Below, one piece after another: positions 1 to 64,000 of a stretch of DNA of 64,000 nucleotides. A model generated the notes under the pieces. The model worked only from the letters and a program-made list of their open reading frames with translations. It was not told the origin of the DNA and made no database searches. Made by a program: the position numbers and the translations under genes. Positions within the stretch are counted from its first letter, which is position 1. Every line of letters starts with the position of its first letter. This DNA is from Collinsella aerofaciens (GTDB taxonomy: Bacteria; Actinomycetota; Coriobacteriia; Coriobacteriales; Coriobacteriaceae), in contig JAJXHK010000006.1 of assembly GCA_021639365.1 (NCBI GenBank), positions 5,797 to 69,796 on the forward strand, read 5' to 3'.

Positions 1-102
1 GACGGCCGTCGAGCACAGCAGATAGAACACAAGAAACAGGCCCGTGATGCGCGCAAAGCCAGCCTGGCGCAACACGTCGGCAAGCGTCCTCAACTTGTTC
101 AT
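1..102 (-). CDS. 5' part of a membrane protein, possibly potassium-channel family (runs off the window edge)
   Basis: Reverse strand from ATG at 102 reads MNKLRTLADVLRQAGFARITGLFLVFYLLCSTAV, open to position 1. The hydrophobic helix resembles small ion-channel N-termini. Confidence 0.45.
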   Translation of the reverse strand, partial: MNKLRTLADVLRQAGFARITGLFLVFYLLCSTAV

Positions 103-171
103 CGCGACCCCTTTTTCCAGACGCCCAATCACATTCGCTCGGTATTGTCCCACGCCTCCCCCGCAAACGGA

Positions 172-231
172 ACTAGTCATTGGGGACGTTCTTAAATGAC
201 TAGTCAAACAAGAACGTCCCCAATGACTAGT
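172..231. repeat. REP-like palindrome, family A
   Basis: Perfect 22-bp inverted repeat ACTAGTCATTGGGGACGTTCTT ... AAGAACGTCCCCAATGACTAGT. Related copies at 10261-10350, 10450-10478, 12721-12775 and 17104-17159. Confidence 0.9.
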
Positions 232-330
232 CACCGATGCCGGGCGGGACCGTTTTGCGGTGCAGCTGCCGACCAGGTGGGCTGAGCTGGTATCCTTATG
301 TGAAATTGTCTCGACTCGATAGGATTGCAT

Positions 331-3135
331 GTGAAACCTTCCGCCGTCCTTCGCTTAACCCTATATCGCACCCTGGCCGTCGCGCTGGCCGCACTCGCTG
401 TACTGAGCGCCGCCGTGCCCGCCCCTGCCTTTGCCGCCGACTCCGACCAGCAGGTCAAGACGGTCCGCGTTGGTTGGCTCGTCAACAACAAAGGCTTCCA
501 GGAAGGTACGCCGGGCGAGCGCCTCTCGGGATGGGGCTACGAGTACCTCCAGACCCTCTCGTATTACACAAAGGGCTGGCAATACGAATACGTCTCCGGC
601 ACCTTCACCGAGCTTATGGACATGCTCGAGGCGGGCGAAATCGACCTCATGCCCAACATCTCGTATTCACCAGAACGCGAGCAAAAGCTGCTCTTTTCCT
701 CGAACCCCGAGGGCACCGAGCGCTACTACATCTACGCCAAGCCCGATCGCGACGACCTTGCCAAGGGCGACCCCCAAGCGCTCCAAGGCCTTACCATCGG
801 CTGCAACTCTGGCGTTATGCAAACCACCGTCGGCCAGCAGTGGCTCGCCGACGAAGGCGTCACCTGCACCTATAAAGAGATCAACACCGGCAGCGCCCTC
901 TTTGAGGCGCTTGCAGACGGCGAGGTCGATGCCGTCATCATGAACGACACCATTTCGTCGCCCGATGCGTCGCCCATGTTCTACGTAGGCTCGAGCGACT
1001 ACTATTTTGCCGTTCCCAAAAGCCGCCCCGATTTGATGAATGACATCAATGCCGCCATGACGGCAATCGCCCGCGTCAACCCACGCTATAACGACGAAGT
1101 CAAATCGAGCTATTCGGCCCAAAACAGCGGCTCATCATCGCTCACCGGCACCGAGACCTCCTGGCTCAAAGCAAACGGCAACACCATCACGCTCGGCTAT
1201 CTTAAAAACCAACTTCCCTACTGCACGCAAAATGGCGACGGCGAGATGGAAGGGTCGCTCGCCTCGCTTGCAACGACGCTGCACGACAAGTTTGGCATTA
1301 CGGTTACAACAGTCGCGATCTCAAATAACCAGCAAATGCTCAAAGCCCTTTCCAACGGAACCATCGATGTCGCCCTGCCCCTGTTTCGCGACTACTGGCT
1401 TGCCGAACAGAAAGGGGTCATTCAGTCAAACCCGATGGGAACGGTTTCCCTAACCGCCATTCACAGCAGCAACAACCTGAACAGCGACCTTAAGAAAATC
1501 GCTTGTATACAGGACGCGATCGTCAACCATTCTGAGCTCGAGAGCCTCTTCCCCGACGCAACGATAACCGATTATCCGAATGGCAACGAGGCGCTCGAAG
1601 CCCTCAATAAGGGGGAGGCACGTTGCATCATTGTCCCCAGCACGCGCCTGAAAACCATCCGCGACACCTACAACATCGAGGATTTCCAAACACAGGAGCT
1701 CACCGACGCGGCACAGCTATCGTGTTTGATTTCGCGCGGCAAGCCCGAGCTGTTGGGAATCATCAATAAGGGCATCGTCAATGCAGGCGAATCGCTCTCT
1801 GCAAGCAGTTATTCCCCCACATCGTACTCGGCGCAAGAATCGGATGCGTTCCGACTTCTCTACCGCAACCGCATCGTCATTGCGGCAGTCGTCATCTGCA
1901 TTTTGCTCACCGGCATCGTCATCCTTGTCTGGTCGCTTCACCGCGCGCAGAAAGAACAGCAGAAAGCCGATGCCGCCAACGCCGCTAAGACAGCATTCCT
2001 CACGCGCATGAGTCACGACATCCGCACGCCGCTCAACGGCATCCTGGGTCTTATCGAAATTGAGGAATTGAAAGACGGCGATATGCGAGTCGCCCGCGAA
2101 AGCCGCGCCAAGGCGCGTGTTGCCGCCAATCACCTGCTCTCGCTAATCAACGACATCCTCGAGATGGGCAAAATCGAGGACCGCAAGCTAACACTGGAAC
2201 ATGCTCCTTTTAACCTCAAAGAGCTCTGTGACGATGCGCTGGTGCTGTGCAAGCTCCGCGCGTCCGGTAACGGTATCACAATGCAGGACAATAGCCTGCC
2301 GTACGCCACGGGGCCATACATGATCGGCAGTCCCACCCATATCCGACGGATCATAATCAACCTGCTAGACAACAGTATTAAGTACAACAAGCGCGGCGGC
2401 TCCGTCACCTTTAGCTCACAGACCAAGCCACTCGATGATGGGCGCGCGCTCTTTTGCTTTAGCGTTTCGGATACCGGCATTGGCATGGCTCCCGAGTTTT
2501 TAAAGCATATCTATGAGCCGTTTGCCCAGGAAGGTGACGATGCGCGCAGCAAGTTCCAGGGAACCGGCATGGGCATGCCAATCGTCAAGTCGCTTATTGA
2601 ACTGATGGGCGGCACGATTGAGATTTCGAGTGAGGTTGGCGTGGGGAGTACGTTCAACGTCCAGATTCCGCTCGATATCGACAAGAACCCTCAGGCAAGA
2701 GAACGTGCGGACGGCCAGGCAAACAGCTGCTCGCTTGCCGGCATGAACGTCCTTTTGGCAGAAGATAACGAGCTCAATGCCGAGATTGCCCAGGCTCTGC
2801 TCGAAAGCGAGGGCATCGTCGTAACTCGCACCGCCGACGGCAACGAAACGATCAACCTATACGTTGGCCGTCCCGCGGGTAGCTTCGATGCGATTCTAAT
2901 GGACATCATGATGCCGGGCATGGACGGCTACGAGGCAACCCGCGCGATTCGTCTGAGCGAGAAGGCCGATGCGGCCGATATCCCCATCATCGCGCTCACC
3001 GCCAACGCCTTTGCCGAGGATGCCCAGGCGGCACACGATGCCGGCATGAACGCTCACCTGCCCAAGCCGCTCGACTTTAACAAGCTCAAAAACATGCTCG
3101 CCCGCATCAAGAAATACGGATCCGTTTCGCTATAG
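331..3135 (+). CDS. Hybrid sensor histidine kinase/response regulator with two extracytoplasmic solute-binding (PBP) domains
   Basis: Signal peptide, two PBP-like repeats, TM helix, H-box FLTRMSHDIRTPLNG, N/G boxes (NLLDNSIKY, DTGIGM, GTGMGM), receiver LMDIMMPGMDG. GTG at 331 follows AGGA; the ORF track starts at 325. Confidence 0.92.
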   Translation: MKPSAVLRLTLYRTLAVALAALAVLSAAVPAPAFAADSDQQVKTVRVGWLVNNKGFQEGTPGERLSGWGYEYLQTLSYYTKGWQYEYVSGTFTELMDMLEAGEIDLMPNISYSPEREQKLLFSSNPEGTERYYIYAKPDRDDLAKGDPQALQGLTIGCNSGVMQTTVGQQWLADEGVTCTYKEINTGSALFEALADGEVDAVIMNDTISSPDASPMFYVGSSDYYFAVPKSRPDLMNDINAAMTAIARVNPRYNDEVKSSYSAQNSGSSSLTGTETSWLKANGNTITLGYLKNQLPYCTQNGDGEMEGSLASLATTLHDKFGITVTTVAISNNQQMLKALSNGTIDVALPLFRDYWLAEQKGVIQSNPMGTVSLTAIHSSNNLNSDLKKIACIQDAIVNHSELESLFPDATITDYPNGNEALEALNKGEARCIIVPSTRLKTIRDTYNIEDFQTQELTDAAQLSCLISRGKPELLGIINKGIVNAGESLSASSYSPTSYSAQESDAFRLLYRNRIVIAAVVICILLTGIVILVWSLHRAQKEQQKADAANAAKTAFLTRMSHDIRTPLNGILGLIEIEELKDGDMRVARESRAKARVAANHLLSLINDILEMGKIEDRKLTLEHAPFNLKELCDDALVLCKLRASGNGITMQDNSLPYATGPYMIGSPTHIRRIIINLLDNSIKYNKRGGSVTFSSQTKPLDDGRALFCFSVSDTGIGMAPEFLKHIYEPFAQEGDDARSKFQGTGMGMPIVKSLIELMGGTIEISSEVGVGSTFNVQIPLDIDKNPQARERADGQANSCSLAGMNVLLAEDNELNAEIAQALLESEGIVVTRTADGNETINLYVGRPAGSFDAILMDIMMPGMDGYEATRAIRLSEKADAADIPIIALTANAFAEDAQAAHDAGMNAHLPKPLDFNKLKNMLARIKKYGSVSL

Positions 3136-3177
3136 TTTGTGCTCAACCACCATGCACGGCCAGAAAGGAAACCAACG

Positions 3178-3657
3178 ATGTTTAGGCCCTTACGTCGAAA
3201 GAAACGCGCCATCACCGACGAGGAAGCGCGCGAGTTGCTCGCCACCTGCAAGCGCGGCGTCTTTGCCGTCAACGGCGACGATGGCTACCCGTACGCCATT
3301 CCCGTCAACTACTTCTTCGACGCCGAGCACGACAAGATTTATTTCCATGGCGCCAAAGCCGGCCACAAGGTCGACGCACTCAAGCGCGATGACAAGATCT
3401 GCTTTACCGTTTACGGCAACGAGTGGTACAAGGACGATGACTGGGCTCCCTACGTTATGAGTACCGTGGTCTTTGGCCGTTGTCGCCTGGTAGATGAGGC
3501 GCCTGCGTTTATCGAGGATAAAGTCCGCCAGCTCGCGCTTAAGTACTACCCTTCTGCCGATGAAGTCGAGGAAGAAATCGCCAAAGACATCAAGGGCGTC
3601 CAACTCTACGAGATTTCGATTGAGCATCTTTGCGGCAAGCAGATTCACGAAAAGTAA
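3178..3657 (+). CDS. Pyridoxamine 5'-phosphate oxidase-like (NimA-like) flavin-binding protein
   Basis: MFRPLRRKKR...GYPYAIPVNY...IYFHGAKAGHKVD...VCFTV-like pattern. RBS AGAAAGGA before ATG 3178. Confidence 0.85.
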   Translation: MFRPLRRKKRAITDEEARELLATCKRGVFAVNGDDGYPYAIPVNYFFDAEHDKIYFHGAKAGHKVDALKRDDKICFTVYGNEWYKDDDWAPYVMSTVVFGRCRLVDEAPAFIEDKVRQLALKYYPSADEVEEEIAKDIKGVQLYEISIEHLCGKQIHEK

Positions 3658-3684
3658 GCCCCTCAGCAAGCCTCATCAATAGCA

Positions 3685-3724
3685 ATATGGCCCGGTTCCA
3701 ACCCACCTTGGAACCGGGCCATAT
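3685..3724. terminator. Probable bidirectional terminator hairpin between convergent genes
   Basis: ATATGGCCCGGTTCCAA ... TTGGAACCGGGCCATAT between stops at 3657 and 3727. Confidence 0.75.
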
Positions 3725-3726
3725 GC

Positions 3727-5919
3727 TTATGAAGCGTCGGCGGCTATGTGCGCAAGCGCCTCAACGAGCTCCTGCGAACTCACTGGTTTACTCAGGTGCG
3801 CGTTCATGCCCGCCTCACGCGAAAGCCTGCGATCGTCGGCAAAGGCGTTGGCGCTCACGGTGATAATCGGCGTGGTCGCGGCATCCTCGCGATCGAGCGC
3901 TCGAATCCGACGCGTGGCCTCAAGGCCATCGATACCGGGCATCATGATATCCATCAACACCACGTCGTACTCGTGCGGCGCGCTCGCGGCAAACATCTCG
4001 ACGGCAGACTCACCATCCTTAGCATGCGTCACGACGGCACCGGCGCGGGCGAGCGTAAACTGTGCGATCTCGGCATTCAGGTCGTTATCCTCTACGAGCA
4101 AAACGCGCAAGCCCTGGAGCGCATCGCCGTCGCCCGCATTCACGCGCACTGCCTGAGGAATCTCGGAGCACTTGCACTTCTCAAACGGCAGACGGATGGT
4201 AAACGTCGTCCCCTGCCCCAAGATGCTCGAAAAGCTCATGGTTCCGCCCATAAGCTCGACCAACTGTTTGGCAATAGGCGCACCCAGGCCAGTTCCCGAT
4301 GAAGCGCCTTCCACCTGCTGCTCCTCGCGACAAAACGGCTCGTAGAGGTGCTGTTGAAACTCCTCACTCATGCCAATACCGTTATCGGCAATCGTGTATT
4401 CATAGACAGGAACGCCATCCGCTGGCTCCACCTCGCGGCACGCCAGGCGAACATAACCGCCCCGGCGATTGTACTTGACGGCATTGCCGGCAATATTGAG
4501 CAACAAGCGTTTGAGGTGCGTCACGCTCACCCGCGCATAGGGATGATTAAGCGTCTGCTGATCGCAGATAATTGTCACCAGGCGCTCCTCGGCCTGGCGC
4601 TCCAGAATATCGCGCACCTCGTGGTTGAGGGTCACCAAATTTGTGGGAACAAGCTCCAGGTCGACCTGCCCGCTCTCCAGGCGACTCATATCGAGCGCCT
4701 CATTCGCAAGGTCGAGCAGCAGTCCCGATGCCGTCCAGATCTTTGAACGACACTCGGTCTGCTTTTGCAGATCGTCCGCATTGGCATCGCCAACCTCAAC
4801 CATACCGCGGATGCCGTTGATGGGCGTGCGCAGATCGTGGCTCATGCGACGCAGGAACTCCGTCTTTGCCGAGTTGGCAGACGAGGCCTCACGCGCCGCC
4901 TTTGCCAGCTTGTCGCCATAGTCGCGCTCCTGCTGCAGCAAGTCCGTCAAACGTCGACGATCAGCGCGGCGACGCACCATCACAACAGTGGCTACAACAC
5001 CGCTGTAGAGCACCAGCACGCCGGCAGAGACAGCCGCGACAACCTCAAAGTAGCGCTGCGCCGAGGCATAGGTGTACACGTAGAATTTTTGCGCTTTGCC
5101 GTATGTGCCCAAATACCACTCGCCGTTGACGTTGACCAGTCGGACTTTGCCGGGCAGGCATCGATCCTTAATTTCGTCGACAATAATGGCGTCCGTCGCG
5201 GGCAGGTCGAACACGCCCAATACGGTGGGTTCGACGGCATTGGTCGCAACGACCTTGCCATCGTTTTCGATCACGATATTGCCGCTATCGATGGTTTCAT
5301 AGCCTTCGAGCAGGCTCTGCAGTTTGAGTGTATTGCTTGCAACTGCCTTCGCGCTCTGATGCCTTACCGCGATAACGATACCCTCGCCATCCTGCCGAGT
5401 CACGCAACCGATGTCTGCAACCGAATCATCCGCAAGCGTAATACGATCGGTATAGGACTTAAGCGGATGGGTTGCCACCTCCAGCACGGGCGCTTCTTTG
5501 AGATACGTAGCAAGCGATTCGTAGCCCACGCCATCCGTCGAGGACTCGGACATCAAGTTGCCCGATGCGTCCGTCACGATCAGTGCGCTCACGTTGAACT
5601 GGTCAGCATATTGCTCCAGCGCGGCGTTATCCACCGATCCGTCGCGCTCCGTATCGCGCGCCACCTCTCCGGCGATCTCCATAACGCGAATCAGGTTTTT
5701 GGTCGTATAAGCGCTATTGAACGCATCGTAGGAAAGGCTCTGCGTCGCCACGTAATCGACAACGTCGGCAAAGCGCTGCTCGGCCTGGGCTGTCGTGTAC
5801 CCGTAGCTCATCATGCCGGCGACAACCGAGAGCGCTATACCCACCAGGGCGGCAAGGAGCCATACCCAGGTCGAATGATTGCCCCGCTCCTGAGCGGTGT
5901 AGTCGGGCGCATCGATCAC
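3727..5919 (-). CDS. Hybrid sensor histidine kinase/response regulator
   Basis: Two TM segments, H-box FLRRMSHDLRTPING, NIAGNAVKY, DNGIGM, GTGLG, receiver LMDIMMPGIDG. Start overlaps the stop of the upstream gene. Confidence 0.92.
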   Translation of the reverse strand: MIDAPDYTAQERGNHSTWVWLLAALVGIALSVVAGMMSYGYTTAQAEQRFADVVDYVATQSLSYDAFNSAYTTKNLIRVMEIAGEVARDTERDGSVDNAALEQYADQFNVSALIVTDASGNLMSESSTDGVGYESLATYLKEAPVLEVATHPLKSYTDRITLADDSVADIGCVTRQDGEGIVIAVRHQSAKAVASNTLKLQSLLEGYETIDSGNIVIENDGKVVATNAVEPTVLGVFDLPATDAIIVDEIKDRCLPGKVRLVNVNGEWYLGTYGKAQKFYVYTYASAQRYFEVVAAVSAGVLVLYSGVVATVVMVRRRADRRRLTDLLQQERDYGDKLAKAAREASSANSAKTEFLRRMSHDLRTPINGIRGMVEVGDANADDLQKQTECRSKIWTASGLLLDLANEALDMSRLESGQVDLELVPTNLVTLNHEVRDILERQAEERLVTIICDQQTLNHPYARVSVTHLKRLLLNIAGNAVKYNRRGGYVRLACREVEPADGVPVYEYTIADNGIGMSEEFQQHLYEPFCREEQQVEGASSGTGLGAPIAKQLVELMGGTMSFSSILGQGTTFTIRLPFEKCKCSEIPQAVRVNAGDGDALQGLRVLLVEDNDLNAEIAQFTLARAGAVVTHAKDGESAVEMFAASAPHEYDVVLMDIMMPGIDGLEATRRIRALDREDAATTPIITVSANAFADDRRLSREAGMNAHLSKPVSSQELVEALAHIAADAS

Positions 5920-6785
5920 GACAGGCCCTCCATATTCAAAAATGGTGAGGGGTCATCAAAGTACTTTGACACCAGGCGTTCCATGGTGCCATCGGCAAGC
6001 ATTTCTTGGTAGGCATGGGTGAGTTTAGCGTCGATACCGCGCGTGTCGTTGATATCGAAAGCGGTGCCCAAACCAACCTCCAACAGCGGCTCGTTCAGAA
6101 TGCGATACGTCACGCCATAGTCTTTTTCATAGGTGAGCAGCGAGGACTCATGTGCGGCGATAGCGTCGACCAGGCCCTCGACGAGCGCCGGGTTCAGGTA
6201 TGAGCGGTCCGAGAAGCTGTAGAGCTCCTTGATTTGCAGAACCTTTTCATTGGTACGGTTGAGCAAAATGTCCTCGGGCTTGGTGGTGGACTGCACCCCC
6301 ACGACCCTGCCCTCAAGATCGGCGAGCGTGTAGATGTCGCTTTCGGGATTGACCGCGACCACCTGGCGGCTCGCAAGGTACGGACCGGCCCAGCGATACT
6401 CGCTTTCGCGACCCGTCATACTAAAGCTACCCATGACACAATCGAGCTCGCCGCTCGCCAGCAGCTCTTTCTTCTTTTCCCAGTCGATCAGCTGGTATTT
6501 TGGCTTGTAACCAATGCGGGCCAAAGCCTCGGTCAATATCTCGACATCCAGGCCAACGATATCGCCGTACTCATCGGTATACACAAACGGTGGATAGAGG
6601 TCGCTTCCGACGTTGAGCGTCTTAAGGTCGTCGTCTTTGACTTGCGAGGCGTCCAGTTCTTCTAATGCAGACGTCGAGGCTCCGTCATTCGACCCGGAAC
6701 AGCCGGCTATCGCTACGACAAAGGCACACGCTACCGCAAGCGCACCAAACAACGATATGGCAACCGAGCGGCGAGGTCTTTTCAT
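5916..6785 (-). CDS. Amino-acid ABC-type substrate-binding lipoprotein (family 3)
   Basis: Lipobox IAGC; YPPF...GLDVEI...IDW...FSMTGRE motifs. Translationally coupled to the kinase. Confidence 0.85.
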   Translation of the reverse strand: MKRPRRSVAISLFGALAVACAFVVAIAGCSGSNDGASTSALEELDASQVKDDDLKTLNVGSDLYPPFVYTDEYGDIVGLDVEILTEALARIGYKPKYQLIDWEKKKELLASGELDCVMGSFSMTGRESEYRWAGPYLASRQVVAVNPESDIYTLADLEGRVVGVQSTTKPEDILLNRTNEKVLQIKELYSFSDRSYLNPALVEGLVDAIAAHESSLLTYEKDYGVTYRILNEPLLEVGLGTAFDINDTRGIDAKLTHAYQEMLADGTMERLVSKYFDDPSPFLNMEGLS

Positions 6786-6928
6786 CGAGCTCCAGACGAT
6801 CCTGCTTACAGACTGAAATGCTAGAAATAATAGCAAATGAAACCACTCGAGCGCCCAATGGTTACAGACGCTTTACCCTGCGGGGCCTTCTAGCCGACTT
6901 GGCAGAAGGCCCCGCATGCAGCGCACAC

Positions 6929-8143
6929 TTACCGTGCGTTAAAAACGTAGCGGTCCAGGCGGTCGCACGCTTCCCTTACGCGCGAAAGGGGCAGTGCCAG
7001 ATTCACGCGAATGTGGCAGGGCCCGTGGAACGGGCGGCCGTCCTGATACCCCACGCCCACACGAGCGCCCTCGTCGAGCAGCCACTGAATATCGCGGCCA
7101 TGCTCGCGGCACCACTCGGTGCAGTCCAGAAACACCATGTAGGTGCCCTGCGGACGCGAATAGGACACGCCCGCAAAATGCTTGTCCACGTAATTGCAGA
7201 AGTAGTCGATATTGCCGGCAAGCACCTGGTTGAGCTCGTCCACCCACTCGTAGCCTTGCGGCTGGTAGGCACCGATAAGCGCATGCATGGAGAGGACGTT
7301 CATCTCGTTGTAGTGAGTCTTGTTGGACACGGTGCACACGCGGTCGCGCAGCGTCTCGTTATAGATGATGTGGTAGCTGCCGACCAGGCCCGCCAGGTTG
7401 AACGTCTTGCTGGGCGCGTAGAGGGCAACCGTGCGCATGCGGGCATCCTCGCTCACCGACTGCGTCGGGATATGCTTGTGACCCGGCAGGATGATATCGG
7501 ACCAAATCTCGTCCGAGATCACCACGCAATCGTGCTGGCGATAGATATCCATGGCGCGCTCGATCTCGTCGCGCTCCCATACGCGGCCGCAGGGATTGTG
7601 CGGCGAGCAGAACACCGCGGCATGGATGTGGTTTTGGGCGAGCTTGCGCTCCATGTCCTCAAAGTCCATACGCCACACGCCCTGGTCGTCGAGTTTAAGC
7701 GGGCTGTGGACAATGCGATAGCCCGCGGCCTCGATGGACTTGGTAAAGCCGATATAGGTGGGACTGTGGACCAGCACCGCATCGCCCGGCTGGACATATG
7801 CGCGCAACGTCGACACGACACCGCCCAGTACGCCGTTTTCGTAGCCGATATGCTCCGGTGCCAAGTCCTCAACGCCATTGCGACGGCTCTGCCATTCGAT
7901 GATGCGGTCGAAGTACTCGGGACGCGGATTGAAATAGCCAAACATGGGGTGCTGGGCGCGCTGAATGATGTACTCCTGGACCGTGGGCACCGTGGCAAAG
8001 TTCATGTCCGCCACCCACATGGGAATGCGGTCGAAGCCCTCGTCGGGTGCGTTCGGAGCCATGCCGGGAATCTCGTCCCAGGAGTCAACGGCGATGGCGT
8101 CCATGCCGTGGCGGTCGATAAGCGAAGTAAAGTCGTATTTCAT
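6929..8143 (-). CDS. MalY/PatB family PLP-dependent C-S lyase (cystathionine beta-lyase-like)
   Basis: MKYDF...PMWVADMNF, CSPHNPCGRVW, SDEIW, APSKTFNLAG (PLP lysine). Confidence 0.92.
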   Translation of the reverse strand: MKYDFTSLIDRHGMDAIAVDSWDEIPGMAPNAPDEGFDRIPMWVADMNFATVPTVQEYIIQRAQHPMFGYFNPRPEYFDRIIEWQSRRNGVEDLAPEHIGYENGVLGGVVSTLRAYVQPGDAVLVHSPTYIGFTKSIEAAGYRIVHSPLKLDDQGVWRMDFEDMERKLAQNHIHAAVFCSPHNPCGRVWERDEIERAMDIYRQHDCVVISDEIWSDIILPGHKHIPTQSVSEDARMRTVALYAPSKTFNLAGLVGSYHIIYNETLRDRVCTVSNKTHYNEMNVLSMHALIGAYQPQGYEWVDELNQVLAGNIDYFCNYVDKHFAGVSYSRPQGTYMVFLDCTEWCREHGRDIQWLLDEGARVGVGYQDGRPFHGPCHIRVNLALPLSRVREACDRLDRYVFNAR

Positions 8144-8255
8144 GCTGAGCTCCCATGCAAAGCGGATTGTTTTGGTAGGCGTTATTGTCCACCAGCATGG
8201 GCGGTTTTGGCATGGGGTTTGGCTCTTAATTTGACGGGTGCGGACGAATGGCTGG

Positions 8256-8993
8256 TTAGTCTCGCGCGTCGGTGATGGCGACCACCGTTAGCCTGGTTCC
8301 GTCAACGGTAAAAGACACGTCGAGTCCGGCGTATGCCAAGTGATAAACGCGGTTTGGCTCGTGCTTGCTGCCTGCGCGGCGCGGATCTTGGCGAAGGACC
8401 TCGACCAGGCCGGGGAGCTTTGCGGGCGGGACCATGTCCTGCAGCGTTTGCGGGAGCTCGACATCGAGCTTTTGCCACGGCGCATCCTCAATCCAGCCAC
8501 CAGTCGCATCCGGGTGACAGTCTGCAAACGGAATGTAGGGCTTGATGTCATAGATGGGCGTGCCGTCGCGCAGATCGGCCCCCAGCACATGGATGATGGG
8601 GCCATCGTCGGTAAGCTCGACGCGGTCGAGCTTGACGCAGGTGAGCCCGATGGGATTAGGGCGAAACGGACTGCGCGTGGCAAAGACGCCCACACGCTCG
8701 GCTCCGCCCAGACGCGGCGGACGCACGGTTTTCGACCACTTGGCATTAGTTCCGGACCTGTCCTGCGACTTGGCATCGGCAGCTATGTCCTTAGCCGTGC
8801 CGCCGGGCGTGCCGTTTTCAAAACGCCACAGCAGCCATAGGTGAGAGAAGGAGTCCAGGCCCTCAACCGCTGCATTGGAGGCAAATTCCGGCTCAAATAC
8901 GATACGTCCCTGCAGATGAGGCGCCAAAAAACTGTTGCGCGGAATGCCGAACTTCTGCGGCAGGTCGGTATGTATGTGTGCAATAGGTTCCAT
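8256..8993 (-). CDS. trmO: tRNA (N6-threonylcarbamoyladenosine(37)-N6)-methyltransferase TrmO/TsaA
   Basis: KFGIPR, TVRPPRLGG, GVFATRSPFRPNPIGL, GADLRDGTPIYDIKPY, QDPR. Start is 8993 or 9002. Confidence 0.9.
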   Translation of the reverse strand: MEPIAHIHTDLPQKFGIPRNSFLAPHLQGRIVFEPEFASNAAVEGLDSFSHLWLLWRFENGTPGGTAKDIAADAKSQDRSGTNAKWSKTVRPPRLGGAERVGVFATRSPFRPNPIGLTCVKLDRVELTDDGPIIHVLGADLRDGTPIYDIKPYIPFADCHPDATGGWIEDAPWQKLDVELPQTLQDMVPPAKLPGLVEVLRQDPRRAGSKHEPNRVYHLAYAGLDVSFTVDGTRLTVVAITDARD

Positions 8994-9133
8994 GCCGGTC
9001 ATTGTACGGCATGGGGGCGTGGGGTGTTGCACGCAATTCTTTATCGCGGTCCCTGTCGTGCAACCAACAGTTGCTTGGAAGGGCACCAGCCGCCGCGTAT
9101 GCTTAAGCCATCAACCAGCAGAAAGGAGCCGTT

Positions 9134-9961
9134 ATGGCCTTCGCAGAAAAGCTCATTGCTGTCCGTCGCGCCCACCACCTCACCCAAGAGCAACTTGCCG
9201 CCAAGCTCTTCGTCACACGCCAAGCCGTCAGCCGTTGGGAACGCGGCGAAGTCACCCCTGGCATCGACATGATGAAGCTCATCGCCGCCGTGACCGGCGA
9301 GCCTCTGCCCCACCTGCTCGAAATGCCCGAGCACTATTGTCAGAGCTGCGGCATGATACTCACGCCCGACGACTGCGGCACCGATGCTCACGGCGCCACG
9401 ACCGATCATTACTGCAAGTGGTGCTACGACCACGGCAAGTACACCTATGACATCACCATGGAGGCAATGATCGAGGATTGTGCCCCGCGGCTGGCACAAA
9501 ACACCGGTATGTCGCTTGACGAAGCCGTCTCGCTCATGGGCGCCGTGCTGCCGCAACTGGAGCGCTGGCGCACCGTGCAGGAAAACGAGGAGCGCTACGG
9601 TGCCGAGGCGCGGGCGCGCTATGGCGACGAGGCGATCGATGCAGTAAACGAGGCACTGCTGGGCATGGACCCCGAGACATGGAACGACATGAAGGAACTT
9701 GAACGCGCTGTTCTGGGTCAGCTCTCGATCGCCATGGGCGATGGCGAACCGGAAGGCAGCGAGGCTCGCAAGCTTGTCGCAATGCACCGTCGATGGATTG
9801 GCCTTAACTGGGGGCACGAACCCCAAGAGGAGGCGTATCTGGGGCTCGCCCACGGCTATCTTGCCGACCAGCGCTTTGTTGACTACTACGACAAGCCCTG
9901 CGGCACCGGAGCCACGGCGTTTCTGGTTCAGGCAATCGAGTCATCGCTGACTCGCGCATAG
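9134..9961 (+). CDS. XRE HTH regulator fused to a zinc ribbon and a TipAS-like domain
   Basis: LTQEQLAAKLFVTRQAVSRWE (XRE); YCQSCGM...YCKWCY (Zn ribbon); YGAEARARYG...LAHGYLADQRFVDYYDK...GATAFL (TipAS-like). RBS AAGGAG. Confidence 0.85.
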   Translation: MAFAEKLIAVRRAHHLTQEQLAAKLFVTRQAVSRWERGEVTPGIDMMKLIAAVTGEPLPHLLEMPEHYCQSCGMILTPDDCGTDAHGATTDHYCKWCYDHGKYTYDITMEAMIEDCAPRLAQNTGMSLDEAVSLMGAVLPQLERWRTVQENEERYGAEARARYGDEAIDAVNEALLGMDPETWNDMKELERAVLGQLSIAMGDGEPEGSEARKLVAMHRRWIGLNWGHEPQEEAYLGLAHGYLADQRFVDYYDKPCGTGATAFLVQAIESSLTRA

Positions 9962-10013
9962 ACCGCGGCGGCATTGGGTATCTCAATCGAAACCTCAACC
10001 GATTGGAGACACC

Positions 10014-10259
10014 ATGGCTACTGATCACGAACTCGTGCTCTACGTTATGACTGGCTGCCCGTATTGTATAAAGGTCAAGCGCTTTTTGGCCGATAACGGC
10101 GTGACCATTCCCGAACGCAATATCTCGACTGACCCTGATGCCGAGCAGACGCTCATCGCCGTCGGCGGAAAACGCCAGGTTCCCTGCCTGTTCATCGACG
10201 GCAAGCCGCTCTACGAATCGAGTGACATCATCGCGTGGATACAGAAGAACCTGCTCTAG
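10014..10259 (+). CDS. Glutaredoxin family protein
   Basis: CPYC active site; GGKRQVPCLFIDG. Confidence 0.9.
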   Translation: MATDHELVLYVMTGCPYCIKVKRFLADNGVTIPERNISTDPDAEQTLIAVGGKRQVPCLFIDGKPLYESSDIIAWIQKNLL

Positions 10260-10260
10260 C

Positions 10261-10478
10261 ACTCATTGGGGACGCACTTAAATGAGTAGTTTCACTCATT
10301 GGGGACGTACTTAAATGAGTAGTCGTTAAAGAACGTCCCCAAATAACTAGCCCTGCCGAACCCAAACATGTACGTCAGCATCCAAAGTCGACATTTTTCG
10401 ACACCTTTGGATGCTGGCGTACAGCTTTTTGCGCGGGTCCCTCACAACCACTCATTGGGGACGTACTTAAATGAGTAG
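10261..10478. repeat. Composite repeat: family A units plus a family B hairpin (left boundary of cassette)
   Basis: ACTCATTGGGGACGYACTTAAATGAGTAG at 10261, 10294 and 10450. Hairpin TGTACGTCAGCATCCAAAG/CTTTGGATGCTGGCGTACA at 10369-10423. Confidence 0.88.
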
Positions 10479-10505
10479 GTAGGAATTCAGTTTCTCATAT
10501 TTATA

Positions 10506-10533
10506 GAACATACGTTTGCTTATATGCTATACT
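10506..10533 (+). promoter_or_regulatory. LexA-type SOS box overlapping a promoter with extended -10
   Basis: GAAC-ATAC-GTTT (10506-10517), one mismatch to the Gram-positive GAAC-N4-GTTC box; TG-C-TATACT at 10525-10533. Confidence 0.6.
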
Positions 10534-10733
10534 CGCCTCAAGGCATGAGACTGGTCGAGAGATCCCGCGGAGGTCCCCAATGACACGCTGGAGCGAGCTC
10601 GGTAAGTAAGATCGGTGGTTACTGCACTCGTCCATCTCAGACAGGTTGCGCTCCTGTTCGCCGTCGCCATCAAAGAACGGCACTCACAACCAAACGTTTC
10701 CGTTATCCGTGAGTCACACAGGAGTGCATCGTT

Positions 10734-12020
10734 ATGGCTAAAAAGATTCCAACCCTTTCACCCGACATTATTTCAAACACCTGCTCAGATATCAGCAGGA
10801 TTGTCGAGGCCAAACACCTCGGCCAGAAAGGTATCAACCATGAGACCTCCTCGGAAGGGGCTCTGCTCATCGGGCGCCGTCTCGAGCAAGAGATTGCCGG
10901 ATACCCCATCTCCAATCTCAATGGCTTACTCTCGCCCATCGCTTGCCACCTCAAGCAGCACTTTAGCCCAAGCCTAGGCCCGACTTATCTCAAGCGTTGC
11001 ATAAAGCTCGCACGAATTGTTCCGGAAGACATGGGTTTTCGACCGGAGCTTGATCTGGAACACTATCAGTCGCTCGCTCACATCGCCGACAAAGATCTGC
11101 GCTTAGATCTGATGAACGTTGCCGCGGATAACCATTGGAGCGCATTGCGCATCGATCGTCATGTCCGCTATCGAAGTCCGCAGGACACTTTGGATGCTTG
11201 GGAGCGCCGTGTGCTTGAATCAAATCAAGAAGTACGGCGCTTCGCCCGCGCCTACACAGATGCCTGTGGAATCATTTCACTCGATGAACTTATTGAGCTC
11301 TACAACTCCTGTGCCCCCAATCCAGTCTCGAGATTTGAGATAAATGAGACTATTTGGCAAATCAGGAACGAATCGGGACAAATCGACAATCCCTGCATTA
11401 TATCCAGAGATAGAAAACTCTATCTCATAGCGCCAGAGCTCGATGACGCTGTTGATGAAGCCCCTTATTACTATGATGACTACGGATACTCCTATCGAAA
11501 ATATGAACGGCACAGCGAATACACCGGTGAGATGCGCGCGCTGCGCGAACGGCGCGTTGGCATCAGAGTAGCAGCCATCTTCGCCGGTCACGAACGTCTT
11601 CCAATCAGAAGGCTCAGCTATGACGAAGTCATCTGCGGGCATATAAAGTGCAGTCGATCTGTCGAACGACTCAAGCAGTACGTCCTGAGAGACCCTGAGC
11701 TCAAGGCATCTGATTTCCATGCAAGAGAAGATGAGTTCGATTTCATCATGACAAAGCTTTTGCGTTCCGTTGGACTCAACGGTATGCCGACAGCCCAGCA
11801 AATTGCCGAAGACGCAGCTTTCTTATTGATTGTCGTACGACCCGAGCTTTATGAACGCAATAAAACAGCCGAGGTCTCCAAGCTCCTCTCGATAATCTAT
11901 GAAGACGCTCCCCTCTGGGAGTTCAACGGACGTTCGCATACCGAGCTAAAAAGCGAAGGAGTGGTGGAGTCTCCGATGTCGGCTTTACATCGAGAAGTCC
12001 CATCAAAACAGGCCGCTTAA
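10734..12020 (+). CDS. Hypothetical protein: DUF1016/YhcG N-terminal-like domain fused to an unrelated C-terminal region
   Basis: LLIGRRL...HLKQHF...YLKRC...LDLEHYQSL...WSALRIDRHV follows the DUF1016_N pattern. RBS AGGAG; lower GC than flanks. Confidence 0.65.
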   Translation: MAKKIPTLSPDIISNTCSDISRIVEAKHLGQKGINHETSSEGALLIGRRLEQEIAGYPISNLNGLLSPIACHLKQHFSPSLGPTYLKRCIKLARIVPEDMGFRPELDLEHYQSLAHIADKDLRLDLMNVAADNHWSALRIDRHVRYRSPQDTLDAWERRVLESNQEVRRFARAYTDACGIISLDELIELYNSCAPNPVSRFEINETIWQIRNESGQIDNPCIISRDRKLYLIAPELDDAVDEAPYYYDDYGYSYRKYERHSEYTGEMRALRERRVGIRVAAIFAGHERLPIRRLSYDEVICGHIKCSRSVERLKQYVLRDPELKASDFHAREDEFDFIMTKLLRSVGLNGMPTAQQIAEDAAFLLIVVRPELYERNKTAEVSKLLSIIYEDAPLWEFNGRSHTELKSEGVVESPMSALHREVPSKQAA

Positions 12021-12033
12021 CCCTATTAACTGC

Positions 12034-12065
12034 TTGCATTTTTGTCTACAAAACTGTATACAAAA
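12034..12065 (+). promoter_or_regulatory. TA operon promoter with palindromic operator
   Basis: TTGCAT-17 nt-TATACA. Near-perfect palindrome TTTTGTCTACAAAA in the spacer and a second TGTATACAAAA over the -10. Confidence 0.65.
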
Positions 12066-12077
12066 AGAGAGGCCCTT

Positions 12078-12344
12078 ATGGAGCTCATCGCAATCCACCC
12101 CCATGCCCTCAAGCACGGGCTGACGGAGACGGATATTACATGCGCCTGGAACTCCGCTTTCGCATGGTTCAGGCGTGATCTTGAAAATGGAGGTATCGAT
12201 TACGTTCTCGTTGGACTTGATGGAAGAAGCCGTCTCATGGAACTCATCGCTCGATATTGCCCCGATCGAGATGGCTACATCATTTACCACGCCCTTGTCC
12301 CTCCTACACGCAAGGTGCTCAGAGAAATCGGGATCGATCGATAG
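12078..12344 (+). CDS. Putative type II toxin (RelE/BrnT-like)
   Basis: 88 aa, HALKHG...DI..AW...VGLD...RLMEL...IIYHA. Lies directly upstream of an RHH gene. Confidence 0.65.
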   Translation: MELIAIHPHALKHGLTETDITCAWNSAFAWFRRDLENGGIDYVLVGLDGRSRLMELIARYCPDRDGYIIYHALVPPTRKVLREIGIDR

Positions 12345-12352
12345 GAGGCGCT

Positions 12353-12619
12353 ATGGACGCTAAGCAGCTCGAGAAGATGATGGGGTTTGCCCCCGGAGAG
12401 CTGGAAAAGGCCGCAGAGGCATACGAAAAAGATGAGTGGCCAAAGGGTCGCACCATCAAGTTGGGAAGGCCGCCGATCTCCGATGAGCCAAGCGTTGTTT
12501 TGTCGGCACGCGTGGGTGAATCGGTTCTTGAAGCGTTTGACGCAAAGGCAAGGCGTCACGGGCAAACACGCACGGAGCGACTCAGAGAGCTCATTACGCT
12601 CGATGCAATGATCGCCTAG
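12353..12619 (+). CDS. Putative antitoxin, ribbon-helix-helix (CopG-like)
   Basis: GRPP...VVLSARV...LEAFDAKARRHGQTRTERLRELI. RBS AGGAGG. Confidence 0.75.
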   Translation: MDAKQLEKMMGFAPGELEKAAEAYEKDEWPKGRTIKLGRPPISDEPSVVLSARVGESVLEAFDAKARRHGQTRTERLRELITLDAMIA

Positions 12620-12775
12620 CCCCCGCCGAACCCAAACGTGTACGCCAGCATCCAAAGTCGACATTTTTCGACATCTTTGGATGCTGGCGTACAGCTTTTT
12701 TGCGCGGGTCCCTCACAACCACTCATTGGGGACGCACTTAAATGAGTAGTCGTTTAAGAACGTCCCCAACGACTA
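12616..12775. repeat. Composite repeat (family B hairpin plus family A), direct copy of 10347-10478
   Basis: About 133 bp near-identical to 10347-10478, then continues into the second family A arm AAGAACGTCCCCAA. Confidence 0.9.
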
Positions 12776-12793
12776 CCCGATGACACGGCGATC

Positions 12794-13840
12794 CTATTCC
12801 TCGATCTCTTTCCAGCATTGCGGGTCGGCTTCGTACATATCGCCTGCGTAGCCATACGTCACAGCGGGGCAGCCGCGGCACCAGCCAAAAAGTTCGCATT
12901 TGGAGCACTTCTTGAACTTTTTAAAGTCGCGCTTTGCTTCCATCTGCGGTGAAAAGAAAAGTTCCTCGAGCGAGTTCTCGGCGACGTTGCCCACCTTGCT
13001 CTCCATGCGACGGCACGCATAGACGTCGCCCGTAGGCAGCACCGTCATATGGCCCGTACCGCAATGGCAGCCGTCGTAGATCATGCCGGGCTTGGCGCTC
13101 TTGGGGATGGTGAATTTGCCCTGCTCCCACAAAAGGAGCGTCCACAGGTGATCTTTGAGCTGGAAGAACGTCTTGCAGCCCGCAGCCTGGTGGAACTCCA
13201 TGCGCTCCTGCGCGGCCAGCAGCACGTCGCGATATTCCAGCGGCTCCAGATGGAACTCTTCGCGCTTCTGGCCCGAGGTGGGGCAGTATCGCCCAAAGGC
13301 GAATACATCGGCCTCGAGGCTTGCCACCAGGTCAATAAGCTGCGGCAGCTCGGCGGCATTCATACTCGAAACCGTATTCATAATGGCGACCCAAATACCT
13401 GCGCGCTTAAGGCACCCAATCGCACGCAAGGTCTCGACAAACGAGCCGGGTTTACGGAAGTAATCGTGCGTTTTCTCGAGTCCATCGAGCGAAAGCTGGT
13501 ATTTGCGGCACCCCAGCTCTTTCATGCGAGCGCAGGCCTCGTCGGTCAGATGGAACGGATTGCCCATCACGCACCACATAAAACCCCGCCCGTGCAAGAG
13601 CTCGGCAAGGCGCCAAAAATCGGGATGAAGAATGGGGTCGCCGCCCGTAACGTAAAAGTACGGCTGACGACCGATGCGTTCACAGAGCGCCTGGGCCTGA
13701 TCGACGACCTGGACCATCTGTTCCCACGGCATGCGCTTAAAACCGGCGCAGGCACCGTTGGCAAAGATATAGCAATGTTTGCAGCGCTGATCGCATTCAT
13801 CCGTAATGTGCCATTGGAAGGCAAACGCAGGCTTTTGCAT
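12794..13840 (-). CDS. acgM: Radical SAM/SPASM domain maturase, ACGX system
   Basis: FQWHITDECDQRCKHCY (CX3CX2C), TGGDP, SPASM CHCG...GDVYAC...KCSKC...CRGCPA...DPQC. Downstream of an ACGX-repeat peptide; RBS AAGGAG before ATG 13840. Confidence 0.88.
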   Translation of the reverse strand: MQKPAFAFQWHITDECDQRCKHCYIFANGACAGFKRMPWEQMVQVVDQAQALCERIGRQPYFYVTGGDPILHPDFWRLAELLHGRGFMWCVMGNPFHLTDEACARMKELGCRKYQLSLDGLEKTHDYFRKPGSFVETLRAIGCLKRAGIWVAIMNTVSSMNAAELPQLIDLVASLEADVFAFGRYCPTSGQKREEFHLEPLEYRDVLLAAQERMEFHQAAGCKTFFQLKDHLWTLLLWEQGKFTIPKSAKPGMIYDGCHCGTGHMTVLPTGDVYACRRMESKVGNVAENSLEELFFSPQMEAKRDFKKFKKCSKCELFGWCRGCPAVTYGYAGDMYEADPQCWKEIEE

Positions 13841-13886
13841 CGTGGGACTCCCTTGGTCGATGCTGAAACTGATGACGGTATTTGGG

Positions 13887-14507
13887 CTACAGGCGCGCAA
13901 CGGCGCCGACGGGGCAATTCTCGACACAGGCACCGCAATGCAGGCAGTGCTCGGGCTCTATGCGATACGAGTCTCCCGGCTCGATGCACTTCTGCGGGCA
14001 GTGCTCAAGGCAGGTGCCGCAACCGATACACGCATCGGCATCGATGCAGAAGCCCTTGGCGGGCGCAGGTGCCATGCTCTCGTCCAAGGTAAAGACCGCG
14101 CGCTCGATGGGATGAACTCCCAGGTTAAAGTAGTCGAGCACTATGTTCTCAACCTTAAGGATGATGTTGATCTCGCGCGTATCACCGGGATACACGTTGG
14201 CAAGATACGGCTGCTCGGCATAAATGACATCGCGCCAGTGAACTTGCTCGGACTCCGAGACGGGGGCGGCAACGCCGGACATGCGGATCATCTCGTTAAA
14301 TCGCGTGTGGACGAGCGTTTGGACACGCCCGTCTGCCATAAGCTGACGGGCCATCTCCTTGCCACGCGCCGTGAGGAAGTAGATGGCGCGGGGCTCGTAA
14401 TGGACGGCGCTTACGCAGCGAATTTGCGGCGCGCCACTCTCGTCCACGGTTGCCAGGGAGAGCGTCCCGGCAAGCTGCATCTTTTTGAGGCAAGTCTGAG
14501 CATCCAT
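13887..14507 (-). CDS. PNPOx-like split-barrel domain fused to a 2x[4Fe-4S] ferredoxin
   Basis: LATVDESGAPQIR...YFLTARGK; C-terminal CIGCGTCLEHCP and CLHCGACVENCP. Confidence 0.88.
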   Translation of the reverse strand: MDAQTCLKKMQLAGTLSLATVDESGAPQIRCVSAVHYEPRAIYFLTARGKEMARQLMADGRVQTLVHTRFNEMIRMSGVAAPVSESEQVHWRDVIYAEQPYLANVYPGDTREINIILKVENIVLDYFNLGVHPIERAVFTLDESMAPAPAKGFCIDADACIGCGTCLEHCPQKCIEPGDSYRIEPEHCLHCGACVENCPVGAVARL

Positions 14508-14531
14508 TACGAGCCCCTTCCTAGCGATTGC

Positions 14532-14765
14532 TTACTGAGCGTCGGCAGCGCCGCAAGCGGTGCTGCAGGCAGGAGCGGTCTTGGGGTCGGCGGAACCGCA
14601 GGCAGGGGCAGCAGCCGGGTCAGCAGAGCCGCAGGCAGGAGCGGCAGCCGGGTCAGCAGAGCCGCAAGCGGGAGCGGCCTTGGGGTCGGCGGAGCCGCAA
14701 GCGGGCGCAGGATCGGCAGTACCGCAGGAGGCGAAAGCGGCAACGTTCTCGAGATTCTCGGACAT
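14532..14765 (-). CDS. acgA: ACGX-repeat peptide (putative RiPP precursor), 77 aa
   Basis: RBS AAAGGA, then MSENLENVAAFASCGTADPAPACGSADPKAAPACGSADPAAAPACGSADPAAAPACGSADPKTAPACSTACGAADAQ. 33-nt tandem repeats; 7 Cys. Confidence 0.85.
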   Translation of the reverse strand: MSENLENVAAFASCGTADPAPACGSADPKAAPACGSADPAAAPACGSADPAAAPACGSADPKTAPACSTACGAADAQ

Positions 14766-14885
14766 GGCATTTCCTTTCGGTCGAGGATGGCCGGGCGAAG
14801 CCATCCAGTTTTTGACGCTCCTTGCGTCTATATGCATCATGCAAAAAGTGCGCAACGACAAAAAGAAGGCACCAATCTATTAGCC

Positions 14886-14903
14886 AGTTACCAAAAGGTA
14901 AGT
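14886..14903. promoter_or_regulatory. Putative HxlR-family operator
   Basis: AGTTACCAAAAGGTAAGT, an imperfect palindrome in the divergent promoter. A near-identical motif occurs at 39235 beside the paralogous HxlR gene. Confidence 0.6.
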
Positions 14904-14964
14904 AGTAGCCACAAGCGATAGCGGCTGCGATAATGAAAGCCGTTCACACGATTGAGGGGTCTCC

Positions 14965-15297
14965 ATGCTTACCAAAGAAGAACTGCCTCCCTGCCCTGTT
15001 GCCACGTGTTTTCAACTCTTTGGCAACAAGTGGAAGATCTATATCATCCAGCAGCTCATTAACCGTCCCATGGGCTTTAACGCGCTGCATCGCGCTATCC
15101 CGGGCATTAGCCAAAAGGTACTCTCGTCCAACCTCAAGGAAATGGATGCCGCGGGCCTCATCACGCGTACCGTCATCCCCGAGACACCCATCCGCACCGA
15201 ATACGCACTCAGTGAGCTGGGCCACAGCCTTATGCCCATCATCGATTCCCTAGTGGAATGGGGCACCGACTATCAGCAGCTCGTGCGAAACTCCTAA
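14965..15297 (+). CDS. HxlR/DUF24 winged-helix regulator with N-terminal Cys
   Basis: LPPCPVATCFQLFGNKW...GISQKVL...L.EM...P.RTEYALSELG. Confidence 0.9.
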   Translation: MLTKEELPPCPVATCFQLFGNKWKIYIIQQLINRPMGFNALHRAIPGISQKVLSSNLKEMDAAGLITRTVIPETPIRTEYALSELGHSLMPIIDSLVEWGTDYQQLVRNS

Positions 15298-15438
15298 CGA
15301 CCACACACTTTCGCACATTGAGCGCCGTGGGGCATACCGCTCCACGGCGCTTACCTTTTTGTGCCTTCTTTTACCGTTGTGCGCCAGGCGGCACACTACT
15401 GTCGAATGCAACCGACTCAATCGAACAGGAGGAAGGTC

Positions 15439-16224
15439 ATGAATCAGGCCGAGCGCCGCGTTTGGCTTATCAAAGCATTGCTCGATGAGCGGCCAGACGG
15501 GTGCAGTATTGCTGTACCTGCCGGAGCCAGCGAACATCGCAATTTGCTCAGAGCCCTTATGAACGTGCGCCTGCCCGAGGCGCTTGCGACCGAGACACTC
15601 GACATACAAGACGCCTACTTGCAGCAACGCCTTCTTGAGCGCGGCGGGGCGACCGACGCCGGCACGCTCCCCTACCGCGATCGCGTTGCCATCTGGCGCG
15701 GCGACATTACGCTGCTTAAGGCCGACGCCATCGTCAATGCCGCCAACAGCCAAATGCTCGGCTGCTTTGTACCGGGGCATCGCTGCATCGACAACGCCAT
15801 CCACACCTACGCCGGCATGCAGCTACGTCTGGCGTGCGCCAATCTCATGAACGAGCAAGGGCACGAGGAACCAACGGCGCGCGTCAAGGTCACGCCGGCG
15901 TTCAACCTGCCCAGCAGCTACGTTTTCCACACCGTCGGCCCTATCGTGCCCAGCCACAAGCCTGGCCCGCGCGAGGAATTGCTGCTACGGCGCTGCTACG
16001 CCAGCTGCTTGGAAGAAGCGACGCGCCGAGGACTCGGCACACTTGCATTCTGCTGTATCTCTACCGGCGTCTTTGGCTATCCGCAAAAGGCCGCCGCGCG
16101 CGTCGCCATCGATGCCGTTCGCCATCATCTAGACCATAACGACCCCAACCTTAAGGTGATCTTCAATGTTTTTCTCGCGTCTGACGAGGCAATCTACCGC
16201 AGCCTTCTCCAAACAAATCGATAA
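15439..16224 (+). CDS. Zn-binding macrodomain protein (protein-ADP-ribose hydrolase)
   Basis: GDIT, DAIVNAAN, Zn loop CFVPGHRCIDNAIH, HTVGP, CISTGVFGYP. RBS AGGAGG. Confidence 0.9.
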   Translation: MNQAERRVWLIKALLDERPDGCSIAVPAGASEHRNLLRALMNVRLPEALATETLDIQDAYLQQRLLERGGATDAGTLPYRDRVAIWRGDITLLKADAIVNAANSQMLGCFVPGHRCIDNAIHTYAGMQLRLACANLMNEQGHEEPTARVKVTPAFNLPSSYVFHTVGPIVPSHKPGPREELLLRRCYASCLEEATRRGLGTLAFCCISTGVFGYPQKAAARVAIDAVRHHLDHNDPNLKVIFNVFLASDEAIYRSLLQTNR

Positions 16225-17125
16225 GCTCCGAGCTGCACTCGATGCATCTGACGCCGTGGTAATCGGTGCGGGAGCAGGACTCTCGACCGCCGCCGGCTAC
16301 ACCTATTCGGGCGAGCGATTCGACGAGCTCTTTGGCGACTTTGCCGCACGCTACGGCTTTGCCGATATGTATTCCGGCGGCTTCTATCCTTACGACTCGC
16401 TCGAGGAGCACTGGGCGTTTTGGAGCCGCTACATTATGTGCAACCGATACGACCCCATACCGACGCCGCTCTACGAACAGCTCTTGAACATCGTGCGCGG
16501 GCGCGACTACTTTGTGCTGACTACGAATGTAGACCATTGCTTCCAGCGCGCCGGCTTTGACAAGCAGCGACTCTTTTACACGCAGGGAGACTACGGCCTG
16601 CTCCAGTGCAGCAAGCCTTGCTGCCAGGAGACATGGGATAACGAAGAGCTCATACGTTACATGGTCGCCGCCCAACAGGATCTGCGCATTCCATCTGCGC
16701 TCGTGCCCCACTGTTCTCACTGTGGCGCCCCGCTTACGATGAACTTGCGCGCCGACGACACGTTTGTCCAGGACAAGGGGTGGTACGCTGCCGCCGATCG
16801 CTACCAGGATTTCCTGCGCCGCCACAACAACATGCGCGTTCTGTTCTTGGAGCTTGGCGTAGGCGGCAATACGCCCGTCATCATCAAATACCCGTTTTGG
16901 CAGATGACCGCCAAAAACGAGCGCGCCATGTATGCATGCGTCAACCTTGGCGAGGTAGTCGCCCCTGCAGAAATCGCCGATCGCAGCATCCTGATTGACG
17001 CCGACGCAGGGCGCGTGCTGGACGCACTTGCCGTCCAAGCCATCAGATTACAAAGGCGATACTGTCTCATAAACACATGTACGTCAGCATCCAAAGTCCA
17101 ACATAGTCATTGGGGACGTTCTTAA
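16166..17125 (+). CDS. Class M sirtuin (SirTM-like Sir2 family)
   Basis: IGAGAGLS, TTNVDH, TQGDYG (Gln at the usual catalytic His position, typical of SirTM), CSKPC...CSHC, LELGVGGNTP.IIK. C-terminus reads into a repeat. Confidence 0.88.
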   Translation: MFFSRLTRQSTAAFSKQIDKLRAALDASDAVVIGAGAGLSTAAGYTYSGERFDELFGDFAARYGFADMYSGGFYPYDSLEEHWAFWSRYIMCNRYDPIPTPLYEQLLNIVRGRDYFVLTTNVDHCFQRAGFDKQRLFYTQGDYGLLQCSKPCCQETWDNEELIRYMVAAQQDLRIPSALVPHCSHCGAPLTMNLRADDTFVQDKGWYAAADRYQDFLRRHNNMRVLFLELGVGGNTPVIIKYPFWQMTAKNERAMYACVNLGEVVAPAEIADRSILIDADAGRVLDALAVQAIRLQRRYCLINTCTSASKVQHSHWGRS

Positions 17126-17159
17126 ATGACTAGTCGTTAAAGAACGTCCCCAATGACTA
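17078..17159. repeat. Half family B hairpin plus a complete family A palindrome
   Basis: TGTACGTCAGCATCCAAAGT, then TAGTCATTGGGGACGTTCTT...AAGAACGTCCCCAATGACTA, between convergent genes. Confidence 0.88.
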
Positions 17160-17160
17160 A

Positions 17161-18120
17161 CTAGCCGCGAAAGCGGGCTATGGGCGCGAGCGGCTGCTCG
17201 CGAAAGACGCGCTCGACGGCGGCGCGGTATTCGTCGACCTTTTTGGTTTTGCGCACGATCTTGTGAACGGTAGCGGGATCGGCGAAGGCGCACTTGGCGT
17301 AGAACCACCACTCCTTCATGCGAAAGACCGCGTTGCCGCCAATCTCTTCTGCATACGCCGCAAACAGCGTGTCGTGGAAGCGCTTCAGTTCAGCTGCCGT
17401 GGCCGCAGGACCGCCGGCAACCATGCGAGCCAGCGCAGGGTTCGCGAGCAAGCCGCGCCCCAGCATTACATGGCGCGTGCCGGGATAGGCCTCCACCAGC
17501 GCATCCATGTCCCCAAGATCAAAGATGTCGCCGTTGTAGGCCACCGGGAACGGTGCCCGCTCCAGCGTCTCGCCGTAAAACTCTTTGCGCGGCGAGCCCG
17601 TATAGCGGTCCTTTTGCACGCGCGGATGCACGATCAGCTCTGCCAGCGGCATGCGGCAATAGAGGTCGAGCACACGCTCGTACTCGTCGTCGCTCTGCAG
17701 TCCCAGCCTAGTTTTTACCGACACCGGCAATGGCGAGCGTTCGCACACGTCGCTCAAGAACACCTCGAGCTCATCCAGATTGCGCAGAAAGCCCGAGCCC
17801 TTCCCCTTGGCGACAACCGTGCCCGAGGGGCAGCCAAGGTTGAGATTGACCTCGTGATAACCCATGTCGGCGAGCACCTGCGCCGCCCACACAAACTCGT
17901 CCGCATTCTTGGACATCAGCTGAGGCACCACGTTGAGCCCCCGGTTATTGGCGGGATCGACCTCTTTAAACGCCTTACCGCCAAAGCGGTTGCCCACGCG
18001 CGGCGGCGGCAAAAACGGCGTGTAATAACAATCGAGTGCGCCAAAGCACTCCGCGTGCACGCGACGGAACACATGCCCGGTAATCCCCTCCATAGGGGCC
18101 AGCGATAAATACATCAACAT
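17161..18120 (-). CDS. tRNA-dihydrouridine synthase family protein
   Basis: LAPMEG, NLNLGCPS, KGSG, SVKTRLG, VHPR, YNGDI, VMLGRG. Confidence 0.9.
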   Translation of the reverse strand: MLMYLSLAPMEGITGHVFRRVHAECFGALDCYYTPFLPPPRVGNRFGGKAFKEVDPANNRGLNVVPQLMSKNADEFVWAAQVLADMGYHEVNLNLGCPSGTVVAKGKGSGFLRNLDELEVFLSDVCERSPLPVSVKTRLGLQSDDEYERVLDLYCRMPLAELIVHPRVQKDRYTGSPRKEFYGETLERAPFPVAYNGDIFDLGDMDALVEAYPGTRHVMLGRGLLANPALARMVAGGPAATAAELKRFHDTLFAAYAEEIGGNAVFRMKEWWFYAKCAFADPATVHKIVRKTKKVDEYRAAVERVFREQPLAPIARFRG

Positions 18121-18132
18121 CCACTCTCAACT

Positions 18133-18167
18133 CAATGTGACAAAGGGACAGTCCCTTTGTCACATTG
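18133..18167. repeat. REP-like perfect palindrome, family C
   Basis: CAATGTGACAAAGGGAC-A-GTCCCTTTGTCACATTG. Confidence 0.9.
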
Positions 18168-18371
18168 CAAATCATCATACGAGTGCTTATTTTGGCACAC
18201 ATACGTATCGGGCGGCATCATCGCGTGGGCACAGGAGCACCCGCTCTAAACCAGGGCAGTCGTGGCACTTTTGCCGTATGACCATGCGCTCATCGATGGC
18301 GGGATTCCCTATACTGAGTCACATATGACGGCATCGCGCCACAACGACCGCCACGACACCAAGGACCAGCT

Positions 18372-19505
18372 ATGGCAACACTCTCCGAACAAGAACGTAA
18401 GCGCATCCAGCGATACTGCATCTGCCCCAAGGTTGCCGGCGCGGCGCTTGCCATGGCATTCGTGCTGCCCTTATCGATCATACCTTTCGAAATGATCGAC
18501 GACATCGTCTTCCATCACGAAGGCTTCCATGAGACGGGCATGATGACCGCCTTGGTGCTCACCGCCATCGAGCTCGTCATATTCTGTTATTGCGCTCTCG
18601 CCCCGCGCTTTGGCATGCGTGGCAAGCAGTGGAAGGAAATGCAGTATCGGCTCGCCGTCGAGCAGAGCGAGAAAGACCGCTCGACACAGATCGCGGGCGT
18701 TGTTGGCACGCAGGCCGCCGCACGCCTGCTCAAGAACAGCGACAACGAGGCTGCACGCAACCTGGGCGGCGCGGCAGAAGTCGCCGCTGCCGCAGGCGCC
18801 GTCGCCACCGCGGCAGACGTGCTTGCCGAGAGCTTTGCCAACGCGAAGGCCATGGCAGAGGCCTGTGGCGTGCCCATCCCCCATGCAAAAAAGTGGATCG
18901 TCGCGCTTGTGGCGCTGCCCCTCGCAATCGTGTGCGGCGCCTATATCCCACAGCTGGCGCAGGGAAACATCGAGATGCAAGAAAACGCCGCAGCCGCGGC
19001 CGAGCAGATCGCCATCGCTCGCAAGGCGCTCGAGTCCTCATGCGAGTACGTATCCGCCGATGACCCCTACGAGCGATATCAAGACTACGGCTATCACGTC
19101 CGCGGCTATCTGCACGACGGCGGCTCCGATGCCCAGAAGACCTATACGTACCTGGATTTTGACAACAAGGGAACGCTCACGGAAGTGAGCTACGCGGCAG
19201 AAGTCGACCCCGGCGCGAGCCTCGAGGACAACCTTACCCGTATCGAGCTCGACCTTGACGAGCTTTCCTCTGCCGTCCAAACCATAGACGTCAAGACCAC
19301 AAGCCCCGAGCTCCTAGCAGCGCAGAAGCTCCCCGAAGAGTTTAGGCAGGCTTTTTTGAACGGCTCGCTCTACGAGAGAATCTCTATCAGGACGAGTGAC
19401 GACCCCATTAAAGCGTATTACTCGTTTGATACGGATCCTAAGGACGAGTTTGACGAGTACACCCATCCAACCATCCGCATTACGCTGATGAGCAAAACGA
19501 ACTAG
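18372..19505 (+). CDS. Hypothetical membrane protein
   Basis: 377-aa ORF with about three hydrophobic helices and an acidic C-terminal domain. RBS AAGGA. Confidence 0.75.
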   Translation: MATLSEQERKRIQRYCICPKVAGAALAMAFVLPLSIIPFEMIDDIVFHHEGFHETGMMTALVLTAIELVIFCYCALAPRFGMRGKQWKEMQYRLAVEQSEKDRSTQIAGVVGTQAAARLLKNSDNEAARNLGGAAEVAAAAGAVATAADVLAESFANAKAMAEACGVPIPHAKKWIVALVALPLAIVCGAYIPQLAQGNIEMQENAAAAAEQIAIARKALESSCEYVSADDPYERYQDYGYHVRGYLHDGGSDAQKTYTYLDFDNKGTLTEVSYAAEVDPGASLEDNLTRIELDLDELSSAVQTIDVKTTSPELLAAQKLPEEFRQAFLNGSLYERISIRTSDDPIKAYYSFDTDPKDEFDEYTHPTIRITLMSKTN

Positions 19506-19518
19506 GTGTAGGGAGATG

Positions 19519-19550
19519 AATGTGACAAAGGACTGTCCCTTTGTCACATT
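19519..19550. repeat. Family C palindrome (one G deleted)
   Basis: AATGTGACAAAGGACTGTCCCTTTGTCACATT; overlaps the stop codon of the ABC gene. Confidence 0.88.
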
Positions 19551-22500
19551 ATTCGGAGCGCAGGGCTTCTACGGGGTCTTTTTTGGATGCGCTGCGAGCA
19601 GGCAGCAGGCCGGCGACGACCGTCAGCACCACCGAGATCGCGATGAGCACCAGTGCATCTTGCACGGGAAGGCTCATCAGGTTGGGTACTTGCTTGGTCG
19701 CAAGAGCCCAAGCATTGACCGGGAAGCTCACGAGCACCACGACAACGATGGCAAAAACACCAGCGATAAGACCTTCGATAAAGGTCTCGGCATTGAACAC
19801 GTTTGCCACGTTGCGCTTCGATGCACCGATCGCGCGCAGGATGCCGATCTCCTTTTTGCGCTCCAGCACGCTGATGTAGGTGATGATACCGATCATGATG
19901 GAGCTCACGACCAGGCTGATGCTCACGAATGCAATAAGCACCAGGCTGATAGTGTTTACGATATCGGTCACCGAGCCCATGATGATGCCCATGTAGTCGG
20001 TATACGAGATGGCCTGTTCATCGTGCCCGGCAGCCTTAACCTGCTCGTTGTACGCATCGATATGGTCGAGCACGCGTTCCTTGGCCTCAAAGTCGCGCGG
20101 GAAGATTTTGACCGAGATGGGGTCGGCCTCATCGGCGTAACCCAACGTGGTCAGGTTGTTGTCGTAGGTGAGCTGCGACGCCTTGGCATAGCTCATCATG
20201 AGCGAGCTCAGGTCCTCGGCATCCATGTTGAAGTGAATGGCATTGGCAAAGGCGCTGGCGTCCACACGCATGGCGCTTGCCAAGTTGGCGAAGCTCGAAG
20301 ACATCTGAGTGGCCATCTGGGCCATGAGTCCCGCCGCGCCCGCTTTGAGCTGTGACGACACGGTCGTCGCGATCTGGTCGCTAATTGTCTTCATTACCTG
20401 GTCCATAGCCTGCTGCAAGTAAGGAGCCAGCTGCTTTTGCACGTAATCGGTCATGGCTTGCTGCAGGCGCTCGGCAAGAGCGTCGCCACCCAGCGCCTTG
20501 AGCTGGGCCAAGCACTGCTGCGCCGCGGTATCGTTTTCGAGATATGCCGAGAACGCGGAGGCGAGCTTCGATGCGTCCTTAAGGTCCTCGGGTGTCAGGG
20601 CCTTAAACTGCTCCGACTGCATAAAGCCCGTGAACAGCTGGTTGGCAAGCGCGCCCACCTGCTGCATTTGCTCGGGTGTGAGTTCCAGACCGTCAAAGAT
20701 GCCCGAGAAATCTGGGGTTGGCGCTTTGGCCATGATGTCGCTGAAGTCGATGTCCTTACCAACGCCCGAAAGGTCAATGTCCAGCCCGGATAAGTCGATA
20801 CCCGACAAGTCCATACCGCCAGCCGCACCCGAGAGTGCAGACGTATCGAACGAGAACGCGCTCTTGAGCGCCGCCTCGTCCACACTGAACATGCTGCCCA
20901 GATCCACGCCCTGTTTTGCCTCGCCCTGCAGTTCATCGAAAGACTTGCCCGTAAAGACATCCGTCTCGGGATGGGCAAGTTGCTCTTGCACAATCTGCGA
21001 ATCGGCGGCACGCTCCATAAGCTGGCGAGTCAGTGCATGCGTATAGGCAATGCCCGGAGACAATGCACTCGCATTGGCCGTCTCGTTAGGTCGTACCACG
21101 CCCACAATACGCACGTCAATGCCGTCGGCAACCTTGGCCGTCATAAAGTCGGCGTCGCCAGACATGTCAGTCCACATGCCGGTCTCTTCGTTTTTGCGAT
21201 ACGCATCGACCGGCGACAGCACCTTAAACGTCGTGGACAGCGCATCGTCGTAGGTAAAGTCGGTACCGGTCTCGGGCGCTTCGACACCACCGTCAGCCGT
21301 CATAGCGCTGTTAACCAGATTGTTAAGCTCATCGATATCCAACGCACCGATGCTATAGAGCGTGTAATCGCCCACCGTTCCACGGCTCGAAAGCACCATC
21401 ACGGCTTCGTTAGCAGACGTAGGCCAATGCCCCGCCATGACATCGTACTGGCTGTCGAGCAAGCTCTGGTCGTCGATCATCTCGTTAAAGACCGAGGTCC
21501 CCATGGACTCCATGCTCACCGTCGCCGCCGAACTCGCGCCGCCGCTCATGGCCTCGGTCATAGCGTTGGGAACAAGTCGAACGGGCTTCTCGTCACCCTT
21601 ACCCGCACGATAGACAACCGGCGCCACACCATAGCCGTACTGGATGGCATTGACCTCTTTATCGATGCCGTCGCCACCGGCATCGAGCCATGCCTTAAAG
21701 CTCGTCATGTCGTTGGACTTAACGCTCGCAAACATATCCTTTACGGCCGTGACCACAGGGATCTTATCGGTCCCCTGGGCCTTGCCGTCGGCACCGTCGT
21801 CGGACGAACCCTCGTTCTTGGACGCATCGTCGTCCGTGGCCCCCTCTCCGCCCATCATGGACGACAGGTCGTAATCCTGCTTGGAAATGGTGAGCGGATA
21901 GCTCGAAAGCGTATCCTCCTCGACCTTTTTGATGTAGTCGTTTACGCCGTTGGACAGCGCCAGAATCGCCGCGATACCGATAATGCCAATCGAGCCCGCA
22001 AAGGCCGTCATGGCCGTGCGACCCTTTTTGGTCATGAGGTTTCGGGCAGAAAGCCCCAGCGCTGTCACAAAGCTCATCGAGGTTTTGCGCGTAGGCTTAG
22101 CCTCGCGACGTGCGGCCTTTACAACATCAAAGGGGTCGGAATCGTCGGTGATCTTGCCGTCCGCCAAGTTGACGATGCGCGTGGCGTACTGGTACGCCAA
22201 CTCAGGATTGTGCGTGACCATGATGACCAGACGGTCGCGCGCAACGTCCTTGAGCAGATCCATGACCTGTACGGATGTCGTTGAATCCAAAGCACCGGTC
22301 GGCTCGTCAGCCAGCACAATCTCAGGATCGTTGATCAGGGCACGGGCAATAGCCACGCGCTGCATCTGTCCGCCCGATAGCTGGCTCGGGCGCTTGTTCA
22401 CATGCTCGCCCAGGCCAACTGCCTCAAGCGCCTCGCGCGCACGCTGACGACGCTCGGCATGGCCCACACCCGTAAGCGTAAGCGCCAGCTCCACGTTTTC

Positions 22501-22803
22501 CAAGATAGTCTGGTGCGGAATGAGGTTATAGCTCTGGAAGACGAAGCCGATGCGGTTGTTTCGGTAGGCGTCCCAATCGCAATCGCGGAAGTCCTTGGTC
22601 GAAATGCCGTCGATGAGCAGATCACCCGAGTCAAAGTGGTCGAGTCCGCCAATAACGTTGAGCATCGTAGTTTTACCCGAGCCCGAGGGACCCAGAATGG
22701 CCACGAACTCGTTATCGCGAAAAGACAGGCTTACGTTGTCGAGCGCCACCTGCGTAAACGACTGCGTAGTGTACCTTTTGCAAATTCCTTTGAGCTCCAG
22801 CAT
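19549..22803 (-). CDS. Fused ABC exporter ATPase/FtsX-type permease (MacB-like)
   Basis: Walker A GPSGSGKT, LSGGQMQR, Walker B LADEPTG, VTH; C-terminal ERKKEIGILRAIGA...DPVEALRSE. Confidence 0.92.
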   Translation of the reverse strand: MLELKGICKRYTTQSFTQVALDNVSLSFRDNEFVAILGPSGSGKTTMLNVIGGLDHFDSGDLLIDGISTKDFRDCDWDAYRNNRIGFVFQSYNLIPHQTILENVELALTLTGVGHAERRQRAREALEAVGLGEHVNKRPSQLSGGQMQRVAIARALINDPEIVLADEPTGALDSTTSVQVMDLLKDVARDRLVIMVTHNPELAYQYATRIVNLADGKITDDSDPFDVVKAARREAKPTRKTSMSFVTALGLSARNLMTKKGRTAMTAFAGSIGIIGIAAILALSNGVNDYIKKVEEDTLSSYPLTISKQDYDLSSMMGGEGATDDDASKNEGSSDDGADGKAQGTDKIPVVTAVKDMFASVKSNDMTSFKAWLDAGGDGIDKEVNAIQYGYGVAPVVYRAGKGDEKPVRLVPNAMTEAMSGGASSAATVSMESMGTSVFNEMIDDQSLLDSQYDVMAGHWPTSANEAVMVLSSRGTVGDYTLYSIGALDIDELNNLVNSAMTADGGVEAPETGTDFTYDDALSTTFKVLSPVDAYRKNEETGMWTDMSGDADFMTAKVADGIDVRIVGVVRPNETANASALSPGIAYTHALTRQLMERAADSQIVQEQLAHPETDVFTGKSFDELQGEAKQGVDLGSMFSVDEAALKSAFSFDTSALSGAAGGMDLSGIDLSGLDIDLSGVGKDIDFSDIMAKAPTPDFSGIFDGLELTPEQMQQVGALANQLFTGFMQSEQFKALTPEDLKDASKLASAFSAYLENDTAAQQCLAQLKALGGDALAERLQQAMTDYVQKQLAPYLQQAMDQVMKTISDQIATTVSSQLKAGAAGLMAQMATQMSSSFANLASAMRVDASAFANAIHFNMDAEDLSSLMMSYAKASQLTYDNNLTTLGYADEADPISVKIFPRDFEAKERVLDHIDAYNEQVKAAGHDEQAISYTDYMGIIMGSVTDIVNTISLVLIAFVSISLVVSSIMIGIITYISVLERKKEIGILRAIGASKRNVANVFNAETFIEGLIAGVFAIVVVVLVSFPVNAWALATKQVPNLMSLPVQDALVLIAISVVLTVVAGLLPARSASKKDPVEALRSE

Positions 22804-22983
22804 GGACGGCAACCTCTCCCGCGCAGGCACCCTGCCCGCTCTCCCCCGCCGTTCGTATTCGACGCGTTTGTCCTACTCTATCCCCATTTTTTGCCGGCAC
22901 CAGTGAGGAATGTAACGAAGCACGCCAAAAAACGAACGGGATGGCACGCCACGTGGCGCACCATCCCGCACATAACATCGACG

Positions 22984-23014
22984 ATGTGACAAAGGGACTG
23001 TCCCTTTGTCACAT
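22984..23014. repeat. Family C palindrome
   Basis: ATGTGACAAAGGGAC-T-GTCCCTTTGTCACAT. Confidence 0.88.
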
Positions 23015-23020
23015 TCGGAC

Positions 23021-23983
23021 TTACTGCTCGCTCTTAGCAAGCGCCTGATCGATCAGCTTGTTGAGCGCCTCTCGTTGCTCAGCGGAGTTGATGCCGCCCA
23101 TGATTGGCTCTCCAACGATGTTGCCGTTCTGGTCGATCACGTAGGTGGTCGGGAACGAGTACAAGTTGGAGGTGAACTTGCCGGCCTCGCTATCCGACTT
23201 GAACCAGATGTTCTTGTACGTCACGCCCTTCTTGGAAAGTACGTCCTTGGCGTCTGCCACCTCGTCTTTGTTGCCATCGAGCGTAAAGGAATTAACGCCC
23301 ACGACCTGACCGCCCTTTGCGGCGAGCTCTTTGTTGAGCTCTTCCAGATCGCCCAGCTCGCCCACGCAGGGCTTGCAGGTGGTAAACCAAAAGTTCATGA
23401 CGGTCACCTTGTTTTTGGAGAACAGCTCGTCGCTGCTTACATCGTTGCCGTCCAGGTCTTTGCCCTTAAAGCTGGGGAACTTCGTCTCCCCGCTCTCGCC
23501 GTTGGTCATGCCTGCGGTCGAGGCATCGACGCTCTCCCCCTCGCCGGGCGTGCTGCCGCATCCGGGAAACTCCTTCTCCAGCGCCATGAGCTTATCCTCG
23601 ATCTCCTTGACCTGCTGCGCGCCGACCTTAAGCGTCTTGAGCTCGTCAGCCGCAAACTGATCCTTGGCGCCCTCGATGGTATCGAGCAAAAAGTCGCCGT
23701 AGTTCTTGCCGTCCTCAATCATGGGAGTGTCTTTGTTGGCCGCAAGGAACACCTTTTCCCATAGGGCGTTATCGCTCGCAAAGATCTCGTTTTCCTTTTG
23801 CAGCAGCTGCTGGTACAGCTCGGCCGCCTCCTCGGCGCTCGACGGCTTTTGTGCCACAAGCTCGGCAATCTGCGCATCGCCGCTCGTGGCATCCTTCGCG
23901 TCGCCCTTGGGGGCAGAGCACGCCGCGAGAGTCAACGCCAGCACGGGCAGCATCAACAGGGCCGCAATTTTCGACAGTTTCAT
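23021..23983 (-). CDS. TlpA-family thiol-disulfide oxidoreductase lipoprotein
   Basis: Lipobox LAAC; NFWFTTCKPCVGE; FPTTYVID. Confidence 0.88.
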   Translation of the reverse strand: MKLSKIAALLMLPVLALTLAACSAPKGDAKDATSGDAQIAELVAQKPSSAEEAAELYQQLLQKENEIFASDNALWEKVFLAANKDTPMIEDGKNYGDFLLDTIEGAKDQFAADELKTLKVGAQQVKEIEDKLMALEKEFPGCGSTPGEGESVDASTAGMTNGESGETKFPSFKGKDLDGNDVSSDELFSKNKVTVMNFWFTTCKPCVGELGDLEELNKELAAKGGQVVGVNSFTLDGNKDEVADAKDVLSKKGVTYKNIWFKSDSEAGKFTSNLYSFPTTYVIDQNGNIVGEPIMGGINSAEQREALNKLIDQALAKSEQ

Positions 23984-24016
23984 GGTTCCTCCGTTGTATC
24001 GAAGCTTAATAGGTAC

Positions 24017-24928
24017 CTATTTGTTTTCGCAGTCCTGCGCGGACTGCGCGGTCTTGTCGCCCGTCACGCCCAGCCCGTAGCGAAAGCTAATGGCATCGAC
24101 GGGGCACGCACCCACGCATTTGCCGCAACGAATGCACTCGGCATGGTCGGGCGTACGCGTAACGTCCACGTCCATCAGACACACCTTGGCGCACTTGCCG
24201 CACGAAACGCATTTGCACTGGTCAACCTGAATCCCCAACAACGACACCTTGTTCATGAGCGCATAAAACGCACCGAGGGGGCAAATCCATTTGCAGAAGG
24301 GGCGGTAGAACAACACGCTCAGCACCGCAACCGCAATGAGAATCGCGAGCTTCCAGGTAAAGAGCTTTCCCAGCGCGGAGCGGATTCCCGTATTCATGAT
24401 GGACAGCGGAATCGCACCCTCGAGCACGCCCTGTGGGCAGATGTACTTGCAAAAGAACGGGTCGCCCATGCCCACATCGTTGACCACCAAGACAGGCAGC
24501 AGCACCACGGCAAACAGCAGCACGGCATACTTGATGTACGTGAGCGGCTTGAGCTTTTTCGTTGATAGCTTTTTGCCGGGAATCTTGTGTAGAAGTTCCT
24601 GCAGCCATCCAAACGGGCACAAAAAGCCGCATACAAAACGCCCCAACAGCACGCCGATCAGAATGAGCGTTCCGGTGACGTAATACGAAAAGCTAAACTT
24701 AGACGAGCCCACCACCGACTGAAACGAGCCGATGGGACACGCACCCGAAGCCGCCGGACACGAGTAGCAGTTGAGTCCCGGCACACAGACGGCCTTGCCC
24801 GCCCCTTGGTAAATGCCTCCCTTGGCAAAATTGGGCAGATGAATATTGGTCGCAAGCGTCGCCGCCGCCTGAATGAATCCACGAAATCGGGCCAAAACAT
24901 GCGACGCAGTGTTTTCTCTTTTATCCAA
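24017..24928 (-). CDS. Membrane 4Fe-4S binding protein (NapH/MauN-like)
   Basis: CVPGLNCYSCP..ACPIG, CGFLCPFG, FCKYICP, FCKWICP and two CxxCxxC ferredoxin motifs. TTG start overlaps the upstream small gene. Confidence 0.85.
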   Translation of the reverse strand: MDKRENTASHVLARFRGFIQAAATLATNIHLPNFAKGGIYQGAGKAVCVPGLNCYSCPAASGACPIGSFQSVVGSSKFSFSYYVTGTLILIGVLLGRFVCGFLCPFGWLQELLHKIPGKKLSTKKLKPLTYIKYAVLLFAVVLLPVLVVNDVGMGDPFFCKYICPQGVLEGAIPLSIMNTGIRSALGKLFTWKLAILIAVAVLSVLFYRPFCKWICPLGAFYALMNKVSLLGIQVDQCKCVSCGKCAKVCLMDVDVTRTPDHAECIRCGKCVGACPVDAISFRYGLGVTGDKTAQSAQDCENK

Positions 24929-25067
24929 TTCCGATACACTCCAAGCACAGCCTAATCGCTTTGGCCAGCACGGCATCCGCCTCGCCACGCATAACGCCAA
25001 AGCACACCATGGCAATTCCGACGATCAACAAAGCGACCTGTACCACGGGTTTTACCGCTTTGAACAA
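24921..25067 (-). CDS. Small CXXC membrane peptide (CD1871A-like family), about 48 aa
   Basis: RBS AAAGGAG, then TTG-FKAVKPVVQVALLIVGIAMVCFGVMRGEADAVLAKAIRLCLECIGIG*. Confidence 0.8.
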   Translation of the reverse strand: MFKAVKPVVQVALLIVGIAMVCFGVMRGEADAVLAKAIRLCLECIGIG

Positions 25068-25157
25068 CCTGACCACTCCTTTCGTTACGCGACCATTGGA
25101 CCATATCGACCATAAAATCCGTGTTAAGCGCGATTTGGAATGTGCAAGGAGCCTGTT

Positions 25158-25832
25158 ATGCATATTTTGATCGTCGAAGACGAGCGAGCACTGTGCGACA
25201 CGATCGCACGCAGCTTGCGAAACCTGGCATACAGCGTCGACTGTTGCCATGATGGGCAGGAGGCACTCGACCTGCTGGGCGTCGAAGTCTTTGACCTCGT
25301 GGTGCTCGACCTCAATCTTCCCCGTATCGACGGCATGACCGTGCTCAGGGAACTTAGGAAAACCGACTGCGAGACCAAGGTACTGATTCTGTCCGCGCGT
25401 GGCGAAGTATCCGATAAAGTCGCCGGACTCGATGCCGGCGCCAACGATTACCTTACCAAGCCGTTTCATCTGGACGAGCTTGCGGCAAGGATCCGCAGCC
25501 TTACCCTCAGGCGTTTCGCACAAAGCGACATAGTATTAACCTGCGGAAAGCTCTGCTTTGACACCAAGGCGCGCATCGCCTCCGTGGACAGTGAGGCTCT
25601 ATCTCTTACACGCAAGGAAACGGGAATCCTGGAATACCTGATGCTTAATCAGGGGCGACCGGTAAGCCAAGAGGAACTTATCGAACACGTCTGGGATAGC
25701 ACCGTGAACAGCTTTAGCAACGCAACCCGCGTTCACATCTCGTCGCTCCGAAAAAAGTTGCGCAGCGCTTTGGGATACGACCCGATTCGCAATCGAATTG
25801 GAGAGGGCTACGTTATGGAGGATGGCGAATGA
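25158..25832 (+). CDS. OmpR-family response regulator
   Basis: ILIVEDE, LDLNLP, GANDYLTKPF and a C-terminal winged helix. Confidence 0.93.
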   Translation: MHILIVEDERALCDTIARSLRNLAYSVDCCHDGQEALDLLGVEVFDLVVLDLNLPRIDGMTVLRELRKTDCETKVLILSARGEVSDKVAGLDAGANDYLTKPFHLDELAARIRSLTLRRFAQSDIVLTCGKLCFDTKARIASVDSEALSLTRKETGILEYLMLNQGRPVSQEELIEHVWDSTVNSFSNATRVHISSLRKKLRSALGYDPIRNRIGEGYVMEDGE

Positions 25833-26980
25833 AAAGGCTTCCGCTGCAATGGCGCATAACGATCATGACGGCACTGCTGACGTGCGCGGCGTGCGTGCTA
25901 ACGAACTGCTTGGTCGGCTATACGGGCATGCGCTACATGGATGCCATCGGCAGCGACATCTCGGCCTTTAACGCTGCCGGCGTGGATTCGCCCCAGGCGT
26001 TTGACCCAACAAAAACAGCCCTCGATGACGAGGTCACGATCGTCGTAAACGACGCACAGGATTCTTTTGGCGCGACGGCTTGGTGCATCACGGCTGGAGT
26101 CACGCTACTTGGCGGCGTGCTGGCATACTTTGTAAGCGGCCACGCGCTCAAACCTCTGCGGGCTTTTGCCGCTCAGGTAGAGCGCGTGCAGCCTGACAAC
26201 CTAAGCGAAATCAGACTCAGCGAAGATGTGCCCGCCGAGCTACAACGATGCAGTGCATCTTTCAACGACATGATTGCCCGTCTTGGCGAAGGATTCTCTG
26301 CACAGCGTCAGTTTACCGGCAACGCCGCACACGAGCTGCGCACCCCGCTCGCCCTTATGCAAGCGCAGATTGAACTGTTTGTCTCCGAGCACCCCACATC
26401 GCAACCTCAAACAGCCGAGCTGCTCGGCCTGCTACAAGAACAAACCGAGCGGATGTCGCGGATGACCAAGGTGCTGCTTGAGATGAGTGAGCTCCGCAGC
26501 GTTCCCTGCGAGGACGATGTTGAACTTGGCCCCCTGTCCGAAGAAGTCCTCACCGACCTCACTCCGCTTGCCGAGCATAAAGACATCGTCCTCAATTGCA
26601 GTGGAGGCGCTTTGATAATCGGAAGCGACACGCTCCTCTATCGGCTGATGTTTAACCTGGTCGAAAATGCCATCCGTTACAGCCGCCCTGGCTCGACTGT
26701 CAACGTCTCCGTCTGCGACAACGACAGCCACGTGTTCCTACGAGTTGAGGATCAGGGCCCGGGAATACCCAAGCAGTACCGTGAGAGCATCTTCCAGCCG
26801 TTCTTTCGCCTGGATAAATCCCGCAGCAGGGCATACGGCGGCGCAGGACTCGGGCTAGCGCTTGTTTGGGAGATTGCAGCGCTGCACGGCGGCGCTGTAG
26901 AGGTCGAAGCAAGTTCCGAGAACGGGACCACCATGCTCGTAAGTCTTCCAAAACGATCTGCAGCGTTAACCAATCAGTAA
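25829..26980 (+). CDS. Sensor histidine kinase (HAMP)
   Basis: Two TMs, AAHELRTPL, NLVENAIRY, DQGPG, GAGLGL. ATGA overlap with the regulator. Confidence 0.93.
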   Translation: MKRLPLQWRITIMTALLTCAACVLTNCLVGYTGMRYMDAIGSDISAFNAAGVDSPQAFDPTKTALDDEVTIVVNDAQDSFGATAWCITAGVTLLGGVLAYFVSGHALKPLRAFAAQVERVQPDNLSEIRLSEDVPAELQRCSASFNDMIARLGEGFSAQRQFTGNAAHELRTPLALMQAQIELFVSEHPTSQPQTAELLGLLQEQTERMSRMTKVLLEMSELRSVPCEDDVELGPLSEEVLTDLTPLAEHKDIVLNCSGGALIIGSDTLLYRLMFNLVENAIRYSRPGSTVNVSVCDNDSHVFLRVEDQGPGIPKQYRESIFQPFFRLDKSRSRAYGGAGLGLALVWEIAALHGGAVEVEASSENGTTMLVSLPKRSAALTNQ

Positions 26981-26986
26981 AACGAA

Positions 26987-27018
26987 AGGGGTCCCGCACG
27001 CGTTTGTGCGGGACCCCC
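26987..27018. terminator. GC-rich hairpin terminator
   Basis: GGGGTCCCGCAC...GTGCGGGACCCC after the kinase stop and after the guaA remnant on the opposite strand. Confidence 0.65.
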
Positions 27019-27054
27019 TCCCTGTCAATGCAATTCGCCCAAAAGAGTAGAAGC

Positions 27055-27126
27055 TTACTCCCACTCCACCGTGCCGACGGGCTTCGGCGTGAGGTCGTAG
27101 CACACGCGGCAGATGCCGGGGACCTC
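27055..27126 (-). pseudogene. guaA: Isolated 3' end of GMP synthase (att-like remnant)
   Basis: Reverse strand reads EVPGICRVCYDLTPKPVGTVEWE*, the conserved GuaA C-terminus. An in-frame stop lies just upstream at 27130-27132. Confidence 0.85.
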
Positions 27127-27229
27127 CCTTTATACGTTCGGCATAATCGTAGGCGATACCCACAAATTCCAGTCCCGAGCAGCAGGAGTACAATTTCTGC
27201 TATTGTTGCCAGCTGTTGGGAGATGGAAG

Positions 27230-28234
27230 ATGGACTGCGATGGCTACCCACGCGTTCCCATGCCGTTGATGTGCACCGCCTTTGTGCCGGGGCAGATTGA
27301 CGCTGCGGTTGCAGGCATTTCCGACCCCGATTCGCGCACCATCGCCACGGCAGAAGCGCTGTACTTTCGCGGACAGGCCACCCTCGCTGCCAAGACGGCG
27401 CGCCCCTATCTTGACGCCACCAATCCCGCGCTGCGCTATTCCGCATGCTTTATCTGCGGATACGCCAGTCTATCGCTCAACCGTATCGCCGACGCCCGCC
27501 GGTGCCTTGCTGGCATCCTCGATACGCCGGCCGACGAGGAATCGCCCGCCGTCCACGCCACGCATATCCTGTTCGCCTCGGCCGCGAGCGTCCTGCTGCA
27601 CTTGCCTTCCCCGTATTCCGCCGAAGAGTTTTATCCGCTGGCGGCGCATCTGCCCGAAGGCCTGCGCCTGTTCGCCAGCTACGTGATGGCGCATGCCCTG
27701 TACCTGCGCGGCGAATATGGCCGCAGCCTGGGCATGGCGGAAAACGCCCTGATCATGAAACAGGGAAGTTATCCCATCTCGGAACTGTTCCTGCACCTGG
27801 CAGCTTCCATGGCATGCATGAGCCTCAAGGACATCGACGCCGCAAAAACGCACTTCGGAGCTGCTTGGAACATTGCGCGCCCCGACGGCCTCATCGAGCT
27901 CATCGGCGAGCACCACGGCCTTTTACAGGGGCTCATCGAGGCGTGCCTAAAAACGCAATACCCTGACGACTTCGCGCACATCATCGAGATCACATACCGC
28001 TTCAGCTACGGCTGGCGGCGCATCCACAACCCCGATTCGGGCGAGGACGTGGCTGACGACCTGACGACTACAGAGTTCACCATGGCCATGCTCGCCTGCC
28101 GCGGATGGACCAACGCCGAAATCGCACGCCATATGGGAGTATCGCCGGGCACTGTCAAAAACCGCCTATCCAGTGTGTATGCAAAGCTTGGCATCGGCAC
28201 GCGCACCGAACTGGTCGCGCATATGCTGCGTTAG
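27230..28234 (+). CDS. LuxR C-terminal HTH transcriptional regulator (TPR-like body)
   Basis: LTTTEFTMAMLACRGWTNAEIARHMGVSPGTVKNRLSSVYAKLGI. Start uncertain. Confidence 0.82.
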   Translation: MDCDGYPRVPMPLMCTAFVPGQIDAAVAGISDPDSRTIATAEALYFRGQATLAAKTARPYLDATNPALRYSACFICGYASLSLNRIADARRCLAGILDTPADEESPAVHATHILFASAASVLLHLPSPYSAEEFYPLAAHLPEGLRLFASYVMAHALYLRGEYGRSLGMAENALIMKQGSYPISELFLHLAASMACMSLKDIDAAKTHFGAAWNIARPDGLIELIGEHHGLLQGLIEACLKTQYPDDFAHIIEITYRFSYGWRRIHNPDSGEDVADDLTTTEFTMAMLACRGWTNAEIARHMGVSPGTVKNRLSSVYAKLGIGTRTELVAHMLR

Positions 28235-28390
28235 CGGCCAGACTGCCTAGCGCAGCATGCGCGCTCCGGAGCCCCGGCGCTTCACTCGCTCAAATTGGAC
28301 ATTTTGGCCCCCGGACGGCACTACCGCCACGGGGCGCCTTCTCGCAAAATTGGATTATTTCCACCGATATTTGCGGGATGGGAGCCCAAG

Positions 28391-31300
28391 ATGCTTGATC
28401 GCCGTTCGTTACTTGTCGCCGGAGCGTCCTCGTTAGCGAGCATTATGTTGCCTCGCGTGCCGGGAAGCGAAAATGCCTTCCTGCTGCCGTTCACGCCCAC
28501 CGCGGCCTATGCCGACGAAGAAGACCCCTTCAAGGTCCTGGTGCTCTCGCGCACCATGTTCGGCGTGGTGGTGGTCGACGTCGCCAACAAGAATACGCCT
28601 ATCGCAGGCGCCAAGGTCACGCTCACGTCGCGCTACGCCGCAGGCAAGCAGCTCGCCGCCACGACCGATGAAGAAGGCACGGCCATCTTTGAGGTCGCCC
28701 CTCTTTCGGAAGGCTACGTGGACGAGGCAACGCTTCTCGACGCGTACGACTTTAACGGCGGCATCTCCATTAGCATGGCGGGCTACCGCGATGTCGAGAT
28801 TCCCCTTGCGCGTATCCAGGGCGGCACCGCCATAACCGCACCCACACGTCCGCTCTCCGATGGCGAGCCGTACTTCCGCCAGCTCACGTTCGACGAATGG
28901 GACATCCAGTACGCCGACGCCACGTTTATGGCAATGCCAGCGGACGAAGCGGCAAACGACCAGCCCGACACGCACGCTTTTACCGTGCAGGCTCATCTGC
29001 CGCAGGGCGGGCAGGCAACATTGCATATCAATAAAGTGATGCCCGCTGCGGGCAGCTCAACCGAAACCGTCACGCAGATTGGTCAGATCAAGGCCAGCGC
29101 ATCGGACGTGGACAATCTGGCGACATTCACGCTGGAAGACAAGTTCCTCGATGCAGCGTCGAGCCTTCTGGAAGAAGGATGCAAGTTGCGCTTTGTCCTC
29201 GACTACCAGGGCAAGACCTACACACTCTCCTCCCCCATGGCCGTTGTCACTGCGCCGGCCGCAAAGGCAGAATCGGGCTCGACCACTATCGTCCCCACTA
29301 CCATGGACCAAGAGATCACTCCGTTTGATTTCCCCGCGGCGTTTCCCGGCATCGGCGGCAATAAGTTCACGTGCTGGATGCCCACATTTCCGATCCTCTT
29401 CGATTTCTCGTTTGCTGGATACGTGCTGTTTGGCGGAGGATACAAACCAGCCAGCTATATGAACGATTCGGGCAATCCGGATCCGGAGTACTGGAAGAAG
29501 TCGCCGCGCGAGTCGGGCGCCAAGCAGGCAAACCGCTACCTCGACGAGATGGAGGGGAAGTGGAATCAGTACAAGAGTATGAGTGCCGGTTCGGGCACCG
29601 ACCCAAGAAACACCAAGCTCCTTCGCCACCATTGCACGCCGCTGTTCACGATGGATATCGCCACACAGCTGTACGGCTCGCTCGCCTACGATTGGGTGGG
29701 CAAAACCTGGGGTGACAACAACGACCCCGCATACGGCAATATCAAGGCCCTCTTCCAGGTAAGAACCGACCTCAATTGGACCGAGCAGTTTACCCTAGGA
29801 CCGGTGCCGTTTTTCCTAAACGTCAACCCCTGGGTGCTGGCAAAACTGGCGCTCGCCGTGGGTGCCCACACGCACGGCAGCGGCGCGGCGTTTTTTAAAA
29901 ACATATCGCTCGACTATTCAAACACCTCGGGCTCATTCACCATCCAGATCGGGCTTGCCGTCACCTTTGGCGCCGGCGTTGCAGGCGTCGCTTCGTCTGC
30001 CGTGCGCGGCGCCGCATCCCTCACGCTGTTCATTGGGTACGAGAAGGCAGATGGACACCAGCTTCCGCGGCTGCGTGTAGGTGCAGACGTCGATGTCGAT
30101 GTGATACTCCAGTTCGTAATGTTCAAGTGGACCACCAAGGCTTGGTCGGGGTCGTGGCCCACACTCATCGATTCGTGGAATATGTCGGTGAACAATGGCG
30201 ACCAGTATGTGCTCCAGCGCTCTGAGCTCGCATTGGGTGGAGATACGCCCTACACGCTGGATGCCCGCTTCGGCACGCCCGGCAACGCCGAGGCAGGTGG
30301 TGTGCCGCAGTTTATCGCGTCGGCCACCATCGTCACCAACGCCGAGCTGCTCGCACGCGCCGAGGTTAAGGCCACTGCCGTAAACGTCGCGCCCGTCGTG
30401 CGCGATTGGGACCGATCGGTCGCGCGCATTGAGCTCGAGGCAGATGCAGAAAGCGACGACACGGGACAGATCGAGCATTTCGTCCATGCACTGATAGGGA
30501 ACGACGAAAACGCCGCGCCGATGTACGAGTACACCTATATCGGGCAGGCGACGAACGCTGTTGCGGACCCCAACGCCAATTCTGCCGGTGTATCGGAGGA
30601 CGAGCGTGGCGGCATCAAACCCTCGAGCGACAACGTACTGTTTACTGGCGTGCTCAGCGAAGCTCACATGAAACTGGCAATTATCGCCGGCGTAGAATGC
30701 CTGTTCCGCATCGCCTCGGTGCGCTACGGCGACAATGGCCGCTCGCGCCTGGTGGTGCACGCAAAGGCAAACGGCACGTGGTCCGCTCCCACGCCCGTGG
30801 ACTTCCCCCTTGGCTTTGGCGAGGGCGACGTGGAGCGCGACGGCATATACGATTACGACTTCGACGTGGTGGAATATACGGACGGAAGAGGAAACCAGGA
30901 CGCCTACGTGCTGCTGGTCTCGGGCGAGCGCCGCGACGGCGACAACACCCTTTTCGATGTGGCGAGCACATCCGGCATACTGTCCGTTGTGCGCCTGCGC
31001 ATAAGCAACGGCGGAGTTCGCGTGGTGTCGCATACGTCATGGCGCAGCATTTCGCGCGGCCGCCTGCAAGAGGATGGCTACCATTGCCTGCAGTGCCCAC
31101 GCATCACGGTGGGCAAGACGCTGGTCGACGGGCGCCTGTCGGGTGCCTACCTCCACCGCCGCGGAGCCACCGCAGAGAAGGCGCTCGGCAGCGAGGCTGA
31201 GGTTGCGCTGGAGTGCTTTACCCTGTGGTCGGACGTTTCGGGCGACAGCCTGACGTTCCGCCAAGTTCTCCGCTTTCCGCAAGCACCGTCGAGTATCGAG

Positions 31301-32758
31301 CTGGGCGAGCCCGAGAATATCAACGGCAAAATGGTGACGCCCGTTGCGTACGAGACCGCAGACGGTTGCGGCTGCGCATCGTACGCCGTGATTGGCCAGT
31401 CCATTGCGGGCTGGGGCGTTATGCCACCAGACGCCACGGTACCCCATGCGGTGCCGTGGCCACAGCATTCGGGCTTTTTGGCCACTGTCAACGAGCAGCT
31501 GCAGCATATTACTTGGACGCGAGGCGCATCGGCATTTGCAACGCAGCCCGTGGGCGCCGCAGGCTGTGGCCCGGCATCGTTTAGCGTAAGCAACAACGGC
31601 AGGTGCGTGCTCTATGTAGAGAACACCGATGGCAAGGTGGGACAAACCTACGACGAAGAAGGCAACCCGGTAGCAGTGATGGGCAAGCACTTCCGCATCT
31701 TCGCCAGCACCTTGGCAGGCGATCTGTTCACGGAGCCGTTCGTGATGTGCGAGCTGGACCATCCCGTCGATCAGATAACGACATTTTTGACGTCGGGAGG
31801 CATGCTCTCCGCGCTCGCCACGCACATTGTGAGCGCGGAGAAGAGCGAGGCAGAGCTGCACGGCATCGAAGTACCCTTGGTAGCGTGTGCCACTCCGACG
31901 GGCGCGGTCGCTACCTCGGGCGCGGTGGTGCCCGGAGCAGCAGGCGAATCCTTCATGGTCACGGTGCGAAACGACGGCAACACCTTACTGACCGCCGGCA
32001 CGATCGATCTGTACCGAGAGGGCTCCAGCCAGCCGTTCTCCAGCGCATCCATCGGATTCGGAGCGAACGCACGCATGGCTTCTACCTACGATCCAGAGCT
32101 TGCCGAAGACGCTTCGGCCAACGACATGGCACACGTGAAGTACGCGCTCGAGACGCTGGGCACACGTTTTGCAACGCACCCGCTGGTAGCCGACAACGGC
32201 AACGCCGTGCTGGCACCGGGTTGCACGGCACAGTTCCGCATGAGCTTCGCCATCCCCGAGAGTTGGAGCGACGAAGTGGGCAAACGCGTAACGCTGTATG
32301 CGAAGGCGCGTAATCTGGTGGCGCTCGATCCCGTGACGCTCGAGGAAATTCGACCGGGCGCAAACTCGACGCTGGGCGCCATTCTGCACGAGCTTCATGT
32401 GCCCGACGCGACATGCGAACGCTCAGAAGTTCAGGTCGGCGTATGCGACAGCGCGGATACGACAGGGCTTCACGACGCCCCGATGACAGTAGACGGCGAT
32501 GGTGGCTCGAGTGGAGGTGGTTCCGACGGAAGCAGCTCCGGTGGCGGCAGTGGCTCTGTCAGCGGCAAGGACCACGGCAATAACAAGCGCTCCGGAAAAG
32601 CGGGCGCGCTTGCGGGCACGGGCGATGTCAACGCTCCCCTTACGGCAACCGCCGCAGCACTCGCCGCGGCAGGCGCCGGCCTTGTCGCCTACAGCGCCCG
32701 CCGCACGGCGCTCGAAACCGACACCGCCAATGAGGTCAATTCGGATAAGCCTCGCTAG
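28391..32758 (+). CDS. Large secreted surface protein with twin-arginine-like signal and sortase-like anchor
   Basis: MLDRRSLL...AAYA signal; Ig/carboxypeptidase-regulatory-like N-domain; Gly/Ser linker; LAGTGD followed by a hydrophobic helix and RR. Confidence 0.8.
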   Translation: MLDRRSLLVAGASSLASIMLPRVPGSENAFLLPFTPTAAYADEEDPFKVLVLSRTMFGVVVVDVANKNTPIAGAKVTLTSRYAAGKQLAATTDEEGTAIFEVAPLSEGYVDEATLLDAYDFNGGISISMAGYRDVEIPLARIQGGTAITAPTRPLSDGEPYFRQLTFDEWDIQYADATFMAMPADEAANDQPDTHAFTVQAHLPQGGQATLHINKVMPAAGSSTETVTQIGQIKASASDVDNLATFTLEDKFLDAASSLLEEGCKLRFVLDYQGKTYTLSSPMAVVTAPAAKAESGSTTIVPTTMDQEITPFDFPAAFPGIGGNKFTCWMPTFPILFDFSFAGYVLFGGGYKPASYMNDSGNPDPEYWKKSPRESGAKQANRYLDEMEGKWNQYKSMSAGSGTDPRNTKLLRHHCTPLFTMDIATQLYGSLAYDWVGKTWGDNNDPAYGNIKALFQVRTDLNWTEQFTLGPVPFFLNVNPWVLAKLALAVGAHTHGSGAAFFKNISLDYSNTSGSFTIQIGLAVTFGAGVAGVASSAVRGAASLTLFIGYEKADGHQLPRLRVGADVDVDVILQFVMFKWTTKAWSGSWPTLIDSWNMSVNNGDQYVLQRSELALGGDTPYTLDARFGTPGNAEAGGVPQFIASATIVTNAELLARAEVKATAVNVAPVVRDWDRSVARIELEADAESDDTGQIEHFVHALIGNDENAAPMYEYTYIGQATNAVADPNANSAGVSEDERGGIKPSSDNVLFTGVLSEAHMKLAIIAGVECLFRIASVRYGDNGRSRLVVHAKANGTWSAPTPVDFPLGFGEGDVERDGIYDYDFDVVEYTDGRGNQDAYVLLVSGERRDGDNTLFDVASTSGILSVVRLRISNGGVRVVSHTSWRSISRGRLQEDGYHCLQCPRITVGKTLVDGRLSGAYLHRRGATAEKALGSEAEVALECFTLWSDVSGDSLTFRQVLRFPQAPSSIELGEPENINGKMVTPVAYETADGCGCASYAVIGQSIAGWGVMPPDATVPHAVPWPQHSGFLATVNEQLQHITWTRGASAFATQPVGAAGCGPASFSVSNNGRCVLYVENTDGKVGQTYDEEGNPVAVMGKHFRIFASTLAGDLFTEPFVMCELDHPVDQITTFLTSGGMLSALATHIVSAEKSEAELHGIEVPLVACATPTGAVATSGAVVPGAAGESFMVTVRNDGNTLLTAGTIDLYREGSSQPFSSASIGFGANARMASTYDPELAEDASANDMAHVKYALETLGTRFATHPLVADNGNAVLAPGCTAQFRMSFAIPESWSDEVGKRVTLYAKARNLVALDPVTLEEIRPGANSTLGAILHELHVPDATCERSEVQVGVCDSADTTGLHDAPMTVDGDGGSSGGGSDGSSSGGGSGSVSGKDHGNNKRSGKAGALAGTGDVNAPLTATAAALAAAGAGLVAYSARRTALETDTANEVNSDKPR

Positions 32759-32868
32759 CTCCTAGTTACTTTTGTGAGAGACGCCAACTCGGCTCATCGA
32801 ACATCAAAATGGGCTGGCCCCGATAACTCGGAGCCAGTCCTGAGTCGCCTGACGTAAGAATCGCGGCG

Positions 32869-33885
32869 TTACTTGAGCTTCAGTGCCTCCATCATGGGCA
32901 CGGCGGCATCCCAGTCGATCTTCCAGCCGATCGACACGCGGACGGTTTCACCCGTTGCGGGAGCCGTCGCAAACAGCGTATGACCGTTGTCGGGACCGGT
33001 AAAGCGCAGCCACGTTATGCCGTTGCACTCGACCTGGTCGGTTGTTGTCTCCTTGCCTTCGTAGACCTGCTCTAGGCTTGCAACCTCTTCCTCCGGCGAG
33101 CGCGGGAAGATGCTGATGTTCAGGCGTCCTCCAGTCTCGTCGTGGAAGAAGTTTGCCTTTTCGCGCTCTTCGTCGGACGAATCCAGCGTGTACCCATCGG
33201 CGGCCTCGATGCTGTACGATGCGCAGTCGATGCCCGTTAAATCTGCCTTCTCGCCAGAATCGGCCACGCCGCCGGCCGCCTTGAACTCCTTGGTCTCGCA
33301 GTCTGTGGTGTCAAAGTGCATGGCCTCATGATTCTTGGCGGGGGCGTAAGCGTCTACGAACTCGACAGTGATGGGCCCGTAGTACGCCGTCTTGGGCGCC
33401 CAGAAATACACGTACTCAACGGTCTCGCCCGGACCGATATCTGGCCTCTCGGAAAGGTCAATTCCCTTGTGCAGATCATCGGGAGCCTCGCTTGCAACGT
33501 AGTCGAGCACGGCCGCCTTGCCGGAAGTAAACAACGGGTCGCCTGCCTCAAGATCGCCCTGGGCAGCATGCACGTTAAAGGAACTGAACGTCCTGTTCTT
33601 TGTGTTGTTGTTGGTAATCATGATGTGCAGGTAAAAGCCGTCCTGCTTCTTGGCATCACCGCGATAGAACGTACCGTGAGCCACCGACTCATAGGTAATA
33701 CCTGCCACCTCGACCGTCTGCGACTCATAGGCCTTGGCCTTCTTGGATTTCTCCTGCACAGGTGCGCTCCCGCCCGAGCCACTCGGCACATTACCGCCGC
33801 AGCCGGCAAGCGTACAAGCCAACACAGCCGAAAGCGTCACGGTGGGAATTCCTAACAGCAGCTTCTTCGTCATGGGCTTCATCAT
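32869..33885 (-). CDS. Hypothetical lipoprotein (DUF4352-like Ig fold)
   Basis: RBS AAAGGAG; MMKPMTKK...LAGC lipobox; ITNN...IGPGETVE pattern. Confidence 0.72.
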   Translation of the reverse strand: MMKPMTKKLLLGIPTVTLSAVLACTLAGCGGNVPSGSGGSAPVQEKSKKAKAYESQTVEVAGITYESVAHGTFYRGDAKKQDGFYLHIMITNNNTKNRTFSSFNVHAAQGDLEAGDPLFTSGKAAVLDYVASEAPDDLHKGIDLSERPDIGPGETVEYVYFWAPKTAYYGPITVEFVDAYAPAKNHEAMHFDTTDCETKEFKAAGGVADSGEKADLTGIDCASYSIEAADGYTLDSSDEEREKANFFHDETGGRLNISIFPRSPEEEVASLEQVYEGKETTTDQVECNGITWLRFTGPDNGHTLFATAPATGETVRVSIGWKIDWDAAVPMMEALKLK

Positions 33886-34146
33886 CCTCACCGCTCCTTT
33901 CGGCTTGCAGCTCATCCGTTGCCCGAGTCGCAAGTCGGCTCCGTGGCATCGGCTTCCACTATGAGCGTATGACGAAACGCGGCGCCGGCGAAGTGACCCA
34001 CGGCCCAAATAACGACCCGCCAGCGTTCCTTATGGGCCAAAGGGACTCGCACACGCACGCCCGTGGCCCATAAAACGAGACGCTTGTCCCAATGTTCGAT
34101 TCGATCCATCCGCAAACAAGGTAGGGCGCCTCCAGCCGCCTTCAAA

Positions 34147-34185
34147 CTTACTCGGACAGAACCGACTCGGTTTTGTCCGAGTAAG
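34147..34185. repeat. Near-perfect 39-bp palindrome
   Basis: CTTACTCGGACAGAACCGA-C-TCGGTTTTGTCCGAGTAAG. Confidence 0.75.
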
Positions 34186-34202
34186 CTCTTTCCATCCTAA
34201 GT

Positions 34203-34218
34203 TCGAACGGTTGTTCGA
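34203..34218. promoter_or_regulatory. LexA SOS box
   Basis: TCGAAC-GGTT-GTTCGA, a perfect match to the actinobacterial LexA box, about 100 bp upstream of the topoisomerase operon. Confidence 0.75.
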
Positions 34219-34316
34219 TGGATTTCGTGTTGGTTGGAATCGCCTATGGGCTTGGCTATGCTACCTTGACTATCTATATGACTTAAACGCAGCAAAGGAG
34301 CACCGAGAGAGCGAGT

Positions 34317-36314
34317 ATGGCAAAAAACACCGCAAACTATGGTAACGACAGTATCCGCCAGCTCAAGGACGAGGAGCGCGTACGCCTGCGCCCCGCCGTC
34401 ATCTTTGGCTCGGACGGACTCGACGGCTGCGCGCATGCCGCCTTCGAGATCCTGTCCAACGCCGTTGACGAGGCGCGCCAGGGCTACGGCAAGCTCATCA
34501 CCCTTACCGCCTTTCGCGATGGCTCCATTCAGGTAGAGGACAACGGCCGCGGCTGCCCGCTCGACTGGAACCCTTCCGAGAAGCGCTTTAACTGGGAGCT
34601 CGTCTTCTGCGAGCTCTACGCCGGCGGCAAGTATAACAACAACCAGGGCGGCGACTACGACTTCTCGCTCGGCACCAACGGCCTGGGCTCCTGCGCGACT
34701 CAGTACGCCTCCGAGTACATGGACGTTACGGTTTGGCGCGATGGCAACAAGTACTCCCTGCACTTTAAGAAGGGCAAGGTCGTCGGCGCCAAAAAGAAGG
34801 CACTCGAGATTGAGCCCAGCGATGAGGACCGCACCGGCACCACCATCAAGTGGCGCCCCGATCTTGAGGTCTTTACCTCCATCAGCATTCCCCACGATTG
34901 GTATCGCGAGACCATGCGCCGCCAGGCCGTGGTCAACGCCAACGTGACCTTCCGCCTGCGTATCGAGGGCGACGATGGCGAATTTACCGAAGAGGATTTT
35001 TGCTATCCCAAGGGCATCGAGGACTACGTGCTCGAGAAGGTCGGTACCGACTACCTTACCGAGCCCTTCTTTATCGAGGCCGACCGCCGCGGTCGCGACC
35101 GCGAGGACCTGCCCGACTACAACGTAAAAATCACTGCTTGCATGTGCTTCTCGCGCACCTTCATGATGCAGGAGTACTACCACAACTCGTCATGGCTCGA
35201 GAACGGCGGTTCGCCCGAGAAGGCGGCCCGCAGTGCTCTGACTAGCGCCATCGACGCCTACATCAAGCAACAGGGCAAGTACAACAAAAACGAGAGCGGC
35301 ATCAAATGGCAGGACGTCCAGGACTGCCTGGTGCTGGTGACCAACTGTTTCTCCACCCAGACGTCCTACGAAAACCAGACTAAGAAGGCCATCAACAACC
35401 GCTTTATCCAGCAGGCCATGACTGCCTTCTTTAAGGAGCGCCTCTCGACCTACTTGATCGAGAACAAAGACGCTGCCAACAAGATCATGGAGCAGGTGCT
35501 CATCAACAAGCGTTCGCGCGAGAACGCCGAGAAGACGCGCCAGAGCATCAAAACCAACCTGCAGCAGAAGACCGACATGGCCAACCGCGTGCAGAAGTTC
35601 ATCGACTGCCGCTCCAAGGACAAGGACCGTCGCGAGATCTACATCGTAGAGGGCGACTCGGCAGCAGGCGCCATCCGCACCTCGCGCGATGCCGAGTTCC
35701 AAGGTGTTATGCCCGTCCGAGGCAAGATCCTCAACTGCCTGAAAGAGGACTACCCGCGCATCTTTAAGTCCGACATCATCATGGACCTCATGCGCGTGCT
35801 GGGCTGCGGTGTGGAGATCAAGGACAAGCGTATCAAGAACCTTGGTGCCTTCGACCTGGACAACCTCAACTGGAACAAGGTCATCATCTGTACGGACGCC
35901 GACGTCGACGGCTATCACATCCGCACGCTCGTGCTCACCATGCTCTACCGCCTGGTGCCCACGCTTATCGACGAGGGTTACGTGTATATCGCCGAGTCGC
36001 CGCTCTACGAGATCAACTGCAAAGAGAAAACCTACTTTGCCTACACCGAGCTCGAGAAGAACGGCATCCTCAAGGAGATCGGCGACCAGAAGTGCTCGAT
36101 CAACCGCTCCAAGGGTCTTGGTGAGAACGATCCGGACATGATGTGGCTCACCACCATGAACCCCGAGACGCGTCGCCTGATCAAGGTGGAGCCCGAGGAC
36201 GTCACCAAGATGGAAACCATGTTCAACCTGTTGCTGGGCAACGACGAGGCGGGCCGCAAGCGCCACATCTCCGAGCACGGCAAGGAATACCTAGACCAGC
36301 TGGACCTGCAGTAG
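34317..36314 (+). CDS. Type IIA DNA topoisomerase subunit B (divergent GyrB/ParE-like)
   Basis: VRLRP, EILSNAVDE, DNGRG, AGGK, EGDSA, PVRGKILN, DADVDG, KGLGE. Confidence 0.93.
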   Translation: MAKNTANYGNDSIRQLKDEERVRLRPAVIFGSDGLDGCAHAAFEILSNAVDEARQGYGKLITLTAFRDGSIQVEDNGRGCPLDWNPSEKRFNWELVFCELYAGGKYNNNQGGDYDFSLGTNGLGSCATQYASEYMDVTVWRDGNKYSLHFKKGKVVGAKKKALEIEPSDEDRTGTTIKWRPDLEVFTSISIPHDWYRETMRRQAVVNANVTFRLRIEGDDGEFTEEDFCYPKGIEDYVLEKVGTDYLTEPFFIEADRRGRDREDLPDYNVKITACMCFSRTFMMQEYYHNSSWLENGGSPEKAARSALTSAIDAYIKQQGKYNKNESGIKWQDVQDCLVLVTNCFSTQTSYENQTKKAINNRFIQQAMTAFFKERLSTYLIENKDAANKIMEQVLINKRSRENAEKTRQSIKTNLQQKTDMANRVQKFIDCRSKDKDRREIYIVEGDSAAGAIRTSRDAEFQGVMPVRGKILNCLKEDYPRIFKSDIIMDLMRVLGCGVEIKDKRIKNLGAFDLDNLNWNKVIICTDADVDGYHIRTLVLTMLYRLVPTLIDEGYVYIAESPLYEINCKEKTYFAYTELEKNGILKEIGDQKCSINRSKGLGENDPDMMWLTTMNPETRRLIKVEPEDVTKMETMFNLLLGNDEAGRKRHISEHGKEYLDQLDLQ

Positions 36315-36359
36315 CAGCAAACCGATAACGACGGCCCACAAGAAGTTCAAGAGGAAATC

Positions 36360-38600
36360 GTGGCAAAGAAGAAGACGAAGAACCAGCCAAAGAAAAAGCA
36401 GGTCAACGCCGAGAACGTCATCGGCCTGCACTCCGAGGTCACCGACCAGCCGATCACGCAGACGCTCGAGGTCAACTACATGCCCTACGCCATGAGCGTC
36501 AACGTCTCGCGTGCGTTCCCCGAGATCGACGGCTTTAAGCCCTCACACCGCAAGCTGCTCTACACCATGTACAAGATGGGTCTGCTCAAGGGCGAGCGCC
36601 AGAAGAGCGCCAACATCGTGGGCCAGACCATGAAGCTCAACCCGCACGGCGACGCCGCGATCTACGAGACGATGGTGCGTCTGGCCACCGGCAACGAGGC
36701 GCTGCTCGCCCCCTTCGTGGAGTCGAAGGGCAACTTTGGCAAGTACTACTCGGGCGACCTGAGCTACGCCGCCTCGCGTTATACCGAGGCCAAGCTCTCC
36801 CCCATCAGTGCCGAGATCTTCAAGGATATCGACAAGGACCCGGTCGACTTCATCGACAGCTACGACGGCGCCATGAAGGAGCCGCGCCTGCTGCCCACCA
36901 CGTTCCCCAACATCCTCGTCTCGGCCAACAAGGGCATCGGCGTCGCCATGGCGTCCGACATCTGCGGTTTTAACCTCAACGAGGTCTGCACCGCCACGAT
37001 GCACTACCTCAAGGACCCCGACTGCGACCTGCTCGAGTACATGCCCATGCCCGACTTCTCGACCGGCGGCGAGATCATCTACCGCCGCGAGGAGATGGAG
37101 AAGATCGTCGAGACCGGCCTGGGCAGCTTCCAGATTCGCTCCCGCTGGCGCTGGATTCCCGAAGAGCGCATCATCGAGGTCTACGAGATCCCCTACACCA
37201 CCAAGACCGATGTCATCATCGAGCGCATCGTCAAGCTCTCCAAGGAGGGCAAGGTCAAGGAAATCGCTGACATCCGTGACGAAACCGACCTTTCGGGCCT
37301 GCGCATCGCTATCGACCTTAAGCGCGGCGTCGATCCCGATAAGCTCATGGCAAAGCTCTATCGCTCGACCACGCTGCAGGATTCGTTCTCGTGCAACTTT
37401 AACGTGCTGGTCGACGGCTACCCCCGCGTTATGGGCGTGCGCCAGATCCTGCACGAGTGGGTCGCGTGGCGCATTCAGTCCACGCGCCGTCGCATTAACT
37501 TCGACCTGGGCAAAAAGTCCGAGCGCCTGCATCTGCTGCACGGTCTTGAAGCGATTTTGCTCGATATCGACAAGGCTATCGCCATCATCCGTGGCACCAA
37601 GCTCGAGGCCGAGGTCGTGCCCAACCTTATGAAGGGTTTCGACATCGATGAGACCCAGGCCGAGTTTGTTGCCGAGCTCAAGCTCCGCAACATCAACGAG
37701 GAGTACATCCTCAACCGCACCAAGGACATCGCCAAGCTCGAGGGCGAAATCGCCGAGCTCGAGGATATCCTGTCGAGCGAGGACAAAATCAAAAAGGTCA
37801 TCAGCGACGAGCTGGCCGCGGTCAACAAGAAGTACGTGATGCCGCGCCGCACGGGCAGGATTGAGCCCCATGAGGTTATCGAAGTGAGCCTGGAGCCCGA
37901 GGTCGAGGAGTACCCCGTTACCATCATGCTCTCGCGCGATGGCTACCTCAAAAAGATGACCGACCGCGTGCTCAAGAAGGCCGCTACGCTCAAGTACAAA
38001 GACGGCGACAAGCCCTTTATTGAGTTCCCGTCCTCCAACACGCACGAGCTGCTGGTCTTTACCAACAAGAGCCAGGTGTACAAGTGCAAGGTCGCGCAGT
38101 TTGAGGACACCAAGTCCGCCCAGCTGGGCTCGTACCTGCCGACCGATCTTGAGATGGCACCCGACGAGAGCGTCATCTGGGTCATCGACCCCGAGGACTA
38201 CAAGGCCGACGCGCTGTTTGTCTTTGAGAACGGTCGCGTGGTGCGCGTCGCGCTTGCCGGATACGTCACCAAGACCAACCGCAAGCGCCTCAAGAACGCC
38301 ATCTACAGCGGCAGCAAATTGCTGTATGCCCAGGTGCTCAAGGAAGATCGCGACATCGCGCTCGTTTCGAGCGACTATCGCCTGATGAACTTCAACACGT
38401 CGCTGCTCAAGACCAAGACGACCACCAACACGCAGGGCGTCCAGGCCTTTACTGCCAAGAAGGGCCGTTCGGTCACCACCGTCGGCACAACCGAGGAAAT
38501 CCTTGGCGCCGGCGTCTCGGCCGAAAAGTTCACCGCGCAGAGTCTGCCCTCCGCCGGCGCCCTCATGAAAGAAAACGACATGCCGAGCTTGTTTGACTAG
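36360..38600 (+). CDS. Type IIA DNA topoisomerase subunit A (divergent GyrA/ParC-like)
   Basis: DGFKPSHR, PHGDAAIY, GNFG, catalytic AASRYTE, PDFSTG, IRDETD. GTG start with RBS GAGGA. Confidence 0.93.
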   Translation: MAKKKTKNQPKKKQVNAENVIGLHSEVTDQPITQTLEVNYMPYAMSVNVSRAFPEIDGFKPSHRKLLYTMYKMGLLKGERQKSANIVGQTMKLNPHGDAAIYETMVRLATGNEALLAPFVESKGNFGKYYSGDLSYAASRYTEAKLSPISAEIFKDIDKDPVDFIDSYDGAMKEPRLLPTTFPNILVSANKGIGVAMASDICGFNLNEVCTATMHYLKDPDCDLLEYMPMPDFSTGGEIIYRREEMEKIVETGLGSFQIRSRWRWIPEERIIEVYEIPYTTKTDVIIERIVKLSKEGKVKEIADIRDETDLSGLRIAIDLKRGVDPDKLMAKLYRSTTLQDSFSCNFNVLVDGYPRVMGVRQILHEWVAWRIQSTRRRINFDLGKKSERLHLLHGLEAILLDIDKAIAIIRGTKLEAEVVPNLMKGFDIDETQAEFVAELKLRNINEEYILNRTKDIAKLEGEIAELEDILSSEDKIKKVISDELAAVNKKYVMPRRTGRIEPHEVIEVSLEPEVEEYPVTIMLSRDGYLKKMTDRVLKKAATLKYKDGDKPFIEFPSSNTHELLVFTNKSQVYKCKVAQFEDTKSAQLGSYLPTDLEMAPDESVIWVIDPEDYKADALFVFENGRVVRVALAGYVTKTNRKRLKNAIYSGSKLLYAQVLKEDRDIALVSSDYRLMNFNTSLLKTKTTTNTQGVQAFTAKKGRSVTTVGTTEEILGAGVSAEKFTAQSLPSAGALMKENDMPSLFD

Positions 38601-38855
38601 AACAGCGGCAGTCGAACCATTGTAGGTTCACAGAGTAGATCGCTTGCCTGACGAGGGGTGATTGGCTGAGTCATTCTAAAGCTTGATAAGCGACATGGTT
38701 TTCCAACGGATGTTCTTGCATCAGGGCGGAAGAGAGCGAGGGTCTTCGGGATGGCGATACAAACCAGCTAGGCGCCCGTAAATCTCGGCACCAATCCCGT
38801 CGAGCCAACGTGCCGGAGGCGTATTCCTTTGTCCTGAAACGCCTCCTATCTACAT

Positions 38856-39197
38856 TTAAGCCTGATCGCGAAGGTGCTCCTTGTAGCTTTCTCCCCAAGC
38901 CCACATGGCATCTAAAACAGGCTTGAGGGTTTGCCCTAGATCCGTGAGAGAGTACTCAACACGAGGCGGGACTTCTGCGAATACTTCGCGGCGGACAATC
39001 CCTGACTCTTCCATGGAGCGTAGATTGGTAGTGAGCACCTTTTGGGAGATCCCACCTATTGAGCGTTGTAGCTCTTTGAATCGCAAGACACCATTGCGGC
39101 TGAGATCGCGCAAGATAAGGACCTGCCATTTGTTGCCGATGAGCGTGAGGGTGGTCTCAACTGGGCATGCAGGCAAAGAATCGAGTCGTTCGTTCAT
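38856..39197 (-). CDS. HxlR/DUF24 regulator with N-terminal Cys
   Basis: LPACPVETTLTLIGNKW...GISQKVLT...EVPPRVEYSLT. Confidence 0.92.
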   Translation of the reverse strand: MNERLDSLPACPVETTLTLIGNKWQVLILRDLSRNGVLRFKELQRSIGGISQKVLTTNLRSMEESGIVRREVFAEVPPRVEYSLTDLGQTLKPVLDAMWAWGESYKEHLRDQA

Positions 39198-39233
39198 AAT
39201 CTCTCCATGTTCAAAAATGCAGATAAACGCCAA

Positions 39234-39279
39234 TAGTTACAAAAAGGTACCTACAGCACCTTTTTGTGCCTACTTCCGT
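39234..39279. promoter_or_regulatory. Putative HxlR operators
   Basis: TAGTTACAAAAAGGTACCTA followed by GCACCTTTTTGTGC in the divergent intergenic region. Confidence 0.6.
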
Positions 39280-39358
39280 ATAGACTGCGTGAATCATAGT
39301 ATTTGCCCTGTCAAAAGGCAACATCGCAAAAGGGCGATAAAGCAGAAAGGAACGTACT

Positions 39359-39994
39359 ATGACCAAGAAGATCGCAGTAGTCGCGGCAAACGGCAAGGCC
39401 GGCAAGCTCATCGTCAAGGAGGCCGTCCAGCGTGACATGGACGTCACCGCCTTCGTCCGCTCCGAGAATGCAACTGTGGCTCAGAAGGCCGTCGTTAAGG
39501 ACATCATGGACCTGACCGCAGAAGATTTGGGTGGATTCGACGCCGTAGTCGATGCCTTCGGTGCCTGGACACCCGAGACCCTCTCTCAGCACTCCACTAC
39601 CCTCGAGCATTTGTGCGACGTGCTCTCCGGTAGCGAAACCCGCTTGCTCGTCGTGGGCGGTGCGGGCAGCCTGTACGTGAACCCCGAGCACACGGTCACC
39701 GTTTCCGAGGGACCCAATTTCCCCGAGATGTTCAAGCCGTTGGCATCCGCTATGGGTGTCGCTTTGGCCGACCTGCGTAAACGCGACGACGTCAATTGGA
39801 CCTACGTCAGCCCTGCAGGCGACTTCCAGGCTGACGGCGAGCGTACGGGAGAATACATCCTTGGCGGCGAGGAGCTGACCCTGAACGAGCGCGGCGAGTC
39901 CATCATCTCCTATGCCGACTACGCCATTGCCATGGTTGACGAAATCGAGTCCGGCGATCATGTGCGCCAGCGCATCAGCGTCGTTCGCAAGTAG
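39359..39994 (+). CDS. NAD(P)-dependent oxidoreductase (YwnB-like atypical SDR)
   Basis: IAVVAANGKAG, RLLVVGGAGSL, WTYVSP, ISYADYA. Confidence 0.9.
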   Translation: MTKKIAVVAANGKAGKLIVKEAVQRDMDVTAFVRSENATVAQKAVVKDIMDLTAEDLGGFDAVVDAFGAWTPETLSQHSTTLEHLCDVLSGSETRLLVVGGAGSLYVNPEHTVTVSEGPNFPEMFKPLASAMGVALADLRKRDDVNWTYVSPAGDFQADGERTGEYILGGEELTLNERGESIISYADYAIAMVDEIESGDHVRQRISVVRK

Positions 39995-40301
39995 GATTGT
40001 CGCAAGAGGCGCAGCCGAACTCTCGGCTGCGCTCCGTTCGGGATGTCTCTAGCACTGTTGGTTCAACGAGGAGGAGGCGGACAAGCCCTGCATGCTCAAG
40101 CTTTCGAGTCAGATATAGAAAGGACATGTCGGATGAAGAAGAGTCTCGGAGCCAAGGGTCAGCATGCGCACTATGGACGAAATCGAGATCCACATCTCCT
40201 CGCACCAATCCACCGATAATATCCTCGCCCGCCGTGCCTTCACCATATGGGTGCCATCCAACCATCAGGCCATACGGACAATTTGCAGCTCAAATCACTC
40301 T

Positions 40302-41591
40302 CTATAGGCAAAAAGCTGCATAAAGCGGAATGGATCTGAGCCCATCATTCAATCCAAAGGGCTTAGTTGAAAGCCTGATAAGGCGCACGCCCGGATGGCT
40401 CTTTTTAAGTGAGGACAGGCTTCGAGACCTCGTATTCTCCCCCGCTTTAACCTCAATCGCAGACACGCACCCCTGCCTCTCCACGACAAAGTCGATTTCC
40501 GCACGATTATCTCGTGCCCAATAATGCAGAGGGTAGCCAATGGCAGAAAGCTGTTGGGCAACGTAGTTTTCGGTAAGCGCGCCCATGAATGTACCGCCGA
40601 TACCGGAGAGAATATCGGCTCGTTGAGCACCTGCCTTGGAGACAAGCAGCCCGGTATCCGCCTGATAGATTTTAAAAGACGAAGGGTTAACAAACGCCTC
40701 GAGAGGACTTTCAATCCGCCCGACCAGGCTGCAACGTTTCACGGTGCCTAACAATACAAGCCAATCGAGAGCGTCTCCAAATAGAGACGCGTTGCCCCCC
40801 GCTCGCACTACCTTGTACTGGAATTTACGGTTTTCTTTGGCAAGCTGCTGCGGGATGGAATCGAAACACGCACGTGTCTTTGCGCTCAAGCGCTCATCGG
40901 CATATTTGTTAGTGTCAGCTGAATATCCGTCGAGGATAATTCGATGCTTTTCGGCGACATCGATGACCGACTGAGCCTCAACATAGGTTTGGACAGCCTC
41001 AGGCATTCCACCAATAACAAGATACTGTCGATAGAACCTCAGTGCTTCGTCATGAAGACTCGGAGCAAGGGGCTCCATCGATTCAAATGACGAATGAATC
41101 TCGTCGGCCAGCCGGTCGTGCCCCATCGCCCAAAGAAACTCTTCGAAATCAAGCGGAGCCATCTCGATCAAATCGGTCTTTCCAACGGGGAACGAATACG
41201 ACTGATGATTAATGGCAACCCCAAGGAGCGACCCAGCAGCCGCGACATAATATTCGGGTGCATCTTCGCAAAAGTACTTAAGGGACGTAAGCGCTTCCTC
41301 GCATGCCTGGACCTCGTCAATGAATAGCAGGGTTTTACCCGGTACGATGCGCTGTCCCGTGCGGGCCTCAATCGCACGCACAATCGAATGGGGATCGAGA
41401 CCGCCCGAAAAGTCTGCCCGAGCCGACCGGTCATTCTCGAGATTGATATAGACGACCGACTCGAAAAGATCCCGTGCATATGTTCTGAGCAGATAGGTCT
41501 TGCCGCACTGGCGAACGCCCTTGACCAACAGAGGTTTCCTATCGATTTTGTCTCGCCATTCCTTAAGGAGCCTGTCTGCTTTCCGGCGCAT
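40302..41591 (-). CDS. AAA_14-type ATPase with DUF4143 C-terminal domain
   Basis: GVRQCGKT, FIDEVQ, AGSLLG, GGMPE, D.GLL, ENYV, AEIDFV...IEVKAG. Confidence 0.9.
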   Translation of the reverse strand: MRRKADRLLKEWRDKIDRKPLLVKGVRQCGKTYLLRTYARDLFESVVYINLENDRSARADFSGGLDPHSIVRAIEARTGQRIVPGKTLLFIDEVQACEEALTSLKYFCEDAPEYYVAAAGSLLGVAINHQSYSFPVGKTDLIEMAPLDFEEFLWAMGHDRLADEIHSSFESMEPLAPSLHDEALRFYRQYLVIGGMPEAVQTYVEAQSVIDVAEKHRIILDGYSADTNKYADERLSAKTRACFDSIPQQLAKENRKFQYKVVRAGGNASLFGDALDWLVLLGTVKRCSLVGRIESPLEAFVNPSSFKIYQADTGLLVSKAGAQRADILSGIGGTFMGALTENYVAQQLSAIGYPLHYWARDNRAEIDFVVERQGCVSAIEVKAGENTRSRSLSSLKKSHPGVRLIRLSTKPFGLNDGLRSIPLYAAFCL

Positions 41592-41698
41592 GAGCGTCCT
41601 TTCCTCATGAAATTTTGTTTGACAATATTTTAACGCAGATTAATCGATATTTGATTATTATTCTGCGTTAAAAAAATGGTACCCATGCATGTGACTGC

Positions 41699-41781
41699 TT
41701 ACGCCAGCTTGCGGGCAAGCGCACGGACCTCTTCCGGCTTGGGCGAGGTCTTCATGCTGTCGCGCTCCTCCATGCCGCTGA
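41699..41781 (-). repeat. Duplicate 3' end of the flavodoxin-family gene at 56490
   Basis: 83 bp with about 7 mismatches versus 56490-56572; encodes SGMEERDSMKTSPKPEEVRALARKLA*. Confidence 0.9.
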
Positions 41782-42204
41782 ATGAGATTGAGCATCCCCT
41801 TGAGCTTGGGAAGCGCCGCCGCGGGCAAGCCTTTCGCAGCTGCAGCGTCGGCGAACGCCGGGCTCTCGGGATCGACGACCTCCGCTACACCCGTGACCTG
41901 TACGCTTGCGAGCGTACCGAAGCCGTCGTAGGGCTCGAACACGGCGAGGCTCACGTTTTTGTTCTCTTTGAGCGCGCAGAACTTGAGCCCACCCTCCGAG
42001 AAAATCCAAACCGCACCGTCGCGCCACGCATACTCAAGCGGCGTGCAGCGCACGAAGTCACCGATTCCGCAGGCGAGCGCAGGTATTGTGCTCAGCGAGG
42101 AACCTCTCAACCTCGGCACGCAGCTCGTCTTCCGGCATGCGCACCGTCTCAGTTTCTTTGCTCGTCCAATGCTCGGCCGCCTTGTCGTATTCCTCGTCAG
42201 GCAT
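41782..42204 (-). pseudogene. PNPOx-family gene, frameshifted near 42076 and 3'-truncated
   Basis: MPDEEYDKAAEHW...HNTCA continues in another frame as LACGIGDFVRCTPLEY...FSEGGLKF...LNLI, then joins the flavodoxin fragment. Confidence 0.78.
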
Positions 42205-42411
42205 GGGGATTCTCTTCTCAATCATCGCCGATGCCCACCGGCGCGTCGGCTCCAATATACATCGCTTCGGATTCTTCCCCATTTCGTGCCACGCAACACA
42301 TGAACAGGGATATCTGCCCTTTACACCCATCCCGTTCAACTTGTTCAGAATAGTCTCACTTCTCCCGGCATCGGCACGTCGATCGTTGCAGAGGCTGTTT
42401 CAATCTCGTAC

Positions 42412-42432
42412 TTTTCCATCTTTTCAGGAAAA
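42412..42432. promoter_or_regulatory. Candidate PRD-activator (LicR/CelR-type) binding site
   Basis: TTTTCC-N9-GGAAAA inverted repeat about 140 bp upstream of the PTS IIA gene. Confidence 0.45.
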
Positions 42433-42570
42433 AGCCCCGTTGGAGACTTTCCAACGGATGCCGTACGGTGGATATATCGATTTCCCGCAAAGACGTCAAT
42501 CTGACCGTGCGGTGTCGAAACGACCGTGCCCGCGAACGCGGACACAACACAAGCTGGAAAGGAAACGGAC

Positions 42571-42930
42571 ATGATGACGGAAAACACTGATAAGCAGAGC
42601 GATCCCGTAACAACCGACACCGGTGATGAGATGCTCTCATTTGCGCTCATCGCAGCGGCGGGACAGGCACGGAGCCTTTCTTTCGAGGCTCTCGAAGCGG
42701 CTCGGGAGAAAGATTTCGATCGTGCGCACAAGCTGATGGATCAGGCGAAGGCTGCTGCACTCGAGGCCCATAACCAGCAAACGGAGCTGCTGGTTCGCGA
42801 GGCACAGGGGGACCACACCGCTGTAGACGTAATGCTCGTCCACGCACAGGATCATCTGATGACGGCCATGCTTGCCCAAGAGCTCATCGAACAGATGATT
42901 TATCTGCATCAGGAACTCGCACGTCGCTAG
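42571..42930 (+). CDS. PTS lactose/cellobiose-family EIIA
   Basis: AGQARS, AHNQQTELL, MLVHAQDHLM. Confidence 0.92.
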   Translation: MMTENTDKQSDPVTTDTGDEMLSFALIAAAGQARSLSFEALEAAREKDFDRAHKLMDQAKAAALEAHNQQTELLVREAQGDHTAVDVMLVHAQDHLMTAMLAQELIEQMIYLHQELARR

Positions 42931-42946
42931 ATTTAAGGAGAAAGCC

Positions 42947-44446
42947 ATGAAACGCGAGCAAAGCGCCGCTAAACGAGAGAAACGCAAACTCCTATGGGGT
43001 GGCTCTATTTCCGCCGTACAGTGTGAAGGCGCTTGGAATGAAGGTGGAAAATCCCCGGTTGAATCTGATTATGCCGAATGCTCGGGCGGGGTCGCCCACT
43101 TCAAAAGCGTATCCTATCGCGATGCAACGGGGAATCTCCAAAAAGGACCCATGCCATGTTGGAACGTAATACCGCCCGGTGGCATCGAACGCATCGAAAA
43201 ACCGGATGCATACTATCCGTATCGTTCCGGCATTGATTTCTACCACCGCTATCGAGAAGATATCGCCTTATTCGCCGAAATGGGCTTTCAATCGCTGAAC
43301 CTGTCCATCTCTTGGGCACGAGTCATGCCTCACGGAATCGATGGGGGAATCAACCGCGAGGGAGTTGAATTCTACCGCGATGTTCTCAGCGAGCTAAAAC
43401 GATATGATATCGAACCCATCGTAACCCTCTTCAAGTATGACATGCCCTGTTATCTCGACGATAAATACGACGGTGGCTGGCTCGATCGAAGCATGGTCGA
43501 CGAATTCGAGGCCTTTGCCAAGGTTTGCTTTGTCGAGTATCGCGATCTGGTGAAATACTGGATCACGTTCAATGAGATAAACGGCATCGCCATGATCGGA
43601 AAGGAATTCGGCGTCATCTCGGCGCAGCAAGCCTATCAGCTTGGACACCACCTTATGGTGGCAAGCGCGCGTGCGGTGCGCGCGGCGCACGATATCGATC
43701 CCTCTTTCAAGGTCGGCTGCATGGTCTACCAGGGAACGACCTACCCCATGACTGCCGATCCAACCGACTACCTCACGGTAATGGAGCAGACCCGCAAAAG
43801 AACTCACTATTTCGGCGACACAATGGTGCGGGGCGCATACCCCTCTTACGCTCAAAAGATATGGGAAGACGAAGGCGTCGAACTCGAATGGGCTCCTACC
43901 GATATCGCAGACTTGCAAGCCGGCAAAGTCGATTATTACGCGTTCTCCTGCTATAACTCAAGCTGCTACACCTCGCATACCGACGAAAACGCAGAGATCG
44001 TGGGCAATCTGATGAAAGGCCTGCGCAATCCCTATCTGGACAAGAGCGAATGGGGTTGGACCATAGACCCCTACGTACTCAAGATCACCATGATCGAGTT
44101 GTACGACCGCTATCAGATCCCGCTCATGATCGTCGAGAACGGCCTGGGAGCGACTGACGTTCTCGAGAAAGACGGCTCGGTGCACGATCCTTATCGCATC
44201 GATTACCTGCGTTCCAATATCAAGGGAATGCTGGAGGCACTCGATGAGGGTGTCGATCTCATTTCATACAATTCGTGGGGCTGCATCGATCTGGTCGCAG
44301 CGTCATCGGCGCAAATCACAAAACGTTACGGCTATATCTATGTCGACAAAGACGACACCGGAGCGGGCACCCTTAAACGATACAAGAAGGATTCGTTCTA
44401 CTGGTACCAAAAAGTCATCGCCACCAATGGCGAAGACTTGTCGTGA
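42947..44446 (+). CDS. GH1 6-phospho-beta-glucosidase
   Basis: LWGG..SA.QCEG, TFNE, IVENG, KRYG, KKDSFYWY. Confidence 0.92.
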   Translation: MKREQSAAKREKRKLLWGGSISAVQCEGAWNEGGKSPVESDYAECSGGVAHFKSVSYRDATGNLQKGPMPCWNVIPPGGIERIEKPDAYYPYRSGIDFYHRYREDIALFAEMGFQSLNLSISWARVMPHGIDGGINREGVEFYRDVLSELKRYDIEPIVTLFKYDMPCYLDDKYDGGWLDRSMVDEFEAFAKVCFVEYRDLVKYWITFNEINGIAMIGKEFGVISAQQAYQLGHHLMVASARAVRAAHDIDPSFKVGCMVYQGTTYPMTADPTDYLTVMEQTRKRTHYFGDTMVRGAYPSYAQKIWEDEGVELEWAPTDIADLQAGKVDYYAFSCYNSSCYTSHTDENAEIVGNLMKGLRNPYLDKSEWGWTIDPYVLKITMIELYDRYQIPLMIVENGLGATDVLEKDGSVHDPYRIDYLRSNIKGMLEALDEGVDLISYNSWGCIDLVAASSAQITKRYGYIYVDKDDTGAGTLKRYKKDSFYWYQKVIATNGEDLS

Positions 44447-44482
44447 CGCGCTCGTCACAGGTCCCAGAAAAGGAGGAGGCCC

Positions 44483-45391
44483 ATGACCACCAGCCAACGT
44501 CTTGCACTCGATTTTGGTGGAACCAGCCTGAAATACGCGTTGGTCGCCGGCGCGGAAACGGTGACGGAAAGTCACTGCATCCCGTCACCGAATAAAAGCC
44601 GCGACGAGTTCCTTCAAACGATCAGAAGCATCTATTCCACCTATGAACGGCAAACCGATGGTGTCGCCATCAGCTTTGCAGGCTGCGTCAACGCCCAAAC
44701 GGGTTTCGTCCATCACGGGGGATCCTACAGTTTCATCATGAGGGAAGACCTCAAAACAGAACTCGAAACCCTCTTGGGCTGCCCGGTGGCAATCGCCAAC
44801 GACGCCGAATGCGCCCTGCTCGGCGAGCGATCCGGCGGAAACCTCCGGGATGTAGATAACGCCGTAGTCTTGGTCCTGGGCACGGCCATCGGCGGAGCGT
44901 TGATGCTAAACGGCGAGCTCTACCACGGTGCCCACGATAATGCCGGAGAGCTGTCAAGCTATCTATACGATGTCGGAGGCACGGGGTGCGAGCGCTATTG
45001 GTTCATGCACAACAGCGCTATGGGTCTTTTCGGACCCTATGCGACCGCGCACGGAATCGACCCCCGAAAATATTCCGGCCGATTGTTTTTCCAGGATCTC
45101 GATGAGGAAAAAAACAACCACATCGAACGCTTTGCAAATGAACTGGCCGATGTGGTCTACAGCATCCAGACGCTCCTGGATGTCGAGCGTTTTCTTGTCG
45201 GTGGAGGCATCAGCGAGCATCCCGAATTGATCGAAGCCATACAGGCCGCATGCGCACTCCGATTCGAGGAGCACTCAATGTTCCGTGTGGCGCAGCCAGA
45301 CGTGCAGAAGTGCGCACGCGGCAATGACGCGAACCTCATCGGAGCGTCGGTGCATTTCGATCGCATCGCAGGCAGGCACCGGCTTTCGTAA
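44483..45391 (+). CDS. ROK family sugar kinase
   Basis: ALDFGGT, NDAECA, LGTAIGG, AGE, VGGGIS, GNDANLIGA; no HTH. Confidence 0.9.
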   Translation: MTTSQRLALDFGGTSLKYALVAGAETVTESHCIPSPNKSRDEFLQTIRSIYSTYERQTDGVAISFAGCVNAQTGFVHHGGSYSFIMREDLKTELETLLGCPVAIANDAECALLGERSGGNLRDVDNAVVLVLGTAIGGALMLNGELYHGAHDNAGELSSYLYDVGGTGCERYWFMHNSAMGLFGPYATAHGIDPRKYSGRLFFQDLDEEKNNHIERFANELADVVYSIQTLLDVERFLVGGGISEHPELIEAIQAACALRFEEHSMFRVAQPDVQKCARGNDANLIGASVHFDRIAGRHRLS

Positions 45392-45497
45392 CATCCTCCG
45401 TTCACGGCCCGCTCATTGATAGGAGTCGAAAACCAAGCATCGTCCATGTCCGTATAGGTAAAGCCATTTCAAGCGACAGAAATCAGAGGAGAGGACC

Positions 45498-45977
45498 ATG
45501 GTTCCATTCAATTCGATCATGCACATTTCGTTTTTCACCGATCAGCTGGATGAAATGATCGATTTTTATCAGAACAAGCTGGGCATGAAACCCAAAATCG
45601 TTACTCGAGCCAAAGCATACAAGGACAGCGATGATGCCTCGATGGCCAAGCTCGCTGAACTGGATCCCGAACGCATCATGATCGTGTACTTGGAAGCGGC
45701 GCCCGGCCAGTTCATCGAGCTCTTCCCGAGCTTCCCCGGGCAGCAGCCGCACGCTGCATGGAATGAGCAGTTGGGTTATTCCCACTTCGCCTTGCTCGTC
45801 GATGATATCTACGAAGCCCACGATGCGCTCACGGCCGCCGGCATCGAGATCGATTCCGAGGTCCACAAAGGCCCCAGCGAAACCTTCCAGTTCTGGATCC
45901 ACGATCCCGATGGCAATAAATGCGAACTCATGCAGTATACCGACCGCTCCTATCAAGTCGTCGGCAACATCATGTAA
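45498..45977 (+). CDS. VOC/glyoxalase family protein
   Basis: H(I)SF...FYQNKLG...FIELF...HFALLVDD...DPDGNKCE. Confidence 0.88.
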   Translation: MVPFNSIMHISFFTDQLDEMIDFYQNKLGMKPKIVTRAKAYKDSDDASMAKLAELDPERIMIVYLEAAPGQFIELFPSFPGQQPHAAWNEQLGYSHFALLVDDIYEAHDALTAAGIEIDSEVHKGPSETFQFWIHDPDGNKCELMQYTDRSYQVVGNIM

Positions 45978-45989
45978 GGAGGACCGAAA

Positions 45990-46985
45990 ATGAAACTCGG
46001 TATCATCGGTGCAGGAATGATCGTCAAGGACTTTATGACGTATCTCGATAGGATCGAGAATCTCGAGGTCCGAGGCATCCAAGACATCGAGCTCGAAGGC
46101 GCTCAAGCGCTGTGCGAGCGCTACGGCATCGGATGCGCCACGACCTCCTTCGACGAGCTTGTGGCAACGGGCATTGACACCGTCTATGTCGCGGTGCCGA
46201 ATTACCTCCACTTCGATTACTGCAAACGCGCCCTTGAGCGCGGGCTTCATGTCATTGTCGAAAAGCCCATGGCAAGCACCGAGCGCGAGACGCGCGAGCT
46301 CGCCAAGTTGGCGAAGGACCGCAATCTACTCATCTTCGAAGCGGTAACCACGTTGTACCTGGGAAACTACCGCAAGGTCCAGGAATGGCTGCCGCGCATC
46401 GGCAGCATCAAGCTCGTTCAGAGCCAGCACAATCAGTATTCGAGTCGCTACGACGCGTTCCGGGCGGGTCACGTGCTCCCGGCATTCGATCCCGCAAAGT
46501 CCGGCGGGGCGATGATGGACCTCGGCCTTTACAACCTTCATTTTGTCATGGGCCTTTTGGGCGAGCCGAACGATGTCCGCTACACGGCGAATGTCGAACG
46601 AGGCGTGGACACAAGCGGAGTGCTGACCCTTTCCTATCCGAATTGCACCGCGCTGTGCGTGCAGGCAAAGGACAGCAAGGGGCCTAAGGGGGGAACGATC
46701 CAGGGAACGGACGGCGTCATCCGCACCGAATGGTCTCCCAACGTCGTGGGCAAGGCAACACTCGAGCTCTACGACGGCACAACCGAGGAATTCGATGACG
46801 GCATGGCGCTTTCGCGCCTCCTTCCAGAATTCACCGCTTTCATCGACGCCATCGATAGGAACGATCGGGGATTCTGCGAAACGATGCTGGAGAAAAGCAT
46901 CGCTGTGAGCCGCGTGCAGACCAAGGCCCGCCTGATGGCCGGGGTGCGCTTCCCTGCAGACGATCGCATGGAGATCCGCCCGTAA
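45990..46985 (+). CDS. Gfo/Idh/MocA family oxidoreductase
   Basis: GIIGAGMI, VPNYLH, VEKP, GGAMMDLGLY. Confidence 0.9.
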   Translation: MKLGIIGAGMIVKDFMTYLDRIENLEVRGIQDIELEGAQALCERYGIGCATTSFDELVATGIDTVYVAVPNYLHFDYCKRALERGLHVIVEKPMASTERETRELAKLAKDRNLLIFEAVTTLYLGNYRKVQEWLPRIGSIKLVQSQHNQYSSRYDAFRAGHVLPAFDPAKSGGAMMDLGLYNLHFVMGLLGEPNDVRYTANVERGVDTSGVLTLSYPNCTALCVQAKDSKGPKGGTIQGTDGVIRTEWSPNVVGKATLELYDGTTEEFDDGMALSRLLPEFTAFIDAIDRNDRGFCETMLEKSIAVSRVQTKARLMAGVRFPADDRMEIRP

Positions 46986-47050
46986 ACCCGTATGGATTGA
47001 ACAGCCGTACGGACCCGCGATAACGACAATCGCCCCGAAAGGAGCCTGGC

Positions 47051-48535
47051 ATGTCATTTCCCGAAGGTTTTTTATGGGGTGGCGACATCAGCGCCGCCCA
47101 GTGCGAGGGGGCTTGGAATGAAGGAGGTAAGGCCCCCATCGAAGCCGACTATCTGCTCGGAGGATCAAAGAAGAGCATGCGCTTCGCATGGTACCGCCTA
47201 CCCGACGGCGCAGAAGGTAAAACTATGCAGATGGCCGGCCAGCTTCCAGCGGGTGCGCGCTACATCTTGCAAGACGGAGCATTCTATCCCAATCACCGTT
47301 CGGTCGATTTCTACCATCGCTACCGCGAAGACATAGCCCTCTTCGCCGAGCTAGGGATCAAGGCGATCAATCTCAGCGTTTCATGGGCCCGCATCTACCC
47401 CAACGGCGTCGCCGGAGGTGTGAACCAAAAGGGGCTCGACTACTATCGCGACCTTCTCACGCTGTGTCGGGAACACAACATAGAGCCTATCGTGACGCTC
47501 TACAAATACGACCTGCCCGTATTCTATCTGGAGGAGTGGGGCGGCTGGTCGAACCGAGCGCTCATCGATGAATACGTCACCTTTGCCACGACCTGCCTTA
47601 AAGAGTTCCGGGGGCTTGTCCATTACTGGATCACCTTCAACGAGCTCAACGTATTAAAGCTCATGGCGAAGATCAACCCGGCCGCGACAGCAGAGGACCG
47701 CCAGCGCGTTTACGAGGAGTCTCACAACCAGCTCGTCGCTTCGGCCCGGGTGGTGGCGGCAGGGCACGAGATCGACGCCGAAAACAAACTGGGCTGCATG
47801 TGCGCGGGAATGTTCGGATACACCTACACCAGCGATCCGATCGACGCCGCACTCGTGCAACGTGGAGCACAGGACGACTTCTACTATTTCGCGGACACGA
47901 TCGTGCGCGGCGCATATCCGAGCTTTGCCGTGCGGACACGTGAAGCCGATGGCGCCACGCTCGATATATCGGAAGAGGACGCAGCTGTTCTTCAGGCCGG
48001 GAAGGCTGATTTTCTTCCCTTCTCGTATTACGCGACAAGCTGCCGAACGATACACGGCGAGGGCCTTGACCGCGCAAAGGGAAATCTCGTGCTCTCGTCG
48101 GTCAAGAATCCCTACCTGGAAACAAGCGCGTGGGGATGGCAGATCGATGCCGAAGGACTCAAGACCTTTCTTCACGAGCTCTACGACCGCTATCAGATTC
48201 CCCTGCTCATCGCAGAAAACGGTCTGGGTGTCGACGAATGCCCGGATGAACGGGGGCGGATTCACGACGACTACCGAATCGACTATCTCGGCAAACATCT
48301 TGTCAAGGCCGGCGAGGCCATCGACGAGGGCGTTGATCTCATCGGCTACACCATGTGGTCGCTCATCGATCTGGTATCGTTTTCTTCAGGCGAGCTGAAA
48401 AAACGATACGGCCTCATCTATGTCGACGCCGACGACGAAGGAAACGGGACATTCGATCGTCTGCGCAAAGATAGCTTCTATTGGTATCAACGGGTGATAT
48501 CGACCAATGGGAAGGAGCTGCCGCCCAAAATCTAA
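47051..48535 (+). CDS. GH1 6-phospho-beta-glucosidase
   Basis: FPEGFLWGG, TFNE, IAENG, DLVS...KRYG. Confidence 0.92.
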   Translation: MSFPEGFLWGGDISAAQCEGAWNEGGKAPIEADYLLGGSKKSMRFAWYRLPDGAEGKTMQMAGQLPAGARYILQDGAFYPNHRSVDFYHRYREDIALFAELGIKAINLSVSWARIYPNGVAGGVNQKGLDYYRDLLTLCREHNIEPIVTLYKYDLPVFYLEEWGGWSNRALIDEYVTFATTCLKEFRGLVHYWITFNELNVLKLMAKINPAATAEDRQRVYEESHNQLVASARVVAAGHEIDAENKLGCMCAGMFGYTYTSDPIDAALVQRGAQDDFYYFADTIVRGAYPSFAVRTREADGATLDISEEDAAVLQAGKADFLPFSYYATSCRTIHGEGLDRAKGNLVLSSVKNPYLETSAWGWQIDAEGLKTFLHELYDRYQIPLLIAENGLGVDECPDERGRIHDDYRIDYLGKHLVKAGEAIDEGVDLIGYTMWSLIDLVSFSSGELKKRYGLIYVDADDEGNGTFDRLRKDSFYWYQRVISTNGKELPPKI

Positions 48536-48665
48536 ACGATCGGCCGGCACCAACTGGGCGACGAGGCCGAGAGCGCGTCTTTACCGAAGTTGCAATCGCT
48601 CTTATAGGAGCACGGCCCTTATAAGAGCACGGCTTCAACCGATTTCTACATAGAGCCATGCGTTT

Positions 48666-50720
48666 TTGTGGGAAAATAACGGTGACGAAACGACCAGAGC
48701 CATTGCGGGCTCAAGTAAGACGGGTTTTCCTGTGGACGCGCGCATTCAAGAACTCATCGAGATCATCGGTAAGATCGGAAGGGAAGAGGGAGTCCCCTCC
48801 GCCGATCTCGCTTGCCGCCTCGGAGTGGGAGAACGCACGGTGCGTACCTATGTCCGCCAGGCAAATGAACTCATCGCCCCCTCGGCACGGATCGTAAAAC
48901 GCCGAGGGGGCGGCTATGTCTTAGAGGTCGAAAACGTGACATCGCTTGCCGAAAAGGGGTGCGATGCTCACCAAGCGCGACTCGAAAGCGCTCCGAGAAC
49001 ACGCGAGGAGCGTGTCTCATATCTCGTCAACGACCTCGTTTCACGCTCCGACTGGGTGACCCTCGGCGATCTGGAAAGCACTCTTTGCGCTTCGCGCAGT
49101 GCGATTTCGCTTGATTTAAAGGAAGTGGAACGAACTCTAGACAAGTTCGACCTAACGCTGGAAAGACGCCCCTGGCACGGCCTGCGCGTGCAGGGCGATG
49201 AGCTGAACCGCCGTCTTTGCATAGCCGCCTCGATCGCACGCACCGAACTCATCGCCGCACCCGGAACTCCTCCGACGGACGGAATAGCGAATCGTCTGAT
49301 CGGCATGGAAGGGATACACGATCAGAGGGTGCTCCTGGAAGACATCGTGGAGAGCATAGACAACCTGTTGGCGACAATCGACTACTCCATCAACGCCATC
49401 GCATATCAAAACCTTCTCATTCATATCATCGTCGCAGTCTTCAGAATCGCCGAAGGCCATTACGCTCCCATGGAAAGATCGGACCTGGAAGGCCTCAAGA
49501 ACACTGAGGCATTTGCAGCATCCCGAACGATCGCCGAGGGTATCCGAGATCGTATAGGCATCGAGCTTCCCGAAGAGGAAATCGCCTATATTTCCATCCA
49601 TCTTGCGGGAAAACGCGCCTACTACGAAAACCCGCGGGGGAAATCAACGATCTCTGACGAGATCTGGGATCTTACCGAAAGGATGGTCTACGCCATCTGG
49701 GAAACTTTTCGCTTTGATTTTCGCGGCGATCTCGAGCTCCGCATGAATCTCGCTCGTCATATCGAGCCGCTTTCGATTCGGCTCCAGCACCACATGGAGC
49801 TCAAAAACCCGCTGCTCGGCGAAATAAAAACGCGATACCCCCTCGGTTGGTCGATGGCAACGGAAGCGGGTGCCGTACTGGCGCACCATTTCGGCACGCA
49901 GCTCTCTGAAGATGAAACGGGCTATCTCGCGCTTGCATTCGCCTTGGCAATCGAACGAGAGCACGAAGACGCTCCCAAAAAGAACCTTCTTGTGGTATGT
50001 GCATCCGGAACGGGTAGCGCGCGCCTGCTGGAACATAGATGTGCTCGCGAGTTTGGGGACATCATCAATGAAATCAGAACGTGCGACATCTTGCACATTT
50101 CGAGCGTCGATTTCAGCGATATCGACTATGTCTTCACTACCGTCCCCCTTGACCGAGCACTTCCCGTGCCCGTTCGCGAGATATCGCTATTCCTCGAAAA
50201 GTCCGAGGTGGAAAATCTGCGCAATACCCTCGAAACGGAGACGGAACCGGAAGATGCCTTGCGCTGCCTGGATCGATCTCTGTTTTTCCCTCATCTCCCC
50301 TGCTCGAGTAAAGATGAGGCACTCGATTATCTCTGCATGCAGCTTCGTACCTCAAATGCGCTACCGCGGGATTTCGAAGAACTTGTCCGCAAAAGAGAAG
50401 CTGCCGCCCCGACCTGCTTTGGCAACGGCGTGGCACTCCCCCACCCCCTTGAAGCTGTGAGCGATAGGACGGAAATAGCGATAGGCCTGCTTGATAATCC
50501 TGTTGCATGGGATCCGCAGGGGACACCGGTCCAGGCGGTTTTACTCATCTCGCCCGCACGATCCGCCGATAAGGAAACCCAAGGTCTTTTCAGGCTGCTG
50601 GCCGACTATCTGATAGATACTCAAGCGATCGGCCGTTTACTTGCTGACCGAACCTGGGACTCGTTATTCCAAGGCCTCCTCGACACACAAAAAACGAAGC
50701 GTTCCAAAAAACCGAGATAA
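48666..50720 (+). CDS. BglG/LicR-family PRD-containing regulator
   Basis: HTH pair, two PRDs (ISIHLAGKR; LARHI), EIIB LVVCASGTG, EIIA VALPHP. Start uncertain. Confidence 0.88.
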   Translation: MWENNGDETTRAIAGSSKTGFPVDARIQELIEIIGKIGREEGVPSADLACRLGVGERTVRTYVRQANELIAPSARIVKRRGGGYVLEVENVTSLAEKGCDAHQARLESAPRTREERVSYLVNDLVSRSDWVTLGDLESTLCASRSAISLDLKEVERTLDKFDLTLERRPWHGLRVQGDELNRRLCIAASIARTELIAAPGTPPTDGIANRLIGMEGIHDQRVLLEDIVESIDNLLATIDYSINAIAYQNLLIHIIVAVFRIAEGHYAPMERSDLEGLKNTEAFAASRTIAEGIRDRIGIELPEEEIAYISIHLAGKRAYYENPRGKSTISDEIWDLTERMVYAIWETFRFDFRGDLELRMNLARHIEPLSIRLQHHMELKNPLLGEIKTRYPLGWSMATEAGAVLAHHFGTQLSEDETGYLALAFALAIEREHEDAPKKNLLVVCASGTGSARLLEHRCAREFGDIINEIRTCDILHISSVDFSDIDYVFTTVPLDRALPVPVREISLFLEKSEVENLRNTLETETEPEDALRCLDRSLFFPHLPCSSKDEALDYLCMQLRTSNALPRDFEELVRKREAAAPTCFGNGVALPHPLEAVSDRTEIAIGLLDNPVAWDPQGTPVQAVLLISPARSADKETQGLFRLLADYLIDTQAIGRLLADRTWDSLFQGLLDTQKTKRSKKPR

Positions 50721-50723
50721 AGC

Positions 50724-50757
50724 GGGCGGGGTTTCGCCCATTGTCGAAACCCCGCCC
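50724..50757. terminator. Bidirectional terminator hairpin
   Basis: GGGCGGGGTTTCG...CGAAACCCCGCCC between convergent genes. Confidence 0.75.
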
Positions 50758-50789
50758 AAGCGCGATCGGATCATTCGAATCGTACGCCG

Positions 50790-52223
50790 TTAGAGCTCGG
50801 CTCCATTGGTCTCGATCACATGCTTATACCACCAGAAAGAGTCCTTGCGGTAGCGCTTCATCTCCGATTTGGACGCTTTCTCGTCGTCCTCATCGCGGTC
50901 CACGTAGATAAAGCCGTAACGCTTGGAGATGCCCTCGCGCGTGCTCACCAGATCCATGACGCTCCAGGTGCACAGACCGATGATGTCGGCACCTTCCTCG
51001 ATACCGATTTCGAGCTGGCGGAAAACATCATGCAGGAACTCGATGCGATATTGATCGTGCACGGTCCCGTCTTCAAGCACCTCATGGCGGGCGGTGCCGC
51101 ACTCGGTCACCATGAGCGGCAGGTGATAGCGGGCGGTCAGTCGACGAGCGGTAACACGCAGACACCACGGATCGTATAGGCTGCCGTCCGAGGGATTGGG
51201 CACGAAGTGCTCGTTCAGGCTCGTCTCACCGATACCGGGCTTCTGAGCAAGCGCCAACAAATAGGAAAGCTGACGATTGTCCTGACCGGCAAGGTCTTCG
51301 AGGTCAATGCAGTCATCCCATCCGAGCGCTCGCACGGTATCGTTGCCATAGCAGTTGAACGCAATGAAATCGGGGTGCGCTTCGGCCAGCGCCTCCATGT
51401 CACCGGGAAGCACGTTCATCTTCACGCCCTGATGATCGAGCCAACGAATCACGCTCTTGGGGTAGGTGCCGAACACGAACGGATCAAGGTACATGTTATT
51501 GCGCAGATCATCCATGTTGAGCGCGGCGATGTAATCCTCGGGTGCACTCGTGAGAGGATAACTCGTCGTGATATTGGGAACGGGACCCACCTTGGCTCCC
51601 GGGCAGAGCTCATGGCAGAGCTTCATCGCCTGAGCCTGCATCACCATCATACGATGGGCGATATCATACAGCTCTTGCGGCCCGTGCAGGGAGCGGTCTC
51701 CCGTCATGTCGATAGCACCGTAGAACGTGGTGGCATTGTATTCGTTGTAGGTAAGCCAATAGGGAACTTCGTCGGGACCGAAGTTCTCAAACAGAACGCG
51801 AGCGTAATTGAGATATGCCTCGCACATGGCCGGATTGCGCCAATCCCCGTACTTCTGTTTGAGTTCAAGCGGAATGTCGTAATGAACCAAGGTCATAACA
51901 GGCTTGATACCGTGTTTCTTGCACTCGGCGAATACACGATGATAGAAATCGATGCCTGCCTGGTTGACTTCGCCCTCACCGGAGGGCAGGATGCGCGACC
52001 AGCTGATGGAGCTACGGAAAGCCTTCAGGCCCATCTCGCCCATAAGGGCAATATCCTCAGCGTAATGATGGTAAAAATCACTCGTTACGCGGAAACCGCA
52101 GTTGCCGGGGTTAACGGGACGAACATCCCAGATGGAGAGCCCTTTTCCGTCCGCATCGTACGCTCCCTCGCATTGAGGGGCGGACGCGCTTGAACCCCAC
52201 AGAAAGCCGTCGGGAAATGACAT
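50790..52223 (-). CDS. GH1 6-phospho-beta-glucosidase (TECG nucleophile variant)
   Basis: FPDGFLWG, TYNE, MVTECG, DLVS...KRYGF. Confidence 0.9.
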   Translation of the reverse strand: MSFPDGFLWGSSASAPQCEGAYDADGKGLSIWDVRPVNPGNCGFRVTSDFYHHYAEDIALMGEMGLKAFRSSISWSRILPSGEGEVNQAGIDFYHRVFAECKKHGIKPVMTLVHYDIPLELKQKYGDWRNPAMCEAYLNYARVLFENFGPDEVPYWLTYNEYNATTFYGAIDMTGDRSLHGPQELYDIAHRMMVMQAQAMKLCHELCPGAKVGPVPNITTSYPLTSAPEDYIAALNMDDLRNNMYLDPFVFGTYPKSVIRWLDHQGVKMNVLPGDMEALAEAHPDFIAFNCYGNDTVRALGWDDCIDLEDLAGQDNRQLSYLLALAQKPGIGETSLNEHFVPNPSDGSLYDPWCLRVTARRLTARYHLPLMVTECGTARHEVLEDGTVHDQYRIEFLHDVFRQLEIGIEEGADIIGLCTWSVMDLVSTREGISKRYGFIYVDRDEDDEKASKSEMKRYRKDSFWWYKHVIETNGAEL

Positions 52224-52354
52224 GATTCTTCCTTCCTATCGGTGTTTTATCCTTTTTAGTCTTCCATCAAAGCAAAGGGCACGCCCCTTGCAATTGAGAG
52301 GGCCGGCCTATGTCGGCACCCGAGCCCCGAAAAGGAGCCGGGTGCCGCACGGGA

Positions 52355-54061
52355 TCAAGCCTGAACCGTCTTCTCTTCGGAACGATCGGCTTCCTCAGCC
52401 AGGCACTGCTTGTCGTACATTCTTACGAAGGGGGCATACATCAGATAACCGACCACAAAGCTGACTACGGGGATAAGCAGGTTCTGCCAAGCGAGAGAGC
52501 CGAGGAAATCTCCCAACCCGACAGGCAGCACGCTCATGATCATGATATGCGGCGGGACGAAGAAGCCGACGGAGTAGCCGAACCAGACGATCAGCGCCGA
52601 CACGACACCGTTAAGGACAAATGGGATATCGAGAATGGGGTTGCAGACGATCGGGGTGCCGAATACGATGGGCTCCATGATATTGAATGCGGCGGGAATC
52701 ACAGAAGCCTTGCCCACCGCCTTGAGCTTTTCGGACTTGGCACGCATAAAACGAATCGCCAGGGGCAGGCAATTGCCGGCACCGCCGCAGCAAGCGAACA
52801 CGGCGAACAGGAAGGTGGTCGAAAAGACGGTAGGTTGCCCGGCGGCGTAAAGTTCGGCATTCAGCGACATCGCCTGCATCATGGGAGCCATGAGGGCGAT
52901 ATAGGCGATACCGTTGCCGTGCATGCCGAAACACCACATGATCTGGCCGAACAGAGCAAGAACGATGATGCCAGGTCCGCTGGTAAGGGCGGAGAGGGGC
53001 AGACCGAGCAAGCCCATGACCAAAGAGGGCAACGATGCGCCCACGAAGGTTTCGCACACAAAGCTCAATCCGCGCCACAGGATAACGTTGAAAAAGAGCG
53101 GGATCAGAGCTGTGAAGGAATCCGACAGGAACGGAGGAATGGAGTCGGGCATCTTAATGGAAACGTTTTTGTCCTGGCAAAGCTTGATGATCCTGACGGA
53201 GATGATAGGCAAGATCAGGGCAGTGAAAAGACCGGTACCTCCCAACATAGACGTATCCATGGCGGTCATGGTGGTGCCGTCCGCCAATGCGACCTCCTTA
53301 AAAGGAGCTGACACCATAAGAAAAAGCACGAGCGTGACGATACCGTTAGCAAGCTCGCCCCTCATGCCGAGATTCTTGGTATAGATATAACCGACAGCAA
53401 AAGCGACCGCTACGCTCATGAGGCCCATGGTCATGTTATAGGGAATCATGAGCTGCTGATAAATGGTCGAATCGGTAGTGAGGACGCCGACGGTGTGCAG
53501 AACAGAAGCCACGATGGTGAAGATGGCACCCACCATGGTGAGCGATATGGTGCACATCATGCCGGAAGTGACCGATTGGATAACTTTGTTGGAGCGCGTC
53601 GAAGCGCCAAAGTCCTGCAGCATCTTCATAGGAGCGGAATCGAAAAACCTCTCGAAGATGGTCTTGTTTGCAGGCTCTTCAGGCAAGGCGCTCTCCGACG
53701 CCTCCGCAACGTGATCTGAAGCCGCGGTCACAGTCGGGAAAATCGGTGCATCTGTGTTTTCTTTTGCTTCGGCCATGATGCGGTCGATCTGTTCGAACAC
53801 GTTCTTGCAGTTTGCGGAACCATAGTCATCGGGCGAGATGACATCGCAGGGCTTTCCCGCTGCTTTGATATCATCGATCCGATACCCGATCTGAGGTCCA
53901 GCGAGAACGCAATCGAATTCGTCGACGATATCGAGAAAGCCGTTGAACCCATGGGCTTCCACTTCGAAGTTTTCGATACCGTTCTCCGCCGCATAGTTGG
54001 AGAGCTTCCTCATGAGAATGCTGGTCGAAATGCCGCCACTGCACACAAGCAAGAGCTTCAT
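52355..54061 (-). CDS. PTS cellobiose-family EIIB-EIIC fusion
   Basis: N-terminal LLVCSGGISTS...GPQ (IIB); C-terminal WCFGMHG, AFNIMEPIVFGTPIV.NP (IIC). RBS AAGGA. Confidence 0.9.
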   Translation of the reverse strand: MKLLLVCSGGISTSILMRKLSNYAAENGIENFEVEAHGFNGFLDIVDEFDCVLAGPQIGYRIDDIKAAGKPCDVISPDDYGSANCKNVFEQIDRIMAEAKENTDAPIFPTVTAASDHVAEASESALPEEPANKTIFERFFDSAPMKMLQDFGASTRSNKVIQSVTSGMMCTISLTMVGAIFTIVASVLHTVGVLTTDSTIYQQLMIPYNMTMGLMSVAVAFAVGYIYTKNLGMRGELANGIVTLVLFLMVSAPFKEVALADGTTMTAMDTSMLGGTGLFTALILPIISVRIIKLCQDKNVSIKMPDSIPPFLSDSFTALIPLFFNVILWRGLSFVCETFVGASLPSLVMGLLGLPLSALTSGPGIIVLALFGQIMWCFGMHGNGIAYIALMAPMMQAMSLNAELYAAGQPTVFSTTFLFAVFACCGGAGNCLPLAIRFMRAKSEKLKAVGKASVIPAAFNIMEPIVFGTPIVCNPILDIPFVLNGVVSALIVWFGYSVGFFVPPHIMIMSVLPVGLGDFLGSLAWQNLLIPVVSFVVGYLMYAPFVRMYDKQCLAEEADRSEEKTVQA

Positions 54062-54198
54062 GGTATCCTTCCTTTCCGTTCGCAAGATTCGTTTGGTAAC
54101 GTTATCGTCGCTGATTCGGAACGGAAGCTCCACGTGACAGCGCTTCCGTATGCGTGGAAACGCTACTTCATGCAACTATCTGCCACGAAGCGCGGAGC

Positions 54199-56136
54199 TC
54201 AAGAGAGCAGGCGCACCAGGCAATCCCATGTTTGCTCCTTGACAAGACAGGCCATGGAATTTCCGCCTGTCGAGAACTCCGTTAGCGTGTCGACAAGCGT
54301 TTCGATCTGTCCCAGGGCATCGCGTTCATATGAGACGAGAAATACGGCTTGCACCTGCAAACCCTCTTCATTCCAAACGATCGGTTGCTCGGCAATTCCC
54401 GTCCAAACATAGGTTTCGTCACTACATGCACACACGGGATGCGGCACTGCGATGCAATCGCCAAGCGTCGTGGCAACAAGAGCCTCGCGTTGCCACACAA
54501 GACCCGTGAATCCCTCGTCCACAAGCCCGCTCGCCAGAGCCCGCTCGCACAAAAAGTTCAGAAGATCCTCTTTCGTGGAAAACGGCAAATGGGCGTAAAA
54601 ACGTTCGAGGGAAAACCCTCCCACTTCACTTACCTGAGGGTTGGTATCGTGCAAAATGAGGCGGACGCGCGCCGTTTGAGCTTCATCCAGCACAAACGGA
54701 ACTCTATATGTCGGCACCGGCAGTTTCCGATCGAGCTCGACCGTTGTAAAGACGCAGTCTATGTCGGAGAAATCAACGGTGGCCAGCTGAGGACAATCAA
54801 CCGCTCGCACGCTTTCGAGCAGTTCGGAAAACTTATTGGTCCAAGTTCGCTCCAGCAGCATACCGCCGCTCCGCCCGCCTCCCATCACAACGAGCACTCT
54901 GTGCTTCTCGGGCATCACGCGACGCCGCTCCAAGGCGAAGGCAAAAAGAAGCGCCAGATAGCCCCGCTCGTCCTCAGAGGGAGCTACGCCATAGTGACGC
55001 CTCAGCACCTCGCCCGCAATACCTGCCATACCGTATGCAAACGGATAGGCATCTCGAACTTCCGCGAGTACCGGATTCTCAAGATCCATGTGGTACTTCA
55101 GTCTTACTGCCAGAGGGGCCACATGCTGGGCAAGCCGCATGCGCAAATCGAGATCGGCTAGAAAATCGAAATGGCATGCACGGTCGACCTCGTCGAGAAT
55201 CTCAAGCACCACCGACCAGATCTCATCGGAAACCGTAGATGGAGCGTCGGGCGTGGATGCCGGGACTTCTCCCGCAGGACACTCAAGCGTTCTCTTGGAA
55301 GCAAAATGCAACGCGATGTAGGCAATCTCTTCCGACGGCAGGGCAAAAGATGTGCGTTCCTTTATAAGCTGTGCAAAATCTTGCGCCCACGCATACTCTG
55401 AAGAGGCCTTGATATGCGCAAGCTGATCGGCAGGCATCTGGAGCGTTGAGCCGCGTGAGACACGGACAAAAGCAATGGTCGCATGCAGCATGAGATTACG
55501 ACGGGCAACGGCCGTCAACGCGATACCATTGCGCGCCGCCACTTCATCGAGGCAGGAGACCAGATCTTCCACGGAAACGCCCCGTACGCTATCGACCATC
55601 GTCATGAGGGATTTTCTCCCTATCCGCCCAGCGGCATCGATATACCGCGAGGCAAGATGGGCAAGACAGAGGCGGCGATTCAGTTCAAGCCCCTTTACGC
55701 GGATGCCGTAATGCGGACGACGCTCCAGCGAAAGGTCGTAGCGCGCAAGCATCTCCTCAACCTCGCGAAGCTCAGTCGAAAGCGTGCGGCGCGTCACGTA
55801 AAGCCGCTCCTCAAAATCATCCAATGTGATCCATGCGGGGCGAAACAGCAAATCGAGCAACATGGCATCTACACGCTGCTCTGAGGTTGAAGGCGAAATA
55901 TCCCACGGCGCCCCTCCTTTTAGCAGATCATGGAAAGCATGCTCATCGGTCACGACCAAGGTGTATGCGCCATTTTTCGAGCCGATGTGCGCTGCGTTTT
56001 CCATTTCCCTGTTTGACCGAACAAACCAATTACGGACGGTGCGGGTCGATACATCGAAATGCCCGGCGACAATCGCTGCTGGGCAACTCGGGTGCTCTTG
56101 CACGAACTCGATAAATGCGGCGATCTTCTCATTCAC
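54199..56136 (-). CDS. BglG/LicR-family PRD-containing regulator (second copy)
   Basis: HTH pair, PRDs (IALHFASKR; LAQHV), EIIB-like VLVVMGGGRSG, EIIA IAVPHP. GTG start after AAGGAG. Confidence 0.87.
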   Translation of the reverse strand: MNEKIAAFIEFVQEHPSCPAAIVAGHFDVSTRTVRNWFVRSNREMENAAHIGSKNGAYTLVVTDEHAFHDLLKGGAPWDISPSTSEQRVDAMLLDLLFRPAWITLDDFEERLYVTRRTLSTELREVEEMLARYDLSLERRPHYGIRVKGLELNRRLCLAHLASRYIDAAGRIGRKSLMTMVDSVRGVSVEDLVSCLDEVAARNGIALTAVARRNLMLHATIAFVRVSRGSTLQMPADQLAHIKASSEYAWAQDFAQLIKERTSFALPSEEIAYIALHFASKRTLECPAGEVPASTPDAPSTVSDEIWSVVLEILDEVDRACHFDFLADLDLRMRLAQHVAPLAVRLKYHMDLENPVLAEVRDAYPFAYGMAGIAGEVLRRHYGVAPSEDERGYLALLFAFALERRRVMPEKHRVLVVMGGGRSGGMLLERTWTNKFSELLESVRAVDCPQLATVDFSDIDCVFTTVELDRKLPVPTYRVPFVLDEAQTARVRLILHDTNPQVSEVGGFSLERFYAHLPFSTKEDLLNFLCERALASGLVDEGFTGLVWQREALVATTLGDCIAVPHPVCACSDETYVWTGIAEQPIVWNEEGLQVQAVFLVSYERDALGQIETLVDTLTEFSTGGNSMACLVKEQTWDCLVRLLS

Positions 56137-56451
56137 GGAAAGTCTCCTTAATCGTCTGCAGCGCATAGTGGTAAATCAAACCGTCCTTTGCCTCGTGCAT
56201 CTCGAACGGCATCGCCCCCGCTCAAGCCAGAACCTCATCGTATCCGGCCCACGGTCTGAAGGCGCATCATGCCCCATTATCCCATGCGAACGGTCTCGTC
56301 GAAACATCATGCATCGCCCCGTAAGCCTTCAAGCATGCACGGGTTCTCAAAACGTGTTTGCCACATCCTAAGGGATCGACGATGACGACCTCGATCAACA
56401 TGCCCCACGAAGTCTCATATGCAGTAACGGATACAGACCGCCTTCCTCGCC

Positions 56452-56482
56452 GCGTGAACAGGGGGGGCGTCCCCTGTTCACG
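56452..56482. terminator. Hairpin downstream of the flavodoxin-family gene
   Basis: CGTGAACAGGGG...CCCCTGTTCACG. Confidence 0.65.
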
Positions 56483-56489
56483 GCCCACG

Positions 56490-57020
56490 TTATGCCAGCT
56501 TGCGGGCAAGCGCACGGACCTCTTCCAGCTTGGGCGAGGAGGCCATGCTGTCGCGCGCCTCCATGCCGCTGATGGTGACGATGCCCTGGTCCTCCCACTT
56601 GCAGTAGGCGCAGGTGGCCTTGTACATGGCGATCGCCGCGTCGTACACGCCCTCGCTGTGGCTGTCGAGCAAAAGCGCCGTCTTGGTAAACGGGAAGCCG
56701 GTGGCACCGAAGGCGTACAGGCGGTCGATGGCAGCCTTCTCCTGCGCCGTGATATCGAACCAATAGATCGGCGACGCGAAGACGACCATGTCGGTACCCT
56801 TGAGCGCCTCGATCACGCCGGCCATGTCGTCCTTCTGCACGCAGGTGCCCTCATGGGCGAAGCAGTACTGGCAGCCCAGACAGCCGGCGATCTTCTTGCT
56901 GGCAACGCGGACGACCTCGACCGTGTGGCCACCCTCGCGCGCGGTCTCGGCAAAGGCGTCGACCATTGTGTCGGTGTTGGCGCCCTTGCGCGGGCTGCCG
57001 CTCAAAACAACGATATTCAT
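56490..57020 (-). CDS. Flavodoxin family/NADPH-dependent FMN reductase (iron-sulfur flavoprotein-like)
   Basis: LSGSPRKGANT, GCLGCQYC...C, ASPIYW. Confidence 0.9.
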   Translation of the reverse strand: MNIVVLSGSPRKGANTDTMVDAFAETAREGGHTVEVVRVASKKIAGCLGCQYCFAHEGTCVQKDDMAGVIEALKGTDMVVFASPIYWFDITAQEKAAIDRLYAFGATGFPFTKTALLLDSHSEGVYDAAIAMYKATCAYCKWEDQGIVTISGMEARDSMASSPKLEEVRALARKLA

Positions 57021-57342
57021 AGAATTCTCCCCTCTTGGGTGCCGCAGGCGCGCGGCACGTTTTTTGTTGTAACCAAAACGGATGGAGCTATTCAATCGCC
57101 TGCAAATCACATCTCTTATTCGAGCTCTCCAGACACAATCTCATTGGCTAAAACCTCCTCTGCCGCCTTAATTCTTTCTCCGAAAATTGAGCAGCACATC
57201 ATTGCTCGCAAAGTGTCAGCTGTGGGAAAATTAATTTGACCTTTCTCCCTGCTCGCGTGAGCGTTCGCGTGTATGAGCCTAGCCGCATCGGGCAGGCGCA
57301 ATATAGATCCACGGAAACCGGCCTACGAACAAGGAGTGCCTT

Positions 57343-58263
57343 ATGTATGGACAGCATGTTGCACCACAAACCCATAACAAACGAACTGGCCTGTCTATCC
57401 GCGACGTCAAGCGTCATGCTGGCATCAGAGTCGCCGTTTTCGGAGTAAGCATTCTTGTGGCAGGGCAGCTTTTGCTACCCTGCGCAGCGCTGGCGACCGA
57501 AATGACCGAACCCGATGTCACAGCACCCATTACCCGCGATGAAGCCAACGCGGAAGGCAGCATCACAGCAACCACCGTCGTCGATCACTACTACGACCTT
57601 GAGTTATCCCCTGCCTTCATGTTGGTCCAGAACGAACCGTTCGTATATGACTTCCCCGACAAACCCGAGGACTTCGTCTACGGGCTTAACGACACCGTCC
57701 ACCTCTTCAAGATCGACACCGATACCGAAAGCCTTATAAAAACCGAGAACCCCAAAGAGGCGAGCGTCTCTATTACCCTGACCATGATCGATAATCACGT
57801 ACGAGCAACTGTAGTCTTTACAGGCGGCTACGCCGACGACCAAATCCCTTACAGACTGAACCTCATCAGCTCGACCCACCTTGGCACACACATTGATCAT
57901 GACTTCGACAGCGGGCAGGGGATTATGCGCGAGACGCGGCACGATTACTACATCCGCTACGTATTCGACAGCGACGTGCACCTGATCGCAACCGACACGA
58001 CCGGTCCGCAGCCCGACCCCGGCGCCAAGCCGAACCCAGAGGTCAAACCCAATCCAGAAACCAAGCCCGAACCCACACCGCAGCCTAATGCAGAAAAGCC
58101 CACGGCAAATCCCGTTTCCACCAAGGCGGCAGCGACAGTTAAACCAGTCGAGACCACCCTGCCCGCAACGGGCGACAACCGTGCGCTAGCGGTCGTCCTT
58201 GGTGTTACCGGTGGTGTAGTCGCGGCAGTTGGCGTTTCCGCAACAAGGCATCGCAACCGCTAA
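57343..58263 (+). CDS. LPXTG-anchored cell-surface protein
   Basis: Signal peptide, Pro-rich KPNPE repeats, LPATG followed by a hydrophobic helix and RHRNR. Confidence 0.8.
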   Translation: MYGQHVAPQTHNKRTGLSIRDVKRHAGIRVAVFGVSILVAGQLLLPCAALATEMTEPDVTAPITRDEANAEGSITATTVVDHYYDLELSPAFMLVQNEPFVYDFPDKPEDFVYGLNDTVHLFKIDTDTESLIKTENPKEASVSITLTMIDNHVRATVVFTGGYADDQIPYRLNLISSTHLGTHIDHDFDSGQGIMRETRHDYYIRYVFDSDVHLIATDTTGPQPDPGAKPNPEVKPNPETKPEPTPQPNAEKPTANPVSTKAAATVKPVETTLPATGDNRALAVVLGVTGGVVAAVGVSATRHRNR

Positions 58264-58445
58264 CGAAAGTCAAAACGTCCGTTCGCACAGGCAATCAGCC
58301 AAACTCGTGAGCGCCGCGTTCGAGACCAATAGGATCGTGATGCTGCTAACAGCGACAGCCGGAGCGCAAACAGAGGCATTGCGGGCGTTGGGCGGCGCCG
58401 GCGTAGGTCTCGGCGCGAGCGGCGCTGCATCCCCTGCTCGCGGGG

Positions 58446-58552
58446 TTTGAAGCCGCAAAGGCTGCCCTGAAACTGCCAAGAAAAAAGCCCCGACCCGTTT
58501 ATGCAGGTCAGGGGCTTATAAACGCCTGGTTTTACTAATCCCACTCGATGGC
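58446..58552 (-). mobile_element. att-like junction: degenerate guaA end plus conserved arm
   Basis: Reverse strand GCC ATC GAG TGG GAT TAG (AIEWD*), then hairpin AAGCCCCTGACCTGC...GGGTCGGGGCTT. Homologous to 62875-62991. Confidence 0.72.
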
Positions 58553-58553
58553 C

Positions 58554-59243
58554 CTAGTTTTGTTGGCGCCAACCTTTCTCAGCCGCCTCGATGGCGGCGC
58601 GCAGGTAATGAAACAGACCGGCGATCAGCACCGCGATGGACGCATAGCCTATCAACGAGCGAACGATCGACATACCGTAACCGGCAACCGCGAATTGAAC
58701 CTGGCCGAGAAGGTAGGCCCCGAAGCGCAGACTGACGAAGGAATACGCACCAAAGCAGGAAATGATCGCAAACAAGAACCGGACCGCCCAGATGACATGG
58801 TGACGTGCGCCCGGCGTGTTCCTCGCCCCTCCAATATGCATGAGCTTGCAAAAACCCTTGAGTTGAAGCCCAACATGGGCGAACGCGAGCACGAACCCCC
58901 AGTACGAGCACAGCATGTGGGCTCGGCGCGCGAGGGAGGCTCCCGGCAACACCGGCAGGAATCCAAAGACGAACTTCGAGAGCACAAGAGCGCTCGCCAC
59001 CTGTCCGGCAACGCATATGAGCAGACCCGCGATCACAGCGAGGCAGAATATGCGAACCGCATGGTAACGGCCACGAGCAAGGGCCTTAAACCAGCGTCTG
59101 TTTAAGGCCACATGGGTCACGACAGCAACGAACAAGCTCGCCCCTAGATACTCATGCGGCGCCTCCTGCACGAGGGCGGTTGCCATCACGGCGACAAACA
59201 GCCCTGCAAGCACGGTATCCACTACAACGCGAACTCTTCTCAT
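58554..59243 (-). CDS. DUF4405-like membrane protein
   Basis: About six TMs; His pairs PHEYLG...THVALN and RAHM...AHVGL. Confidence 0.72.
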   Translation of the reverse strand: MRRVRVVVDTVLAGLFVAVMATALVQEAPHEYLGASLFVAVVTHVALNRRWFKALARGRYHAVRIFCLAVIAGLLICVAGQVASALVLSKFVFGFLPVLPGASLARRAHMLCSYWGFVLAFAHVGLQLKGFCKLMHIGGARNTPGARHHVIWAVRFLFAIISCFGAYSFVSLRFGAYLLGQVQFAVAGYGMSIVRSLIGYASIAVLIAGLFHYLRAAIEAAEKGWRQQN

Positions 59244-59311
59244 GCCGTTCGCCCCTCGTAGAGAATCGGTCTGCAGTTCTTCACAAAAAACGGCCTTCCC
59301 TTGTACGTAAT

Positions 59312-59410
59312 GAAACGCTGGCTGCGATTGAGCACGTCGATGGCGGCCATCTCGTCTGCGGCCAGGCTGAACCCGAACACGTCGGCGTCCTCGCGGATAT
59401 GGTCGGGATT
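59312..59410 (-). pseudogene. C-terminal fragment of a second aldo/keto reductase
   Basis: Reads NPDHIREDADVFGFSLAADEMAAIDVLNRSQRF directly after the intact AKR stop; no start codon. Confidence 0.7.
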
Positions 59411-60273
59411 TAGTCCGCCGGCGTAAAGGCGCCCAGGTTCTTTTCCTGGTCCTCGAGCGACATGGTGAAGTAACGCACGCCCTTATCGAGCTCCTTGATT
59501 TGCATCATCTCGTCATCGGTCAGCGCAAAATCGAAGATCGCCATGTTGTCGGCGATGTGGGCCGGGCTCGTGGACTTCGGGAAGATGACGTTGCCCTCCT
59601 GGATGTGCCAGCGGAGGATGACCTGTGCGGGGGTCTTGCCGTACTTGGCGCCCAGCTCGGCGAACACGGGGTCCGCAAGCAGGGTCGCGTCGCCGTGCCC
59701 GAGCGGATACCAGCTCTCCAGCACCGTCCCATACTTCGCGATGCGCTCCTTCAGCTCATGCTGCTGGAAATAAGGGTGGCACTCCACCTGCAGCGCGGCG
59801 GGCTTGATGGTCGCGGCTTCGCAGACCTCTTCCAGGCGCTCGCTCTCAAAATTGGAGAGGCCGATGGAGCGCAGTTTGCCGGCGGCAACAGCGTCCTCCA
59901 TGTCAGCCCAGGCGCCCATGTAGTCGCCGAACTGCTGATGGAGCAGCAGCAGGTCGATGTGGTCGGTGCCCAGGCGAGCAAGCGTTTTATCGATTGCAGC
60001 GGCAGTCGCGCCACGCCCGTACTCGGAGGGCCAGAGCTTGGTCGTGATCCACACCTCGTCGCGGTCGATGCCGCTCTCGGCGATCGCCTTGCCCACGGAG
60101 CGCTCGTTCTGGTAGGCGTGGGCCGTGTCGATGTGGCGGTACCCCAGCCTCAGGGCCTCGGAGACCGCGTTCACGGTCTCGGGGCCCTCCGGCACCATGT
60201 ACACGCCCATGCCGAACTGCGGCATCTCGATCCCGTTGTTGAGCTTCACGTACGTCTGATTCTCAAGTGCCAT
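59410..60273 (-). CDS. Aldo/keto reductase
   Basis: LNNGIEMP.FG.G, GYRHIDTA..Y.NE, ITTKLW, DLLLLH, IGLSNF, IFPKS. Confidence 0.93.
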   Translation of the reverse strand: MALENQTYVKLNNGIEMPQFGMGVYMVPEGPETVNAVSEALRLGYRHIDTAHAYQNERSVGKAIAESGIDRDEVWITTKLWPSEYGRGATAAAIDKTLARLGTDHIDLLLLHQQFGDYMGAWADMEDAVAAGKLRSIGLSNFESERLEEVCEAATIKPAALQVECHPYFQQHELKERIAKYGTVLESWYPLGHGDATLLADPVFAELGAKYGKTPAQVILRWHIQEGNVIFPKSTSPAHIADNMAIFDFALTDDEMMQIKELDKGVRYFTMSLEDQEKNLGAFTPAD

Positions 60274-60393
60274 GTTTGCTTCCTTTCTTATCAACTATCC
60301 TTACGCCCATCTCCCAAAGGCGGAATCCGCGCATGGACGGGCGGTTTGGCTTCCTGTGCGATCCGAACGGGTCGGATCCACGCCGTTGCTTTG

Positions 60394-60906
60394 CTACGCC
60401 AAGCCCTTGGCCCAGGCGACCACCTTGTCGCGGGAGTCCGCCGCCCTGTTGCCGGTGACCGACAGGCCCTTTTCGACGGTCGCGCCCTTGCAGGCCCTCT
60501 TCAGGTCCCTCTCGCTCTCGCCCATGCCGGACCCCTCGTTTGTACAGAAGGGGATGACGCGCTTGCCCGTCAGGTCGAAGTGCTCCAGGAACGTGAACAC
60601 GCTCATCGGGCACGTTCCCCACCAGTTGGGATAGCCCACGAAGATCGTGTCGTAGGCGTCCAGGCTCTCGGGGTACTCCATAAGCTCGGGCCGGGCATCG
60701 GCCTGCAGCTCCGCCTTCGCCTCCTCGATGCACTCCATATAGCTTTCCGAGTAGTCCCCCGCGGTGCGGATCTCGAACAGGTCGCCGCCCGTGGCCTCCG
60801 CCACGAACTCGGCCACGCGCTCGGTGTTGCCCTTCGCGAGCACCTTGATATTGCCCGCCCAGTAGTTCTCCCCCTTGCGGGAGTAGTACGCGATGAGTGT
60901 CGCCAT
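60394..60906 (-). CDS. Flavodoxin (cytoplasmic)
   Basis: YYSRKGENY...GNT, GYPNWWG, PFCTNEGSG. Confidence 0.9.
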   Translation of the reverse strand: MATLIAYYSRKGENYWAGNIKVLAKGNTERVAEFVAEATGGDLFEIRTAGDYSESYMECIEEAKAELQADARPELMEYPESLDAYDTIFVGYPNWWGTCPMSVFTFLEHFDLTGKRVIPFCTNEGSGMGESERDLKRACKGATVEKGLSVTGNRAADSRDKVVAWAKGLA

Positions 60907-60963
60907 GGTTTTTCTCTCCTTAAAACGATTCGGCTGAACGACAGCCGCCTTTCGGCTCTATTG

Positions 60964-61650
60964 CTAACGCAGGCTCGCAAGCCAGGTGTCGATTTGCGAC
61001 TCCGCAGCGGCCCGATCTTCCTGCGCCGTGGTACCTGCCATACTCAGGCCGTCCGTTACGGTCGCGCCAGCGCATTTTCGAGCGACGGTGTCGAACATGC
61101 CAGCATCGCCGCTGCCCGCATGCGTGTTGAACGGGCAAATTGTCTTGCAGCCCCAATCAAGCGCCTCGATCGCCGCATACACCGGCATGGGCATATCGCC
61201 CCACCAACACGGAAAGCCGAGGTACACGGTGTCGTAGCCCGACAGGTCCGGCATCGACACCAACTCCGGGCGCGCATCGGAGTTCTTTTCCTCGAGCGCC
61301 TCGTCGCAGCACGCGTCATAGGCCTCGGGATAGGACTCAGCGCGCTCGATCTCGAACAGGTCGGCCCCAGTCTTCTCAGCGATTATTTGAGCGAGCACCA
61401 TGGTGTTGCCCACCTTCACCGTGCCCACGCCGCAGTTCTCGCCGGCGCGGGAGAACACGAGCACGAGTGGAGCGCCATTTTGGGTTGCCGGCGTCGCATC
61501 ACCCGAAGAGGCGCTGCCCGAAGACGCCGACGCTGCGGGCGACGTATCCGCCGCGTTTCTTCTTTCACCACAGCCCGCGAGCCCCGCCGTTGCACCAAGC
61601 GATGCAAATCCGGCGATTTGAAGAAACCTGCGTCGTGTCAAGATGTTCAC
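60964..61650 (-). CDS. Tat-exported flavodoxin lipoprotein
   Basis: TRRRFL...LAGC signal; FSRAGEN...GNT, GFPCWWG, PFNTHAGSG. GTG start at 61650. Confidence 0.82.
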   Translation of the reverse strand: MNILTRRRFLQIAGFASLGATAGLAGCGERRNAADTSPAASASSGSASSGDATPATQNGAPLVLVFSRAGENCGVGTVKVGNTMVLAQIIAEKTGADLFEIERAESYPEAYDACCDEALEEKNSDARPELVSMPDLSGYDTVYLGFPCWWGDMPMPVYAAIEALDWGCKTICPFNTHAGSGDAGMFDTVARKCAGATVTDGLSMAGTTAQEDRAAAESQIDTWLASLR

Positions 61651-61873
61651 GGCGCTCCCCTTCCCTCGTTTTGCCCATCGTTGCAACCCTTGTCGAAACA
61701 ATCCGCAGCGATGGTTAGCAATAACAACCTCGGAATATGCCACTATGGTTGCTTATTCCTTGTTATTGGCATAACATCATAAAACCCTGTATGCTGCAAT
61801 GGACTTTTATCTGCTAATCCGTTGCCTATGACTACACTTGGGCGAAATCAGTGGAATAAGAGAGGCGAAACCC

Positions 61874-62464
61874 ATGAACAAGCCATCAGGCGAACAGAGG
61901 AAAGTGGATCTACGCGTCGTGAAGACACTCGACGCAATCCGCACGAACTTCGAGCAGCTCGTCTGCGAGAACGGCTACCACAAGCTCACCGTCGCGCGCT
62001 TGTGCGAGTCCGCGCGCATCAATAAGAAGACGTTTTATCGCTACTACACTTGCCTCGACGACTTACTCGTCCAGGTACAGCGTGAGTTCGCAAGCGAGTA
62101 CGTTGAACTTACCCAACACTTAAGAATCCCCGAAGACGCCGGCGAGATAACCCGCCAGTTCATCCTCTATTCGTGCGAAACGGGCGAGCGGAGTCCTTTC
62201 TACGAGGCCGTGACCTGTGGTTCGGATTTCAGCAATATTCGGGCATCGATGATCGAGAAAGTCCTCGAATCGCGCCGCATCTCACCTAGCGGGTTCGGCG
62301 CGCTGTCTGCGGAAGAAACGTCCGTCGTCATTTCCTTCCTAGAGCAGACCGGCTTAACTGCCTATAGGCAATGGGTCGCGGACGGCAAACGGCTTCCGCC
62401 GGAAAAGCTGGCAAGTTTGACGGCAGACCTTGTAGAAGGTGCTTTGGAGCGTGTCCTTCGGTAA
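61874..62464 (+). CDS. TetR/AcrR family regulator
   Basis: DLRVVKT...LTVARLCESARINKKTFYRYY. Confidence 0.9.
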   Translation: MNKPSGEQRKVDLRVVKTLDAIRTNFEQLVCENGYHKLTVARLCESARINKKTFYRYYTCLDDLLVQVQREFASEYVELTQHLRIPEDAGEITRQFILYSCETGERSPFYEAVTCGSDFSNIRASMIEKVLESRRISPSGFGALSAEETSVVISFLEQTGLTAYRQWVADGKRLPPEKLASLTADLVEGALERVLR

Positions 62465-62618
62465 AAGAAGACATGAGCTACAACAACAGCCTTATCCCAT
62501 CCCCCCCCTCTCGTATCCATGGCCAGCGCATGCCATAGGGTTGGTGGTGGCTTTTTAGCTACCTCCAGGTGCCGGGGAAGTCCCGCGGCTATTCTATCTA
62601 TTCCATTAGGAGTCCTCA

Positions 62619-62696
62619 TTTGCCAAGGAACTCAGTATCTTCGTCGACGAGAGCGGCGACCGTGGCGGAGAGGCTCAATGGCATTTGCTCACACTC
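62619..62696 (+). pseudogene. N-terminal fragment of a DUF3800-like gene
   Basis: After RBS AGGAG: KELSIFVDESGDRGGEAQWHLLTL (DESG motif). No valid start codon; truncated at the long hairpin. Confidence 0.6.
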
Positions 62697-62699
62697 GAA

Positions 62700-62767
62700 A
62701 TGAGAGCGGATAATCTCCCACTTTGAGCCTTACCTGGGACTCAAAGTGGGAGATTATCCACTCTCAT
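62700..62767. repeat. Long hairpin (28-bp arms, 1 mismatch)
   Basis: ATGAGAGCGGATAATCTCCCACTTTGAG ... CTCAAAGTGGGAGATTATCCACTCTCAT. Confidence 0.85.
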
Positions 62768-62874
62768 CCATCAAACGTCCGAAAATCCACGCTCGTGTGT
62801 CCAGATTTCCACGCTCGTGCTGCACGCTCGCGGAGCATCGCGGGCGTTGATTAGGACTGATGCGAATCGCGGCA

Positions 62875-62991
62875 TGAAGCCGTAAGGGTTGCCCAGAGGT
62901 TGCCCGAGGACAGCAAAAGAAAAGCCCCCGACCCGTTTTCGCAGGTCAGGGGCTTGAAATCGCCTAATATGGACTACTCCCATTCGATGGC
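62875..62991 (-). mobile_element. att-like junction: guaA end plus conserved arm
   Basis: Reverse strand GCC ATC GAA TGG GAG TAG (AIEWE*), the same hairpin as at 58446-58552, and tandem GGGCAACC repeats. Confidence 0.75.
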
Positions 62992-63443
62992 GTCGGTTCT
63001 GCCGTCCCGTCACTCCAGTTACACCCAGTTTTCGGCATCGACACGGAACGCGTGCCGCCGAATGACGCGATGTCTCGTTTCGTCGGCTTCGGGGACAAAA
63101 GCTGGGACAACCTCAAAAACTTTTTTCAAACTCAGGGCTTTGAGTTTTTGTTTTTGTCCCAAAGTGCGCGGCGGGTCGCCTTTGGAGGCTCGATGGCGCC
63201 GAAAACGCCCGTTTTGAAACTCAACCGCCCTTTTGCCCGCAAGCCGCCAGCTGCAATCGCAAGTGAATTAACGCGGGTGGCTTGCGCGCCATTTGCAAAA
63301 CCCCAGGTCGCAGGTCTTCGCCATTCGTGAACAAAGTGAGTAGTCTCAGGTGGCTTGCTTATGAGTTGGCGAACGGGCCTTCAGGATTCAGGGCAAACAT
63401 GCTGGTAGAATAGGATTCTCAAATCAATGACAGGAGACCGAGC

Positions 63444-64000
63444 ATGGCCGAACCCCACGATAGGAAGCCGATCCTCACGATCGAGCAGCAGATAGAGCAC
63501 CTCAAGCAGAAGGGCGTAGCCTTCGAACTGTGTTCCGAGGAAGAGGCCGCGGACTACCTGCGCGACAAGTGCAACTTCTTCAAGCTCGCATCCTACCGCA
63601 AACTCTTCTCGAAATACGAGGGAGGCCCGCGCGACGGCCGCTACGTAGACCTCGACTTCGGCCAGCTGCGCCTGCTCGCGGCGCTCGACCAGGAGCTGCG
63701 CCACGCCCTGCTCGGCATGACGCTCGACATCGAGCATTTCCAGAAGGTGACACTGCTTCGCGAGATGGAGGACCGTGGAGAGGACGGCTACGCCATCGTG
63801 GCCGACTACATGGCATCGCTTACCACTGCAAACAGGGAGTACCGCCTGCGCGAGCTCAAGATGAGCGGCCGCAGCCCCTACAGCTCGAGCCTCTACGCGA
63901 AGTACTCCGGCGACATGCCTGCCTGGGCCTTCCTTGAGCTCACCTCGTTCGGCACCCTCATCGACTTCGTGCGCTTCTGCGCCAGGCGATGGGGCGACAG
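63444..64000 (+). CDS. Abi family protein (AbiD/AbiF-like), partial
   Basis: KPILTIEQQIEHLKQKG...AADYL...FKLASY...DF..L..LDQELR...DIEH...PAWAFLELTSFG. RBS AGGAG; open to the window end, so absent from the ORF track. Confidence 0.85.
   Translation, partial: MAEPHDRKPILTIEQQIEHLKQKGVAFELCSEEEAADYLRDKCNFFKLASYRKLFSKYEGGPRDGRYVDLDFGQLRLLAALDQELRHALLGMTLDIEHFQKVTLLREMEDRGEDGYAIVADYMASLTTANREYRLRELKMSGRSPYSSSLYAKYSGDMPAWAFLELTSFGTLIDFVRFCARRWGD

Follow-up and report, generated by a model that had tools for sequence, protein, structure and literature searches.

What does a radical SAM/SPASM enzyme do with the cysteine-repeat peptide encoded beside it, and which cellular function do the genes around them serve? 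The question is raised by a locus of Collinsella aerofaciens, which was analysed within a window of 64,000 nucleotides (the whole stretch of DNA studied; features in Table 1). The initial annotation had described a locus of four genes, encoding the peptide, a flavin/ferredoxin fusion, the enzyme and an HxlR regulator. These four genes are real, but the locus runs on to about 17103 and includes genes for a Zn-macrodomain and a class M sirtuin (SirTM), so that six genes form one block of about 4.3 kb flanked by palindromic repeats. The border repeat is hairpin-forming and present in 24 copies genome-wide; direct-repeat family D1 pairs its left copy with 17104-17153, and empty-site alignments of relatives switch flank at the left copy. 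Such an empty site was suggested by a wastewater metagenome contig that joins 12700 to 17118 (34 letters on the short side), and it was then tested in genomes. Among the 29 best-matching relatives at the dus site, 25 were joined directly to the far flank, one carried the cassette and three were uninformative. Of 70 Collinsella loci, 60 have 3.5 kb or more of upstream sequence, and all 60 contain the complete six-gene set; the record of strain ATCC 25986 (L071) carries the cassette in full, and in 109 Collinsella genomes AcgM and SirTM (at least 88% identity) were found in the same 5. The sequences show a set of six genes that comes and goes as a unit. Phage records gave no match, no Rfam family was found within 10000-18500, and a promoter scan stayed at chance level.

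Table 1. Features of the cassette and its borders, in positions of the window.
Feature	Positions	Strand	Evidence
Left palindromic repeat, about 56 bp, cassette border	12720..12775	.	Direct-repeat family D1, hairpin fold, empty-site crossover
AcgM radical SAM/SPASM maturase, 348 aa, no N-terminal RRE	12794..13840	-	TIGR04340 528.6 bits, cut-off 400
PNPOx-like flavin-binding domain fused to 2[4Fe-4S] ferredoxin, 206 aa	13887..14507	-	Pfam PF01243, Fer4 families
AcgA-type Cys-repeat peptide, 77 aa, 7 Cys	14532..14765	-	ORF read; 33-bp repeat spacing; below TIGR04341 cut-off
Operator-like site upstream of peptide gene, predicted HxlR box	14861..14883	-	Matrix scan of genome
HxlR/DUF24 regulator, N-terminal Cys-Pro-Val	14965..15297	+	PF01638 94.6 bits
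Terminator-like hairpin after hxlR, 15-bp stem	15319..15353	+	Fold compared with shuffles
Second, weaker operator-like site upstream of macrodomain gene	15350..15372	+	Matrix scan; first spotted by eye, not blind
Zn-macrodomain (protein-ADP-ribose hydrolase), 261 aa	15439..16224	+	NF003163, zinc loop, PDB matches
Class M sirtuin (SirTM)	16166..17125	+	PDB 5a3a E 1.1e-67; QG for HG
Right palindromic repeat, cassette border	17104..17159	.	Direct repeat, hairpin, empty-site alignments

The peptide was confirmed as first described, with five CG(S/T)ADP cores and a terminal ACSTACG. Its cysteines lie at residues 14 (the first), 23, 34, 45, 56, 67 and 71 and form five Cys-x3-Asp cores followed by Cys-x3-Cys-x3-Asp; Asp stands at Cys+4 for 6/7 of them, which is the spacing of ranthipeptides. 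The motifs are five ACG, one SCG and one ACS, and the gene lies on the strand of the enzyme gene, 692 bp upstream. The terminal ACS is a variant of this strain, the peptides of the relatives compared having ACG there. Against TIGR04341 the peptide scored 8.1 bits (cut-off 28). Of four other Coriobacteriia peptides just one (L073) exceeded the cut-off, at 28.2, and the scores form a graded series; for these reasons the window peptide is filed, on sequence, as a divergent ACGX precursor homologue and not as a member of the TIGR04341 model. A Cys-repeat peptide was found upstream of the enzyme in 50 of the 53 cluster representatives whose upstream sequence is 500 bp or longer, and the pairing is therefore not due to chance; in one of the three others (L193) an SCG-variant peptide stands among the ORFs. 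In 45 Collinsella peptides, read by exact start motif, the number of cysteines ranges from 4 to 9 and changes by whole repeats with the frame kept, and one further allele (L060) has 12. Of 311 Cys motifs across clusters, 164 carry Asp and 116 Cys at Cys+4, and the 195 cysteines without Cys at +4 have Asp in 164 cases and Glu in 9. Gly follows nearly every Cys (8 exceptions in 319, with a detection pattern that favours Gly). The first Cys falls anywhere from residue 6 to 42, the N-termini are unrelated among peptides, and the Asp is lost in three loci (L112, L113 and L150). By reading, the window peptide has no hydrophobic signal stretch.

The profile search proposed in the initial annotation placed the enzyme in the ACGX family, well above the cut-off. 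Its CxxxCxxC motif lies at residues 16, 20 and 23, of which C20 is only nearly invariant in 95 homologues, and the seven SPASM cysteines (258, 276, 312, 315, 321, 324 and 342) are invariant in the same set. In the predicted structure (pLDDT 91.8) residue 5 is where the barrel begins, and AcgM appears to have no N-terminal RRE domain. Fold and PDB searches returned generic SPASM enzymes only, at 14-19% identity. As judged by profile scores, SbtM (TIGR04082) is the nearest characterised family: AcgM matched its model along the full protein with 180 bits, short of the cut-off of 350, and lacks the first 195 positions of that model. The next families were AhbD (136 bits) and NirJ (102 bits), and the PapB family gave 53 bits (cut-off 340). 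SbtM was the second match, at E < 1e-55, for 27 of 104 AcgM-clade representatives, and no true SbtM was found among these 104 nearest representatives. The greater nearness of SbtM than of PapB weakens thioether formation as the default chemistry, which had been assumed at the outset. As described in PMC9204691, the SbtM substrate carries the motif GGUG, a Gly-Cys/Sec-Gly peptide is modified, and the product is lighter by 4 Da and retains a thiol that iodoacetamide can alkylate. An assay for -2 Da and lost alkylation, as proposed earlier, could therefore miss the product. By analogy, AcgM might form an SbtM-like 5-thiooxazole (-4 Da per Cys, thiol kept), and this is our tentative choice, at somewhat less than even odds; a Cys-to-Asp thioether at Cys-x3-Asp (-2 Da) is a slightly less probable product, and some other chemistry is rather unlikely. 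Homologues with 270-300 extra N-terminal residues were considered as Rosetta-stone fusions and rejected, no Pfam-recognisable SirTM being found there (20 of 150 scanned). Three sub-cut-off Actinomycetota matches (L236-L238) have no SirTM and no small ORF with at least three Cys-Gly.

The neighbourhoods were compared in 31 enzyme clusters (90% identity, enough flank) out of 60 in total. The fusion, in which PNPOx_N (PF01243, residues 13-91, 41.6 bits, cut-off 28.1) is followed by a C-terminal 2[4Fe-4S] domain, had been expected to supply electrons to the maturase and to be conserved beside ACGX loci. An oxidoreductase of some kind is present in 31/31 clusters, but the fusion in just 16, leaving 15 without it; a nitroreductase (13/31) or a zinc-binding dehydrogenase (9/31) stands in its place or beside it, and homologues of the fusion (32-36% identity) adjoin SirTM in 4 of 28 loci without a maturase. 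These results weaken both expectations and indicate, on gene content, that AcgM has no dedicated electron donor in the fusion. SirTM is found in 22/31 clusters (21 on the strand of the enzyme) and the macrodomain in 16/31, while 9/31 lack a SirTM in the nearest 5 kb. Coriobacteriia and Clostridia share this set of parts in differing arrangements: in Slackia, Olsenella, Roseburia and Subdoligranulum SirTM/Macro lies downstream of acgM, in Collinsella behind hxlR. In 301 Coriobacteriia, all nine genomes with AcgM have a close SirTM, as against 76/301 with any match, a comparison between kin that are not independent. Two ACGX plasmids have no SirTM anywhere on the plasmid sequence. No protease or exporter was found in the six-gene block or, for 94 loci, in the 60 neighbour groups that recur most often (a coarse list from all-against-all ORF clustering with overlapping frames merged), in agreement with the first reading of the locus.

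The expectation that a divergent, Cys-bearing HxlR protein is conserved held in 27/31 clusters, and Cys-Pro is kept in all 42 neighbouring HxlR proteins examined. The regulator combines an HxlR domain with a conserved N-terminal Cys, as redox-sensing MarR/DUF24 proteins do. The operator-like site upstream of the peptide gene ranks best of 4,196,624 genome positions with a matrix made without Collinsella, and also with one made without named Coriobacteriia. Its counterpart upstream of the macrodomain gene ranks 3 of 4,196,624 with the former and 67 with the latter, and was missed by a forced-palindrome matrix. Such a site lies upstream of 34/46 peptides. It also lies upstream of SirTM/Macro in 4/26 loci free of AcgM, compared with 8/2130 background windows, and 0 of the 3 SirTM/Macro loci tested in ACGX genomes reach the threshold. 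The hairpin between hxlR and the macrodomain gene is strong (z = -8.0; 0/200 shuffles fold as well) and was counted against the overall explanation proposed below. The signal of an HxlR-family regulator could be an aldehyde or a quinone rather than an oxidant. The DUF24 regulator HypR is described as sensing diamide and NaOCl through a conserved N-terminal Cys and as activating a nitroreductase (PMC3351151).

The macrodomain scored 316.6 bits against NF003163 (above 272, longer ORF), and its best PDB matches, 8rsi, 5kiv and 8rsl, are nearly full length (E 1e-68 to 1e-60). It has the zinc-binding loop and the N-terminal helical extension of Zn-macrodomains; CxxxxHxC, which we take to be the spacing of that loop, occurs at residue 109 and also in 18/19 neighbours. 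In the sirtuin, aligned to 5a3a, QG replaces the catalytic HG, and Q140-G141 is invariant in 24 aligned sequences; its open frame of 321 aa is about 25 aa longer than the 296 aa of close relatives, and its gene overlaps the adjacent macrodomain gene at 16166-16224. QG in place of HG defines class M sirtuins (PMC4518038), and SirTM/Zn-Macro pairs are reported to act in the oxidative-stress response (PMC4518038, PMC11490716). As stated in PMC11490716 (2024), GcvH-L is the sole known SirTM target, and the targets of other SirTM/Zn-Macro systems are unknown. In the cassette, GcvH-L and LplA2 are not found beside SirTM. Neither GcvH, lipoate ligase nor a lipoyl domain was found in the genome itself, which is 97.8% complete; GCV_H gave no match, and the lipoyl-related matches were a BirA-like ligase, a biotin carrier and a membrane-fusion-type protein only. 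The term 'radical SAM' is absent from PMC11490716, as is the word 'radical' from PMC4518038; the supplements of these papers could list ACGX neighbours.

We propose, with a probability of about 0.6, that the cassette is an intracellular thiol/electrophile (oxidative) stress module of a gut anaerobe. The lack of a recurrent exporter or protease supports the earlier suggestion that the product stays inside the cell and is linked to stress, and is not a bacteriocin. The N-terminal Cys of HxlR would detect an oxidant or electrophile, and HxlR, probably an activator as HypR is, would switch both arms through the operator that they share. AcgM would oxidise each Ala-Cys-Gly cysteine with little need of a leader, and the peptide, neither cut nor exported, would be a multivalent sink for sulfur or buffer for metals, with a capacity that scales with repeat number. 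Thiooxazole RiPPs are described as binding copper (bioRxiv 10.1101/2024.03.18.585515). The fusion would be one of several interchangeable oxidoreductases of the stress module and may pass electrons to the maturase or regenerate the peptide. SirTM and the Zn-macrodomain would belong to the same regulon and act as a reversible switch based on ADP-ribosylation.

A more specific proposal, which we consider doubtful, is that the modified peptide is itself the SirTM substrate. The ACGX peptide would then be a gene-encoded, radical SAM-made sulfur cofactor (thiooxazole or similar), a ribosomally made stand-in that replaces lipoylated GcvH-L as redox scavenger in gut anaerobes without lipoate metabolism. 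AcgM would install the redox group, SirTM would turn the peptide off by ADP-ribosylating the conserved Asp four residues on, the Zn-macrodomain would switch it back on and the flavin enzyme would recycle it. The cassette matches the extended operon part for part (carrier, modifying enzyme, SirTM, Macro, flavin oxidoreductase), where an earlier modification is reported to be needed before SirTM can modify an Asp (PMC4518038). The frequent Asp at Cys+4 and the absence of lipoyl proteins noted above fit this proposal, as does the finding that the fully flanked loci with total Asp loss (L112, L113) have no SirTM on their plasmids. However, AcgM is absent from 20/29 Coriobacteriia genomes that have a close SirTM, so that SirTM must have other targets; the distances of AcgM and SirTM correlate poorly (Spearman 0.14, 48/500 permutations as high, n = 27), and ACGX-linked SirTMs are interleaved with unlinked ones in a quick tree (8 label changes, only 2 forced). 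Moreover, the Asp is kept in several loci without an adjacent SirTM, two loci with SirTM (L115, L116) have lost half or more of the +4 Asp, and no SirTM-AcgM fusion occurs among the 20 long homologues scanned.

The same Cys-x3-Asp spacing would also suit a ranthipeptide-type product with Cys-to-Asp thioether rings, made with a housekeeping protease and exporter while the stress genes are merely co-regulated neighbours, since PapB links Cys to Asp or Glu in Cys-X3-Asp/Glu motifs (PMC9413430). We regard this as improbable as a whole: the PapB score is low, an RRE is lacking, the leaders are unrelated with a wandering first Cys, no protease or exporter recurs and three loci have lost the Asp. Within it the ring chemistry is plausible and export is the unlikely part. 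Least probable, though the AhbD and NirJ matches and the Cys-x3-Cys pairs speak for it, is an unmodified small Fe-S/metal carrier or storage peptide serving radical SAM and ferredoxin proteins, with the enzyme acting on a small molecule like its heme-pathway relatives. The adjacency of peptide and enzyme, the Gly after nearly every Cys and the Gly-Cys/Sec-Gly substrate of the nearest family all argue against it.

Two questions meet in one 4.3-kb block, namely the product of the ACGX maturase and the targets of SirTM beyond GcvH-L, for which the cassette offers a candidate. If the peptide were such a target, ADP-ribosylation would control a RiPP, and SirTM would have targets of two kinds; even if that reading fails, a test of the chemistry would place a large uncharacterised clade beside SbtM. 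ATCC 25986 with the cassette and its empty-site relatives provide natural plus/minus comparisons, and a small reconstitution is possible.

Among the papers searched, none on the ACGX family was found. The locus resembles the ACGX system of NCBIfam (TIGR04340 acgM, TIGR04341 acgA) in its enzyme and in the Ala-Cys-Gly repeat peptide directly upstream, and the same gene names are found on Roseburia and Clostridium plasmids; it differs in its single-Cys ACGSADP repeats, which fail the peptide model, in the fusion between peptide and enzyme and in the repeat-bounded cassette with SirTM/Macro. PapB has an N-terminal RRE, and the product of the PapB/PapA system is freyrasin. That system shares the repeated Cys-X3-Asp/Glu spacing, whereas its enzyme is distant and ACGX has neither RRE nor conserved leader. 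The GGUG motif of SbtM resembles ACG, but ACGX lacks selenocysteine, has many repeats and belongs to gut anaerobes rather than Geobacter. If SbtM chemistry holds, the peptide would resemble the bufferins as described, with Cys-derived thiooxazoles in an uncut, protein-like stress peptide; bufferins, in contrast, are made by MNIO enzymes and Sec-exported. The HypR-HypO pair (MarR/DUF24 and nitroreductase) differs in operator sequence and is without peptide or radical SAM enzyme, but likewise sets an N-terminal Cys regulator beside a flavin oxidoreductase, a nitroreductase lying near acgM in the 13 clusters mentioned. With the SirTM/Zn-Macro operons, which include lone pairs as well as the extended operon, the cassette shares the QG-type sirtuin, the zinc-loop macrodomain, the overlapping genes and an adjoining flavin oxidoreductase; compared with the extended operon (GcvH-L, LplA2, OYE, LLM), it carries the peptide and its radical SAM enzyme in place of GcvH-L and LplA2.

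All four genes described in the initial annotation (Cys-repeat peptide, PNPOx-2[4Fe-4S] fusion, rSAM/SPASM enzyme and HxlR regulator) were located at the positions it had assigned. The extent of the locus, however, had been drawn too small, since genes for a Zn-macrodomain and a class M sirtuin (SirTM) lie beyond hxlR. The search against the ACGX families placed the enzyme at 528.6 bits on TIGR04340, the AcgM maturase family (cut-off 400). The peptide scored 8.1 bits on TIGR04341, below the cut-off of 28; clostridial peptides scored 52-91 bits, and four other Coriobacteriia peptides ranged from no match up to 28.2 bits. The pair is part of the catalogued ACGX family, with a divergent precursor that annotation via TIGR04341 overlooks. 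No paper on ACGX with radical SAM or on the ACGX family accessions was found in a literature search whose coverage excluded most subscription journals.

Features of the ACGX-SirTM block and of the cassettes beside it (window positions)
Feature	Position	Strand	Remarks
Cys-repeat peptide	14532-14765	-	77 aa, 7 Cys
PNPOx-2[4Fe-4S] fusion	13887-14507	-	
rSAM/SPASM enzyme (AcgM)	12794-13840	-	TIGR04340
HxlR regulator	14965-15297	+	
Zn-macrodomain	15439-16224		NF003163 above cut-off; top PDB matches are macrodomains, E 1e-68 to 1e-60
Class M sirtuin (SirTM)	16166-17125		PDB 5a3a match, E 1e-67; diagnostic QG
Palindromic repeats, 56-bp, bounding the six genes	12720-12775 and 17104-17159		
Second palindromic repeat, 80-bp	10351-10478 and 12621-12749		copies 95% identical; adjoins first repeat
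Partial copy of 80-bp repeat	17071-17096		
428-aa ORF	10734-12020		no Pfam or NCBIfam match; low-GC stretch; patchy distribution among Collinsella
Toxin-antitoxin-like pair	12042-12619		ORF without family match and ribbon-helix-helix protein; layout like type II module

The nearest relatives (94-98% identity) are Collinsella, which points to a Collinsella host. Among 70 Collinsella loci with AcgM, 60 have at least 3.5 kb upstream, and the full six-gene set was present in 60 of 60. AcgM occurs in 9 of 301 Coriobacteriia genomes, and of 401 genomes sampled from the phylum ours alone was above the AcgM cut-off. To look for empty sites, the flanking dus gene was used as anchor in 60 Collinsella genomes; the best-matching 29 relatives, examined with 1.5 kb flanks, gave 25 direct joins to the far flank, one site with the cassette and three uninformative cases. 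In alignments of relatives the crossover falls within the palindromic repeats, which have 24 copies in the genome and which we take to be REP-like. These comparisons show the six-gene block to be an accessory unit, gained or lost as a whole, and they establish its boundaries together with empty sites. Recombination between the bounding repeats may be the route.

The block stands in a row of cassettes (window 10260-17159), each divided from the next by the 24-copy palindromic repeat, in the order glutaredoxin, then the 428-aa ORF with the toxin-antitoxin-like pair, then the ACGX-SirTM block, and lastly dus; the inner cassettes are each independently present or absent among relatives. The 80-bp repeat copies enclose the 428-aa ORF and the toxin-antitoxin-like genes. 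At 17050-17125 the SirTM frame extends about 25 codons beyond its end in close relatives and enters the repeat region.

To survey AcgM neighbourhoods elsewhere, the top 80 of at least 565 metagenome loci were pooled with 4 plasmid loci and 10 Coriobacteriia loci, giving 60 clusters at 90% identity. Of these clusters, 31 had enough flank (no less than 4 kb downstream and 1.5 kb upstream) for neighbours within 5 kb to be tallied; the 29 with short flanks were dropped. HxlR was found in 27 of 31, the fusion in 16, a nitroreductase in 13, a zinc-binding dehydrogenase in 9 and a flavin reductase in 1, with at least one oxidoreductase in all 31. SirTM was present in 22 and a macrodomain in 16; SirTM shares the strand of AcgM in 21 of 22 clusters, though gene order varies (in Roseburia: divergent hxlR, acgA, acgM, nitroreductase, fusion, macrodomain, SirTM). 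Neither an exporter nor a protease was among the recurrent neighbours. The proposed conservation beside ACGX is supported for HxlR and weaker for the fusion. An archaeal locus of ACGX-like type lies on a Methanosphaera plasmid (L113:6428-10012); HxlR and the fusion are both present there, and its maturase is annotated as two pieces. Several loci (L165, L170, L178, L184) have DUF1848 or DUF5131-like genes behind SirTM.

The link between SirTM and AcgM runs one way. In Coriobacteriia a close SirTM (identity at least 53%, E < 1e-90) was found in 9 of 9 AcgM genomes, but such a SirTM occurs in 29 genomes in all, and 20 of them have no AcgM. Of 28 AcgM-less SirTM loci (27 from the top-scoring genomes among 67 AcgM-negative ones with a match, and a paralogous locus), 13 have an HxlR homologue and 4 a fusion homologue. 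HxlR, oxidoreductase and SirTM/Macro thus make up a wider, probably stress-related module, of which peptide and maturase are an optional part. The earlier suggestion that the fusion supplies electrons to the maturase is thereby weakened. That the fusion is a non-dedicated part, and that dependence on SirTM is one-way, are points established here. L232 and many Collinsella genomes carry a separate locus of two or three distant SirTM-like genes in tandem (35-40% identity), with no macrodomain match in the one stretch examined.

Of 46 representatives, 34 share a conserved site located 79-164 bp ahead of the start of the peptide gene (de novo score 529 vs 264-282 in shuffles). A matrix made without Collinsella ranked 14861-14883 first and 15350-15372 third among 4,196,624 positions; without Coriobacteriia the ranks were 1 and 67. 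The 15350-15372 site lies in front of the macrodomain gene and had been spotted by eye before the matrix was built. Upstream of SirTM/Macro the motif occurred in 4 of 26 AcgM-less loci (one locus being too short and two left out) vs 8 of 2130 background windows, and in 0 of 3 loci from ACGX genomes. This candidate shared operator is likewise a result of the present analysis. The second-ranked match in the genome (G000:C3:215) lies near a contig end, some 570 bp ahead of a gene resembling, by eye, an Rrf2-type regulator. Cys-Pro is kept in 42 of 42 HxlR neighbours. HypR, a characterised regulator of the DUF24 type, uses the matching Cys to sense diamide and hypochlorite and switches on a nitroreductase through an upstream site (PMC3351151). 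Taken together, the candidate sites, the conserved Cys-Pro and the HypR precedent make a shared thiol-stress regulon likely.

A bolder possibility is that the modified ACGX peptide is itself the SirTM target, replacing lipoyl-GcvH-L. In the known extended operon, ADP-ribosylation of a GcvH-L Asp by SirTM requires prior lipoylation, and the carrier in its lipoylated form is bound by a flavin enzyme (PMC4518038); GcvH-L is given as the sole known SirTM target (PMC11490716). In our genome, 97.8% complete, neither GcvH nor a lipoate ligase nor a lipoyl domain was found, and the cassette contains both a modifying and a flavin enzyme along with a carrier in which Cys and Asp recur. However, most close SirTMs come without ACGX and 9 of 31 ACGX clusters have no adjacent SirTM. 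AcgM and SirTM distances show little correlation (0.14, a value reached in 48 of 500 permutations), and on a quick tree SirTMs with and without the ACGX link intermingle (8 changes, of which 2 are forced). Co-regulation accounts for the data without direct contact, and we regard the peptide as target as improbable. No paper joining sirtuin, macrodomain, radical SAM and RiPP was found, most subscription journals being outside coverage.

The SAM cluster motif is present in AcgM, as are seven invariant SPASM cysteines; no RRE domain was found in it, and the predicted structure begins straight at the barrel. Peptide N-termini are unrelated and the first Cys falls anywhere from residue 6 to 42, which makes a cleaved leader doubtful. 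Some clostridial peptides (L165, L170, L178, L184) carry unrelated inserts between leader and repeats. Four AcgM homologues near the family cut-off (P0127, P0129, P0130, P0131) have 270-300 extra N-terminal residues without Pfam match; P0253, related more distantly, is a fusion with an old-yellow-enzyme domain.

SbtM converts a Gly-Cys motif, with loss of 4 Da, to a thiooxazole with absorbance at 304 nm and retained reactivity towards iodoacetamide (PMC9204691; PMC11002830), so the MS readout proposed initially (-2 Da, alkylation lost) would overlook such a product. From a list of 150 representatives of 50% clusters the nearest 104 were scanned; SbtM was the second match (E < 1e-55) for 27, and none of the 104 passed its cut-off. 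Against an SbtM-type thiooxazole count the residues at Cys+4 (of 311 motifs in 56 peptides, 164 have Asp there and 116 have Cys; +4 Asp is missing in L112, L113 and L150), and the thioether motif of PapB, Cys-X3-Asp (PMC9413430). We put a thiooxazole slightly ahead; a thioether is a close second, and some other chemistry seems less likely. Compared with the known systems, PapB and the ACGX peptides have Cys-X3-Asp in common, although AcgM scores only 53 bits on the PapB family, whereas the characterised family closest to AcgM by score is SbtM (180 bits), followed by AhbD (136).
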